A stretch of DNA of 64,000 bases, from positions 558,001-622,000 of the forward strand of contig RDEW01000033.1 in NCBI GenBank assembly GCA_011109175.1, in the 5' to 3' direction. Below are positions 1 through 64,000 of this stretch, piece after piece. The notes beneath the pieces are model-generated. The model did not search any database and had not been told where the DNA came from. It worked only from the letters and a program-made list of their open reading frames with translations. This DNA comes from Dicyema japonicum (Eukaryota > Animalia > Dicyemida). Within the stretch, counting starts at the first letter, position 1. Each line of letters opens with the position of its first letter. Position numbers and translations under genes: made by a program.

Positions 1-1446
1 TATGACAGTTGAGTTCGTTAGACATTATTCACTATACGCCGAATTGGAAAGAGCTCTGGCTGTGATGGAGTATGGATTTTTTGTCAAGAAATTTGATTCT
101 CTTCATAGTTATCTGAGTGGAGAGATTATCAAGATAGTGAGTGGTGAATATTGCCGGAAGAATGGTTCTATACAGGGATTACCTACCTCATTCCGAAAAA
201 AGAAGACTGTTGTTCTCCGAATGACTTACGGCCAATTACGTGCATGCCTATATTGTACAAACTTGTCATAAAATGTGTTAATACAAAACTTACGGATTAT
301 ATTGAAGGGTTCAATCTCATCTCGGATCAGCTGGGAGTAAGAAGGCAGTGCCCAGGTGCAAAAGAACAGGCTTTAATAAATCAGTGTGGTAATGTTGAAC
401 GTGGAAATAGCTTATTCACATGATTGATGTGAAGAAGGCTTTATATTCTGTCAATCATGAATTTTCATGAAGTTATTAATTTAGAAATCCTGCGTATTCT
501 CTCTAACTTCGACTGCACTTAAAATTTGCTAAAAAGAAAGATTATATCTCAGCAGGAATAATTTTGGAAGATTATTAACTTCAATTTCTGATACGAGTGA
601 ATGCATGCTATTCCAATTTTTAACCGACCTTGAGAGGAAATCGTCAATGTGTCTTCGAAGGGCAGGAATCTTCGGGTCCTAAAAAAGAAAAACACATATG
701 ATCACTATCGCAAGATTCATTGCACTCAAATACAATGTGGATGACCTATCTAACTTGAACACTGACATTATAGAGGAACATCAAAAGAAGAATTATTTGG
801 AGAGGACTAATCAGAAATTCTTCATTTAAGTGTTTTGAAAATACGAATGTCGATATCAACGGATCAACAGAATGTCTTGCTGGGGAAACAATAGTCCAAG
901 GTCGGAAGCAATGTACTGCATTATACAGGATTGGAATCTGTTCTTTGAAGAGATGAAAGCAAATTGCAGTCATTGTGGTGTGGCCACAAAGAGTTTGGAT
1001 CACCTGGCTACACGATGTACCAGGATGCTAACCCGTGCGTTTATGCGGCGACATGATATTTTCGTACACGATAAATCCAAGAACGAAATAATACTAATAG
1101 AGGTAGGGATCACTTCCCAAGATTTGCTAAAACATGTTAAAGTAGAAAAACTTAACAAATACGACCTTCTGGCAGGAGAACCAGAACGACAATAACTCCG
1201 ATTGATTTGACATGGGATGGAGTAGTAACAAAGACTACATGGAAAAACTCAACGTGGATGTTCTACAAAGGCGTAAATCATCAATGACGATTAAAAAAAC
1301 TTTAGAGAGCATGATAATCGAGCATAGACATGGGCTTAAAAATGATAACTATGATGATGAGGTTACAAGAGTGACTAATCATCTTATCTCAAAAGTGAGG
1401 GTGATACAAAGGGCCAATGCCCAAAGAAGAGGAGATTTCAGTTTGC
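1..1446 (+). mobile_element. Degenerate R4/Dong-like non-LTR retrotransposon (RT + CCHC + restriction-like endonuclease), cut by the window edge
   Basis: Frame-broken pieces: RT 'LRPITCMPILYKL...QLGVRRQCPGAKEQALIN' (151-423), zinc knuckle 'CSHCG...DHLATRC...RRHD' and REL 'IILIEVGITSQD...EKLNKYDLLA' (872-1195). Confidence 0.8.
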
Positions 1447-1937
1447 ATATTATTATTAATAAGCACACCGCAAAACAACGTAAGTAAAGTTATCTCGCTT
1501 GTGCCACCCTCTCCTGGATACGTTTTGTTAATCGCTTCCAGTTCCCTCAAGTGCTCAAGGTCATCTTCCAACGTCAACCCTTTCCCAATCGAAGTAAGGT
1601 CTTGATGTAGAAGGGTTGGTAGAGTAATTCGTGGTTTTCTCCGGAAAGTCGATCCCGGATGAAGAGCATAGTGGTGTTCCATCGCGGGAGTATTCCTGTC
1701 CATTCTTAAGATTTGACCAACTAAGCCCCATCTGTTACTTCTTATTTCTCCGTCCAATGGGAGGATATTATAATGGGAATGGAGGTATTTGTTTGAGATG
1801 TGCTTTGGCCAGGAAATTCTTAATATGTATCTGAACTGCATTCTATGAAAGGAGTTCAGAGTTTCCAGTTCAGACATTGTGAGTGCCCAAGTAGAAGAGT
1901 TGTACAATAAAACTGATTTTACGAACATAGATTGCAT
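1447..1937 (-). mobile_element. 3' fragment of an RTE-clade LINE
   Basis: ORF 1389-1937: 'LLYNSSTW...LNSFHRMQFRYILRISWP...RWGLVGQILRM' is the RTE post-RT region; short (TAA)n tail near 1447-1456. Confidence 0.8.
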
Positions 1938-2074
1938 ATTAGTGTTAATTAATTACAATTGATTTTCTTTTATTATAATTTTATTTTTATAATAAAAATA
2001 AACATTTTTACTGTCAACCCTAAAATCAAATAAAATAAATTTATCGAACATAATCAATTTCCGTAAAGTCTGAT

Positions 2075-3354
2075 ATGAAGCAGTGTGTGGATATTTATTT
2101 TCTTAGTATTTTTGACTCACCCAAAATAACCATTCAAGTTATAAAAACTGAAAATTCTAAGCTTGGGATAACAATCGGAGGAGGAAGACCACTATCTTCC
2201 ATTATTTACGTTGTAAACGTTATTGACGGGGGAATAATCCAGTCTGATGGCAGAATCAGTTCTGGTGATGAGCTTATTTCGATCAATGACGTCAAATTCG
2301 CTCGAATGACTCGATGCGACGTGGCCAGCTACATAAGGACCCTCTCAGTAGTCGACATGTAATTCCACAGGGAACTCTGACTATTTCCTACAAGCAAATA
2401 ATGATTCCAGAAACGATAGGTCTAACATATGACATTCGTATTAATCGATTATTCGATAATTAGAATATAAGAAGGCCAAACATTGGTTTGTCCACCACTT
2501 TGGGGGTAACGCTGCTGATATTTTCGGACTGACCAGAGCGGTCCTCGTTAACGGTTATTCCGTGGTTTGATTGATAGACCCCCTTTTTGGGAGAATCAAG
2601 GAGTTGAACGAGAAAAGAAAGTTTTACAAAAATTTGATTACAAAGGCCGCAAATCTCCTTAAAGCCTACAAGTGCCTTGGTGTGGTTCAATACGGTAGCT
2701 TGGTAGACTAATAAAGATTTTGGGAGTTACCTGAACAGTTTTGGGCATGATAATAGTCCTCAGGTGAGACAGGCAATCATGAAGTTCTCAAAGACCCACG
2801 AAAAGATCTTTGAGAAGACCAACGTCTACATAAACGAAGCCAAAGCTGTAGTATTTAGGCTATTATTAGATTACCGATAATCTGCGGATCTTTGTGGACA
2901 AAATCATCCCTGATGTTGTGATCTCTATTCGTTCCTGTTTGGGGGCAAAATTCGAATATTTGGTGAGAATCTGATTTTCTATAAGAGGCGTATTCCCTGA
3001 AGGTGAAGGAGATCGAAGATGACTTGGAGTATGCTGCGTACGTTTTCAACTACTCGGATACCATATTGGAAGGAAATAGGGAGTACAGAGTCTATCTTCG
3101 AGCCAGACATATGAGTAAACGGAAATTCGGTGATTTGAGGGAAGATGTGCTGACTAAGCTCGACATGGTCGACGACAGACATGGTCTTGTCCCTGAGTTG
3201 ATTTTTAGGCAAAAACATGAACGAACAATTCCGTAAGTTTGCTCAGGTATTCCACCGACTCTATAGTGAACTCCATTTAATTTGCGATTCCTACTCAGCA
3301 TCCGATTTCCAGATTCCGATAGAACTCCCAAGTGACTGTATAAACTCTGATTAA
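2075..3354 (+). CDS. PICK1: PRKCA-binding protein (PDZ + BAR domain), multi-exon
   Basis: PDZ 'KLGITIGGG...DGRISSGDELISIN'; after removing ~22-26 nt GT-AG introns (e.g. 2348-2370) the BAR region reads 'AADIFGLTRAVLVND', 'KFEYL-AYSLKVKEIED', 'GNREYRVYLRAR', 'DVLTKLDMVD', collinear with animal PICK1; stop TAA 3352-3354. Confidence 0.92.
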
Positions 3355-3482
3355 TGCTCAATATTCTTGTTTTAATGTATTTGGCGTATGACAGGTGATC
3401 TCCCAAGTTCTTTCAATTTGGGTGGACGAGAATCAAATTCCATTTCAGAATATAAAAGTTTTAAGGAATTATTTAATTAATT

Positions 3483-3890
3483 TTAATTTATTGAACCAAA
3501 ACCACCGTCATATTGAAAATAGCCAAATTTCAAGTGATCCCAGCCTCCCTCAACAGTCTCTGCATCTTTTCTCAGTGTTCCGACTGCGTTCCTGCGATTT
3601 CTCCTGACATGACGAATCTCCACCGGAAAAGTGCCCGGATGTGTAAGATGAGCCGTCCAGGAGGAACTCATCTGGATGGTCGTTGACAAATGGTTCTATT
3701 GGATACATTTTGACTTGTATCTGACGCCACCAGACCAGGCAAACCACATGACGCACGTTAATAAGTGAATTTGGAACAGACGAACAAAACAGAAGCTTTA
3801 ATCAATTAGCCACAAAGCTCCACATGGCGCCACAAGGTTTTTTCAAAGAACGACCGTTAAGTTGCTGATTAGGGTGAACAGATAAATCTA
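3483..3890 (-). other. Probable small intron-containing gene, product not identified
   Basis: GC-richer island with overlapping open frames and candidate ~18-19 nt GT-AG introns; no family recognised. Confidence 0.3.
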
Positions 3891-4460
3891 TTGAATTGAA
3901 AGCAACAAATGGATTTCGTATTTAATAATTACTGTTATCATTAAATTTACACAATCAGTAATCTCAATATCAGGAAAATGGTTTTTTGAATTGGAACATG
4001 GCTATCCTACTTCGAATGCTTAGCCTCGATGTGTCCTGACCCCAGCCATTCACAAAATAAGGGAGAGGAGAGGTTATAATCAGAAATGATTACATTTAGT
4101 TACTAAAACTATGTCACTGCACCAGATTTACATCTCCCTTCTTAACTTTCTGATCAATAACCACTTCCGATTAATTATTGTTGAAGAAAGGAGGAAATTG
4201 TCACTGCATTTGAAGAAAAGGCATATATCAGAAATCCACCATTTTATTGATGGATTACTACTTATAACAAGGACGCAGAACCTCTGATTATTCAAGATCC
4301 AAATACATCCATCTTCTTTGAGGCAGACGGAATTCTAACCTAGACATTGGTACATTCTATGTTTTCTTGTATTCGATGTCTCCCTGTCGAAGAATGGGGA
4401 TGAGAAATTACATTGGGGAGATGGAATATTAATGAACACATATTTCCGAAATTAGAATAA

Positions 4461-5257
4461 TCAGTATAACATAACCAAATCATAAACATTAGCAACTCCC
4501 AAAATGAAGACACCGATCGTGATCAAAGAACTGGAAGAACGACTTTGAAAGGACCTTTGTCTACTGATCTCTTCATCTATCAATGTAAGATAGTTATAAC
4601 CTGTACACAGGCTGTTACTACAATATGTGTAATTTTTGGGACATTGAGAGCATGACCTTCCTCTAGTATAAGGATACTGCCCTATATAGTTCCCACTAGA
4701 GTAAATACTAGCATACTATGGGAAGTAATTGCAATATGTAATATACGTATTGTCGAACACCATCCCATCCCACTCCAATCTACCACAAAAATTTGTGGCA
4801 CACCCCACTAGATGAGTGTTAGCCCAAACAATCTGATATTATTAAACCGATACCTGCGTATAGCGAGTACAAACACCAGTACATGCCTGAGTACTATACG
4901 TGTAGTGATCTTTTTCTGAACCCCAAGATTCTACTATCCCACTGAGATCGGGTGCACCTATAAATAGTCATCTCATGGACAACTCGATTTGTATATGTTT
5001 TCGCCTGAATTGAAATGCTTAAAAATGCATCTTTTGCTCGATTCTTCGGCCAAGCTTTCTAGACCACCATCCCAGGTCTTAATAAAAGATAACTTTACCA
5101 TGATTTTCATATCACTTGCTTGGGGATAAACCTGGGATCTGAGGTGATTATGAGCATCCACGAGTTCCTCTTTCTCTGACTCGTCGAATGGAGTAGAACA
5201 CTTGATATATATTCATGTTACTACTTTAACTGAAAGGAGAAGCAAGAATTTTATCAT
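4461..5257 (-). CDS. CAP-superfamily (SCP/PI16/GLIPR1-like) secreted or membrane-anchored protein
   Basis: Spliced by eye (21-26 nt introns): signal-like 'MIKFLLLLSV', 'DAHNHLRSQVYPQASDMKIMTWD', 'GENIY', 'YTQIVWANTHLVGCA', 'CNYFP-GNYIGQYPYTRGRSCSQCP', hydrophobic C-tail; one apparent frame break before the CNY motif. Confidence 0.85.
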
Positions 5258-5578
5258 TTCAACTAAATTCGTGATTTATTTTTAAAGACGGCTAATTTAT
5301 TATGTAATCTGAATTCACATAAATTAGTAGTTCATGGTATTTGCACTCTGTCACGTGCAGGATGTGAAATACAGAATCACTAACACTAAAGATTCCCGGT
5401 ACTTATTTAGAACGTGACTGCCACTTTCCTGCAACAAAATCAATATATCGTTTTTTAGTTAAAAAGTAAATATTTAATTATTAATTTCTACGAATAATTT
5501 AATTTTTTATTTAATTTTTTTTTAATTTTTTTCTACAGATTTCCATCGTGTTGATTATTATTCATTAATCTCATTAAT

Positions 5579-6100
5579 ATGCCTAAAAATATGGAGGAAT
5601 ATAATAAATTTTTACAAGAAAAGCAGATTTTTCCAGATAGAAAACTGTAAAAAAGGACACGTGATGGTCATTAATGGATCAAGGTGAAGTTGCTGCAAGA
5701 GAACCTGCAGGACCGGTATTTGTAGTGGTTACTTATCTTAGGTACATGGTTATAGAACTCTAATGTGAATTTTGAAGATGCAATTCGTTTTATTTTTATT
5801 TGGAGTTCTGAACTTTCGACAAAGAGAATTGTCAGAAACAATCTTGGCTGGAGTTCGACACTGTAGATTGGCAACTGCTTATCAGAGACGGCACATGAAT
5901 TGATTACCTTGTTAAAATCGAAAATCGTATTATCTGTTTAATTAACGATAGATGGTGAAGGAATAATGTTGAAATAGACGAAAGTATATTTTCTAAACGA
6001 AAAAATAATCGTGGAGGATTATTCAACGGAAACAGTCCGTTAATGTAAGAACGCCGAATTCGACCCACTAATAATGGCAATAGGGAATTTTCGGTCCCCA
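5579..6100 (+). mobile_element. Degenerate Merlin (IS1595-like) DNA transposon remnant
   Basis: 'VEIDESIFSKRKNNRG' near 5965-6015 is the Merlin/ISXO2 first catalytic motif; upstream Cys-rich remnant; many stops. Confidence 0.65.
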
Positions 6101-6299
6101 ACAACGAATTATTATTAAATATTAATTTAAAATTTTTTAAATATTTACTTTTTAACTAAAAAATACGATATGTTGATTTTGATGAAGGAAAGTGATCCCC
6201 CTAGCACTAAAGATCCCTCTAACCCAGCGCTTGCCGATTCGTTTTGAGTTCGCAACTTCGCACCGTCGATTTTAAATCCACAGAATTCGAATTTTATTA

Positions 6300-7456
6300 A
6301 AAAATTAGTTAAGTTCCTTGAGACTTTTGCTGTTTTTTAGTTTTGATTAATTCTTCGAAACGTGGTTTTTTGTTTGCTAGTGCAATTCTAGATCGTTTTC
6401 AGGGTTAAGAGCGTTCTTTCTATGAAGTTCAGAACTCATTATGTCGTCCACGTAATCTCATGCGTGTCCATAGTCTACCCCCAGGTAGAGCAGGCTGTGT
6501 GCATTGTTTACTCCCAGTGTGTATTCTTGTTTCAGGTGCTTTTTCACATTGCTTATTCGGAGTGCGCAAGTCAGCAGAGAGCTTTAGCCCTCTCAAGTTG
6601 CACCAATGCTCAATCTGGTCAACATACTCCCGGATTCTTCCTTCAGATATAGAAGATTTTAGAGATGTGTCCATCACAATTACGTCATCCACATAAATAA
6701 GAAGACTAGTATTAATATTCCTCGGACGTGGAAAACTCGCCATGAATATATTAAACAAAATAGGGTTCAATACCGAATTTTGTGGTACTCCCCTCTTGAA
6801 TGATATTGCATCAAATATATTTCCACACCTTCACAAAAGATTGTCATTTCTGAAGATAATATCTTACCCAAACAAATAGGTATCTTGGAACACATGCTGA
6901 TACAAGCTGAATTAACACCGCTTCATGGCATACACTGTCGAATGCTTTCGAGATATCAAGACATAATAAGTTTATTTGTCTCTTGGAATCTTTTTCTTTC
7001 ATGATTTCAGAATTCAGTAGAAAGAAACAGTCAGCACAGCATCTTCCGGGACGAAAACCTCACTGCTCCGGAATCAGAAAGTCATTCTCTTTTAAATGTC
7101 TGCATAGCTTTTTGAAAATGATACGTTCAATCACTTTCGCGAAAGAACATATTAAACTAATTGGTAGCTTGCCGGATCTCTCTTTGGCATCCCTGGTTTG
7201 GAATCATCCTCACAACAGCTTTCTTCCATATTAAAGGGAGGTAGATAAATCGTAAACACCCATTATAAAGACATCGCTGATAGTCAAATAAAATTTCCGG
7301 ACCCTTTTTGATAAGTTTCATTAATATGTGGTCATATCCTGGAGCATTGACCTTGCATTCCCTGATAGCCGTCATCACTCCAAAGACGCTGGACGTTTGT
7401 TGCGACGGAGTATGGATTAGTGTTGGAGGTCCATACTCCAATCCTCGTAAACCCAA
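6300..7456 (-). mobile_element. Degenerate Jockey/I-like non-LTR RT
   Basis: 'APGYDHI...WKKAVVRMIP' (7157-7456), 'GVPQNSVLNPILFNIF...IYVDDV' (6429-6790). Confidence 0.75.
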
Positions 7457-7989
7457 TATGAAGTGTGGAAAAAATTATCACGACTAACATTGACAAAAAT
7501 CTAAGCATTTCAAAATATTAACTACAAATTAATTTAAATCGTTAAAATAATTTATTTTTATCTAATTAGACAAGTCTTTGCTATTTTCTTGAATAACAGT
7601 TCCATCTTCAATTTCCAATATTACCAATCCAGTTAAAGAGATTGATTTGACATGATAGATACAGATATCTATATTTCATTCAGAGCACTTGTCCATTATA
7701 TCATTTTCCACAACCTCCAACTAAAATCAGGCATAATTCTTACCAGCATAATGACGTAAATCAATTAGATCAAAAATATATCTAAAATATTAGATTGAGT
7801 CATACTTTTCTCTCACTGTATTCGCTCTGATAGGTATTATCGCCGATCTGGTATTCACAAGATCACATATACAATATCATGTTCAAAAAAGCCAGGAACG
7901 AAATTCATCAATCAAAAAACGGATTTTAGCCAACAGCCTTCAGATCCGATGTCATCAGACGAAAAGGTCAGGGATCCTTTCTCCTGTTG

Positions 7990-8772
7990 ATGTGTCTAAA
8001 TTCAAATTATTTATTACTTTTTAAAGAAAGGAAGAACACAAGATGGGGATCTACCATAAGCCGAAGTGCCATTTCCAACATAAACGTAAAATTGTCATTT
8101 GTTAGCCACCTGATTGGTCAAATCAAACTTTTGAATAAATCAAATATCCTAGTTTTCCTTGCCTAAATCAATGCACCGCTTGATAAGCTGATTGCAAGCA
8201 TCTCAATAGACAAGCTGAGGGTGCATCATCATATGCTCATCCCTGTCTCATGAGTATTTCATTGATCCAAATTCTTTAACCAGTTTTTCATGTCATTTTT
8301 CGTAATTGATCAAATTGTAAAGTCATAGCTTCAAAATTAGACTATTCCTCGTTAGGGAGTTCCTTGGGTTGACATTCCACCGTTTTTTAGAAGATCTAGG
8401 AATTCAACAACAAATCAACAGTTGAGAACTATTTTCCTATCAGATCATGTCTATGTTCCATGGAATTTTCTAAAATATTATAGAAAGTATAACCTTCCTC
8501 TCTTCTTCATGCTTTTGTTTCAGTTCATTTAACTTTTTTTCTTCAATCTTTATTAGTTCATTCAATCAAAAGTAAACTAGTAAACTCGCTTTTTCTCGTC
8601 TGTCTTTAGTTTTTGTTTTTTTAATTTTAGCTCTTCCATTCGTTCAAGGCCGCTATTTTCACGATCTAAGATAGAAAGGATGTGCTTCATTCTCGTTATC
8701 TTGCATCTTAATTTATAATTTTACTTCCATGTTATCCCGTTTATTTATTTATTAACCCATAATACACCGAGA
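7990..8772 (-). pseudogene. CDC37: CDC37 (Hsp90 kinase co-chaperone) homolog, disrupted
   Basis: Collinear motifs 'DNMEV..DNENEAHP', 'ERMEEL', 'KKIPWNIDM', 'HEKLVKEFG', 'HPQLVY*DACNQLIKRCIDL', 'FMLEMALRLMVDP'; in-frame TGA at 8293-8295, 8248-8250, 8203-8205 plus frameshifts. Confidence 0.75.
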
Positions 8773-8803
8773 AAGAAGTTAAAGTAAACAACCAATTAAG
8801 TGT

Positions 8804-8895
8804 ATCCAGTTTCCACTTATACAGAAACAGAGTCCATCCGGAATCAGCATAAAAAGTAAAAGACGTCCATACTTGCAGTGGTGGAAACCCCTCCA
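8804..8895. repeat. ~90-bp dispersed repeat, second copy at 18056-18148
   Basis: Near-identical 'atccagtttcca...cagaaacagagtccatccggaatcagcataaaaa...gtggtggaaacc' in both places; origin unresolved. Confidence 0.8.
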
Positions 8896-9081
8896 GTGGA
8901 GTGGGGGAGAGCAAATGATCCTTTTTCGTGCTGGCCTGGCACTGGGCACCACGTAGACAGGTGGATCACATGACGCCACTCTAATAGGAAGGGAGAGGAA
9001 GAACAGACAAACAAAGCAGAAACTTCAACCAATTACCCACGAAACAACACATGGCACCACGCAGTCCCATAACCTGAATCT

Positions 9082-10075
9082 TTTATTATTATGGCACTTT
9101 CACGAAATGTTTATAGCCCCGCATGTGGAACACTCAAAGAAACAATATTTATGGTTAGTCTTTTCCATCTTCCTCTGTCGAATGCGAGTGATCTCAATTC
9201 GTCCAGGTCGTCCCCGTCTTTAGATTTTTTCTCACACGATTTAGGTCTTTGTTTAGGCAGTCGGAAGTGTCGATCTAAGTCGTTCGCGTAAGGATTTGTC
9301 GCACTGTCAAAGTAATCTTCCATTGCATTGTTAGCGGATGCGTCCGGGTTCATTCTTAGTACATGCCCAAATACCCTCCACCGGGCATCTATCACATCCT
9401 TGCTGATGTACGAACACATACACTTGTTGTAGATACCAGTGGTTGATATTCTACGTGGCCACTCCATTCTGAGTAAGCTTCTTAGTTGCCTTCTATGAAA
9501 CGAATCCAGTTTCAATAGTTCGTTGAAGGAACTTCCCCATGTCCCAGCGTTGTACAGTAGGATCGGTTTCACAAACGCGTTGTAAAGCCTGCATCTGATG
9601 TCAATTCCAAGTCTTTTGGCTCTTAGCCATTCTTTCTTCAGTTTAGCCATTGCCGCATTTTCCAGTGTTTTCATCCTTAGTAGCGTCTCCTAGTAGAGAG
9701 CCGAGCTTATTAGTACGTCTCCATCTTTCATGATTAACATCGTCTTCTCTTTTGATTTCCGTAATTTCAGTTTTGTTTACATTTACACTGAGAAACCATT
9801 TCTCAATCTCCGCAGGTGGATTTTCTAGTAGGTGTTGGAGTGCGGTCACGTCCCGTGATACGAAATCCACATCATCCGCATAAGATGTCTCTTCTATGTC
9901 TCCTATATAGCATTTACGGAGGTCGCGGAAGATTCAAGGTGTATGGTGAATAGTAAAGGGGAGAGGGAATCACCCTGGAGGTGTCCCAATCGTTGTTTTG
10001 AAACTGCGGGAAGTTGCTCCTTCTGTCCTCACAGATAGTCTTGTGTTCGCAAGTAGTAGTCTGATTATCCTAAAC
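9082..10075 (-). mobile_element. RTE-clade LINE family A, 5'-truncated copy
   Basis: 'SYADDVDF', 187-aa ORF 9111-9674 ('LLYNAGTW...RWRVFGHVLRM'), (TAA)n tail at 9082-9091; highly similar to 56660-57647. Confidence 0.9.
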
Positions 10076-10946
10076 TACCTGAATCCATTGATTTTCAAAT
10101 ATTTTAATTCAAATTAATTTATAAATTTTATTATTAACTTTTATATTTACATAAATTTTCTATTTTCAAAAAGGATCTTAGAAACTTTTGCAAGGAGGGA
10201 TATTTTTGTATGTCGAATGATCCAAAGTGAATTCCCTGCAAGCTGAGGTAGAACGTAAGAACGATAACTCGTCGCTAAAAATGCCATTAATCCATATTTT
10301 TGGGATTTTTCTTATATAGGACTGATGGCTAGGCAACCCAGTGAGAATCAAATCTGACCAGTCTAGGGAATGCAGACAATTAGAGTTCACCTTAGCCTTC
10401 CACCTAAATACGAAATGAAGGTAAAGATTATATCCATGCTGCCTTGTTTGAAGTTTAGCAACGTGAGGAATATACTACGAGTGGTTCAGAGCTAAGTTCT
10501 TCGCATAATACTTCTACCTAGAACTAACTGATCTCCTCCATCTGTACACTATTCGATACCTGAGTTTTACCACCCGACGAATGAGCATTTGTTCTTAGAC
10601 TTGAATTACAAAGTATTCTCTGATTGTTGATTGTTATGTGAGTGATCTATCGTCCTTGTTTATTAAATTACTTTATGAGAAGATTGGTATTTGCTACATG
10701 AGACTGGCTGTCTGTTCTGCTCGTTGTTAATTCATTCCTAGTCAATCTTCCTTTACTTTGAATCTTACCGACTTTCTGTGGATAATTGAGTCATTTATTA
10801 CCCTTCTCAGTTCATATAGTGTGCAAATGCTCTGTGTAATCAATAGAAAGTAATAGGAAGATGAACTAAACTTGGAAATCCCACCCAGACAGAAAATTAA
10901 GAGTATCCCATCATTGGGGTGAAATTGTCACTAAATGAGTTATCAC

Positions 10947-12687
10947 TAGGGCAACATAAGTCAATAAAGTCAATTTCAATTCAGAGTTAGACTTTAGTCT
11001 AAAAATAATGATTAATTAAAAAATGTCAAAAAAAGGTTTCTATAAAAAGTTTTTTATGTCAATTGGGTCAACTTTAAGACTTTTATGTCAATTTTTTTAG
11101 GTCAATTTTTTATTAAACACTGTTTTATTTAACAATAAAATATTATTTATTAACTAGGGGGAGAGTAAGCCTTCCGATTTAAAAAAAAGCTAAAATATTT
11201 GTGACAAATATCCCAGAGTTTTCAAATTACTCCGAATGGAATGCTTTTTTGTAAATTATGTGAGTTACCAGTAACTTCCAAGAAACACTTTTTTGTGAAT
11301 AAACACAAGGAAACACAGAAGCACTTTTCACGAATAAATATGCCCACAAATAAAAAACGATTAAATATTGTTCCAAATGATTTCTTCAGAAATTTTGAAC
11401 AGACGTATCGGAAGCATTTGTATCCGCAAACATTCCACTTTTTAAATTGAGGAATCGAGCAATTATCAACTTATTCGAAAGTATTGGGCATCCACTTTCT
11501 TTAGAGTTTACTTGCCGCAATATAGTAGAAATTTCTGCTCAAGAAAAAATATCCAAAATAATTAATTTAATTTCAAATAAGAAAGTTAATTTTAATAATT
11601 TAATTGTTAAGGTTTTTGATTGTGGGAGAAACTGATGTTGGGAGAAACAAATTTGTTATTTGTCTAGTTGGAACGTTGGCAAATCCGCAAAGCTCTAATA
11701 GATTGTATAAAAATTGATTTCTCTCCGAATTCTTCTATCATCAGTCAAATTATTGATGACACTATTTGGAAAATTAACGTTGAAAGAAACAATTTTTCTC
11801 TCCTTATTACCGATGATGCTCCATAAATGGTTTCTGCAGGAAATACTCTCAAGTTATTATATTCTAGTCTATGCCATATCACATGTTTTGCTCATTTAGT
11901 GCATAATTGTGCACTTAATAAAAGTATATTATCCCAAAGTCGACAAATTGATTGCTTGTATTAAAGCACTTGTTGTAAAGAACTATTATCCAAGACAATT
12001 GTTTAAAGAAATTAAGTACCCACCAGAACCAATAGTTACGAGATGGGGAGCTGGCTTAAGGCTGTTTCTTACTATGATGCAAACCTGCCAAATAATAATA
12101 ATATGCTCTTCCTTAGAAGGAGATTCTTTGCTTATTAAAAGAGCGAAAGAATGTTTATTTAATGGACAACTTCATGAAGATCTAACGACGATTATCGCAC
12201 AATATTCACTTTTATTACAATTGCCTGAAGATTTAGAATCGACCAATTTTACTATAAAGCATACAATTTTTTGAAAAAATTGGATTTTAAAGAAGACGTT
12301 GTGGAATAAAAAATTATATTAACAAAAGGATGAATTCTAATGATATCACAAAAATAATGAATTTCGATGATAATTCCATTTCACCTTTAGATTATTCTTT
12401 ATTGATTGAATGTCAGGCTACATCGTGCGCAGAGGAACGATCATTCTCGATTCTTATAAATATTATCCAGGATAGGAATTTTAAAGCGTATAATGTAAAA
12501 TATCATTTGATTGTGAATAACTCGATAAACGATGGATAAAATTACTTTACATTTTCATAAGCGTAGTTTATATATGAAAATAAAGTTGTAACTAGTATTT
12601 TTAGGTCAATTTTTAAAATTTTAAGATCAATTAAATTGACTTTTAAGGGCAATTTTTATTTTTTAAGTCAATAAAAATATTGCCCTA
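10947..12687 (+). mobile_element. hAT DNA transposon with decayed transposase
   Basis: Termini TAGGGCAACAT / ATATTGCCCTA; BED-like 'LFCKLC...KHKETQKH', 'PEPIVTRWG', dimerisation 'ATSCAEERSFS'; flanking 8-mers GTTATCAC / CTGATCAA match 5/8 (eroded TSD). Confidence 0.8.
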
Positions 12688-12699
12688 CTGATCAATTTG

Positions 12700-13530
12700 A
12701 ATCGCTCTTCAGGAATGATGATGAACGCATAGCTCAATTTGTAGGACACCCCAGATCTTTGACTAAGCCAATTATACAAACGGCTCTGCAAAAGCTAACA
12801 ATGAGAGTCCGGGCATTGACGGTATCAACGGGGAACTTCTGAAACATTCGCCATACTCACTGGCCTATCAACTATGCAGCATGCTAAACGACATTTTTAT
12901 TAAACACGTGCCTGTCCCACTAGGGCAGGGAATTTTGTCACCTATACAGAAACATGGGAAGCTGGTTGGACCGGTAGAAAATCTCAGGCCTGTAATCCTT
13001 CTAACAACTCTACGAAAACTACTATCTCTGATTGTTCTGGAAAGGATTTCTCCTACTGTTGACGAATATCTGTCTCTGGGTCAAAGTGGATTCAGCAGAG
13101 GAAGGTCAACGGCGGATTTCGTATGGACACAGGTGCCATGACGCAGAGATTCCAGAAGGCTGTTCACATACTGGGGATCGATCTCTCTAAGTTGAAGGGA
13201 AAAATAGAACGGTTCAGCTAAGTGACTCCAGACCGACAAGGCCGATACGGGAATCCTGTCGGAATGTTTAACGTGATAAGAGTGAATGAAAACTCCAGAC
13301 CAAAGTGATATCAACTCACTACTTACGTAATTCTATCATGTTCCAACAGAGCTCCTCCCTCGACCCCACACAACTGGATACTCGTAGTTACATCACTACG
13401 GGTACATCACTTGGATCTTACGTATTATGGATTCTAGAAGCGTTGAAGAAAGCTCCTTTCCAGAGTTCAATATATCCATAACTTTGAATACCCTTTCCGG
13501 TTAGATTCGATCTTCATGGCCTTTGTCTAA
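12700..13530 (+). mobile_element. RTE-clade LINE RT remnant (relative of family A)
   Basis: 'PIQKHGKLVGPVENLRPVILL...GQSGFSRGRSTAD'; many lesions downstream. Confidence 0.75.
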
Positions 13531-13734
13531 GAAATAAATGAGCCCAACGAAGCGCATGCTTAAGAAATAGATGACTCAATGTACTGCTTGTAGATAGGTT
13601 CCAAACGATTTCCGATCTTCCATAACCTCTAGAGAAATTAAAAAAAGGAATTAAGTAATCAGACCAAATATAAGGAAAATAGTATTTATAAAATAAATAA
13701 ATAAAATTCAAATTATAAAATTCGTGTGTAAAAA

Positions 13735-14497
13735 ATGTCCTTCTTTGTTGAAAGTCAATGTGTTCCGAAAGAAGACCTGAATTTTCATCGTTCTGAGGAA
13801 AACAAAGGAGTAAGGTCAGTTATAACCGTAGACTACACTGATTGCCATGAAGTGCAAGGACTGTATTGTATTGGGATCCGATACAAAGACTTCTTCCGGG
13901 TAAGGGCTCATATTTACCACGAGAATCCTAGTGAGTGAATACTACTCCCAGAAATTCTCTAAAATCTCAGACAGAATAGTTATTATGAGGGCTGGGAGTG
14001 CCGCTGACAGTCAAATGATAGCCCGCATAGCTGAGGCCAACCTTGAGGCCTACAAGTTTGATATTTGTCTCATTTTCTGATTTGAGAATAAGGGGGAGGT
14101 CCTCGTTAAAGTGGCCGCCCATACAATCGCCAGAATGATCTACCAATACAAGACTCGGTTGGGGGTTAGTCTTATAGTGGCTGGATATGACAATGTTGAG
14201 GGATTCCAGGTATACGCGGTGTCCCCCTGTGGATCCTTGCTGAGGAAAGAATGGCACGTGACCGGTTCTGGGTCACTGTTCCTTTACAATGTTATGGACA
14301 ACCACTATAATCCCGAACTGATGAGGGATGAGGCTGCCATGCTCATTTTGAAGGGTTTCTTAGAGGTCTTTAGTTTAGGGCTGAAGTCATCAGTGATGCA
14401 CGACAGGGCCAGTGGGGGGTTGGTCAGAGTGGGAGTCATTACTAAGGAAGGCTTCGAGGTTAGGACCCTCAAAATAGAGAATGTGATTTCACTTTGA
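13735..14497 (+). CDS. PSMB6: Proteasome subunit beta type-1 class (beta1)
   Basis: Propeptide then G|TTLIAM (22-nt intron 13810-13831), 'RAGSAADSQ', 'LIVAGYDNVEGFQVYAV', 'GSGS', 'DRASGGLVR'; needs a 1-nt correction at 13947-13950 and an odd junction at 14056-14079. Confidence 0.9.
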
Positions 14498-16017
14498 GTT
14501 TTGGTTTTTTTCTCTAATAACTGAGTCGTGTTGCTTTTTTGATACTTGATTGGGTTACCCGTGTTTACGGAGGGGTTGTTAGATCGCTTCTAATGAGAAC
14601 TTGTGATTATTTGCTACTGATTCTCCACGGAGGTACGACCAATTTCGGATTATTGGCTGGACTGATAGTACCGCTAGGAGCTATTAGACTGCATCTTCCA
14701 AAGTGTTATTGACTAGTAAGTCGCTCTCGTGGTTTAGGGCGTTTTCTCAGCGATCTATTTTCCTGGCTGTTTCTCCACCTTTTGTTATCAACGGTTCGAT
14801 GGAATGTAGGAAGGAAAACGATTTGGGTCATAGAATACCAGAAGTTTCGGCTATGACGAACTTGAAGGGACGGGTTTTAGCTCTCATTGAGACCGATCCT
14901 GATTGAGTGGTTGTCATCGTGAGGTTGGTAAAAAAGAAGCCACCTACACAAGCACCGTCCAAGGCCAGGTATTTCCCACCCTCCCAGAGTTGTCTTCCTT
15001 TGTTAGTGCTTCTAAGAAATGAAACAGATTTTTAATTTTATTGTCAAACAACCAATCTGTTATAGAACACAAGTCATGGCGATTATTCTCATCGATGTAG
15101 CTATGATCAAGCAAACCGTATATATTTGTTTGGTGAGGGAAAGTCTTTTAGTCACTACTGTGGGGGTTTTCTTCACGAGGAGGTTACCATATTGATAGTT
15201 GGACTCGTGACTGTGACCCTCTTCCCTTTTTAACGACCACAATATCTGCTCAGGATATTTCATCTCTGAACTGGATCTGAGTTTTGGCTCCCCTCGTCTG
15301 ACCAGCTTGGTAATACTATCAATCATATCTTTTCTGAACTAGGACCATCAATGACTCTAAGGGACTTATGGGAGCACCCTGCACTTCCAGGTGGACACTT
15401 GACGACAGCCGGCCTCCTACACGTTAGCGAGGTCGGGGTAACTAACTACTGGCCACAAGACCGGGTCGTGAAAATTTAAACAACATCTCCTAGCGCTGTT
15501 TGAAGTCACAAAACGTACACGAATTAAAATCGTGGATATGAGAATATTTCAAGTTTGCATCTAGAAAATGGAGTACACAATGGCCGAAATACTAAAAATA
15601 ACCCCCGTTGAATTCCTTCCAGTTGGTCAAGAATCATTCTAATGTTTCCTGGATACACCAATAACACGTGTCAGTTAAATTATTGGCACTCTGTTTGAAG
15701 AATACAAGGTCAATACTCTTCATGTTTTAGTGGGAACATTATTTTGGAATGTTTCAATTCTAAAACTGGTAAATTAACCATTCTTCAACTTGAATACCAC
15801 CAGCGAAAACTAGTGAGTTGAATCTAAAATCCAGTTACTAATCACATCCTACATTTATACAGGACTTCATGGTTAGTTTTCTTATCATAGACGATTTCGG
15901 TTAGAGGTTAATACTTAGTGGTTACTATGGATATGATTCTCCTTCCTGGTTACTTGCTCAAGAGTTTCTTGTATTTTCCTCAGTTCCTTCATTTCATTAC
16001 TTTATTACCACCATTAA

Positions 16018-16325
16018 TTTTATTTTATTTAACACCCAAGACCACGGTAAAACCAAAACTAACTATCACGTGATCCCGATGCGCTCGCCAAAATCCTCAT
16101 TCTTTTCCGGTGCTCCTCCCTCGTACCCACACAAGCTCGTACAGGGCGGCTGACTGTATTTGCAGGGCCACCTTCCCGCATGCCGGAGTTTTGTTTAATG
16201 AGGGCCTCCAGAGTAGTCGGTCCGGTTCTATGTCTCCCACAAGACCACCGCTCCGTCATTCTGAAAGCCTTCTTTTGAACGTCATCAATCTTCTTAGTGT
16301 TCGTCCATGATAATGACCACCATGA
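16018..16325 (-). mobile_element. LINE family B 3' fragment
   Basis: Reverse-complement match to 20360-20665 including the (TAAA)n-like tail. Confidence 0.9.
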
Positions 16326-16881
16326 CATGTGATTTATTTACTTAGAAGGCGTAGTGTTAGGATAGCATTAAAAAGGTTAACCTGCTCTCTTTACTTAACT
16401 GGATAAATTCTTAGAAGAATTTTTGAACTGTGGTTAAAAAAACTTATATCACTAAGCTCGTGATATTTTACTACTAACATCGTAAGTAATATTAACTACC
16501 ACTCTATGGTTGCTGATTTAGGCAGATGATTCTTCAAAATCTCCAGTGGAAGGAATTTGTACAAGGATATGCTTTGTTGAGTTTATGACGTCTCTGAAAC
16601 CGTCAATGATTGCGAAAAGAAATGAGTTTCAATCATAAGTAAATTAAGCAATCTATTGAAGGAACAACGAGTACTTAAATCCTATCATTTATGTTAAAAA
16701 AACGCTAATCGAACAAAAACATAGGATGAAGATCTTCGATAAAGAGTTACCTCTGCTTCTGACCAACCTGTGGAACTACAATGGCGTTAGGAATTCCATT
16801 GAATGCCCGAGTAATAAAAACCGACTGTAAAAATAATTAATGTTGAATCATATTACAATTTTAAGAAACCCCCAAAGGGGC

Positions 16882-17068
16882 CATGCGCCCAACCCAGAAG
16901 TACTGCAATACTGGGAGGACGCGCGGTATGGCGGAAGCAAGCTTCGCAACACATACCAAGTCACAAAAATAAGCATTATATCTTGCCCCTGTAAGGGCGT
17001 CCCAGATATAAAGCTGGGAAAGAAACAGATACTACACTTTGATCTTAGCCAAAAGGCCGAGAAGCGAC
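16882..17068 (-). ncRNA. RNU2: U2 spliceosomal snRNA gene
   Basis: Minus strand reads GTCGCTTCTCGGCCTTTTGGCTAAGATCAAAGTGTAGTATCTG (canonical U2 5' end and branch-point recognition GUAGUA), stem IIa UCCCAG/CUGGGA, Sm site AUUUUUG, stem IV loop UAUUGCAGUA; ~187 nt. Confidence 0.97.
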
Positions 17069-17299
17069 AGTAAGCTAGAATATTCACGTATTAATATTGT
17101 TTCAGTTAAAATGACAGTTAATATTATCATTATATTTGCTTTGATCTTTCGATATTAAATCTGAGTCATGTTTTATATTTTTAGTCATATATTATTTTAA
17201 TTAATAATATTACAAATTTTTTATATTTCCTATTTTTGTTTCTCGTCGTCTGAATTCGAACAATTTTTATTTCAAATTTTAGTTAACACTATGTCGGAA

Positions 17300-17950
17300 A
17301 ACACTGAATTAATGGAATAGACTTCTCCTTCTTGACGTCAATGTCAGGAGGCTCTCCAGTTCCTGGAAAAAAATCAACTTTGTGTGGATCTTTACCATCA
17401 TAAACACATATGCTCCTTACAGTTGATCGCTTGATTAGGACCCTTTGGAGGTTAAATACTTTTATACTAACCTGTCGGTTGTCTGCGCCGAACTTGCACA
17501 CTCAGGATTAATAATGATTGCTGGAGACCGGAAAAGTGGGTACTTTATTACCTCCAAAGAAACATTCATTGGAAGCTCGGCAGAGGAAGAAACTTGCTTG
17601 GGACCATACTGGCGAACTTATGCAAAGTAAAAAACCTATTCCTCTGCAACACGACGTTAGCGCATCCTGCCAGACACAAGATAACGTGGTCAGGGTGCAG
17701 TCAAAGCAAGGACGACATAAATATGAACATCTATGAACAGATGATTACATAATCTGCAGGCAGAAAGACCGCGATATTATGACCGATGCAAGTGATTATG
17801 GAGGATTTAATGGTACAAAATGGTAATTGCCACGCTCTCATTGCTGAGAATGAAAGGGAAAAGCAGTGATTGCACAAAACCGCACCCAAAAAATTACGAT
17901 TTGGACTATCTGAAAACTCAAACTAACCCTGACTCGGAATTCAGAGATTA
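17300..17950 (+). mobile_element. Degenerate APE endonuclease domain of an RTE-like LINE
   Basis: 'TIINTYAP', 'IMIAGD', 'NLFLCNTTLAHPARHKITW', 'DYIICRQ' across shifted frames. Confidence 0.7.
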
Positions 17951-18527
17951 CTTGGATAGAGAACTCAGGACTTGTTATCTTCATATGCATGGAGTTTATT
18001 TCCCATCCTTTTTCAGCAATGGACCACTTTTCTTGTTGAAAATTCCCATGGACGAATCCAGTTTCCAACTTCTACAGAAACAGAGTCCATCCGGAATCAG
18101 CATAAAAAAGTAAAAGACGTCCATACTTGCAGTGGTGGAAACCCTCCAATGGACTTCTTATCATATTTAAAAAAATTTTTTTACATGTTTGTATATATCT
18201 AATTAATTTAATTAAATTATTTTAAATATTTTATAAACATATTCAAATATTTCCTACTTACTTATTTTGCCACTGTATATTTAGTACACAATTTTTAAAG
18301 ACTGTACCTTTTTAAATTGTTAAAATGTCGTAACCAACTGCTAAAAGGACAAAAATTAGTAATCACTAAGGCGGAAATAATAGGAATTTTTTATGACATT
18401 ATAAAACAAAATAGTACAATTACGACATTTTAAGAAGAAAATAGGACAATTTTATTATTTTTATTTTTCAAATTATTTTGTATTTTTAACGTTTTAACTT
18501 TTTTTTGTCAAGAAATTTTACAAAACA

Positions 18528-18620
18528 TTAGTTAGCTGCCGCCCTCACTGCGTGGCTGTTCCCTCTCAGAATTGCGAGCGAAATTCGCTCAAACAGCCAG
18601 CGGCGTTTGCGGAGATCTCC
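18528..18620 (-). mobile_element. Extreme 3' fragment of CRE-like REL retrotransposon
   Basis: Encodes 'RRWLFERISLAILRGNSHAV..*', matching the C-termini at 40814, 42594 and 52511. Confidence 0.75.
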
Positions 18621-18900
18621 AATGCATGAGGTGATCAGGTTTCCGTTTTAACTGTAAATAAAAGTGGAATTTCAGCATTTAAAAATGCTTTAACCAAAAG
18701 ATATCCAGTTTTTCTTCTTTTTCTTCAGAAAGAAAAATTTGAGTGGTCTCTATATTTTGAAACCAATTATCTATTTATTTTATGGTTGTCCATACAAAAA
18801 TGTAACAAAAATATATATTTAAATTAATAAATAAGACTTAATTTTACTATAATGATGCTAAAGTAATTTTTAATTAACAAAAAATCCCCTAACACTCGCA

Positions 18901-20665
18901 TTGATCAAAGAAAGAAATCACCTCAAAAAATCTAATTGGATCACATTAAAAACGAAACTCCGGATCAGAGCTCTAAACAACGAAATAAAGGACAGAGAGT
19001 TCAAGGCCCAGAAATTGAAGTGGAATCGGATTCTTACAAAGGTAAATCGCAACTGTAGTACCGGAGAAGTGTGGAAAGCCATCCGAAATGTTGCAAAGGG
19101 AAGAAACTTCCCCGAGGATGACTATACTTAACGAGACGTTAACAATTTGATAAAATTCTACACAAAAATTTCGTACAAGGAACACAGGAAGTCTGAAGTA
19201 CTTCTCTCTTCATGGAGAAAACTGAAGAAGGATTCTAACCCAGTTTACTTCTCGGATGAGGACGTGAAGAATGCGCTGCATTTTACAAGAACAACGTACT
19301 CTGCCGGTCCCGACAACATTCCAGCAGTGTTATTGAAGAACCTTGGAGATATTGGAGTCGGTTTTCTAACGTCGGTGTATAACTATTCAATTAATTGTAA
19401 TACCGTTGTTATGGAAGCAAGCCAACATCCGACCTGTACTGAAACCTGGGAAACCTAAGGAAGATCCAGCATCATTTAGACCTGTGTCATTGTTATGTTC
19501 CATATCGAAAATCCTGGAAAGGCTTGTGCTTGTGAGAATCAAGGCTTTCTTACCAGAAAAGGATTTTCAACACGGATTCAAGAGCGATTGTTCTACATCA
19601 ATGTACCTACAGAAATTAACCAACTTCATTAGAGATGGTTTTCAAACAAACCAAGGCATTTGAAACAGTCTTATGTTCCATTGATATTAACAAGGCCTTT
19701 GATTCTATTTCGAGAAAAATATTATCAAAGAAAATTTTCCAGTCGAGATCCCGGGGAAGCTTAAACTTTGGATAACAAATTTCTTAAGTGGACGGGGACG
19801 TGTATGCCTCAGAGGACTGAAATCAGTCTCACATCTTCTCCCAAACGGTGTCCCCTAAGGATCTCCTTTATCCCCGCTTTATTCAATTAATACCTGGCAG
19901 ACCTCCGACACCGGAATCCAATAACGATTTTCTACTTTCATATGCGGACGACATTGTTTTGGCCTCGCGTGATCGGGATATCCAAAATGCTACAGAAAGA
20001 TTACAAATTAACCTGGACCGACTCAACGCCTGGGTAATGAAGAACCGACTCACGATAAATTCCAGAAAGTCGGTCACGTCTATGTTTACTTCGGACAAAA
20101 GGTTGGGGAAGATGACTGTCAAGTTAAAATTGGACAACGTTGAAATCCCCTTCAGCAAATGTCAGAAGATCCTGGGCGTGACACTGGATACACACTTATG
20201 TTTGTCACCACACGTGGCAAACATTGTTCTGAAGTGCGAGAAGAGGATCAATGTATTAAAATGTTTATCTGGAATATGGAAGACAGGTACCCACCCGGTC
20301 TTGATGAACATTTACAAGCAATACATCGAACCATGCTTCTCGTACGCGTGTGCTTCGTGGGGACCTTCATTATCATGGACGAACACTAAGAAAATCGACG
20401 TTCAAAAGAAGGCTTTCAGAATGACGGAGCGGTGGTCTTGTGGGAGACACAAAACCGGACCGACTACTTTGGAGGCCCTCATTAAACAAAACTCCGGCAT
20501 GCGGGAAGGTGGCCCTGCAAATACAGTCAGCCGCCCTGTACGAGTTTGTGTGGGTACGAGGGAGGAGCACCGGGAAAGAATAAGGATTTTGACGAGCGCA
20601 TCGGGATCACGTGATAGTTAGTTTTGGTTTTACCGTGGTCTTGGGTGTTAAATAAATAAATAAAA
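18901..20665 (+). mobile_element. LINE family B (Jockey/I-like RT), longest copy, frameshifted
   Basis: 'SAGPDNIP', 'PASFRPVSLLCSISKILERL...QHGFK', 'SYADDI', 'KILGVTLDTHL'; (TAAA)n tail at ~20648-20665. Confidence 0.9.
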
Positions 20666-20682
20666 CACTAAAAACTCTACAC

Positions 20683-20914
20683 CAGGCGTATCAAACTCAT
20701 TTAGCTTCGAGGGCCGCATTTTATGATAATTTTTCATCAAGGAAAGAATTTATTTTTAATGAAAAACCAAAAATAAGGGAAAACTAAATATATAATCACC
20801 ATCTTCTAATCGTGCTTAGATCAACTTCCGGAGGATTGACATAGTTTTCAGATACAATTTTTGATAATGTCGGGCTCAACTATGGAGTTGCGGCCCGCAT
20901 GTTTGACACTTATG
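20683..20914. mobile_element. hAT (Buster/Charlie-type) MITE, 232 bp
   Basis: Imperfect TIR CAGGCGTATCAAAC / GTTTGACACTTATG; perfect 8-bp TSD CTCTACAC (20675-20682, 20915-20922) with central TA. Confidence 0.88.
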
Positions 20915-21019
20915 CTCTACACCCTAACAATAACATATCCCTAAACTCTATTCGAAATCCTTAACTCTATGCTAAAAATAAAAAATTGATTTTTAATCTT
21001 TTTATTAAATTAATCATCA

Positions 21020-21400
21020 TATCCAATTTTGATTAGTCTTTTATGTGCCCTTCCAAACATTCACCGGACTCACTGTCCAATGTACAGATTCCAAATTTCT
21101 TATCGACACTTAAATCAATTAAATCCGCTAAATATCGGTCTCTACAATTTTTTGCGATGATTGGTGTGATCGGAGGTTTGTGACAATGCTTTTTTCGATT
21201 GGCATGGAACACACGTTGAAATTACTTTTGAAATTGAAGATTTTATTATGTTTGGTTTTGTGTCTGTAGACTCAAACCTACTAGAAACAAGCACTATTTC
21301 TTTCCCTACCACATGGATGGTTGAATCTGGCTTTTTCAGCTGTTATGGATGTTTTAGTAAAAACGAAACACATTGGACATCAACAGAGGGGAACAATAAG
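21020..21400 (-). mobile_element. Degenerate integrase remnant (Ginger/Gypsy-type H2C2 + start of rve)
   Basis: 'ISTCVPCQ...PIIAKNCRDRYLADLIDL'. Confidence 0.6.
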
Positions 21401-21779
21401 ATTAAGACTGAATACCTACACCAAAATTGACTTTGATATCTTGTGTCAGAAAAACCAAGATCAATCTAGTCACCACTAGTTAATTGAATGTTGTCAATTT
21501 GTGTTATGTTTATCTTTGATTATTAAAATAAAGAGCGCTTTGTGGACCACTGCAAATTCTCTGTGAACCACAGGTGGTCCACCTGGATCACGTTGGGAAC
21601 CACTGTATTAATCGATCAGATTATAATAATTGAAAGCCTTAAGGACAATGGAAAGTTCTGAGACCGTGAGAAAATTAGAGGTAAGTATCGAAGCAACCAG
21701 TAACTTTTGGGACGATCAAAGGAGTTAGATTGTGGATCAATTGAAGTGGGAAAGCTTATCGCTACCCTAAGAAAAGTGC

Positions 21780-22620
21780 TCAAATTAAATTACCATGGTA
21801 ACCTTGGGACTGCTCCAGAAAGGAGTGAACTTGAAGAGAAAATAACATCACAAAAAGTACAGGTGGTAAACTCAAAATTGAAAAATGACAAGACCCGAGG
21901 CCCGGGCGGCCTCAATTGTGAATTCTTCAAATATTGAACTCATAACTGTATGAAAGCATCGATAGTATCTTAAATGGAATCTATAGAACGGGAGCACCCA
22001 AATGGGAGAAGGGACTCTGATACCAGTTCAGAAGGCTAAAGTGTAAAATCTCAAACCGGTTATTCCGATGAACACACTTGGAAAATATTACCTGATTAAC
22101 TCTACAGAGAATCGAGAGTCGGTAAGACTCATGCCTGTCCGGTTTCCGTAAGGGCAGATCGACCTCGGATATTGTATGGAAATGTGAAACACTCCAAAGA
22201 TTCAAAAATCTATTTTTTGGATTGACATGTCAAAAGTTTATTTACTAGTCAATCGACAGAAACTGTTGCAAGTCCTGGAGGGCTTCCTTGATAATTCCAA
22301 GGTCAGACTGACTGGACACTCCTAACGGATACGAAACCTGAATATGAGAATCAGGGTAACCTCCTCAAGACGATTAGATTCAACGATGGGATCCATTACA
22401 CTTTATTTTGTTTTCCATCTACCATGAGGCAACCCTTTTGACCTGGAGTCGCTCCTTGAAGGGGAAACAAGCACAATAGCATATGCAGACTTTATTTCAA
22501 ATAATAAAGAAGCACTTACTAATTTATTGGAGAAAATACTGGGAAAGTTGGTTGAATGGTTCCCAACGGTAAACTCGGACAAAGCTGAAGTCTCAAAAGA
22601 GAGGACGGAGAGTACTGCCA
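21780..22620 (+). mobile_element. Highly decayed RTE-like RT remnant
   Basis: 'KNDKTRGPGGLNCEFFKY', 'IAYADFIS', GSLL-like motif. Confidence 0.55.
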
Positions 22621-23239
22621 ATTAGTCTGAATTTTCAGATGGCAATTACATTTTTGACATTGAGAGTGACATATATCAAGTCATTGATTATCAGAATTTT
22701 ATTTTTTATGATGGCAACCATGATTTTCTAGCGTGCTACATTTTTAGTGGCTTCTTACATAGGAAAGATAATTTGGAATATGAAATTTTAGAAGAAGCCT
22801 TGCGAAATAAATTAAAGCTCTAAATTAAAGCTCTCTAGTGAAGTTTGTATATTTTCGCATCCCTCAAAAGTATAATTTCATTAAATTGTAGATATAACAT
22901 GTTTTTGTTTCCTGTCCCAATGAAAGATTTCAGCTGGATGTGTGGAGACTAGCTTATCGAAACGAAGGATTTGTTCCCGAGTCTTTATTAACTCCAACCT
23001 ATCAATGTTTATGCATAGTAGTTTAGTGTTACACATATTAATTAGGTTTTTAATATTTTAAGTGTGCTGACTACAGAGCAAATGTAAGATTCAATGAGTT
23101 CGACTCCAGAACATGTTGAAAATCACGTAATTCGTTTTTAAATATTAAATTTATATTTCACATTAAACAAAAACTTTAAATAAAATTTTGTATCTCCAAG
23201 GCATGCAGTCATCATCAATCCCCTTAGTATCTCCTAAGG

Positions 23240-24690
23240 CAGTGGTCGGCAACCGTGGCTCTGAGTTTTTATGAGGCTCTTTCAATTATCGAAAAATGAT
23301 TACTTACATCTCTAATAAAAACAATTTTAAAATAGTGCTCTTCCAAAATGTTTTTATGTATATTTTAGACTATATATAATATTTAAATGCTATTTTATAT
23401 TAAATTGTTATTTTTATTTAAATTATTAAATATTTTTGCATATTTTAATTTTAAAAATCTTACTTGATTAATCATAAATTCTGTTTGTGGCTCTTGTCTA
23501 TAAATAAGAAAATAAGTAAAGAACGGATATAAAACGTTTTTTTCAACCTCAATGGACTGGGAATATTGCCAGCATATCAAGCTTAGATCACCTTGCAAAT
23601 TGTCTCCTTTGCCACGAAACATTCAGCCAGAACAAAAAGTCAAATCTGGAGAGACATTATGAGATTGCAAAACTGGAAAAACCATTCACAGATTGTGAAC
23701 ACATCAAATTCTGTTTTCTAAAATTGTCACATCACCTATTCCAAAATTTTACGAATAAATAAAGATTTTAAATCAAATTAAAATAAACCGGTATTCACAG
23801 AAAAAATGAGAATAAAGCTATTAAGATTTTTTGCAATGTAATTAAAATAGCTTCTGCAATTTCGATCGGAGTAGATGATTTATGAGACATTAAGGATACG
23901 GCTCAGGTTTTTATGAACTTAATATTAAATTAAGTGCCTTATTAATACGTTATGTTTCTCGAGACTTGCCTAGAGGAGAACTTTTTGCATTATTGGCGCT
24001 AAAGGGTCAAACCCATGGAGAGGACATTGCCGGTGCCTTACTTTATTACGTGGAAACAAATTATATTCCAATAAATAGGATCGTATCAATTTAAACCGTC
24101 GGTCCCCAAAGCATGCTGGAGGGGTTTGTCTCACTCTTGAAAAAGAAAATTGACCATGACGTGACTACATTGCATTATCCACCAGGAAGCACTTTGTGCA
24201 TAAACATTTCCTGAAGGAATATTAAGTTATGGGATTGCTTTTCATCTTGCATGCAGGAAATAAAACTTTCCCCAGAACAAGAATGCCCAATATCCAGAAT
24301 TAACTCAGCATCACTGGTTGCAGAATTCTACTTTATGGTGGATTATGAGCTCAACCTTCTAAATTACAAATTGCAAGGACACGAAATATAGCATTTTCGA
24401 CGTTTGAAGAAATTATTTTATTCAAAAAAAGAAATTGTCTATGTTTGAAGAGGACTAGATTCCATACAAACAGGCTTCGATAAACCGTAAATTTATATTG
24501 CACAGAAAGATTTGTGAAATAAAAAATACTTCAAAAATGACTCTCAGATTATCGCATATCTGTAAAATAAAAATGACACCTTCAGAAATTCTTAAGAATC
24601 GTGAAAATGGGAAAACTGTGAAGCTATGATTAACAAGTGTATACAATTTGAGGTGAACATCATCAACTTTATAATTGTTGAATGGATTCT
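23240..24690 (+). mobile_element. hAT (Buster / GTF2IRD2-like) transposon remnant
   Basis: Left end CAGTGGTCGGCAACC; 'EIAKTGKPFTDCEHIK', 'DIKDTAQ', 'LKGQTHGEDI', 'HQEALC'; related to 35866-36420. Confidence 0.75.
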
Positions 24691-24719
24691 AGGGATCGAT
24701 AAAATTAATGGTTTTATTA

Positions 24720-25900
24720 CTGAATGTATCATCATTTCAAAAGCTAAAGTATTTGGTAAAAAGATAAAGCCACGTTTTAACTAATTTTTTGAAAACATTG
24801 AAATTTTATTCCTTCCAAAAACACAACTGCTCATCTTCAACCAATGGATGCGAGCAAAATTAAGAACTTTAAGCATTATTATAGAAAAGGACTTATTTTG
24901 GATGGTTCACGGCTAATTCGTCTAAAACAATTCATCTAGAGAAAATTCATCCAAAAATTCGTCTAAGTAACAATTCGTCTAAATTTCACGTTCGATCTAT
25001 TTAAATTCAAAGTTTATCTCATTTTTTTACGGAAATTACCAATTAAGACTTAATTAACCTAAATGCGTAAAAATATTAATTATAACTGTAAAATTGGATA
25101 TTTTATTACATTTTAAAATGATCACTCAGTTCATTGAATCTGAAAAATGTAAAAAATAATTCTTAACGGATATACTTATTACAAAAACAACAAGAATGAA
25201 AATGTAGTATATTGGAAGTTCCAAAAATACCATAAAACAACAACATAAAAAGAATTGTTGAATATTTTAGATTTGACAATATAAATGAATATCTTAGAGG
25301 AATAGCTCACAGTATTTCTTTTAAATATCTTGAATAAAATATTTAATTGTTATTAGACAAACATGACGATTTAGACAAATTCATATTAGATGAATTGTTT
25401 TAGATGAATTTTCTGGTTACCATTTTTGATAAATGGAAGCCCTTGATTTGGAAAAAGTTTTGTGAATTTACGGAAAGCCATCATTTTGGTATCTTACGTA
25501 TGGAATGAAGTAAAAGAAGACACAATAAAAATTGTTTCATAAAGACAGGATAATTAAATATCTTTATTCATTGCTAATGAAGATATCATGCAAGATCCTG
25601 TTTTGAATGTGTACCTAAAAAAACTTGCTAATGAGGATGAAATAACTCATACAGAAACGCTCGACGAGAATGAATTAATCAACCTTTTTTGTGAAGATTA
25701 TAATGTCGACGATGAAATTATTGATGCTGAAAATGGAGAGACCGATGTAGAATTTTCGCCAAATCACCTTTATAATCCGAAAGGCACCCAAATTTTTTTG
25801 TTCGGATTAATGAGGGTTTATTGTATTACAAAAAATACTTGATAAACCGGAAACCATTATTTTTAGGACTCGGTTTAGTATTCCAGATTCAGAAGGAAAT
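24720..25900 (+). mobile_element. pogo/Tigger (DDE_1) remnant, interrupted by a MULE element
   Basis: 'PKNTTAHLQPMDASKIKNFKHYYRK' before the insert, 'EVKEDTIK..F' after it; related copy at 36770-37260. Confidence 0.75.
24904..25421 (+). mobile_element. Non-autonomous Mutator-like (MULE) element, 518 bp
   Basis: ~35-bp TIR (GGTTCACGGCTAATTCGTCTAAAACAATTCATCTA vs rc GGTAACCAGAAAATTCATCTAAAACAATTCATCTA); 9-bp TSD ATTTTGGAT/ATTTTTGAT; internal FLYWCH-like 'NGYTYYKNNKNENVVYWK' and C-terminal 'YLRGIAH'. Confidence 0.82.
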
Positions 25901-26168
25901 GCAGAGTTAATTATTTTATTAATTAGATTAAATATATTTTGTTATGTTTTATTATTTTAAATCTTGGGTCAATAATTTCGAAGGTCAGTAACGAGCGTCA
26001 GAAAACCGAATGGTTGTCCCAAATAGTGACAGTGGGAACAGTCATTCCATTCTATCAGCTGGATAATTTTGATTGTCTTAGATTGTAATAAATTTTTTTC
26101 CATTTAATAACAATTTTGGAATAAATTTAATTAAAAAATAATAAATATAAATACTTAGACAAAAATAT

Positions 26169-27564
26169 TCACTTAGTGGTGACTGAATCAACAAAATTTG
26201 GAGTCCACGGACCCAAACTCTTAGCTGCATAATAATCCATTGGATACTGACCCTTCCATTGAGTACGTCCAATCATGGCCATTCCCTACACTATACCAAA
26301 AAACCAACCTCATAAGGGGTTAGTAAGGGCTTCCCATATGCTTTCCCCCAATCAATCGACAAACGAGGACAGGCTACCTGAATCCACCTAAAATATCTAC
26401 AGGGAACAACTACGTGTCAATGGAATCCCCAAAGAGCTCTAACCTCTGCGGAGATAGTTCAGAAATCAACACCACAACAAAGAGCCTCCCAGCCTTCTTC
26501 AAACTCTCAGCCAAAAACTACAGATAACTCAAAAACACACCTCCAAGACTTTCGGTGATCCCTGCCTTCCCAGAGTGCCCAAAACCAGCCCAATCAGCTT
26601 CCCTGAGGACGCCTGATTCACGGAAAGTCTCCGAAAAGTCACCATTTCCTCATAATTGTAATACTCTCTCTTAATGTCCCTCAAATAAGGATTGTAACTT
26701 CCATCAGTCAGACAACTACTTGTACAGCTGAATATTCGGGTTTGCTATCATCAAGGCCTCACTGTGGAATCTACCATCTCCCACATAGAGGATCCCATTG
26801 AATCCGTCCAAATTTGGGGATGTGCATCCAAGCACCTCACAAGAGGATAGCGGTTTGCTCTGGGGAAGTACAATATGGTAGGTAGGAAGTTCGGTTACAA
26901 GTCTCTAACAAGTTAATAAAGAAAGCACGTGGAGGCTCTTGATGAATTGAATTGTACTCATTACGGCTAGTTTGAATTGAGGCGGAAATTTTGGCGAATT
27001 GTTTCGACGAGGTGGTCCACGTCGAAGGCAATATCCACAAAGACGTAAAGCATCCTTATGTTAGATGTCTGATCCACAGGAACTTAAAATAAACCTAAAT
27101 GGAATGGAATTACCCAAACAACTGTGACCGTAGTGAACCAACAAATCAGCTCCCAAAGCGCTGGCAGTAAAATCATCGACACAACAAGCTCCATAGATCA
27201 CATCAGCCATGATGATAACTTCTACGTGGTCCGAAAATCTAACATAAGTAAGTTTGTAACCTTTCCAAGATATCTGCAATCGTGCAAGCAAAAATAAAAA
27301 GACCCTCAGGCATTTGGAGGGCGACTTGGTGGGCTTTTAATTCTCTAATCCTCCAAAGTGTCTTCTCGATCTCAAAGTTGTAGTTTTGGGGAAGCTAGCG
27401 GATGCTAAAAAGGATAATACATATTTTATTGCTTCCTGGAGATCCTTGTTGTTGGCAATGTCAGGTGGAATACACCTTCTACCTAAATGTTACAGGAAAT
27501 TATAAAAACCTTTGTACTTTGTCACATTACCTTCTTTTTTGACAGTTACTACAATATGGTTCAT
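26169..27564 (-). CDS. DPH1: Diphthamide biosynthesis protein 1
   Basis: '[25 protein letters not shown]', '[12 protein letters not shown]...[10 protein letters not shown]', C-terminal '[16 protein letters not shown]'; short introns; needs +1 nt at 26984-26985. Confidence 0.93.
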
Positions 27565-28249
27565 TGGTATCACAACAACAACTCGTGTTATTTAAATTTA
27601 TTTAAATATTTTTTATTAAATTAAAATTGTTAATTTTTATTTATAAAATATACATTAAATATCATCATTTAATAATAATAACAAACTAACTAATCATTTA
27701 TAATTTAAAGTGATTTATATTTCTAATAACCTCCTTTACATTCCTCTACTTGGAAAACCTTATTCGTCGGGATACAACAATTCTGATATTTTCCCATCTC
27801 CTTGGATCGCTCAGTCTTTTAGAGTTCTCCTGATGGACGCTCTTTATAATATGAGATCTATTTTTGCTAATGATGATATTAATATCCCCTTAGTATCCCT
27901 ACCATAGATCAAGTCATTCATCTCTGTAGGTTCCCCTTTTGCACGCTTTATGTATTTTCTATTACTATCACTAATATCCATTCTGTTTCTCCTTACTAAT
28001 AATACCAGCCAGTCTCTTTAGTTTCCTTCTGCGAACACTGGGTTTTGTCGGTCAAAATTAAATTTTCCAGCATGTCGATAAGAATTGAAATTTAATAAAA
28101 TTCGATGAAAATTAAACAATTTTTATCGTTAATTATGATTTATTGATTATAATTTGACCAATAAATACGTAACCATCTCACAAAATTAAATAGAACGTAA
28201 GCTGCACTGCAGTCCATTCTCCAAAGTTCCATGATTACTAAGTTTAGAT

Positions 28250-28529
28250 TTGTCCCCAGTTAAAATTCCCAAAGATCAAAATATGACTCTCCTAAACTGC
28301 ATCAATCCACACAATATTGAAATTTTAAATAGGGCATTTATGGAGCTTCCGAATCCCAGCAGAGAGTTTATAACCGCCGTGGCCAACCGTTTGAACATTG
28401 ACAGAGGGTTAGTCTGGATGTTCTTCCAATATTCCAGACGATCGGCCACGTGGTTGATTTATCAAATTTAATTTTTTCAGGCAAAACAGGAATGACTATG
28501 ATGAATCTCCCACTCGAAAGGATCCATAA
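28250..28529 (+). CDS. Divergent homeodomain protein (5' end uncertain)
   Basis: 'INPHNIEILNRAFMELPNPSREFITAVANRLNIDRGLVWMFFQYSRR' fits homeodomain spacing (L16, F20, P26, L38, V45, F49, Q50, R53). Confidence 0.7.
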
Positions 28530-30399
28530 TCAAACTGAGAGAAATTTAACTTTCTGATTAATAAACTTGATTTTTCTTATTTAGTGATAAATACAGGCAT
28601 TGCAACTTTAATTGGTTATTATTCACTGCCTCATAACCGCAGGATCACATCGATTGGCATTGATAACCGATATTTCTTGATTTTTCCAGCAAAACTAATC
28701 CATAAACACTAAATCGTTAATGTCCGTTTAATTGGTCTGAAATTTTATACGACAATTAAATTCAACGAATTTTTTATTTCTTACGTTTCCTTAATATTTT
28801 TCACCCTTTTATGGGATCCCTGACTGGACGTTTTCTCTCCTTTCTGGATTGATTTGTGTGTGATTCAGGGGGTTAGCAACTAATTAAGTGTATAAACTTC
28901 TCAATGTTTAGAACTAGAGAAGTCCCTCCAAGTATCACTTCAGTCCCCCTTACCGAGACCAATCGCTTCCTTGTCTTATATATATTCCCTAGTTAAGGAG
29001 ATATAGTAACTAAGCCGTAAAGAAACTGCATTCTCTTTGAACTCGACGGAATCCAATAATTTAACGGACCCCCTATCTGTCTGCCCTGTCAAAGTGGTCA
29101 CTCATAATGTGAAGTTTTAATGATTTTATACCACTCTTCTATAATTAAAGTTTTGGAGACGAATTTCTTTAATAACGATGTTTTCAGTCCACCTCCCAAA
29201 CTCTAAATACACAAATTCTAGAATTTTCCATTTTCTCTTCCTCTAGTGTGATTACTAATATAAATAGAACGGATGACGTTTTTTTTCGCACTTATAGCCG
29301 CATGACGGATTTAATCTCATATCCCCAACTTAGTTGGTAGATGGTTGAGACGGTGACGTACTTGTATTGCACGGCTGTCTAGATATAACCTTTCGTCCTC
29401 CTTTTCGTGTTGATGGACGAAATGAAGGACCCAGAAGACACGAAGTTTGGAGACGATAAACCGTCAAATGCACTTTGCTTTTGGTTCGAATCTTCTCTGA
29501 CACAAAAATTAAGGGAAGATGTCAAGTCCATCTTAACGAGGAACAGGGGACATAGATTATCGATTGTCGATAGTTTAACGTCACGGAAAATCTCACGAAA
29601 CCTCAGATTCGACTGTGATAACAGCAAGTAATTCAGAGATTTTTATTTCCTTCAAACATTATGAAAAACAGAACCTCAAAAGTAGTTTGACTTTGTCAAA
29701 TTTTCTCTTCCAGTCTTATTCTTTAACACATTGTGATTCGAGTTCTCAGCCAACCATTCAACTTCTCTCATGAGCCTCGTTTTCAACATTTTCTTGACTT
29801 AAGGGGCCGATCACGTGTATAAGCTTATTCTGTTGTTGAAATTTGATATTTGAGAATCGATTTCATGTGGTCTTTAATGTTGCCTCGTTACCAATAATCT
29901 ATTATTTACTTCATTTCAGGAATATAGTTTTCGACCCCTTTCATCAAGAGACTCAATTCAAGACCCTCAAATTTATTTGAAGTCGAAGATTCAATGTTTA
30001 GTCATTTGCTGAATCTCTACCTCAAATGAATCCCCAATAACTTAAGCTGAGTAATTATTGAGGACATCCGAGAATTAATAATTCATAGCTCCTCCTCAAG
30101 GCAGACTTACCCTAGTTCCTCCAAATTCCAGACGGGACTCAAATCCAGACTTTGGTGGATCCGATGATTTCGAATTTCAAACCTTTAATTTCCAATGTCC
30201 CTTGGATACATTAAGCGACAAGCGGTTATATACACCTCCAAGAGATGAAGACTGGATCGCATCACTGATAACTCCAAGCCTGAGTTAAATTAATCTTAAT
30301 TTAAAAATCGATATTAATTTCGTAAAATTCAACAACGCCGAAAATACATAAAAAACAAATTTTTATAATCCGTAATCCAATGTCGTCATGGATAAATCA

Positions 30400-30730
30400 C
30401 GTGAATTCTCATGCGTTTATGTTTGTTGTGGGAGTGTGTATTAGTGTTGGAGATCTATACCGAAGATTCAGGAGACATTTTCTACAAGATTTCTGGGTTC
30501 TACGACAATAATCCCTATTCCGTTTAGTCGGTGATCTCAATGCGAAGAATATCAGTTATAGATGTTTCAAGACGAATCGGGATGGACGACGTTGTTTGAA
30601 ATTTCAGGTTTCGAAGTCTTAAAGTCGGTGTGGTTTTTACTCATTTCATCCCCCTTCTTCCTTATGGGAACGTATCGTGGACTGTGTTAAATACTAGAAG
30701 TGACCATGCCCCATGAGCTCGTCTCTATAA
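30400..30730 (+). mobile_element. Decayed APE endonuclease remnant of a LINE
   Basis: 'LVGDLNAKN', 'NRDGRR', 'SDHAP'. Confidence 0.55.
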
Positions 30731-31450
30731 GTATTCATGAAAATGAGAATGGCATCACACAAAAGTCCAATAATAATGATAGTTGCACTAATAGGCTGTG
30801 GACAATCAATCGCAAGGCTGAGCTAGTGACGTAGCTCGCTATGACGATTTTCATTGCACTTCATGTCTCAAGGTGGATATGATCTCTCATCCCTTAATTT
30901 ATTTACTCAGGAAACCTTGGAAACCCCGTGTTTTGAAATAAGGAAGCATCGGATGCACCAGTGTCAGTTCGAATCTCTTCTGGACCGAAATTGAGGAACT
31001 TGGACCCAATAAAGTCGTCCATTCGGTTACTCGACATAAAAGGTAATCGTTGAGTACACATCATCAATTAATACAACTTCTTATTCAGGGATCACTCCTA
31101 CTTGTCTTAGAACTTCAATTTGATACTAAAAATATCATTTACACTTCATTTTAAATTACTACTTTTCCAACGCTTCTAAGTCGGGGATCAATCCTTTGTG
31201 GTCTTAAATTTCATTTTTGGCGTCAAAAGTGTCTGTTGTACATTTATTTAACCATAGTCCTTTAAGTAACAGAAGCCAAGGCTAACGGGAAGGTAACAGC
31301 GAAAGTGGAAGCTCTCGGAGATCAGTCTGATGAATCTCTAAGAATTCTTCCGATTTAAAAGATTATCAACAATATCGTATCCATAAGAGAGGGATAAGCA
31401 AAATACGATCCCTCTTCCTCTTCACAAAAAAACGATCAAATACAGTTCAC

Positions 31451-31624
31451 CAGGGTTAGTGACTTTTTTTGGTAGGCCACCATTCTGAGTTTAGTATAGA
31501 GGTGGGGAATGTCGAACGGTTCTTTTCCATGCATAACTTGCACTGAGCGCCACCAAAAAAGTGAACCGCATGACCCCACGCTAAACAATTGAAAGGTATC
31601 ACAGCTCAGCAGGGTTAGTGACTT
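31451..31624. repeat. 15-bp direct repeat (CAGGGTTAGTGACTT) bracketing a 144-bp self-complementary segment
   Basis: Exact repeats at 31451-31465 and 31610-31624; nested inverted blocks between them. Confidence 0.85.
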
Positions 31625-31762
31625 GATGAATATTACAAAATAACAAAATAAGAAAAAACATATAAAAATGTTATTATAAAAAATAAAACTTTCTATAATA
31701 AAAAATAATAATTGAAATATAAAATTAAAAAAAAATTATTTAAATTTGGAAATAGTCTTGTA

Positions 31763-32865
31763 ATGGAATCTCGTGGATATGGAAAAGTTGTCCTAACCCT
31801 TAACCACGTGTCATTATCATCAGAAATGACATCTAACCCCCTTCCCTCCAACATGGACTAACCCTTGATGAAGAAAAGTCCTTACGATGGTTGGGATGTG
31901 AGCTGATCCAAAAGTGTTGTATTCTCCTTAAACTCCCCACGGTAACCGTTGTAGTCATTCCAGTCCGCAGCGGCCACAGCTCAGTCGTTGTTTCACCGTT
32001 ATTTTTACCGGAAATCCTTCATTTCCAAGGTTCCATGGAAAAATGTTGCACTAGCCAGCGTGATTCTCGCATCTAGAATAGAGGAGGAGCCACGCCGTTT
32101 CAGGGACATAATAAACGTGGAAAATGCTCTCCGTCAGTTCGAAGATAACCAGTATGTCTCTGAATTATCCAGGGATTTGAAACCGATCATTTTAGACAAA
32201 TACTACGTCTCGTTTAAACAGGAACTGATAGAAACCGAAAGGAAGATCTTGAAAGAGCTGGGATTCGCTGTGTTCTCCCAATTTCCTCATAAAGTCGCAG
32301 GAATAGCTGATCTAGATTATAATATTGTACCTGCAGACTCTCATGCTGGTCGAAAACGCAGAAATTGTGCAGTCCTCGTGGAATTTCATGAATGACTGTC
32401 AAAGAACGGATATTCTGGTGAGATTTAGTCCTGAGGAGGTGGCCATGGCATGTATAGAGCTGGCCTCTAAACAGTTTAATGTACCGCGTGTGTTTATGGT
32501 AGTACGAACTTCCCGGAATGTCTTTCTTTAAGATAATCCGTGTTGATCCGGCAAACGTTGAGAAGGTTGCGGCTGAGATTGTGATGATGTACAACACGGA
32601 GGTCCCTGATCGGAGATATTTGATCCTCAAAGTGGCTCAACTGAGGGACAAGATGATGACTGAGTCGAAGGAGGTCGAATTCGTGAAGGAAGTGCCCAGC
32701 GGACGAGTGTCTGTTAGTGCTGAGGATTCGAGAAGACATTCTGGAAGAAGGTCCGTGGAAAAACCACATGTGAGGAATAAACACAAGGAGAATGAACGGA
32801 GAGACCGACGCGATAGAAGAGACTCAGAACGGAGGGACAATTGGAGGAATGAACGTAGAAGGTGA
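31763..32865 (+). CDS. CCNL1: Cyclin L (RS-type C-terminus)
   Basis: 'YGKVVLTLNH', 'LRWLGCELIQKCCILLKLP', 'LFHRYFYRKSF', 'LASRIEEEPRRFRDIINV', 'ERKILKELGF', 'WNFMNDCQRTD', R/D/S-rich tail; 22-nt intron 31942-31963; needs +1 nt near 31848. Confidence 0.92.
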
Positions 32866-33304
32866 CTAATATTATTTGATGTATATTATAAATTTAAATT
32901 TCTTATCTCGATTTGTGATGGTTGCATATTTCTGAGGCGATTTTGATTTGTTTAGGATGATGTTATCTATCTGGGAGGTCATGGGCTCGGTTGTCCACTG
33001 TCTATTTGGTTGAAGATAACTCTTATTTCTTTGTTTGTGAGGTGGATTTGGGTGGCTTTTGTGGTGGTGATGAAAAGGATTATTTACCCTCCCCTACTCT
33101 ACTGGTTCATTTCTTTGAAGAATTTCTACACCTATTGAGGCTGAATTGCTCTCGTTGTTGAAATCATTGTCTACTTGTTAGAAGCCTTTATTTTACTATA
33201 CTTTGTTGCCTTCTCTAAGTTTTCATCAACGCATAAATTACTTCTTGCAAGTTCCCATGACTGACTTATGAGTGACCATGGAAGGACTTGTCGACGTAGA
33301 ACTA

Positions 33305-33763
33305 TACCATTTCAGGTTTAAAGTGGGTCTTACAAAAGCAAAGTGGTACTTACCAAAATCAAAGTGGGTCTTACCAAAATCAAAGTGGTACTTATTAAAT
33401 CAAAGTGAACAAAAATTATTTTTGTTATAGGATGAGATTAATTGAAATTGCTAAAGTTTCGAGATCAACATGCAAAAGTGTCGAGATCATTGCAAAAGTG
33501 ACGAAGCAAACATGCAAAGTGTCGAGATCAATTGCTAAAGTGACTAAGCAAAATCTATATATTTGGATGTCTGCGCAAATATTTCATTTTTTATTCATAT
33601 GCTTGCGCAAATAAAAAGTCTGAAGCTGCAATTAAGAAAAAATCTTATTATCGGGGCTTATGAGGGAGATGGTGACTGGAGGGAACTTGCAAAATCTCTC
33701 GATGTTCCGAAAACTAAGTACCACTTTGCTTTTGGTAAGACCCACTTTAAACCTGAAATGGTA
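33305..33763 (+). mobile_element. Tc1/IS630-like MITE with ~50-bp TIRs
   Basis: TIR TACCATTTCAGGTTTAAAGTGGGTCTTAC..AAAGCAAAGTGGTACTTA at both ends, flanked by TA; subterminal and internal tandem repeats; HTH remnant 'IIGAYEGDGDWRELAKSLDVPKT'. Confidence 0.85.
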
Positions 33764-35865
33764 TAGATAATTGGTATTAATTTCTCGATAAATCCGTTAA
33801 TAAAATAAACAAAGATGTGACTTTCCTGTCCTCATTACGGATTTATCGACTTAGTCGTAGTCGCCTATAACGTCTGTGGAGTAAACTAAGTACTGCAGAT
33901 GCGTCAAGATACGATGAGTAAGGATAAAATGAGTGGGCAATTATCGAAGTGGTCGCTTATTTGGATATTAAGTGTGATTTCTTGGTAGATATCTAGCCTT
34001 TAATAGAGACCTACTCCATTTGGCCTCAATATGGACGACACATATCGGAGGGAATCGAGTTAAAAAGTAGAGTCATACAAGATCAATTTTCAGTCATCTG
34101 CTGTTCAACATTTTCATAGCAAAACTTTCCTATGCCAAGTCTCCAAGCACGAGAATATTAATTTACTCAGTAGACGCGTGTATTCAAAGTCAATAGCAAT
34201 ATCTGAAAGAAGACTGCAGTATAGCTTTCCTCTTGTCTTTTCAATAAGTGCTAATACCAACTCTGATCTGTGGACCTTTAGGTCTTCCATTTTGCAGTGC
34301 TGGGAAATAAGTCCAGTTTTGCTGGGTTATTGAAGAATGAAATCCAAAATATACGGATTACACACTGTTTTCTTCATCGCTATGTATTAACTGTTTAAAC
34401 TTGGAGTTCAGTAGTGAAAAATGTATCCACGATTATCTCAAACGACTTATATGAACTTATTCCATTTGCCAACGACATACTTGTATGAATCAGGATTCAG
34501 CTCTCTTTTGGTAATTAAAAATACAGAAATCGTTAAATAATAATATAAATTGAAAATGTTCTTGGGTGCGAGAGTTTTTGAAAAAAGATTTAGGGATGCG
34601 AGCTCTAAAATGGCTGGGAACCCCTGGTCTAAGGAGAGCTCTTTCCTTGAAGAACTCTTTGATACACTCTCTATCCGAGAAACACTAAGGATTGTAAAAT
34701 TGATTTGATGGTGTTAAGGATGTCCCAGTGCTGAGGATCCTTGATTCACATATGGTGTTCTTCTTGCTGAAAACTGTCATCCATACCAAAGTCACTCTTC
34801 GTCCTGGGATGCTCGTCAACCTTCAGAAGCAGTGACATCTTAAACACCACGATTTAACTCTAGAATCCTTAGTGAAGGAGTCCCTAATGTTTGCTGACGA
34901 TCTAGGCTGAAGACAGTGCAAAACTCCCGACCTTCAAGGGTGGTCTCGGCCTCAGTCAGTTTAAGGTTTTAGAACTAGTCACGTGGCTTCCATATATCGG
35001 CTTTATTACGGATAGAGTCGTATTGGTGAATGATAAGAATTGCTGATGAAAAGATTTTCGTGTATTATTCTCAAACTTGGGATGCTGGAAGAGTTACCTG
35101 GCAGAACGAATGATCATCTTTCCGTTTGCGGCTGGGAAACTCATAGTATGGGATGTCGAACACTTTCGCTTCGAACAACCTCTTTCAGAGTGTTGCCAAC
35201 ACCAGTTGAGCTGCTAGGAAATGCAAAAAAATATTAAAGTGCTGGAAGTATAATAATATCCTTGGTGACGTTTAGTTCCTCTTATTATGAAATCTTTTGG
35301 AACTCTTGGACACTCATCCTAATATTTCTTCAAAAAACTCGTAAACATAATTTTAGCCCGTTCGGGAAAACCTTCGCAAAAGCAAATCAGAAAAAGAGCT
35401 ATGAAGCAAGACTGAATTTTTTTGTTCGAAATTAATGATTCTTTTTTCCAAGGTGAATTGGCTTGGTTTCACCAAAGTATGTTGAGAATCGGTTTTTTTC
35501 TGTCGAAAAATAGCGAAAGTGTTGACTTAAACAATCTTGAAGTCAATATACTTCTCATCCTTTGATGTTTTACAAGAGCTCCAATCAAAAGCTACCGTTG
35601 TGTTTTCTTGACCCTATCGCTTTGACAATCGAATACACATGTTCAGTTGAAGGTGTGCCTTGCACCTTTTTTCTTTCTAATTGTCACTATATTCTTTCAT
35701 GTTAGCTATTTGTGCGAATTTCTATATGGATTGATCCAACACTCGAATTCCATCCCCGTCTGTCAATCTGTCCTAAGTTACTATTGAAAAAAATGTTCCC
35801 TCTTTCAGAATCAATCTGGAAATTTCCAAGTGTGAACAAATTCGGACTGAGGACCAATCACAAAG

Positions 35866-36420
35866 ACAAGGAGTCGGCAACCTTTTAAGCCAAAAAGCCA
35901 ATTTTTTGATTTGATCAAATTCATACGGTGTATTTTTAATTTGATTTAAAATCTCTGTTTTATTCGTAAAATTTTGGAATAGTTGTTGCGACAATTTAAA
36001 AAATAGGATTTTTATGCATTCATCATCTGTGAATTAATTTCCCATTTTCGCAATCTCATGACTGACGATGAAGCTTCCAATATTAGTAGTCTGGCAGACT
36101 GCTTCCAATAATTAAATGTGAATTTCAATTTTAATATTTTTTGGAGTTTTCCACTGGCTAGTTTTTGTGCTTCGCAATTGGATATTTTCTTGAAAAATAT
36201 CACCATGCTTTGAATTTAAGTGGCTTTCCAGATTTGACATTTTGTTATGGTTGAATGTTTCGTGGCAAAGGTGACATTTTGGAAGGTGATCTGATATGAT
36301 GGCACAAGTCCCAGTCCATTGTGGTTGAAAAAGACGTTTTCTATCCATTTTAACTTATTTTCTTATTTATAGACATAATTGAAGAGCCACTAACATAATT
36401 ATGATTAAGACGCCACTCTA
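35866..36420 (-). mobile_element. hAT (Buster-type) internally deleted copy
   Basis: End CAAGGAGTCGGCAACC; 'RKRLFQPQW...PKCHLCHETF...NLESHLNSKH' homologous to 23520-23660. Confidence 0.7.
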
Positions 36421-36547
36421 ATAAAAAGAGACCACTCGGCGGGGATATTACAGATCGAATTAAAAATATTAAGAATATTTAAAAACCATTGGAATTTACA
36501 AATATTATTAATTGAGAAAAAAATGTCTATAAAATTAATTAATCTAC

Positions 36548-36770
36548 GTGCAGTTTATTCAACCGTCTCTAACTTGGGAGTGTACTGCATGGGGAACCAA
36601 ACTATCAAACGCGAATATGGAAAAAATCAATACATTCCAAAAAATGGTTAGTAAGACTCTACAAAGGCTTTCCCAGACACCTCTAAACTCTACACAACTT
36701 GAGGAATTAGTGAGGAAAAGCGAAGCCTTTAGAAACCCCAAATCAAGGTTAAATAATCCAAAATAAGCCA
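36548..36770 (+). mobile_element. Old LINE RT C-terminal fragment (family B-like)
   Basis: 'FIQPSLTWECTAWGTKLSNANMEKINTFQK'. Confidence 0.55.
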
Positions 36771-37260
36771 TTTTCTACAATAATGCTTAAAGTTCGTGAT
36801 TATGGCTGCATACATGGTTGAAGATGTGCAGTTGTGTTTTTTGGAAGGAATGGAATTTCAATTTTCAAAAAATTTCGTTAAAACGTGGAGCGTCATCAAT
36901 CAGTAAAAAGAACTTTTTTCTGTAGCTTTTAATTCATCACTATGATGACTGATGAAAACATTAAAAATTCTGTTGTCATTCAAAGCCTTTTATTTACATA
37001 GTACAATAATTTTCAAAGCCAAAATCTTTTTAAAATCTTGGTCTTTTATGATGGCCGATAAAAAGGATTAATTTTTATTGTTCCAGTTTCATTAGCACAG
37101 AGCTATAGTGATCCTCACTTTTGATTGCTTTATGCCATTTCTATCTTTATAATTGTTGTATAAGGGTAAGATTGAAAAAGACTCTAGTTTCATCCATTTT
37201 TACCAATACGTCATGGTCAACTTCTTTTAACTGATCATATTTGTCTATTCAAATTAATTT
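36771..37260 (-). mobile_element. pogo/Tigger remnant
   Basis: Reverse-complement homology to 24760-24885 ('PKNTTAHLQP'). Confidence 0.7.
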
Positions 37261-37280
37261 CATATTGTGTTAAGCTGTTA

Positions 37281-37511
37281 AGGTTTGACGCAGAAAGGGT
37301 TTGACGAGTGACGCCGTCATCAATGAATACTCACTGCGGAACTGGATTGTCTAGAAAGGACACTCACACAAGAAAAAGAAAAAAAGAAGTGAAGATCATT
37401 CCTTGGTTCTACTATTAGTTAAAATTAACTGTTCTTTACTTAAATAAAGTGTATGTCCTGCCTATGCGGAGCTATAAATACTATGGCTCTCGTGAAAAGG
37501 CTTTATTATTA
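37281..37511 (+). mobile_element. 5'-truncated copy of the tRNA-derived SINE
   Basis: High identity to the reverse complement of 49553-49770; (TTA)n tail; 11-bp TSD TTAAGCTGTTA (37270-37280, 37512-37522). Confidence 0.9.
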
Positions 37512-37849
37512 TTAAGCTGTTAGCTCCTAGAACTTTTAGTATAAGATTAAATCTTCCTTTAAATCTGTGTAGCCTTTACTAACTTAAAAAGCATTGATTC
37601 CAAGCTTTTCACAAAATACTTTGGTTTATGAAATGATATCTTAGTAATAAAACCATTAAGTTCATCATTCAACAAGTGAACTATCAAGTTGATGTTTACC
37701 ACTTGGCTCTTGACTTGTTAATCGTAGTTTCACAGTTTTCCAACTTTCACGGTTTTTTAGAATTTCTGAAAGTGTAGAAATTCCCAAATAAGGGTTCATT
37801 TTTATTTCACAGATATGGGATAATTCTGAGAGTCATATTTGATGTATTT

Positions 37850-38118
37850 TATTTATTTATTTAACACCCAAGACCACGGTAAAACCAAAACTAACTATCA
37901 CGTGATCCCGATGCGCTCCGCCAAAATCCTAATTCTTTTCCGGTGCTCCTCCCTCGTACCCACACAAGCTCGTACAGGGCGGCTCACTGTATTTGCAGGG
38001 CCACCTTCCCGCATGACGGAGTTTTGTTTAATGAGGGCCTCCAGAGTAGTCGATCCGGTTCTATGTCTCCCACAAGACCACCGCTCCGTCATTCTGAAAG
38101 CCTTCTTTGAACGTCCTC
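37850..38118 (-). mobile_element. LINE family B 3' fragment
   Basis: Match to 20400-20665; native C-terminus 'EEHRKRIRILAERIGIT*'. Confidence 0.9.
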
Positions 38119-38836
38119 AATCACAAATATTACTTTTTTCTAACAATTAGGTACTGTTAGATTTTAAATTCGTCTGAATGTGTGATAAAAACAAAATAAA
38201 TTAATCCTAAATTTCTAATAAATGTCCTTTGGATTGCGGATTATGAAGTTTCGGGTTATTGAAGCCGGTTTGTAAGGAAACTGTAAAATTTTGCTAACTC
38301 ACCAAAAAATTCGGATTATTGAAGTTGGGATTAATGAGGGTTTACTGAAAATTAGCGTGCTGAAATGCGTCATGTACAATTTCATGAGAAACCTTAGAAA
38401 AAATACAAAAATTAAAAGAAATGAAAGATGAGTTAAACATCTCAAGACGAGAAATAGATCGTTTAGTGAAAATAGTTAAAAAAAAATGACCTAGACATCA
38501 CATTCATCCCGCTCACTATGAGAAACTTATTGGAGCGCACAGCAATCGTGGTAGGCATTTGGAGGTAGTCAACCTCCTCGTTAGTAATAGTAGAGTTAAC
38601 TAACAAGTCTGCTGAATCAATTCTTTTAAATAATAATAAGCATAAATCTCCATGAATATCGAACAACGCGTACTCTCTTATTAAACATTCATAGTTTAGG
38701 GGTCAGGTGGTAATCGTACCATCCTTATTTTCCTTGTTGGGAAAGACTGGTCATAAACAATAATAAAAAATCCCACAAAAACAAAGCAAGTCAGCTAATT
38801 GAATAAATAAAATTTATTAAAATTGAACAATAAGAA

Positions 38837-40518
38837 CTATCCTTTGATAACTGCAATAGGACGCAATTTTATACACTTTTTGCTAATATTAGCCAGGTGA
38901 CATGTGTCCACTACTTCAGAAACGTCTTTGTATGACTGGAGCCTCTTCCATTATCAGCTTGGGAGAGGCCACTCTGATTGAGATTCCCTTCTGTCTCATT
39001 ACTTCCAGCACATCTTCAAAAGCAAGAGATCGTCTAGCCTTCGCTCGGAAAGAGCCCTTCCAGCTCCGTGACACGTCGTTCCAAACGTCTCAGAAAAACC
39101 CACGTCAGTCCCAGTCAGCACATAACTGCACGTGCCCATCGTCCCGCCAATTAAAATGGGCTGGCCAGTCAGCTAAAAATATAAATTCTAGCAAACTTGA
39201 TAATCAACAGGGATCAAGGGATGATGAGGTGGAAAAGCCCGGGTTGATCCCTTCCGATGTACAAGAAGCTGCATGCGTCTCCCGTCAACCACATGTTCCT
39301 CCATTTTAGCGATGTTATGGGAGACGTCATATACCACGTGCATGTCCAAGTCGTCCGGGGAAGTATCAAACTGTTTATAGAAGGCCTTAAAATTACAGAA
39401 GACAAAACCTGCCGCGTAAGAAAGGTCATCGAGGACCGGTTTACCCAGGCATAGTTAGCCGCTGCTGCCATCGACTTTAAATAATTCTGACCTTCTTCTG
39501 AACTGATCCTTGCACATGCCAGTTGCCGGTCATTCACATCAATCTGGTCTCTTCTCATAGACTTGTCCATTTCGACCAGAGCGTTTTTGGATAAAAAGAA
39601 CTAACCCGTGGCCACTTGGTGACCCAGTTCTCGACTTCCACTGTGGATCACCACACAAACTTGGCCTACTCTGTCTATCCCCATCTTGGAGGAGGCAAAT
39701 TTGTCGTAAATTTAATTCACTACTTGGATCTCTATATAGTGATTTCCGGCACTCTATTTACATAGCTGAAGAGGATCTCTTTTCTTGGCCTTGAAACTGA
39801 CCTTTGAAGGGTCCGCCTGTAGCACGCAACCATACTCCTCACAATGTTCCTTATCCTCAGCCCATGAGTATCCTTGGGTATCTATAAAGCACCAAACCTT
39901 GTCTGACGCTCCAATCCATGCCCATCAACAGAGACTCCTCCAAATCCCTGAATTATAAGGTTAACAACTTTTCTGTCATTGACACAACACCATGTGACCC
40001 AATTCCGTCAGGAATGTGGTCAAAAAGTTAATGAGAGAGTTGTTCCTTTACAGGTTCGACGACCTTCTCGCTCAAATTAGTCCTAATTAGCTGATTTCCA
40101 CAGTTTATATCGAATCCAACTCCACCGGGGGAGACCACAGCCTTGGAATCTGTCATATCAAAAGCTGCTGTGTTTCCTATAGCGAATCCATACCCCAAAT
40201 GGACGTCTGGCAGCCCAATGGAGTTCTGGAATTATTATTGAACTGGTACCCCGACTATGCCAGGGAGAGAGGCAACGTTGGCAATTTGTTTGATTGAAGG
40301 AAGAAATCCACCACTTCCCTCATACTCAGAGTAATGGTGTAATTCGTCGAACACAAGTTTTTCAAGGGATTTGTTGACGTATAATAGCCCTTCCACCTAT
40401 GTAAGTGAATAATGGTTTATACATTCATATGAGGCTGCATTCCCTTCAATATTCTCCATGAATATGCATTTTTCCTCTTTAAGAACTGTAACTCTTCCTG
40501 ATATGTCCGAACAACCAT
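38837..40518 (-). CDS. RTCB: tRNA-splicing ligase RtcB
   Basis: '[10 protein letters not shown]', '[31 protein letters not shown]', '[41 protein letters not shown]', '[10 protein letters not shown]'; 24-nt intron 39173-39196. Confidence 0.96.
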
Positions 40519-40813
40519 GAAACTGGTTCAATTTTAGCGATTTTAAATGCCGAATTTATTTTTTTTAAAAAGAAGGAAAAATTATAAATAGTTAAACTTA
40601 TAAATTTTAAATATTGCGTTCATCAAAGAGGATCCAACAATTCTTCTCCGGGGACAACGTCGTTACCTGGTGACAAGTTCTGGAATGCTGGAACGAGTCA
40701 GGATCGAGGAGTTAGTAGGTTTAGTTACCCTTGGTCTTTAGAAATAATTTTTATTTTTTTATATAATAAAATAATTTTTTAACAAAGAAACAAATGTCAG
40801 TTGAGGAAGCAGT

Positions 40814-41931
40814 TTAGTGGATTGCGAACGAGTTCCCTTGGAGTATGGCTATTCCAATCTTTTGTCTCAGCCATAACTTCTCGTTGATCCCTTTTTTTCT
40901 GGCAAGCATTCCTCCGAGTTCTCGCAAGAACTCAGCCGTCATTGGACCAACGGCTCCCGATGATTCGGTCGCAACAGGAGTAAATCGGTAGCGATCCCCG
41001 AGGCAAGAATTTTTCTTGATTTTTAGGTTTTCCGCAGTCGAAGCAGTGCTCCAGGTGTCTGAACCGATTTGAAAATATTCGTGCTTGAGAACGTCTACAC
41101 AAGTTGCGTCCCAGACCAAAGATCTTCCAGACGTGAAGGGGAAAAGAGTCATCCCGTCAGGTCTCTTTCCATCTCCTCGATCAAGACCACTGGTTCAAGC
41201 TGTGCTGGGAAGCCTGTAACCTTCAGAGCTCTGACGATTACATAGTTCAGAGCAGCATGACGTGGTCCTCTTCCGGCGCTTCTTCTGCAGGACAGCGGGT
41301 GCAATCACTTCGCATCGACTGTTTATCCGCATCGGCATCGGTGCTCCTGGCAAACGTCTAGTTTTAGCCTTTGTCCGATTCCAATCCTCAAAGAATCGTC
41401 GTCCTATAAGGTCCCGAGGTTTAGGAAAGGTATTGCACCGAGCCATGCTCCACTCCCTCCACTTTAGTTGACACCAAACAAGCCAGACGATGTTGATTTG
41501 CTTCTTTTTTAAGGTCTTCCAAAATTTTGGAGCAGACAATGTTATCCCGATTACTTTGCTTCGTTGTGTCTTTGGGGATTTTGAGTCCGGACCCGTTCCA
41601 AACTTCGTCAAATAACTCATTCCAGCGAAGTCCAATAGTGTTATGAAGGACTTGCCGTGTCAAATGGCTGCAGCTTGAGAAAGACGATAGATATGCCGGG
41701 TATGCAACCTCCAGTGCCGATCTAAGACCGACACCCTAAAATCCAGAGGGAAGCTTACATTGCTTCCAATCAAGTTCGTCGAAGCGGACGTTAACTAGTG
41801 ACTCAACAGTTTGTTTGAGAGATTTGTATATCGAAAGTAGACTGTCATATTGTTCGTAGGAGAGTGAACATCTGAGTAGATATAAAAGCTTGGTAGTCGA
41901 CTCTCACACATCTTTCTCATCAGGAAGAAAG
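40814..41931 (-). mobile_element. CRE-like REL non-LTR retrotransposon, 5'-truncated, degenerate
   Basis: 'KLLYLLRCS', 'WKQCKLP..GVGLRSA..AYPAYLSS', 'RPDGMTLFPFTSGRSLVWDATCVD', 'IGIAILQGNS'. Confidence 0.85.
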
Positions 41932-41983
41932 ATTGGACTTCGCTGGAATGAGTTATTTGTGTAATTAGCCTATCAAATTTCAG

Positions 41984-42367
41984 TCAAATCGTGAATTGTC
42001 TAGACATTTCATGACCGGATGGGCTAACTATCTTTCCGTTCACTGAGGGAAAATCGCTTGTATGGGACTGCACTGTTGTGGATTCTTTCTCGAACTCGTT
42101 GTTACTCAGCTCGGCGAAGTCTGCTGGATCGGCAGACGATCTGGCCGATAAAATCAAGATTAAAAAATATGGCGAAATTGGAGACCGCGTTCGTTTTGTA
42201 CCGGTGGTGCGGGAAGTACCACAGCCTCTTTCTTGAAGGAAATCGGGGGGAAATTGACCATCCGTAAAAAAGACATGCGGGAAGTGGTCTGACTGAGGCC
42301 ACGAATTTGGATTGTAGTTGTCCGCGGAAACGCTTACTCCGTAATGGCAGCAGCCGCTTTTCCCCAT
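41984..42367 (-). CDS. Uncharacterised ORF/gene beginning MGKSGCC
   Basis: GC-rich 127-aa open frame starting just after an AT-rich promoter-like tract; no family recognised. Confidence 0.35.
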   Translation of the reverse strand: MGKSGCCHYGVSVSADNYNPNSWPQSDHFPHVFFTDGQFPPDFLQERGCGTSRTTGTKRTRSPISPYFLILILSARSSADPADFAELSNNEFEKESTTVQSHTSDFPSVNGKIVSPSGHEMSRQFTI

Positions 42368-42593
42368 AGTTAATAAATAATATTTTATTGTTAAATAAAA
42401 CGTGTTAATAAAAAAAATTCATGAATTGACTGCAACATATATATTTTGCAGAGAAAATCGTTAATTATTTCCAACTCAACTATTTGTTAGGTTTTTAGTT
42501 ACTTCATGTAGAAAATACATACACAAAATTATTTATAATCAAATTGGAGTTTGTCATAATTTTTTATTTTTTTAAATAAAATAAACAAAAAGG

Positions 42594-42880
42594 TTATACA
42601 GCATCTGCACTGACTGCGTGGCTATTCCCTCTCAGGATGGCGAGTGAGATTCGCTCAAATAACCAGCAGCGTCACGGGGATCTCTTGTTCGTGCAGAAAT
42701 CCGATTCCCAAGACGACTCATGAATTCCAGCGTCGCAGGTGCAAAAGGACCAGACGTTTAATCGCAAGCGGAGCGAACAAAAAAATCATCGAGTAGAACC
42801 TCACTTGTGTCGTCGTGGAGCTATGGTTGACCGGAAAAAAATTCATCTTCTTTCCTGCAGAAAGAACGCTGAGAGATTTT
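42594..42880 (-). mobile_element. CRE-like REL retrotransposon 3' fragment
   Basis: 'TSGPFAPATLEFMSRLGNRISARTRDPRD..WLFERISLAILRGNSHAV'. Confidence 0.8.
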
Positions 42881-42889
42881 CCAAACAAC

Positions 42890-43600
42890 CGCCTTCAACT
42901 GGATTATTAAATATGGCCTGGAGTAACTTGTTTTTTCTTAGATGTCTGTGGAAACTGAATTTCCATAACCAGAGAACATATAGATGGGGTACCTCTTCTC
43001 TTTTTTTAAATTTAAATTTTAAATATTTACAGCTCCATCCTGAATATGATAGTTCAAGGATTCATCCTCAAGGCAGCAATCAAAGAATTAACGTTCTACG
43101 GGCAATTCTATTTTCCTCAAAAGCCGACAACCAAAATCAGCAGGTACACCATTGTTGGATTGACCACGACTTAGACATATTCATATGGGAATATGGTAAC
43201 TCATTCTATAGGCATTCGTGTCAAAATTCAATATCGAATATTATGTCCGACATTAGGAGGCTTACATATTTTCAAAAACGGCGACAGTTACCCAAGTCCG
43301 CTGATTTTTGGTAAGAGATATGAAGAAGGAATGCAAGTGTACATAGCATTAACGTCGAAAAAATAATGACGGATATTGAAAGTGTGTCTGTTGAAGTTTC
43401 CAAGAGTTTGAGCGAACGATTGAATATTTACTGAATTGGAAGGCCCAGGATGAGGTTTATAGTAAAGAAGTTTCACATGTCTAGAAGATTTAATTTTACT
43501 GAGATGCTCGGGATTGTTAATGAGGATTATGTACCAGGGAAGTGATTTTTACTGGAATAGCCTCCCAAAAAGTGATACGACACTTTCACTAATGATCTGT
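42890..43600 (-). mobile_element. Penelope-like retroelement RT remnant
   Basis: 'FFDVNAMYTCIP' (PLE RT motif, cf. SFDVxSLYTNIP) and 'VSTDI*EKTSYSRPYL'; second fragment at 47110-47330. Confidence 0.6.
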
Positions 43601-44289
43601 TTGTGTCATCATTCTCGACAAATCACCTATTGATGATTTAAAACCTATCTCGACTAATGAAGATGTTGTCAGGATGGTGTGAATTATAACTCAGAGCTGT
43701 TGGATTTGAAAAAAACCTAAGTCAGCTACTAACTCTATGTCGTTATTGAATAGCTTGCCGGACATGTGATTGAACGTACCTGGACGTGTTGGAAGGTCCA
43801 CCTGGAGAATTCGAAAATATGAATGTTAAAATATCATAAGTAAGCCAAGGAATCGAAAGATTGATGAATACAAAACCGTTAATTTAAGGTTATTAATGAC
43901 CACGTGACGTCTCTATAATTATTGGAATTATTATGAAATAATCGATACACCCATACGTAGTTTATTGATTAAATGTGCATCTCAAACCTGCATGCCAGCA
44001 GATATTATTTTTACCTAACAACTACCTTGGAAGAGGGTTGCGTTCAATCACTTCTTTGAGAGGATGCTGTTTGGTTTTTGTAGTCAAAACTCATGAGTGC
44101 TGTGTGTAGAAGTGGCCCAATTTTTAGGGAAAACAAATCTGGTTATTATTGAAGAATTTGTTCGGCATAAGTATTCTGTGTGATACTCCGGCCTTTGGTA
44201 TGAGATTATTGTACAGACAGAAACTTGATGAATCAGACTGAAGTAGAGTTTGAATTCCGTCATATACAAGATCTTATCGGAAGATTATG

Positions 44290-44560
44290 TTTGCACAAAT
44301 AGTTCTCATTGACTTTTAAGAGGAAATAATTCTCCAAGGTCGGAGGCTTTGCTCTGTTTGATTCAGGACTTGTTTTCGGGGAACAAAATATGTGCGATCT
44401 TTGTAGTAAGTGGAAGAAGACTGTGGATCACTGCCCAAGATGCGAAAAGATGCTGCATGAAGATTATGTAAGAAGACACAATGATGCCTCTATTTCCATT
44501 TTTGTAAGGAATTTAGTCTGAAGAACGAGAGGAAATTGAAGACTCATTCAATACATTCTG
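44290..44560 (+). mobile_element. R4-like REL element fragment (same group as 1-1446)
   Basis: 'GNNSPRSEALLCLIQD' matches 'WGNNSPRSEAMYCIIQD' at 881-930. Confidence 0.7.
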
Positions 44561-44923
44561 TTGCTATGAATTAGTGGAGATAAGGGACACATATCAAAAC
44601 AGACACAGTTGTTGGAAGGGATCTTCCTACCTTCTCCCTGACTAAATCCACTGTTGAATATTACCATTATGAAAACTTTTCCGCCTAAGAACTAAGTGAT
44701 GTCCGCGATGGTGCGATATGTGATGAAAATGAATGAGGGTGCACCTACTTCTCCTATTTGAGAATGGATTTGTCGACACAAACAGGACATTCTCTCTTTG
44801 GTTTTTGAAATACCTAGCGAACTTTTTCTGAAATGAACTATGAGAATTCCATTCGCAAACAAAATTTAGTGACCCCTAAGCCACGTGGATATTCAGGAGA
44901 ATCATTCTAACATCGGTATAGAG

Positions 44924-45776
44924 CAGAGGTTGTCAAACGGTGTGCCGTGGCACACTAAGTGTGCCGCAAGACAATCTCTAGTGTGCCCCCTGCCAAACAC
45001 AAATTTGAATAATTTTATATACATTTTTGACCTAATTAATTTAAAAAGATAAACGAATTAAAATAATTACTAAAATTAAAATAATTATTTTTTATTATAC
45101 ATTAAATGACATTTACATTGGTTAACCATTATTTATTAATTTTTTAATAACGTGCGCATCAACGTGCTTATGGGTAAATCAGTTCGTCTTTCTTATAAAG
45201 ATTCTTATTTGTCATTTGGATTTATATGCAAAGATAAAAATAAACTACCTCAATGTCTAATTTGCATGGAAGTTTTGGCAAGTGATGCTATGGTTCCTAG
45301 CAAACTAAAGAGACATTTTACTTCCAAGCATCCGGACTATTCCGAAAAATCTGTGGATTATTTTACCCATTTGAAAAAAACAACTTAAGTATTATTTAGT
45401 TTTTACTATGAATCGTAGATCTGATGTTCAGTGAAACTTTTTTAAACACAAAGAATCATTGAAATGTTCATACCTGATCTCAGAAGTGATAGCAAAACAA
45501 CTAAAACCTCACATTATTGGCGAAAACTAGATAATCCCTGCTTGTCGTATTATTGCTCGGACTATGTTTAGTCATAAATATGAACAAAAAATAATGAAGA
45601 TAAACAATAATAATTAAGAATTCATTTTTATTAATAAAAATTTGGGCATTAAATTACCAATTTTTGTACTTAGTTTTACACATCTTAAAAATTTAATTTT
45701 TTTATATTTTAATGTGTGCCGTGGATTATTTTTTTACGATTAGTGTGCCGCGAGAATTATTTTTTGAAAAGCTCTG
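44924..45776 (+). mobile_element. Internally deleted hAT (Buster/Charlie, ZBED-type), 853 bp
   Basis: TIR CAGAGGTTGTCAAA / TTTGAAAAGCTCTG; perfect 8-bp TSD GTATAGAG (44916-44923, 45777-45784); BED finger 'PQCLICMEVLASDAMVPSKLKRHFTSKHP'. Confidence 0.92.
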
Positions 45777-45989
45777 GTATAGAGTCTTTCAATATCATAA
45801 ATATTAGCGGTTACGTGCATTCAAAAAATATAATAAAACACAAGAATTAACAGTAAATCACATACTATCATTAATAATAGTTAGTGGTTTTACTGATAGT
45901 TAATTTGATAATGAACAAGCTTTATTTTTACTAAATCAGAATATCGGTAAGACTATTGAGGGGTTCAATCATCGACCAATTTTACTGCA

Positions 45990-46330
45990 GGTATGGTCTT
46001 GATAACTCTATGCAACCTTCTTTATCGTGGTGAATGATTGTTTCCACCATTCTGTGGGCAATATTTCTTCCAATAATCGGATGTAGACTTTGGCGACCTT
46101 GTATCTTACCGTGTGATCCGTCTAGGCCACGTGACCGTTATAGGACCATTAGTCAAATGGTAATCCTTTTGGCCTTGCCTGCAGACCATGTAGTCCATTT
46201 GGTTGTACATTTTGGTCAGGGTCCCATGCTGGTCTCTACTCGTCCCTGTAGCGATGTGTCAACCACCTTGGAATCGCCATCTTCCGCGGCAATGATGCCT
46301 AATTTGTTACAGTGTTTAATGTTGAGTTTA
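45990..46330 (-). mobile_element. Decayed APE endonuclease remnant (RTE-like)
   Basis: 'MYNQMDYMVCRQ...TDH' homologous to 17720-17830. Confidence 0.55.
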
Positions 46331-46439
46331 AAAAATCTTCATGTCTCAGAACCAAGATGACCAGCTTATTTCACTCCCGTTTCGAGACTATATTTCTATT
46401 CATTTTATTTGAGAGTACATTGGTGGTAATGAAACATAA

Positions 46440-46913
46440 TTAATAATCAAAAATAGTTCCGAAATCATATCCATATTTTTTACTCAAAGTCGAAGGAGTT
46501 TCTGAGTAAATACTTTTGACTTTCATGTCAGCCCCGACACTTTTGAGGTATATTATTGATGTTAAACTACCATTTTCAACTGCCAGGTGAATTGGAGTTA
46601 ATAATTCGTTATTTTTTATATTAATGTTAGCATTGTGATGCAAAAGGAGTCTGATAATCTCCACGTTGTCTAGCACTGTATATATAGCTTAAACCAAAAT
46701 AGCAGCCCAGTGGAGAGGAGCAAGTCCTCCGCAGTCGTTGTCTTTGAAATTAGGGTCACAGTCAGTATTTCTTAATAGGAATTCAACTTTGGATCTGTTC
46801 TGTGAATAAACTGCGTGATGGAGATCAAATAAATAATTTCTGTCTGCTTTGACTAAGTGTAGTTCTATGGAATGATGATTCAGTGCACCTTTCTGTTGCT
46901 TTGTTTTCTTCAT
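46440..46913 (-). CDS. Small ankyrin-repeat protein
   Basis: 'LHHAVYSQNRSKVEFLL', 'APLHWAAIL-DNVEIIRLLLHHNANINIKNNELLTPIHLAVENG'; the two ORFs join through a ~25-nt intron only if one G is added at the donor. Confidence 0.8.
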
Positions 46914-47109
46914 TCACGAATTTGTCCTCAACTTAATTGTTATCGTGCTTTTGTTTACTTAAATTTAATTTGGCCACAATCAATATTACGTTCAATATCA
47001 CAAATCTTTAAATTGTGATGCCCTTCCCAATTGCTTTTGTTCAAACCACGAAAACGTCAGAATTTTGTTTGATCAAATTCAATCAATATATTTATTTACC
47101 TCCAGTTTT

Positions 47110-47330
47110 TTAAGTGAGGGAACTCTGTGGTTGGCAGGAACGTAGCATTCGAATACGGAGTTCCAGAGATCAGTCGAATTAATCTGACGTGAAGGGAAAT
47201 TTTCTGCATACCAGGAGAAAAAGAGGTGTCCTATCTATATTCTCTGGTTATGGAAATTCCGTTTCCACCGACATTTGAGAAAAAACATACTACTCAGGCC
47301 ACGTTTGATAATCTAGTTCAGTGTTTCTCA
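47110..47330 (+). mobile_element. Penelope-like fragment
   Basis: Homologous to the reverse complement of 42900-43000 ('GNSVSTDI*EK'). Confidence 0.55.
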
Positions 47331-47358
47331 ACGAGAGGCGATTTTTTTCTTTCAGGAA

Positions 47359-47915
47359 ATTATTATTATTATTTAAGCCAAAGAAACACCGTCTTAACCA
47401 ATAACTAATATTCAGGTGATCCCGGCATCTCTCAATAATCGGGCCATTTTTTCTCGATGCTCCGACTGTGATCCACGCATTTTCTATACGGACGGGGTCT
47501 TTTTCCTTTTCTCTTCTGAAATTGCCTCCAGTTGCCTCTATGATAGACTCGAGTGCTCTGGGGCAATTTCTTTATCTGTATTTTTATAGTAACTATTTGC
47601 TCTTGACTGGATATCTTGAATTTTTGTTAAGTTCGTTGCCGACAGGTTAGATCCCCATGCAGCACATGCATAGCCTATTGTTGGCTCGACATACTGCTTG
47701 TAGAGGGTCCCGATACCTGGCGGATAAATTTTTCCACAGTTCCAAAGGAAGGCCTTTACAAAATTGATCTTCTTTGCACAGGTTGATATGATAGATTCCA
47801 CATGGGCTGAGAAGCAGAGGAAAGTATCAAAAGTTACTCCCAGTATCTTCTGCGTTTTCTTTTGTGGTATAGGTACTCCATTTAACGTGACATCAATTGT
47901 TTGCGTTCCCATCTT
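47359..47915 (-). mobile_element. LINE 3' fragment, diverged relative of family B
   Basis: 'QKILGVTFDTFL...YKQYVEPTIGYACAAWG'; C-terminus 'EHREKMARLLRDAGIT*'; (TAA)n tail. Confidence 0.85.
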
Positions 47916-48049
47916 TCTATTCTTAGTAAATGATTTTTTAATAAGTGATTTTTTTAATTATGAAATATTTATACTTAAATTTATTTTAAATAATTAAATA
48001 ATATAGCATTGACTTTTTGACAAAGGCGAAAAATTTTTTATAGGGCGAC

Positions 48050-48620
48050 AACGACAGTCAATGATGATCCGGATCCTACTTGCGAACACTGAAATACAAA
48101 TCTGGGTCGGTTCAAAGCGATCCCGTGAATTTGAGACACATATTGGCACTCTTCAAGGAGATTCTTTATCGCCACTACTATTTGTTATCCATCTGGAAGC
48201 TGACCTTGGGGAACTACGATCCAAAACTGAGCAGACTTCGATCACTTAAAAGAGAAACTCAATTGACATATGAGAAATGGAGAACAAAGTCGGTTCACTA
48301 CTCGGTGATTGGGAAGATGTTCAGCGAAGGAAAATGTTATCGATTCCTGCACTTAAAGACTAAAGTCCACGTGGATAAACTATTCACACGTCTCAACATC
48401 CATAAAGGTGCGTTTATACATTTATTCTGCCTATTTTGCTGTACAACACATGAACGTGGGGTTTGAATCAAACTTGTAATGAAAACCTTGCTTTTTACAG
48501 AAAACAACTGAAATCCCTATTGGACATAAGCTATCCGAAGGTGATCAGCAACCAGAACTTATACACTATCTGTAAATCTGCGACTGAAAAATGCTGATCA
48601 CTCACGACTTCCGAAAAATC
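48050..48620 (+). mobile_element. RTE-like RT remnant
   Basis: 'IGTLQGDSLSPLLFVIHLE'. Confidence 0.7.
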
Positions 48621-49552
48621 GCAATCTCAGGAGGAACGTGGAGGCGTCTGACTACAAAGATTATCCGGGTCCAGCACAAGCGACGTCAATGAATTAACTT
48701 TCTTGTTGCGAATGTGTGCAATAATAACACGTGGTTGACTGATAACTCATCTTTTTCATGTTCATAAACACCGAAATATCAGTTTGACATCTTTATCAAT
48801 ATATCCTTTCAAATTAAGGGGGTGTTGTATTTCTATCCCCCATGTTTATGATAGGCAAAATTAACAGCGAAACCTTTGACTTCTGATTTATTCAATAATT
48901 ACACGTAATTCTATTGATTTGAAAGGGATCCTTCTTAATTTCAGGATCATTACCCCCTCTTTCGTTATCTGGCAGAACAATCCTTTATTATGAAATTTAT
49001 TTACAATTGCACTCCATAATTGGTAGAATAATAGTTCACAAGATTTCCCTTATTTTCAAATAAGGAGATGGTGGAGTTGGCCCGTCAGACAAACGTAGTC
49101 ATAAGCCTCCGAGTAAGAGAAACCGAGTGATGACTACAGGATGGCCAATATCAGTAAACACATTAACTTGAGCTTCGTATCATCAGAGATTAATAGCAAT
49201 AGATTTTCCTGACTGATAGTCATAATGTTTACAATTTCCTAAGTCGTTTAGCAAGTAACGTCGGTAGTTGGGGAAGAAACGAGTGGCTTTCATCAAAGGA
49301 GTTATGTCCAAGATACTTCCAACAAGATCTAGAACATATAACCAGCCGATTAAAATGGAGTCAAAAAAATAAACACTTTTTTCAGATTTGAAATATGATA
49401 AAACGTATATTCCTCTTCAATTTTGAGTTACAAGTGACTCAACAGTCATTCTACACGAAAACTCTGGGACGTAAAATTTTACTCGGTGGCATATTCAATT
49501 TGCATCGAAAGATGTTTGTCTCCAGAACACTCTAATGTTTTTCCAAGGATAA

Positions 49553-49854
49553 TAATAATAAAGCCTTTTCACGAGAGCCATAGTATTTATAGCTCCGCAT
49601 AGGCAGGACATACACTGTATTTATGTTAAGAACAGTTAATTTTAACTAATCGTAGAACAAAGGAATGATCTTCACTTCTTTTTCTTGTGTGTGGATCCTT
49701 TCTAGACAATCCAGTTCCGAGTGAGTATCCACTGATGACGGCGTCACTCGTCAAACCCTTTCTGCATCGTAGATGCGTGGAACCTTCCACCAGGTGAACA
49801 GCAGCGAGATTTGAACCCATAGCCTAAGCCCGACACCTAACCACTATGCCACCT
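49553..49854 (-). mobile_element. Full-length tRNA-derived SINE (~302 bp) with RTE-LINE-derived 3' end
   Basis: Sense strand: A box TGGCATAGTGG, B box GGTTCAAATC, unique body, 3' ATGCGGAGCTATAAATACTATGGCTCTCGTGAAAAGGC + (TTA)n; 8-bp TSD AAGGATAA (49545-49552, 49855-49862). Confidence 0.9.
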
Positions 49855-50029
49855 AAGGATAAGTAAGAGTTAAAAAACTGGCAATTAATTAAAGTCATAA
49901 AAGACAATCACAGCACATTAACTTTTTATGCTCAAACCTCTTTAAAAATTGTATTTATAAAATTTTCAGAAAAATATGAACAAATAAAAATAATATTCAA
50001 AAAATTATATACCTTGAAGCTGCTTTACG

Positions 50030-50838
50030 GGAGTCAAAACCGATAATGGATGAAAAGACAAACATTATTGCGTATGCTGACGACGTAGACTTTATTTCAA
50101 ACGACAAAATACCGCTCACCCGCTTGATGGAAGAAGTGCCTAGAAGACTTGCCGAATGGTTCCTAACAGTAAATCCCGACAAGACTGAGGTAACTGAACT
50201 CAAGAGGGAAGAAACAAAGACGGAAAAGTACTGGCGCAAGTGCAAAAAGCTTGGCTCCCTCCTATGAGACCATGAAGAAATTACAAGAAGGAAAACCCTA
50301 GCACAAACTGCCCTCTCCAAGAACACCTGGCTCCACAAAAAAGGCCTTGACATTATAACAAAAACTCGATTATACAACTCGCTAGTGAAACCCATACTAC
50401 TGTATAACGCTGGTACCTGGGCCTGCTCAAGAAATGAAGAGGCTTAATGCGCTTGATAGAGACCAACTACGGCATATGATGTTCGAAAGAAGTGATACGA
50501 AAATGTCATCTATTCTTTTTTATAAGAGGACAAAGACCTCAGTAATTTCTAATGAGATTCTGGATACACGATGGAGGCTTTTCGGCCATATTCTGCGACT
50601 GGACCTAGATGCTTCCGCGAACGTAGTTATGGAGGATTACTTCATGTTGGAGGCTCCTCGTTTCCGTGGTCGCCCAAGGACGAGACTGCCAGTCGATCTC
50701 GACGAGGTCCTCAAAGAAATGTGACGGTTACTGCGGCTTTGAATAGGAGGAAGTGGATGAAACTAACCAGTGATTTGCTAACTCGTGTACACATGCTTTG
50801 TCAAGTCCTATGACATAGCGATAAGTGCTAATAATAAT
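50030..50838 (+). mobile_element. RTE-clade LINE 3' part, second subfamily
   Basis: 'IAYADDVDF', 'KKLGSLL', 'RWRLFGHILRL...RGRPRTRLP'; (TAA)n tail near 50829-50838. Confidence 0.85.
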
Positions 50839-51367
50839 TATTCAAAAAATTATGTTAGTTATATAATTCGTCGGATTTGACACGGGTGATGGCAAGAGGC
50901 TAGATTGCGTATGCCGTAGAACCAAAGGAGTGTCGATTGGGATTCAACGTGCACAGACACTGAAGGAATCCCCTCAACTCATCGTTGGTTCTGCAGCAAG
51001 TATTTCTGAAGATTTGAAATGGAGGAAGTACCGTGATATTGGGATCGATTCGCCTTCCACCCGATCTCCGTTGAGACGTCGGCGTGCTTGTCCCCAGCAC
51101 AACAAAATTCACCAGGTTGATTAGGTGGTTTGCAGGACTGAGAAAGGAAGAGCCTATAATGGCACAATAGCTCTTCCACAACATCGGGCTCGCGATCATG
51201 AAGGGTAACTCCTATTGTGTGCTTAATGCCTGAAAATTGACTTTTAATTAATTTTCTTGAATTTATTTATATTCTGCCTACTTATTACAGTCATCTACCA
51301 AAATAATCATTTTATAAATTTAAACAAAACACATTTATAAATAAATATTAGTAAACATAAGCAAAAA

Positions 51368-52396
51368 TCATATAAAGTAGGGAGTAATAATTCCAGCAGG
51401 TATGACTCTGTCCTGATCGGGGACCGCATCAAACACCATCACAGACCTAGTGAGGTCACAGTTTATCCTCATAATGGCTGCCTGATTTCCACACCGGTAA
51501 CAATAGTTGGGGGCTGACCAGATTGTCACAACCTTATCATCAAACATGTACTTGATCCCTAAACTCACAATCGCCACCAACCCTCATTCACCAACTGGTG
51601 GGCTCGGCAGATCAGAGAGAGCTCGTTTACACGACAAAACTACGATTACTAAAATCACTACTGAGTTGGCCACCGAGGATCCAAATAGCCAACCTGCCCC
51701 TCGTGGGCTTATACTCCAAGACTCGACCTCTTCTGGATCAGACCAAAGAAGATCAGAGAAAGCCCCTGTGTTAGGAACTTCTTGATTTCTGTTGAGTAAT
51801 CTGACCTGGTCGAGGGTATTCAAGTGCGGACTGAGGCCTCCGTGTACACAAAACACGTGCCCACCGACAATCTAAAATTTCCATATAATAATACAGCAGT
51901 AAGAGTGAGGTAGTCGAAGACCTCACAGCAGTGTCTCCAGGCGGATGAATTCCCGTACTTATTGAGACATTCGTCGTAAAATCCATAGACCTTGGTAATG
52001 TTCCGCGTCTCATGGTTTCCCCGGATAAGGGTAATCCTGTTGGGGCACTTTGCCTTGAGCAGGAGAAGGTAAGTCAGTGTCTCAAGACTGTAATGACCCC
52101 TGTCCACGTAGTCACCCTGAATCGGTCAAAACTATTACCAGAAATATGTAATTTGTGGTTTCCACGTCACCCCCGATTTCAAAGAGCCGGATCAGGTCGT
52201 AAAACTGACCGTGAATGTCCCCACAAATTGTCACGGGAAGATCTACTCGTTGGACGTTGGACTCCTCCATTAGAATCTCAATAACATAGCTGCAGAGGTT
52301 CTAGGCGAATTAAACTAAAAGTGATACTCTGAGACAAGATTCCGGGAGATATTTGCATTCCTTGCAAATTGAGATCCATTTATCGAGATCACACAT
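51368..52396 (-). CDS. PPP6C: Serine/threonine protein phosphatase 6 catalytic subunit
   Basis: '[10 protein letters not shown]', '[11 protein letters not shown]', 'GDYVDRG', 'IRGNHETR', '[10 protein letters not shown]', '[22 protein letters not shown]', C-terminal 'DRVIP..IITPYFI'; 22-27 nt introns. Confidence 0.93.
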
Positions 52397-52510
52397 CAAA
52401 CAATTTTTAAAAAGATAAAAAATAGCATTTAATTATTAAAAACTTAATCCTCTAAAATATTATATCGATTATATTAAATAATCAGTTAATTTATCCCCAG
52501 TAAAGCATAT

Positions 52511-53340
52511 TTAAAACTGCCATCCATCCAAAGTGGACCCCGCCGACATTATCGACGTTGCGTTGCCTCTCACGATTGCAACAGAGATCAACTGGAGTAG
52601 CCACCGGGTCTCACGTGCGTCGTGGCTTTTTAGTGTAGCTAAGCGTCCAAGTTTCTTTAGGAAGCGAAGCGATTTTCCACTTATTCCTCCAGTTGTCTCG
52701 ACCACTATCGGATAAAACGCGAATCGGTCGCGTAGCGCTTCGTACTTCTTCTCCTTTGCCATCATCGTTTTTTCCGCGGAATACAGTGTGTCTACCGCGC
52801 TCCCGACAATGTTGGACGGGCAAAGCGTGTCGACACAAGTAGCGTCCCAGACCAAAGGTTTCCCCTCTTCGAATGGGAAAATTGTGATCCCGTCGGGACG
52901 TTTTCCGTCTCCTCTGTCCAGACCAACAGGTTCTAGTATGGCTGGGTATCCCGCAGACTCCAGGGCTCGCTTGACAATTCCGTTGATCGCCTTGTGTCTT
53001 GGGAATCGTCCTGCACTCCTTCGACAAGAGAGGGCATGGAGTCCATAACAATCGACGGTTGCGCCACATCGGCATTTGTGGGTCCGGCAAATCTCCAGTC
53101 CAAGTCTGGTGGAGATGCCGATGCGGACAGTATCGTCGTCAAGATGGGTCCCGACACTGCCAACTGGGAGTGCATTGATCCATGCGCCACTCGATTCGCA
53201 TCTTCCAGTGACTAGACATGCACGTCTGTGTTGGTTTGATTGGTTCAGAAGCCTCTCATATTTATCCTCGCAGATGGTCCTGTAACGATCTTTCTGCTCA
53301 GGCATCATCCCCTTCAAATGCTCCATCTCTGTGATTTCAG
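52511..53340 (-). mobile_element. CRE-like REL non-LTR retrotransposon, 5'-truncated with open 271-aa frame
   Basis: 'SGAWINALP..GTHL', CCHC 'CRCGATVDCYGLHALSC..RH', REL 'KRPDG...LVWDATCVD...KEKKY...VETTG', 'ISVAIVRGNA'. Confidence 0.92.
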
Positions 53341-53429
53341 ATGATTAATTAAAATAAATAAAAACTTAATTAAAATAAATAAATTTAAAATTAATAAACA
53401 TTTTGCGGCTAGATTCCGGGATGAATCAA

Positions 53430-53582
53430 AGCACCTTTGCAAACAGTCGCCGATTCGTACATGTGTGGGATCGAGAAAGGAACATCGGGCAAAGATGAGA
53501 ACTTTATTCGAACATATCGGGATCACGTGATAATTAGTTATGATTTTTGACCGTGGTCTTGGGGTGTTTAAATAAATAAACA
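53430..53582 (+). mobile_element. Family B-related LINE 3' end
   Basis: GGGATCACGTGATA...ACCGTGGTCTTGGGGTGTTTAAATAAATAAA. Confidence 0.8.
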
Positions 53583-54299
53583 TTTCGTTGACGGCCTTGC
53601 TGTCAACCACGTGGCTTGAATTATGTGATATCGTCATTATCGCAAAGACACCGTCCCACTGAAATTTTCACTGAACGAAGGGGCTCAGTAATTTTCAGGG
53701 GATGAACCATTTTCTTTGTCTTCTTATCTCTTTGGGTAGCAACAACCTCTGGACTCCTTATTGGATTCCGTATAGGTGGAGTCACATCATAATTGTGTCA
53801 GTTTCAGAACTGACAGAATAAGCGACCAGAATCAAATAAATCACGAAAACTGTCTCCAAATGCACATTTATGTTAACTGACATTACACAACGTAGCTTTG
53901 ATCATTGGCATTTGAACTCACGGACTTGAACGTCAAAAAATATTTGGCGTCGCTAATCAGCTGGTCTGTCGAATACGAAAAGATGAGTGACCATAACCAG
54001 ATCTTTTTGAACTTTAAAACACAAAGTTCTCAAATAATTCTGGCAACCCTAATCATCTATGACCTCACCAATTAGAAAGGCTTAAATAATACGACGTAGG
54101 ACTCATGGAAGCCGACCATCCGACCTCCATCAACGAAATGGTTAAATGTAAGATTATCTGCAATGCAAGGAAACGAATCATCTCAATGATATCATCCCTT
54201 TCCCTCCAGATACTTTGAGTAAAAATAAAACAAAAAATAAAAGAACCAAACAAGGGGAAGTCCTCAGCCGACAATCCTGATAATCCAGAATCCATTTCC

Positions 54300-55100
54300 T
54301 CAACAAGGAAATTACCAAATCTTAAAAGACAAAAGCGTGAAACGTTGTGAGAAGCTATCCAAAGTTCTCATTGGAAACCCTTCTATGAAGGAGTTCTGGA
54401 ACAAAATTAAATTTTAAGAGGTCCACCACCGATCGACACAAAGATGTCCATGTGGAATCAAACTCCTTAATGAAGTTTTGTACATCTATATCCCACAAAA
54501 ACTCGAACGACCACCAAGTCTATCTGAAGAAGATAAATCAAGACAATCAAATTATTGTACCTGGTATGAAATCCGACGAGCATTCTCAACCAGTGGAGGT
54601 CATAGAAGAAATGCTTGATTCTGACCCCATATTTTCTCATCTACGGATTGAGATTTTCCCAACAAAATCATTTGTAACATTGTTTACTACGTGTAAACGG
54701 AACGACAACATCAAAACAATAATCCTCCTTAATAATAAGATTATTAAAATGAATAGCACACAAACATCATGGGAGTTATGTTTGACCAGGGACTTTCTTA
54801 TCCCTAACATGTTTTGACAGTCCTGGATTAAGAGAATGATAATCCTAAAATCGTCTTAAAAGCTCTTGGAGCAATGCTGGATCTCTTACTAATATCTAAG
54901 ACAATTTGCCTGACCAGTAGTGACTATGAGAGTGCAACGTGGTTAATGGACATTTCCCATACCTCAATGAATAAATTGAACAAGATCCACGAAGCTATCA
55001 ACAGAATTATCGGCCATAATTTACAGTCTACGACTTTTGAATCACTTCTACTCAAACCACAACGAAAATTAGTGAGGGAGACAAATTTAAAAAAGTGCCT
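54300..55100 (+). mobile_element. Very decayed non-LTR RT remnant
   Basis: 'EFWNKIK', 'PGMKSD', 'DLLLISK...ATWL' in broken frames. Confidence 0.45.
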
Positions 55101-55309
55101 TTACGACATTGTTATCAAATACATCAAAAATCACTAGAGATACAAAATGACTCAGAACCCTATATGGAGAGCGGTTCAGAATGTCAAAATGCCGTCCAAC
55201 CTTCAAATTCTCATCTTAGTCTGATGTTCCCCCTCGAGCACACTCAAGCACGTATGTTACCAGTGGATGCTTTCCCTTTTTGTGATATAATTGGATATAC
55301 CAATGGTGG

Positions 55310-55690
55310 TGTATATGTTATGTTATCCAAATTAAGTCGTGTCCGACCCTTGAGATCTCATGAACCAATTTTCTCCACTCTCTCCGATCCGTCGCAATTT
55401 GGAGTAGCCTTGATATAGGCATTCCCATGACGTCTTCTACCGTGGATAGCCACTGAGTCCTCGGTCGACCAGGTCTTCTCTTCCCAGTAATATTGCTCAC
55501 CATAATGGTTCTTTCCAGGGAATCAGAGCGGACAACATGCCCAAAGAACGCCAATCTGTGTTTTTTCTATTCTTCCTTCTAGCGAAATGTATGCCTCCAC
55601 CCGTTTGAGTACATCGGTGTTTGTTATTTTGGAAGTCCAAGGGATTCTTAGTAAACTCCTCCAGCACCAAAGTTCAAAAGCATCAATTTT
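55310..55690 (-). mobile_element. BovB-like RTE LINE 3' fragment
   Basis: 'DAFELWCWRSLLRIPWTSKITN', 'FFGHVVR...GKRRPGRPRTQWL...DRREWR'; 3' end GGGTCGGACACGACTTAA plus TAACA repeats. Confidence 0.8.
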
Positions 55691-55829
55691 TCATCTATCC
55701 GCCTTTTTGTGAGTATAATGTAATATATTATCACGCCCTAAAATTAGATCACTACCCGAACATGCCAGATATTGCAAATCATTGCAGAGAGCTACGCTAA
55801 AAGGCAAACACGTCAGACGAGAGTAAAAA

Positions 55830-57647
55830 AAAGAGCTTAATATCCAACAAAGGGAACTAAATGGAAAATCAAAAAGATGAACAGAAAACACTCACGGGAA
55901 ATTATTACATCCCGATTAAAAGATGTGGAATGCCTAAAGACAATTCAAGGATGTATGCGGCTTTGCGGCTGCTGCGGACAAAGAAAGGACAAAACACCCT
56001 TCACATCAAAGACAAAGATGGAAAATTCGTGGGTAACCCGGAAAAAAAGCAGAATTGATTGCACTACACTTCGAAACACTGTTGAATAAAGAAAATAAGG
56101 ACTTTCCCCCTTTCCAAGGAGAAGCAACGGCGCTAAAAATCCCAATCACAGTGGAAGAGGTGGAATTAACGAAATAAACTAAAGAACAACAAGAGTGCTA
56201 GGCCGGATAACATAAGCCCTGAGCTCCTAAAATATGGGCCAAAAAAACTTAGCGACACAATTGCAAAAACCTTAAATGACATCTTTGAAACTGATACCGA
56301 TCTAGGACTTGGAAATGGATTATTAATACCCATACAAAAACCGAACAAATCAAAGGGACCAATAAAAAATCTCCACCCGATAATACTTCTGAATTCGATA
56401 CGCAAGGTGCTGGCAAACATTGCACTAAGCCGGATAAAGGGTATGGCGGACCTACCAGCAAGTCAAAGTGGGTTCCGAACAGGGAGGTCTACGGCAGACA
56501 TTGTATGGAGCCACAGATGGCGCTGCGCAACGCACCAAAGATTCAAGAGCGCAACGACCGTGTTGGGAATAGATCTTTCCAGAGCTTTCGACTCAATACA
56601 GACAGAAACTGATAAATGTGCTTGAAAATATTGGATGAATCGTCGGTTAGGATAATCAGTCTACTACTTGCGAACACAAGACTATCTGTGAGGACAGAAG
56701 GAGCAACTTCCCGCAGTTTCAAAACAACGATTGGGACACCCCAAGGTGATTCCCTTTCCCTTTACTATTCACCATATACCATGAATCTGCACTCCGCGAT
56801 CTCCGTAAATGCTACATAGGAGACATAGAAGAGACATCTTAAGCGGATGATGTAGATTTCGAATCACGGGATGCGACCGAACTCCATCACCTACTAGAAA
56901 ATGCACCTGCGGAGCTTGAGAAATGGTTTCTCAGCGTAAATGAAAACAAAACTGAAATTAAGGAAATCAAAAGAGAAAACTAAATTACTCATGAAAGATG
57001 GATACGTAGTAATAAGCTCGGCTCTCTACTAGGAGACGCTACTAAGGAGGAAAACACTGGAAAATGCGGCAATGGCTAAACTGAAGAAAGGATGGCTAAG
57101 AGCCAAAGGACATGGAATTGACATCAGATGCATGCTTTACAACGGGTTTGTGAAACCGATCCTACTGTACAACGCTGGAACATAGGGAAGTTCCTTCAAC
57201 GAACTATTGAAACTGGATTCATTTCATAGAAAGGAACTAAGAAGCTTACTCAGAATGGAGTGGCCACGTAGAATATCAACCACTGGTATTTACAACAAGT
57301 GTATGTGATTTACATCAGCAAGGATGTGATAGATGTCCGGTGGAGGGTATTTGGGCATGTACTAAGAATGAACCCGGACCCACTCGCTAACAAAGCTATA
57401 GAAGATTACTTTGACAGACGAAAACCCTTCCGCACGATTAGATCGACACTTCCGACTGCCTTAAACAAAGACCTAAATCGTGTGAGAAAAAATCTAAAGA
57501 CGGGTGACGACCTGGACGAATTGAGATCACTCGCATTCGATAGAGGAAGATGGAAAAGACTAACTATAAATATTGTTTCTTTGAGTGTTCCACATGCGGG
57601 GCTATAAACACTATGGCTTTCGTGAAAGGTGCCATAATAATAATGTA
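55830..57647 (+). mobile_element. RTE-clade LINE family A, long copy with frameshifts
   Basis: 'KNLHPIILLNSIRK', 'SQSGFRTGRSTADIVW', 'GIDLSRAFDS', 'GTPQGDS'; ORF end at 57607; (TAA)n tail at ~57634-57645. Confidence 0.92.
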
Positions 57648-57934
57648 ATCTATACTGCCACTGACACGTCTTGTATCGCTTTATAGATTGCATGTGCTTA
57701 TTCTGTTCTACTTGATTCCTAAAAACTCATATGAAAAGACATCAAAAGCCTCCATTGAGCAGCCACAAAGCCTTTAACGTTCAAGATTCATTGAAGATTG
57801 CAGAGGAGATGTTGCAAGAAATGCGTGAAAATTCCCTGATCATTACTTTTTAATTATTTTATTTTTAAAAAAAAGATTAATGATTTTAAATAAAATAAAT
57901 AAACCCGGGCGTAATACCTAATGTGATCACAATA

Positions 57935-59270
57935 TGGTAATATTAGGAATAAGAAAATCGAATCCGTAATAAAGAAGTTTGTCAAATCCTTGCCTACCCC
58001 ACTCAAATTACCCAAAGAAGGACTTTCAAAGTAGTTAAAGCTCTTTTTGTTAGATTGGTAAACTGCCGCCAACTAGACTGGCTGTGGCCAATTCTCTCAG
58101 AATGTGTGATGGAGGAAAAGCATGATTTTTAAATTACGTTTAGAGAGGTTTTACAAGTCAGGACTAATCTTTCAATGTATTCTCTATATAATTAACTAGA
58201 TATGCGAGAACTGATTTGACACGTGGGCTCACCACTGCAGAGTCACTTTCCCGACTGATTTCGTTTCTTTCAGCTGTGAATAGACGACTGGATGGTCTTA
58301 TTGAGAATGTCAAGACACAACTGGTTGTCTCCAATCAGATTTGTGACTTGGAGAGAGGGACTGTCTCTCATTTGATGTGGATGTCTACGGAGAGATCTGT
58401 CGTGAAATAACCGACCAAATCAAAACCAGAATATGTCAACAGAAAACTGAGAGAGTTGGGAAGGAACTGCTTCAAGCAGAGGATGACTTAAAAGCCTGTG
58501 GGACCGAGTCATCCATGTTGGCTAGAGTAGCTCTGATGGTTTGGGACTCTGTTATTCTCAGAAATTGTTGAATGAGTATAATATGGAGCACGAGAAGATG
58601 ACTGCCCTTAATAGTGAACGTGATCAGCTGCTTGAAACTGTCACTGGAGAACTGTGTTCAAGGTTAACTCGAAGGGACCTCCATGTGACTGAGGAGAGAC
58701 TCAGAGATATGGTTGTCGATCACTTTAATAATTATAGCTCGCATTTGTTGGAAATGCGGCAAAAACTAGACGAATTAAGGACTATTCGGGGATCAGTCAC
58801 ACTTCCAAACCAGTAATTAACCACGTGATCGAGGGTAACTTCGATGTTTGTCGGAGATTGGTGTGTGCTGAACAACTCCTTCGACAGATCCTCGACCTTG
58901 TAGGAAGGGTTAAAATGTCTTTATTCTAGCTGACGCAAATATCCGTGGAGAACGACTGGATTTTGCGGGAGGCCTTCAGGGGAAACTGTTCGGACCTCTT
59001 CTCTGCTGTTATTCGGTCTTTGAAGTCCCACATGGATCAGTTAAGTAATCTTACTAGGCATGCTGTAAGCACGTGTGTGGTAAATCTTCCTTATTCCCCG
59101 ATTAGTATCGAATCTTGTGGAGTGGAAGGTATTTGGTTAATTATGTAGATATTGCGTTGGGGATGAACTAGGAAAGGTTGAGAGCACCTTGAAGGACTAT
59201 TGTGCTGTTTGGGAGAACAAACTGCGTTGTATTGATAATTCTAAATCTATTTTTGATTGATAATTTGTGG
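57935..59270 (+). CDS. Multi-exon alpha-helical/coiled-coil protein, family uncertain (weak ZW10/CATCHR-like hint)
   Basis: Consecutive ORF exons 58216-59148 separated by ~22-26 nt GT-AG introns; 'RRDLHV' recalls ZW10. Confidence 0.55.
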
Positions 59271-59396
59271 GCTGCTGTCTAATATTTTTGAAAGTTCTCG
59301 TTTGAACTAAAGTTATTCAGGAAAGACAAATTGACACTTTAGGAGTTATACAGCAACTTCCATGATTGTTTGGCTAAGGATTGCAAACAAATTCAC

Positions 59397-59693
59397 TCAA
59401 ATAGGTAGCAGCGGAGATTCCCGATGTCGAGATTCGATTCTCAGTCGACTCAGGAATTCGGACGTCGAGGGCGAAATGGAACAGTATATTTCTAGTAGGA
59501 GTGGAACGAACATAACATCATCGGGTTTGTGGCGTATTTTGTTTCTTTTGATCACTTGTCCTTTTCGGAGGTCGAGCACGTCTTGAAGCACTTTGGTGTA
59601 GGTGTTTGGGGCTAATGTTTCGGTCCAGTTATCTTTGATTTTTGATATTCTTTTTGCTCAAGCTTTACGGAGTTTTTTATTTGCTTTGGACAT
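59397..59693 (-). other. ~99-codon frame with one internal TGA, unidentified
   Basis: ATG at 59693: 'MSKANKKLRKA*AKRISKIKDNW...PLLPI'. Confidence 0.3.
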
Positions 59694-62061
59694 CTACCCT
59701 TACTCACTGAGGGAGTTCACAAGACTGAAAGGACTGGACACTTAAAGAACCTTTGACGGTTTCCTAAATATTTTTATTTATTGTCGCATTTTGGGATGTA
59801 AAGCTCGATTACTAAAGCAAACCTCAAATAAAATATCATCAGTAGACTCCGTTTATGATTTTGATGTCTGCCGTTCTTTTAAGTATCCCCCGTATCTCCA
59901 GGAGGAAGGCTAATGACTCCTTAGAGATTAATTCAACAATTAACCCTTCTGGGTAAAAATTACCTGTCTGACTACAAGAAAAAGGAACATCTATGAAATA
60001 CTAAAGCACATGGAACGATATTAGCGTATTTTTGCACGTGGTAAGACAAATTCAAGATACATTGAAAAATGTTGGCTTTTCTTTTTCATATGAACACCAA
60101 ATTCTTAGGTTTTATTAACTCTGTGGTGCAGTTTCTCTCAGATATACTTTTAATGTGAACTGGTCTTAATGTATACTTAGAGCCAATATTACGTACTGGT
60201 TTTGGCTCCAATGATCTCCAGTTGATTTATTTTCAAAAAAATCGATTCAAGTAACTGACTAACAACTTTAATATTACCAGATTTGTAGTTAGTTTGTTGG
60301 GTTTTTGATAAAGTTATTTATCTAAGCATATCATTTGCTCCTCTTAAAGTCGAAAATAAATTTTACTCATGATTTGCATGGAAATGTGCTCAATAAGCCA
60401 GCTTCTCTCTTAGTTATGTTTGAGACCGTAGTGTTTTAATGCAAGATATTTGTGTGCCATAATAATCTCTCATAAAGGATAAGATGGGTATATGGGGCCC
60501 ATTTATCTTTTGGACGAATGTCTTGAAGATCGAGGCTAGTAGGAAAAGAGCCTCCAAAATCACCACGAGGAAGTGATCCACGTCGAAATTCAAATTTGGA
60601 CACGAAAAAACACATTGAAACTTATTCAAACAGTTCTTCAGAACTACTCTGAACTATGCTAGTTCCTGCTGGTGATTCCCACTAAAATTTACAAAAACTT
60701 CTAAAAATCGTGGTTTGCGATTAATTACCAGTTGTAGCTTGCGTATACCTGTATACCATCTACATTGGGAAATTATTTCTCCTAAACATACAATTTCTCA
60801 ATGTCTTAACAAATCCTCTGCATCCCTGCAATGACTTAACCGAAACAAAATATTTAAGACATTGTTTCTACGGCCATAGACAGCAGACGGATGCTAATGA
60901 AGATTCCTCCACAATTTTAAAAAGTCCCCCACGACGATCCACAATTTGTATCAACTAAGGCCATTCGTTGACTAAAAGAAATGCCCTCTTAGACAGTTTC
61001 CCCCAATATATGCTTCAGAAGCTTCCTCATAAAGAATCTAGAAAAATTCTATCGCAAATTCGCTCCAGATATTTTCATCTCTGAAGTGGATCAGAGTTTG
61101 GATCCCTTGAAGGTATTATCAATAAAATTCAACACTCTCAGTTGGACGTTTGATGGCAGCCGACCTCCGACATGTTAAGTGAGGTCCGGCAACTAACTAA
61201 TGCAGCGTCCTCTACATAATAGCAACACTGTGTTTCGCGGACTGCTTTTGAGTTACTTCCCGCTTGTCTCTCAGTACGTGAACCGATCCAAAAAGTATTT
61301 CCCAAATGCCCAAACAGCGTGGGTTGGGGTATTATTTCCAATGGACGAACTTTCTCAAAGATCTTGGAACAATATAACAATCACTTCACACTTTTGGAGA
61401 CCATAAAAAACCTCAACCAACACCCCCTGATTCGTTTTAGTTCGGCATGCTTTCTTGTGAGGGTATAAACCAGAAAGAATCATTCTACGTGAGAGCATTC
61501 TTGTGACCTCAGTAGTCTGCGGAGTCTGCCATCGAACAGGATTCTATGTTGTTGCTTTAATAAATGCATTCTAGTTGGTTGGATACCAATCCATGACGTC
61601 GGGACTATTCTCGACAATGAAAGCCTTCACATTGGCAGCTAGTCCCTTGGTTTGGATGTTCGTGAGGCTCATGCCGACGCGGCAAGATAATTGATCGAAA
61701 AAGTATCCACCCCCTCTCCTGAAAGAAGAGCCATGGAAGATTTCTCAGGCATGCGACCATAATGATATTATTAAATGTAGTCTGAAAAACTGTTGGATTC
61801 CTTTCCATCATCGAACCTGTTGAACTAACTCTAGGGGATGGGAGAAAGCCGGGGATGACGATCTTTTGGCAAAGGAGGGTCCGTCGTATGGGTAACCTGT
61901 GTTGATGCCTTTTCCTCGACGAATATGATACCCAGTACAAACTCGACCTGTTCGCGCTGTCTCCCCCGAATGAGGAAGTTCGTTGGTTCCGCGATCGCAA
62001 TGCCAACTGTCTCTTGGCAGTTGGTGGCTGACTTGTTTCCTTTATCTAATAAAAATAATAA

Positions 62062-62565
62062 TCAAAACAAATTATAAAAATAATATAAAACATTGTCAAG
62101 ATTTAAATTTGTTAAAAAGTCGTAATTCCATCTCTTCCAATGACAAATCAGAACTTGAGGAATATTAATATCACAATTATCCCTCTCAGCTCGCACAGCT
62201 TCTGCATTTGTCCTCCTTATTCTTTCCATTGTGTCAGTCTTTGGTGCTTTCCTGGAGGCCTCCTTTTCCCGCCTTTCAATGTCCTCTATCAATTTCTGCC
62301 GTTTCACTGCCCGTTGACTATTTCTAATAGCAATTTCTCGGCGTGTTTTGTACAGTCTGTCATATTTTGACCTCAGTAGGGGATCTGTCAAGACATCCAT
62401 ACAATCAGCTAAAAGTTTGAACTCTTCAGCGGCCTTTTTGTCTCCTGAGCACTTATCGGGATGATATTTAAGGCATTTCTTCCTGTAAGCACGCCTTATT
62501 TCTTTATCTGTAGAATCTATCGATACATCCAATCTTGAATAAATGTCCAACGAGAATACATCCAT
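62062..62565 (-). CDS. DNAJC17: J-domain protein, DNAJC17-like (3' end may be spliced)
   Basis: 'DIYSRLDV...EIRRAYRKKCLKYHPDK...DVLTDPLLRSKYD...KRQKLIEDIERREK'. Confidence 0.85.
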   Translation of the reverse strand: MDVFSLDIYSRLDVSIDSTDKEIRRAYRKKCLKYHPDKCSGDKKAAEEFKLLADCMDVLTDPLLRSKYDRLYKTRREIAIRNSQRAVKRQKLIEDIERREKEASRKAPKTDTMERIRRTNAEAVRAERDNCDINIPQVLICHWKRWNYDFLTNLNLDNVLYYFYNLF

Positions 62566-62769
62566 ACTTTTTATTCAAATATTTATTAAATTAATTTTAA
62601 ATTATTTAAATGAAAATTATTTTATTTTTTGTGGTTGTCTTTTTCGCCCGTTAAGTGGCCTTCATACAAGCCATCTCCCTAACCAGCACGTTATCAAAAA
62701 TTTTTAAAAACTAGTACTATCGGTCATTACTGTGGATTTTTATCGATCTGCATTCCAACACGGTTTTCG

Positions 62770-63530
62770 ATCTATCTCAATTCATTGCTGATGGATTTAA
62801 TACTACCCCACCACAATGGTCTCCATCGACATAAACAAGGCCTCCGACACAGTCCAGAGTAAACTTCTCATTTGGAAGATTTCGAAAGTACATCCAAACC
62901 TAAAGCTGCTAAGGGTCAACTTTTTTTGGAAGACGTGGAGAGTCATCTATGGTCACCTCAGATCAGAGTCATGACTACTACAAACGGAGTACCCAAGGTT
63001 TCTCCATTTTTTCTACTCTCTTCAACCTATTCATATATCTTTACCAAATGATGGGGACGAAGACTCCTCTTTACTATCCTACGCGGATGATTTAATCATG
63101 GTAACACGTCGACGCGAGTTACAATTTCTAATGCCCAGTTGAAAGTAAATATTGTCTACGATTGATTGCCAACCAACCGCCTTAAGATTTCGGCCGAAAA
63201 AACGGTATGTACTTTATTGCCAGACCGTCGTTCCGAAGAAGATCTGAGAATTTTCATTGGGTCTGTTCAGATACCAGTAACAAGGTCTCCCTCAATTTAT
63301 GGATTAAAGTACGAAAAGCTATTGAATTTAAACTCTCATGCGAAGAAAGTCCTCACTGTGCGTTGTATGTGCACTTGTCTGGAGGACTTCTTTGAACTGA
63401 TGGTTGTGTTGCAACACTCTACAAGGAAATGATCGCACTGGCCATGAAGTATGCTTCTGTTGCGTGGAGATGAATTGACGTAAATGCTTGAATATGACTG
63501 AAATGATTTTAATTCTATATGAATTTTCGA
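62770..63530 (+). mobile_element. Decayed Jockey/I-like RT remnant
   Basis: 'SIDINKASDTV', 'NGVP', 'YADDL', 'LKISAEKT'. Confidence 0.7.
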
Positions 63531-64000
63531 CCATGATAGAAAAATGTTTGGAATTTTGATTTTTTGTTTACTTTTGATATTTGAAAGTATTAATCTTAAT
63601 GATTGAGAATAACACAAAGTAATCCAACCAGGTTGGATTCTAACCACTTGATGTTACTAAATGTTCCCTAGTCATGAAACTATAAATCTCCGGGTATATA
63701 TGAAGATATCAATCTTGATAAAATGAAGACATTAAGTTTACCGTTTGTAGTGGTAGACGGACAGCGTAAATAATGTCAACCAGATGAGGTTGCAAAATTA
63801 ACAAAAGACATCTTTCTGCAGAGTCCTTAGTATTAAACCAAGAAATCTCCAGAAAGTTAATTAATTATAAAGAACCATCAAGTGATCCTAGCTACTCTCA
63901 GAAGCGCCCTCATTTTTTCCTGGTATTTATCTCTAAAAACTCACTAGGGAGATATGTACGTGTCGGTGGACCTCCTTACAAGGACCTCGAAAAGGGTTGT

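Follow-up and report, generated by a model that had tools for sequence, protein, structure and literature searches.

The window analysed here, a 64,000-nucleotide stretch of the Dicyema japonicum genome, contains a short element that the initial annotation read as a tRNA-derived SINE sharing its 3' end with RTE-type LINEs resident in the same DNA. This raises two questions: whether the element belongs to a mobile family, and whether a LINE-encoded enzyme copies that family by way of the shared end. The reading was borne out by the copy number and target-site duplications of the family, by its tRNA-similar head, by the homology of the tails and by their common fold. The element very probably represents a SINE with a Pol III head and a ~42-nt RTE-LINE-derived 3' structure, which would be copied in trans by a LINE reverse transcriptase (RT).

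The SINE in the window and its family

The element proper (SINE copy 1, 302 bp) lies on the minus strand at 49551–49852 and reads from 49852 to 49551. Its tRNA-like head (49793–49852) carries an A box, TGGCATAGTGG, at 49851–49841 and a B box, GGTTCAAATCT, at 49817–49807. The head is followed by a body of ~190 nt (49605–49792), a 42-nt LINE-like structured 3' region (49563–49604), in which a 4-bp outer helix (GCCU/AGGC) encloses a bulged hairpin of 12 bp and its 5-nt loop, and a (TTA)n microsatellite tail (49551–49562). The flanking target-site duplications, TTATCCTTAG on the 5' side (49853–49862, minus strand) and TTATCCTTGG on the 3' side (49543–49552, minus strand), amount to 8 bp with one mismatch, or to 10 bp when the first TTA of the 3' duplication, which is ambiguous with the tail, is counted. 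The interval first assigned to the element, 49545–49862, extends from duplication to duplication, and the element's length of 302 bp, its two boxes, its (TTA)n tail and its 8-bp duplication had all been described correctly, apart from the mismatch.

A second SINE copy, which has no head, is located at 37287–37514 on the plus strand. It is 5'-truncated at consensus position 99, is flanked by 11-bp duplications (TTAAGCTGTTA, at 37270–37280 and 37512–37522), and is 91% identical to the first copy by BLAST and 97% identical to the family consensus. The putative partner LINE, family A (LINE-A), is likewise present at two positions, 55766–57650 and 9083–10098, in line with the earlier count of two copies of each partner in 64 kb. 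At its gathering thresholds, Rfam matched the window only at a complete U2 spliceosomal snRNA gene (16878–17068, minus strand; 140.7 bits, model positions 1–192), and ARAGORN found no tRNA in the whole window.

A search of the genome (67.5 Mb; 67,542,437 bases in 377 pieces) yielded 2,203 first-look SINE candidates. The 40 copies that were scored are 89–92% identical to the window copy, and an exact 27-mer spanning the unique end and the tail occurs 234 times genome-wide. Since three copies of the young family were present in ~255 kb of DNA chosen independently of the SINE, the copy number is estimated to be of the order of a thousand. Thirty aligned copies were sharply delimited, ended in (TTA)n and lay in unrelated flanking sequence, and 26 of them are flanked by target-site duplications of 7–20 bp, a dispersal characteristic of SINE2-type elements. 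Their majority consensus of ~325 nt comprises the head, the body, the structured 3' region and (TTA)n, and the copies differ from it by 0.3–4.2% (mean 2.1%). The window copy, in contrast to this consensus, diverges by 5.1%, lacks ~5 nt at its 5' end and is without a 9-bp head segment, GGCTTAAGT. Because 28 of the 30 aligned copies carry this segment, the shortened head that had been noted is true of the window copy but is not a property of the family. These results indicate that the element in the window is one copy of a young, abundant and dispersed tRNA-derived SINE family.

The D. japonicum assembly (67.5 Mb, 377 scaffolds, GC 36.7%) is gene-poor, yet repeats make up 49% of it (PMC6736024), so the presence of a SINE, which the initial annotation had noted as rarely reported from such reduced genomes, is unsurprising. 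The genome paper names only LINE-1-like ORF2 copies among its repeats, and SINEs are analysed neither there nor in its supplements (PMC6736024). A literature search retrieved no paper pairing Dicyema with SINEs, and six 20-mers, which sampled the head, body and tail of the SINE as well as the tail of LINE-A, occurred in no paper text that was searched. Within a well-known class of elements, the SINE forms a new family, new in the sense of this literature search.

The consensus A and B boxes are TGGCTTAGTGG and GGTTCGAATCT, respectively, and a tRNA-related head with both boxes on a short non-coding element is again typical of SINE2-type elements. The consensus head best matched the tRNA-Ile(UAU/AAU) of this genome, at ~71% over 66 nt, with a local score of 52 compared to 22.4 ± 3.0 (maximum 35) for shuffled heads. 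The source tRNA, which the initial annotation had left to be identified, is therefore provisionally taken to be tRNA-Ile, the best of an incomplete set of 60 genes typed by ARAGORN among the 62 best Rfam tRNA matches. The cloverleaf is degenerate: ARAGORN reported a weak Leu-like cloverleaf for the consensus head only at a relaxed threshold and a weak tRNA-Leu in one of 10 full copies, and the Rfam tRNA model did not score the head in two SINE copies at E ≤ 10. The consensus contains no T4 run, where ~1.5 would be expected by chance, a difference that is not significant; the absence would fit Pol III transcription and is no evidence for it.

The body had been described as ~200 bp of unique sequence. 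Sensitive BLAST searches, however, detected older SINE relatives that share the body at 72–83%, share the hairpin tail as well, carry other tRNA-like heads and end in (TTA)- or (TAT)-type repeats, so that the body marks a local superfamily and not one family. The body matched neither 1.9 kb of LINE-A 3' sequence nor five LINE 5' ends, that of family A included, and core-only matches in three sampled loci (L076, L029 and L017) had no LINE frame downstream. No HDV-type ribozyme family was matched by Rfam at E ≤ 10 on either strand of two SINE copies, and helices drawn by hand in the body received no covariation support in the worn relatives. As a separate observation, five LINE 5' ends (L057:1104–1200, minus; L032:1240–1300, minus; L024:500–545, plus; L030:3050–3095, minus; L085:410–450, plus) share a motif 20–50 nt ahead of an ATGTCT start, with a covarying 3–4-bp stem (GAGG/CCTC, GAGC/GCTC or GAG/CTC) and a loop of the form TGGTGACGTG.

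The shared 3' end and the RTE-like LINEs

The LINE-A copy at 55766–57650 (plus strand) is RTE-like, 5'-truncated and decayed, with its stop codon at 57605–57607, its 3' structure at 57590–57632 and a (TAA)n tail. The 38-nt SINE tail aligned by hand with 57594–57632 at 34 of 39 positions, and BLAST found 31 of 34 nucleotides identical to 57594–57627 (E 6e-8 in the 64-kb window), confirming the reported match of ~34/39 to the final codons and 3' UTR of family A. A further match, placed at 9092–9125 on the minus strand, does belong to a second, 5'-truncated LINE-A copy (9083–10098, minus strand), but the 3' hairpin of that copy carries a 9-nt deletion. The similarity, whose inconsistency across copies had been named as the finding that would count against the pairing, holds throughout: SINE consensus positions 275–325 aligned with all 29 other sampled LINE-A copies at 77–83%. 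The copy at 55766–57650, a member of a rarer and older tail variant, is for this reason closer to the SINE (91%). On these alignments, the SINE and RTE-like LINEs have homologous 3' ends over the last ~42 nt ahead of the SINE's tail.

Folding of the tails, a check suggested at the outset as a search for a conserved stem-loop, revealed a two-helix fold common to the SINE, LINE-A and a further family, A2. In both the SINE and the LINE, a bulged hairpin of 12 bp, closed by a loop of 5 nt, sits inside an outer 4-bp helix. The outer helix is GCAC/GUGC in the LINE and GCCU/AGGC in the SINE, with two pairs altered on both sides (A-U and C-G in the LINE forms, C-G and U-A in the SINE forms), and its two strands are the regions in which the SINE and the LINE differ most. 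The fold energies were −18.6 kcal/mol for the SINE (z −4.4), −14.7 kcal/mol for LINE-A (z −2.7) and −17.1 kcal/mol for A2 (z −3.6), whereas the decayed LINE-A copy of the window no longer folds well. In an alignment of 15 distinct tails, drawn from LINE-A and SINE variants, A2, another LINE and three of the older SINE relatives, 91.6% of the cells were paired, compared to 30–53% with the partners slid, and 7 of the 16 pairs were changed on both sides. The covariation score was 0.286, compared to 0.194 in shuffles, with 0 of 500 reaching it, for tails that are related to each other and a structure that was derived from these same sequences. A 3' terminus shared in both sequence and structure is what is seen in stringent SINE/LINE pairs.

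The 3' 400 nt of the window LINE-A copy gave at least 509 candidates genome-wide, and the best sampled copy encodes an RVT_1 domain in a frame of 562 aa. Its closest database relatives are at most 47% identical to it and are annotated only as endonuclease-reverse transcriptase; the full-length ones are ~980 aa long, have APE and RT domains and lie on 3.0–3.4-kb contigs. In addition, a minus-strand LINE-A copy in the sampled locus L032 overlaps the 5' end of another sampled copy (L050) at 97.6% and is similar to the endonuclease region in a homologue of 977 aa. Considered together but as separate pieces, from sampled copies that are all broken or truncated, these two parts would imply a LINE-A of ~3.0 kb whose frame is ~977 aa long and whose 5' UTR does not exceed ~70 nt. 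The LINE-A stop codon falls within the 5' arm of the shared hairpin, leaving a 3' UTR of 36 nt, and (TAA)n follows this UTR in all 29 other sampled copies, a short UTR that ends in a tandem repeat and not in poly(A) being characteristic of RTE elements, which are compact (~3.0–3.3 kb) and have a single frame for AP endonuclease and RT but no ORF1. These features suit the RTE clade, to which LINE-A is putatively assigned on their basis.

Open frames of LINE-A copies with at least 93% protein identity measure about 594–619 aa; none longer than ~620 aa was present among the 77 best-scored matches, in which no intact family-A source was seen. Copies at 96–99% protein identity have near-equal frames of 594, 597, 602, 602, 603, 603 and 619 aa, which suggests that in the young subfamily a common break, or else a second frame, lies between the endonuclease part and the RT part. 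A sister family, 64% identical to family A, has an open frame of 984 aa, and other endonuclease-bearing LINEs have frames of up to 1,108 aa.

Several neighbouring features of these LINEs were also recorded. Apparent 123-bp 5' repeats in L032 were considered as a plain 5' UTR and rejected, as they contain a piece of the LINE-A 3' region duplicated in inverted orientation. At L032:1293–1506, a LINE-A 3' copy truncated at position 1415 adjoins a LINE-A 5' part in the opposite orientation, and 92 nt are duplicated; this is a twin-priming-like or nested rearrangement. In the window, a Pfam search of the frames upstream of LINE-A (54452–55418) returned nothing, and this stretch does not belong to LINE-A. 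The truncated 5' end of the LINE-A copy adjoins a 395-bp 5'-truncated 3' fragment of a different LINE family (55314–55708, minus strand), of which the genome holds at least 513 candidates, with copies 91–94% identical. Its minus strand shows, by eye, a typical LINE C-terminus (GKRRPGRPR...DRREWR), and its 3' end has ATAAC-like repeats without an A-type hairpin. Decayed RTE-like RT fragments of other families lie at 48064–48576, 50004–50715, 12693–13132 and 19258–19724 on the plus strand and at 1542–1949 on the minus strand, and those with visible 3' ends (at 1542, 48579 and 50715) end in GTGC-(TAA)n. Proteins of Octopus sinensis (P0042, P0078 and P0100) are 49–55% identical to the LINE-A RT over 61–64% of the query, the highest in their list. 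This octopus is the host from which D. japonicum was collected for sequencing (PMC6736024), and the identity is too low for a recent host–parasite transfer.

The hairpin tail is carried by at least two RTE families. The tail of A2 has the same hairpin and 150 matches within two mismatches, and one A2 tail adjoins a LINE with an RT 58% identical to that of family A. In its 3' arm, TATGGCTCTCGTGAA, the SINE hairpin matches A2 exactly and departs from LINE-A. The SINE loop (AATAC), compared to AACAC in the window LINE-A, ATCAT in the major LINE-A form and AACAT in a second one, is closest to the rare or older LINE-A variants. The SINE tail is a mosaic within this LINE group, and because of this the enzyme donor is not nameable from sequence alone. 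Accordingly, of the initial proposal that family A is the partner, the tail homology stands in all sampled copies, but the partnership itself is not established.

Terminal repeats, insertion sites and the proposed copying enzyme

The terminal repeats of the two elements differ. Among exact 27-mers, the unique end of the SINE is followed by TTA in 234 cases and by TAA in none, whereas that of LINE-A is followed by TAA in 56 cases and by TTA in none. The SINE, with (TTA)n, and the LINE, with (TAA)n, therefore do not have the same repeat, as the members of a stringent pair would. Every other RTE-like 3' end in the sampled DNA reads GTGC-(TAA)n, and none carries (TTA)n. Nishiyama and Ohshima described how the RTE LINEs of animals end in A-rich repeats and some of the SINEs that go with them, such as AfroSINE and Sauria SINE, in T-rich ones (PMC6007223). 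Since the same split is documented in these other RTE-related pairs, the mismatch does not exclude dependence of the SINE on such a LINE.

In RTE-related SINE insertions, the first base of the duplication follows the terminal repeat, and a T-run lies ~10 bases upstream (PMC6007223). The SINE duplications studied here start with T in 18 of 26 cases and with A in 8, whereas the LINE-A duplications start with A in 7 of 9 (5'-truncated copies with a duplication and a scorable upstream flank), counts that are small and partly biased by the extension of matches into the A/T tail. Free of this bias, positions −13 to −8 of the SINE sites are T-rich (17 of 26 at −11 and 16 of 26 at −10, compared to ~31% in the genome), and position −1 is C in 13 of 26. 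The SINE insertion sites match the published RTE-related signature.

The following mechanism is proposed. Pol III would transcribe the SINE from the internal A and B boxes of its tRNA-like head. The SINE RNA would end in the ~42-nt two-helix structure that copies the 3' end of an RTE LINE (the last codons and the 36-nt 3' UTR), and a LINE RT acting in trans would recognise this structure and then copy the RNA at a nicked target by target-primed reverse transcription, as in the stringent SINE/LINE model. Such a reaction would leave the duplications, 5' truncations and microsatellite tail. The (UUA)n end of the SINE, or the (UAA)n end of the LINE, probably selects the priming site, because the SINE duplications mostly start with T and those of LINE-A with A. 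Candidate sources of the enzyme would be family A, A2 or the 64%-identical sister family with the 984-aa frame.

Which of these supplies the enzyme bears on the best-surviving alternative, namely that the SINE depends on another RTE family (A2, the sister family or a LINE with (TTA)n) and that its likeness to family A reflects only the common descent of RTE tails. We regard this as a serious contender, somewhat less probable than its negation. It would account for the A2-type 3' arm of the SINE hairpin (TATGGCTCTCGTGAA), and A2, with its 150 matches, does sit on a LINE with an RT 58% identical to that of family A; moreover, the sister family retains 984 aa, compared to about 594–620 aa in family A, whose repeat unit is never found on the SINE. 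However, A2 and all other LINE 3' ends in the sampled DNA, where the tail of the sister family was not seen, carry (TAA)n and none (TTA)n, and the loop and 5' arm of the SINE are nearer to the family-A variants (AACAC/AATAC).

A second alternative, which we consider unlikely, is that the family is extinct, a fossil whose source copies have all ceased to be transcribed or copied. The 5% divergence and damaged head of the window copy, and the lack of an intact family-A frame among the scored matches, would be expected of a fossil. The family as a whole, however, looks young: its copies lie 0.3–4.2% from the consensus, LINE-A 3' ends ~0.7%, and related RTE families keep frames of 984–1,108 aa. 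Given the assembly heterozygosity of 1.24% (PMC6736024), a divergence of 2% counts as recent.

Finally, the idea that the tail likeness is chance or convergence of AT-rich sequence, with the SINE using a relaxed, tail-independent route, could appeal to the shortness of the shared stretch (~42 nt, at 77–83% identity to most LINE-A copies) and to the differing microsatellites, but it is highly improbable and already largely refuted by the BLAST E value of 6e-8, by the position of the match at the extreme 3' end of both elements in all copies, by differences that are compensatory within a common fold, by the same hairpin in the older SINE relatives and by the SINE's lack of the poly(A) tail that the relaxed L1-type route needs.

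Copying in trans by a LINE RT through the shared 3' structure thus remains the preferred reading. A more far-reaching form of it is about evenly balanced, if anything slightly on the doubtful side: there may be an undescribed SINE superfamily, confined to dicyemids and marked by a conserved body of its own, in which this SINE is the youngest, and several RTE families, alike in presenting the two-helix 3' structure, may serve it. The compensatory differences between SINE and LINE would then mean that the enzyme reads the shape and not the sequence, and the complementary (UUA)n and (UAA)n ends would lead the two elements to different nick sites.

Comparison with known SINE/LINE pairs

The analysis leaves the known picture of SINE function unchanged. 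For a phylum whose repeats had only been counted, it defines one SINE family and two or more RTE LINE families, and the SINE copies may be of use as presence/absence markers when dicyemid species are compared. An attractive detail is the compensatory pairs within the common 3' structure, the presumed site of recognition; together with the opposite microsatellites, they offer a convenient natural test of what an RTE RT reads. To our knowledge, a two-helix tail with compensatory pairs between SINE and LINE has not been reported for the AfroSINE, Sauria SINE, Bov-tA or Au-like pairs.

UnaL2 and UnaSINE1 are the best-studied stringent pair, and their terminal repeat is common to SINE and LINE. The study of this eel pair by Kajikawa and Okada in 2002 is said to be the model for stringent recognition of a 3' stem-loop. 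Its conserved 3' hairpin, beside a short tandem repeat and common to SINE and LINE, has a counterpart in the hairpin described here, and the likeness would extend to recognition of a structure in trans by the RT, which in the present case is inferred from sequence. In contrast, UnaL2 belongs to the L2 clade and has the same repeat as its SINE, whereas the LINEs here are RTE-like and the repeats differ. The repeat split is awkward under the eel UnaL2 model, yet it is precedented in RTE pairs (PMC6007223), and the complementary microsatellites are accordingly an apparent oddity with published precedent.

In its organisation, the family also resembles the CORE, V, Deu, Ceph, Meta, Nin-DC and mollusc (PMC4758252) superfamilies, in which a central domain is shared, as one body is found here in several SINE families under different heads.

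The closest parallels are the RTE-dependent pairs AfroSINE/RTE1_LA, Sauria SINE/Bov-B, Bov-tA/BovB and plant Au-like SINEs/RTE (PMC6007223), which, as here, combine a tRNA-like head, A and B boxes and an RTE-derived 3' end. Duplications in such SINEs are mostly ~10–15 bp long, with T as the first base and a T-run ~10 nt upstream, as in D. japonicum, and the elephant and anole pairs likewise set a T-rich SINE repeat against an A-rich LINE repeat (PMC6007223). The present SINE differs from those of that study in belonging to a different sequence family in a dicyemid host, and the repeats of its pair, (TTA)n and (TAA)n, are exact complements, unlike those of the pairs described there.
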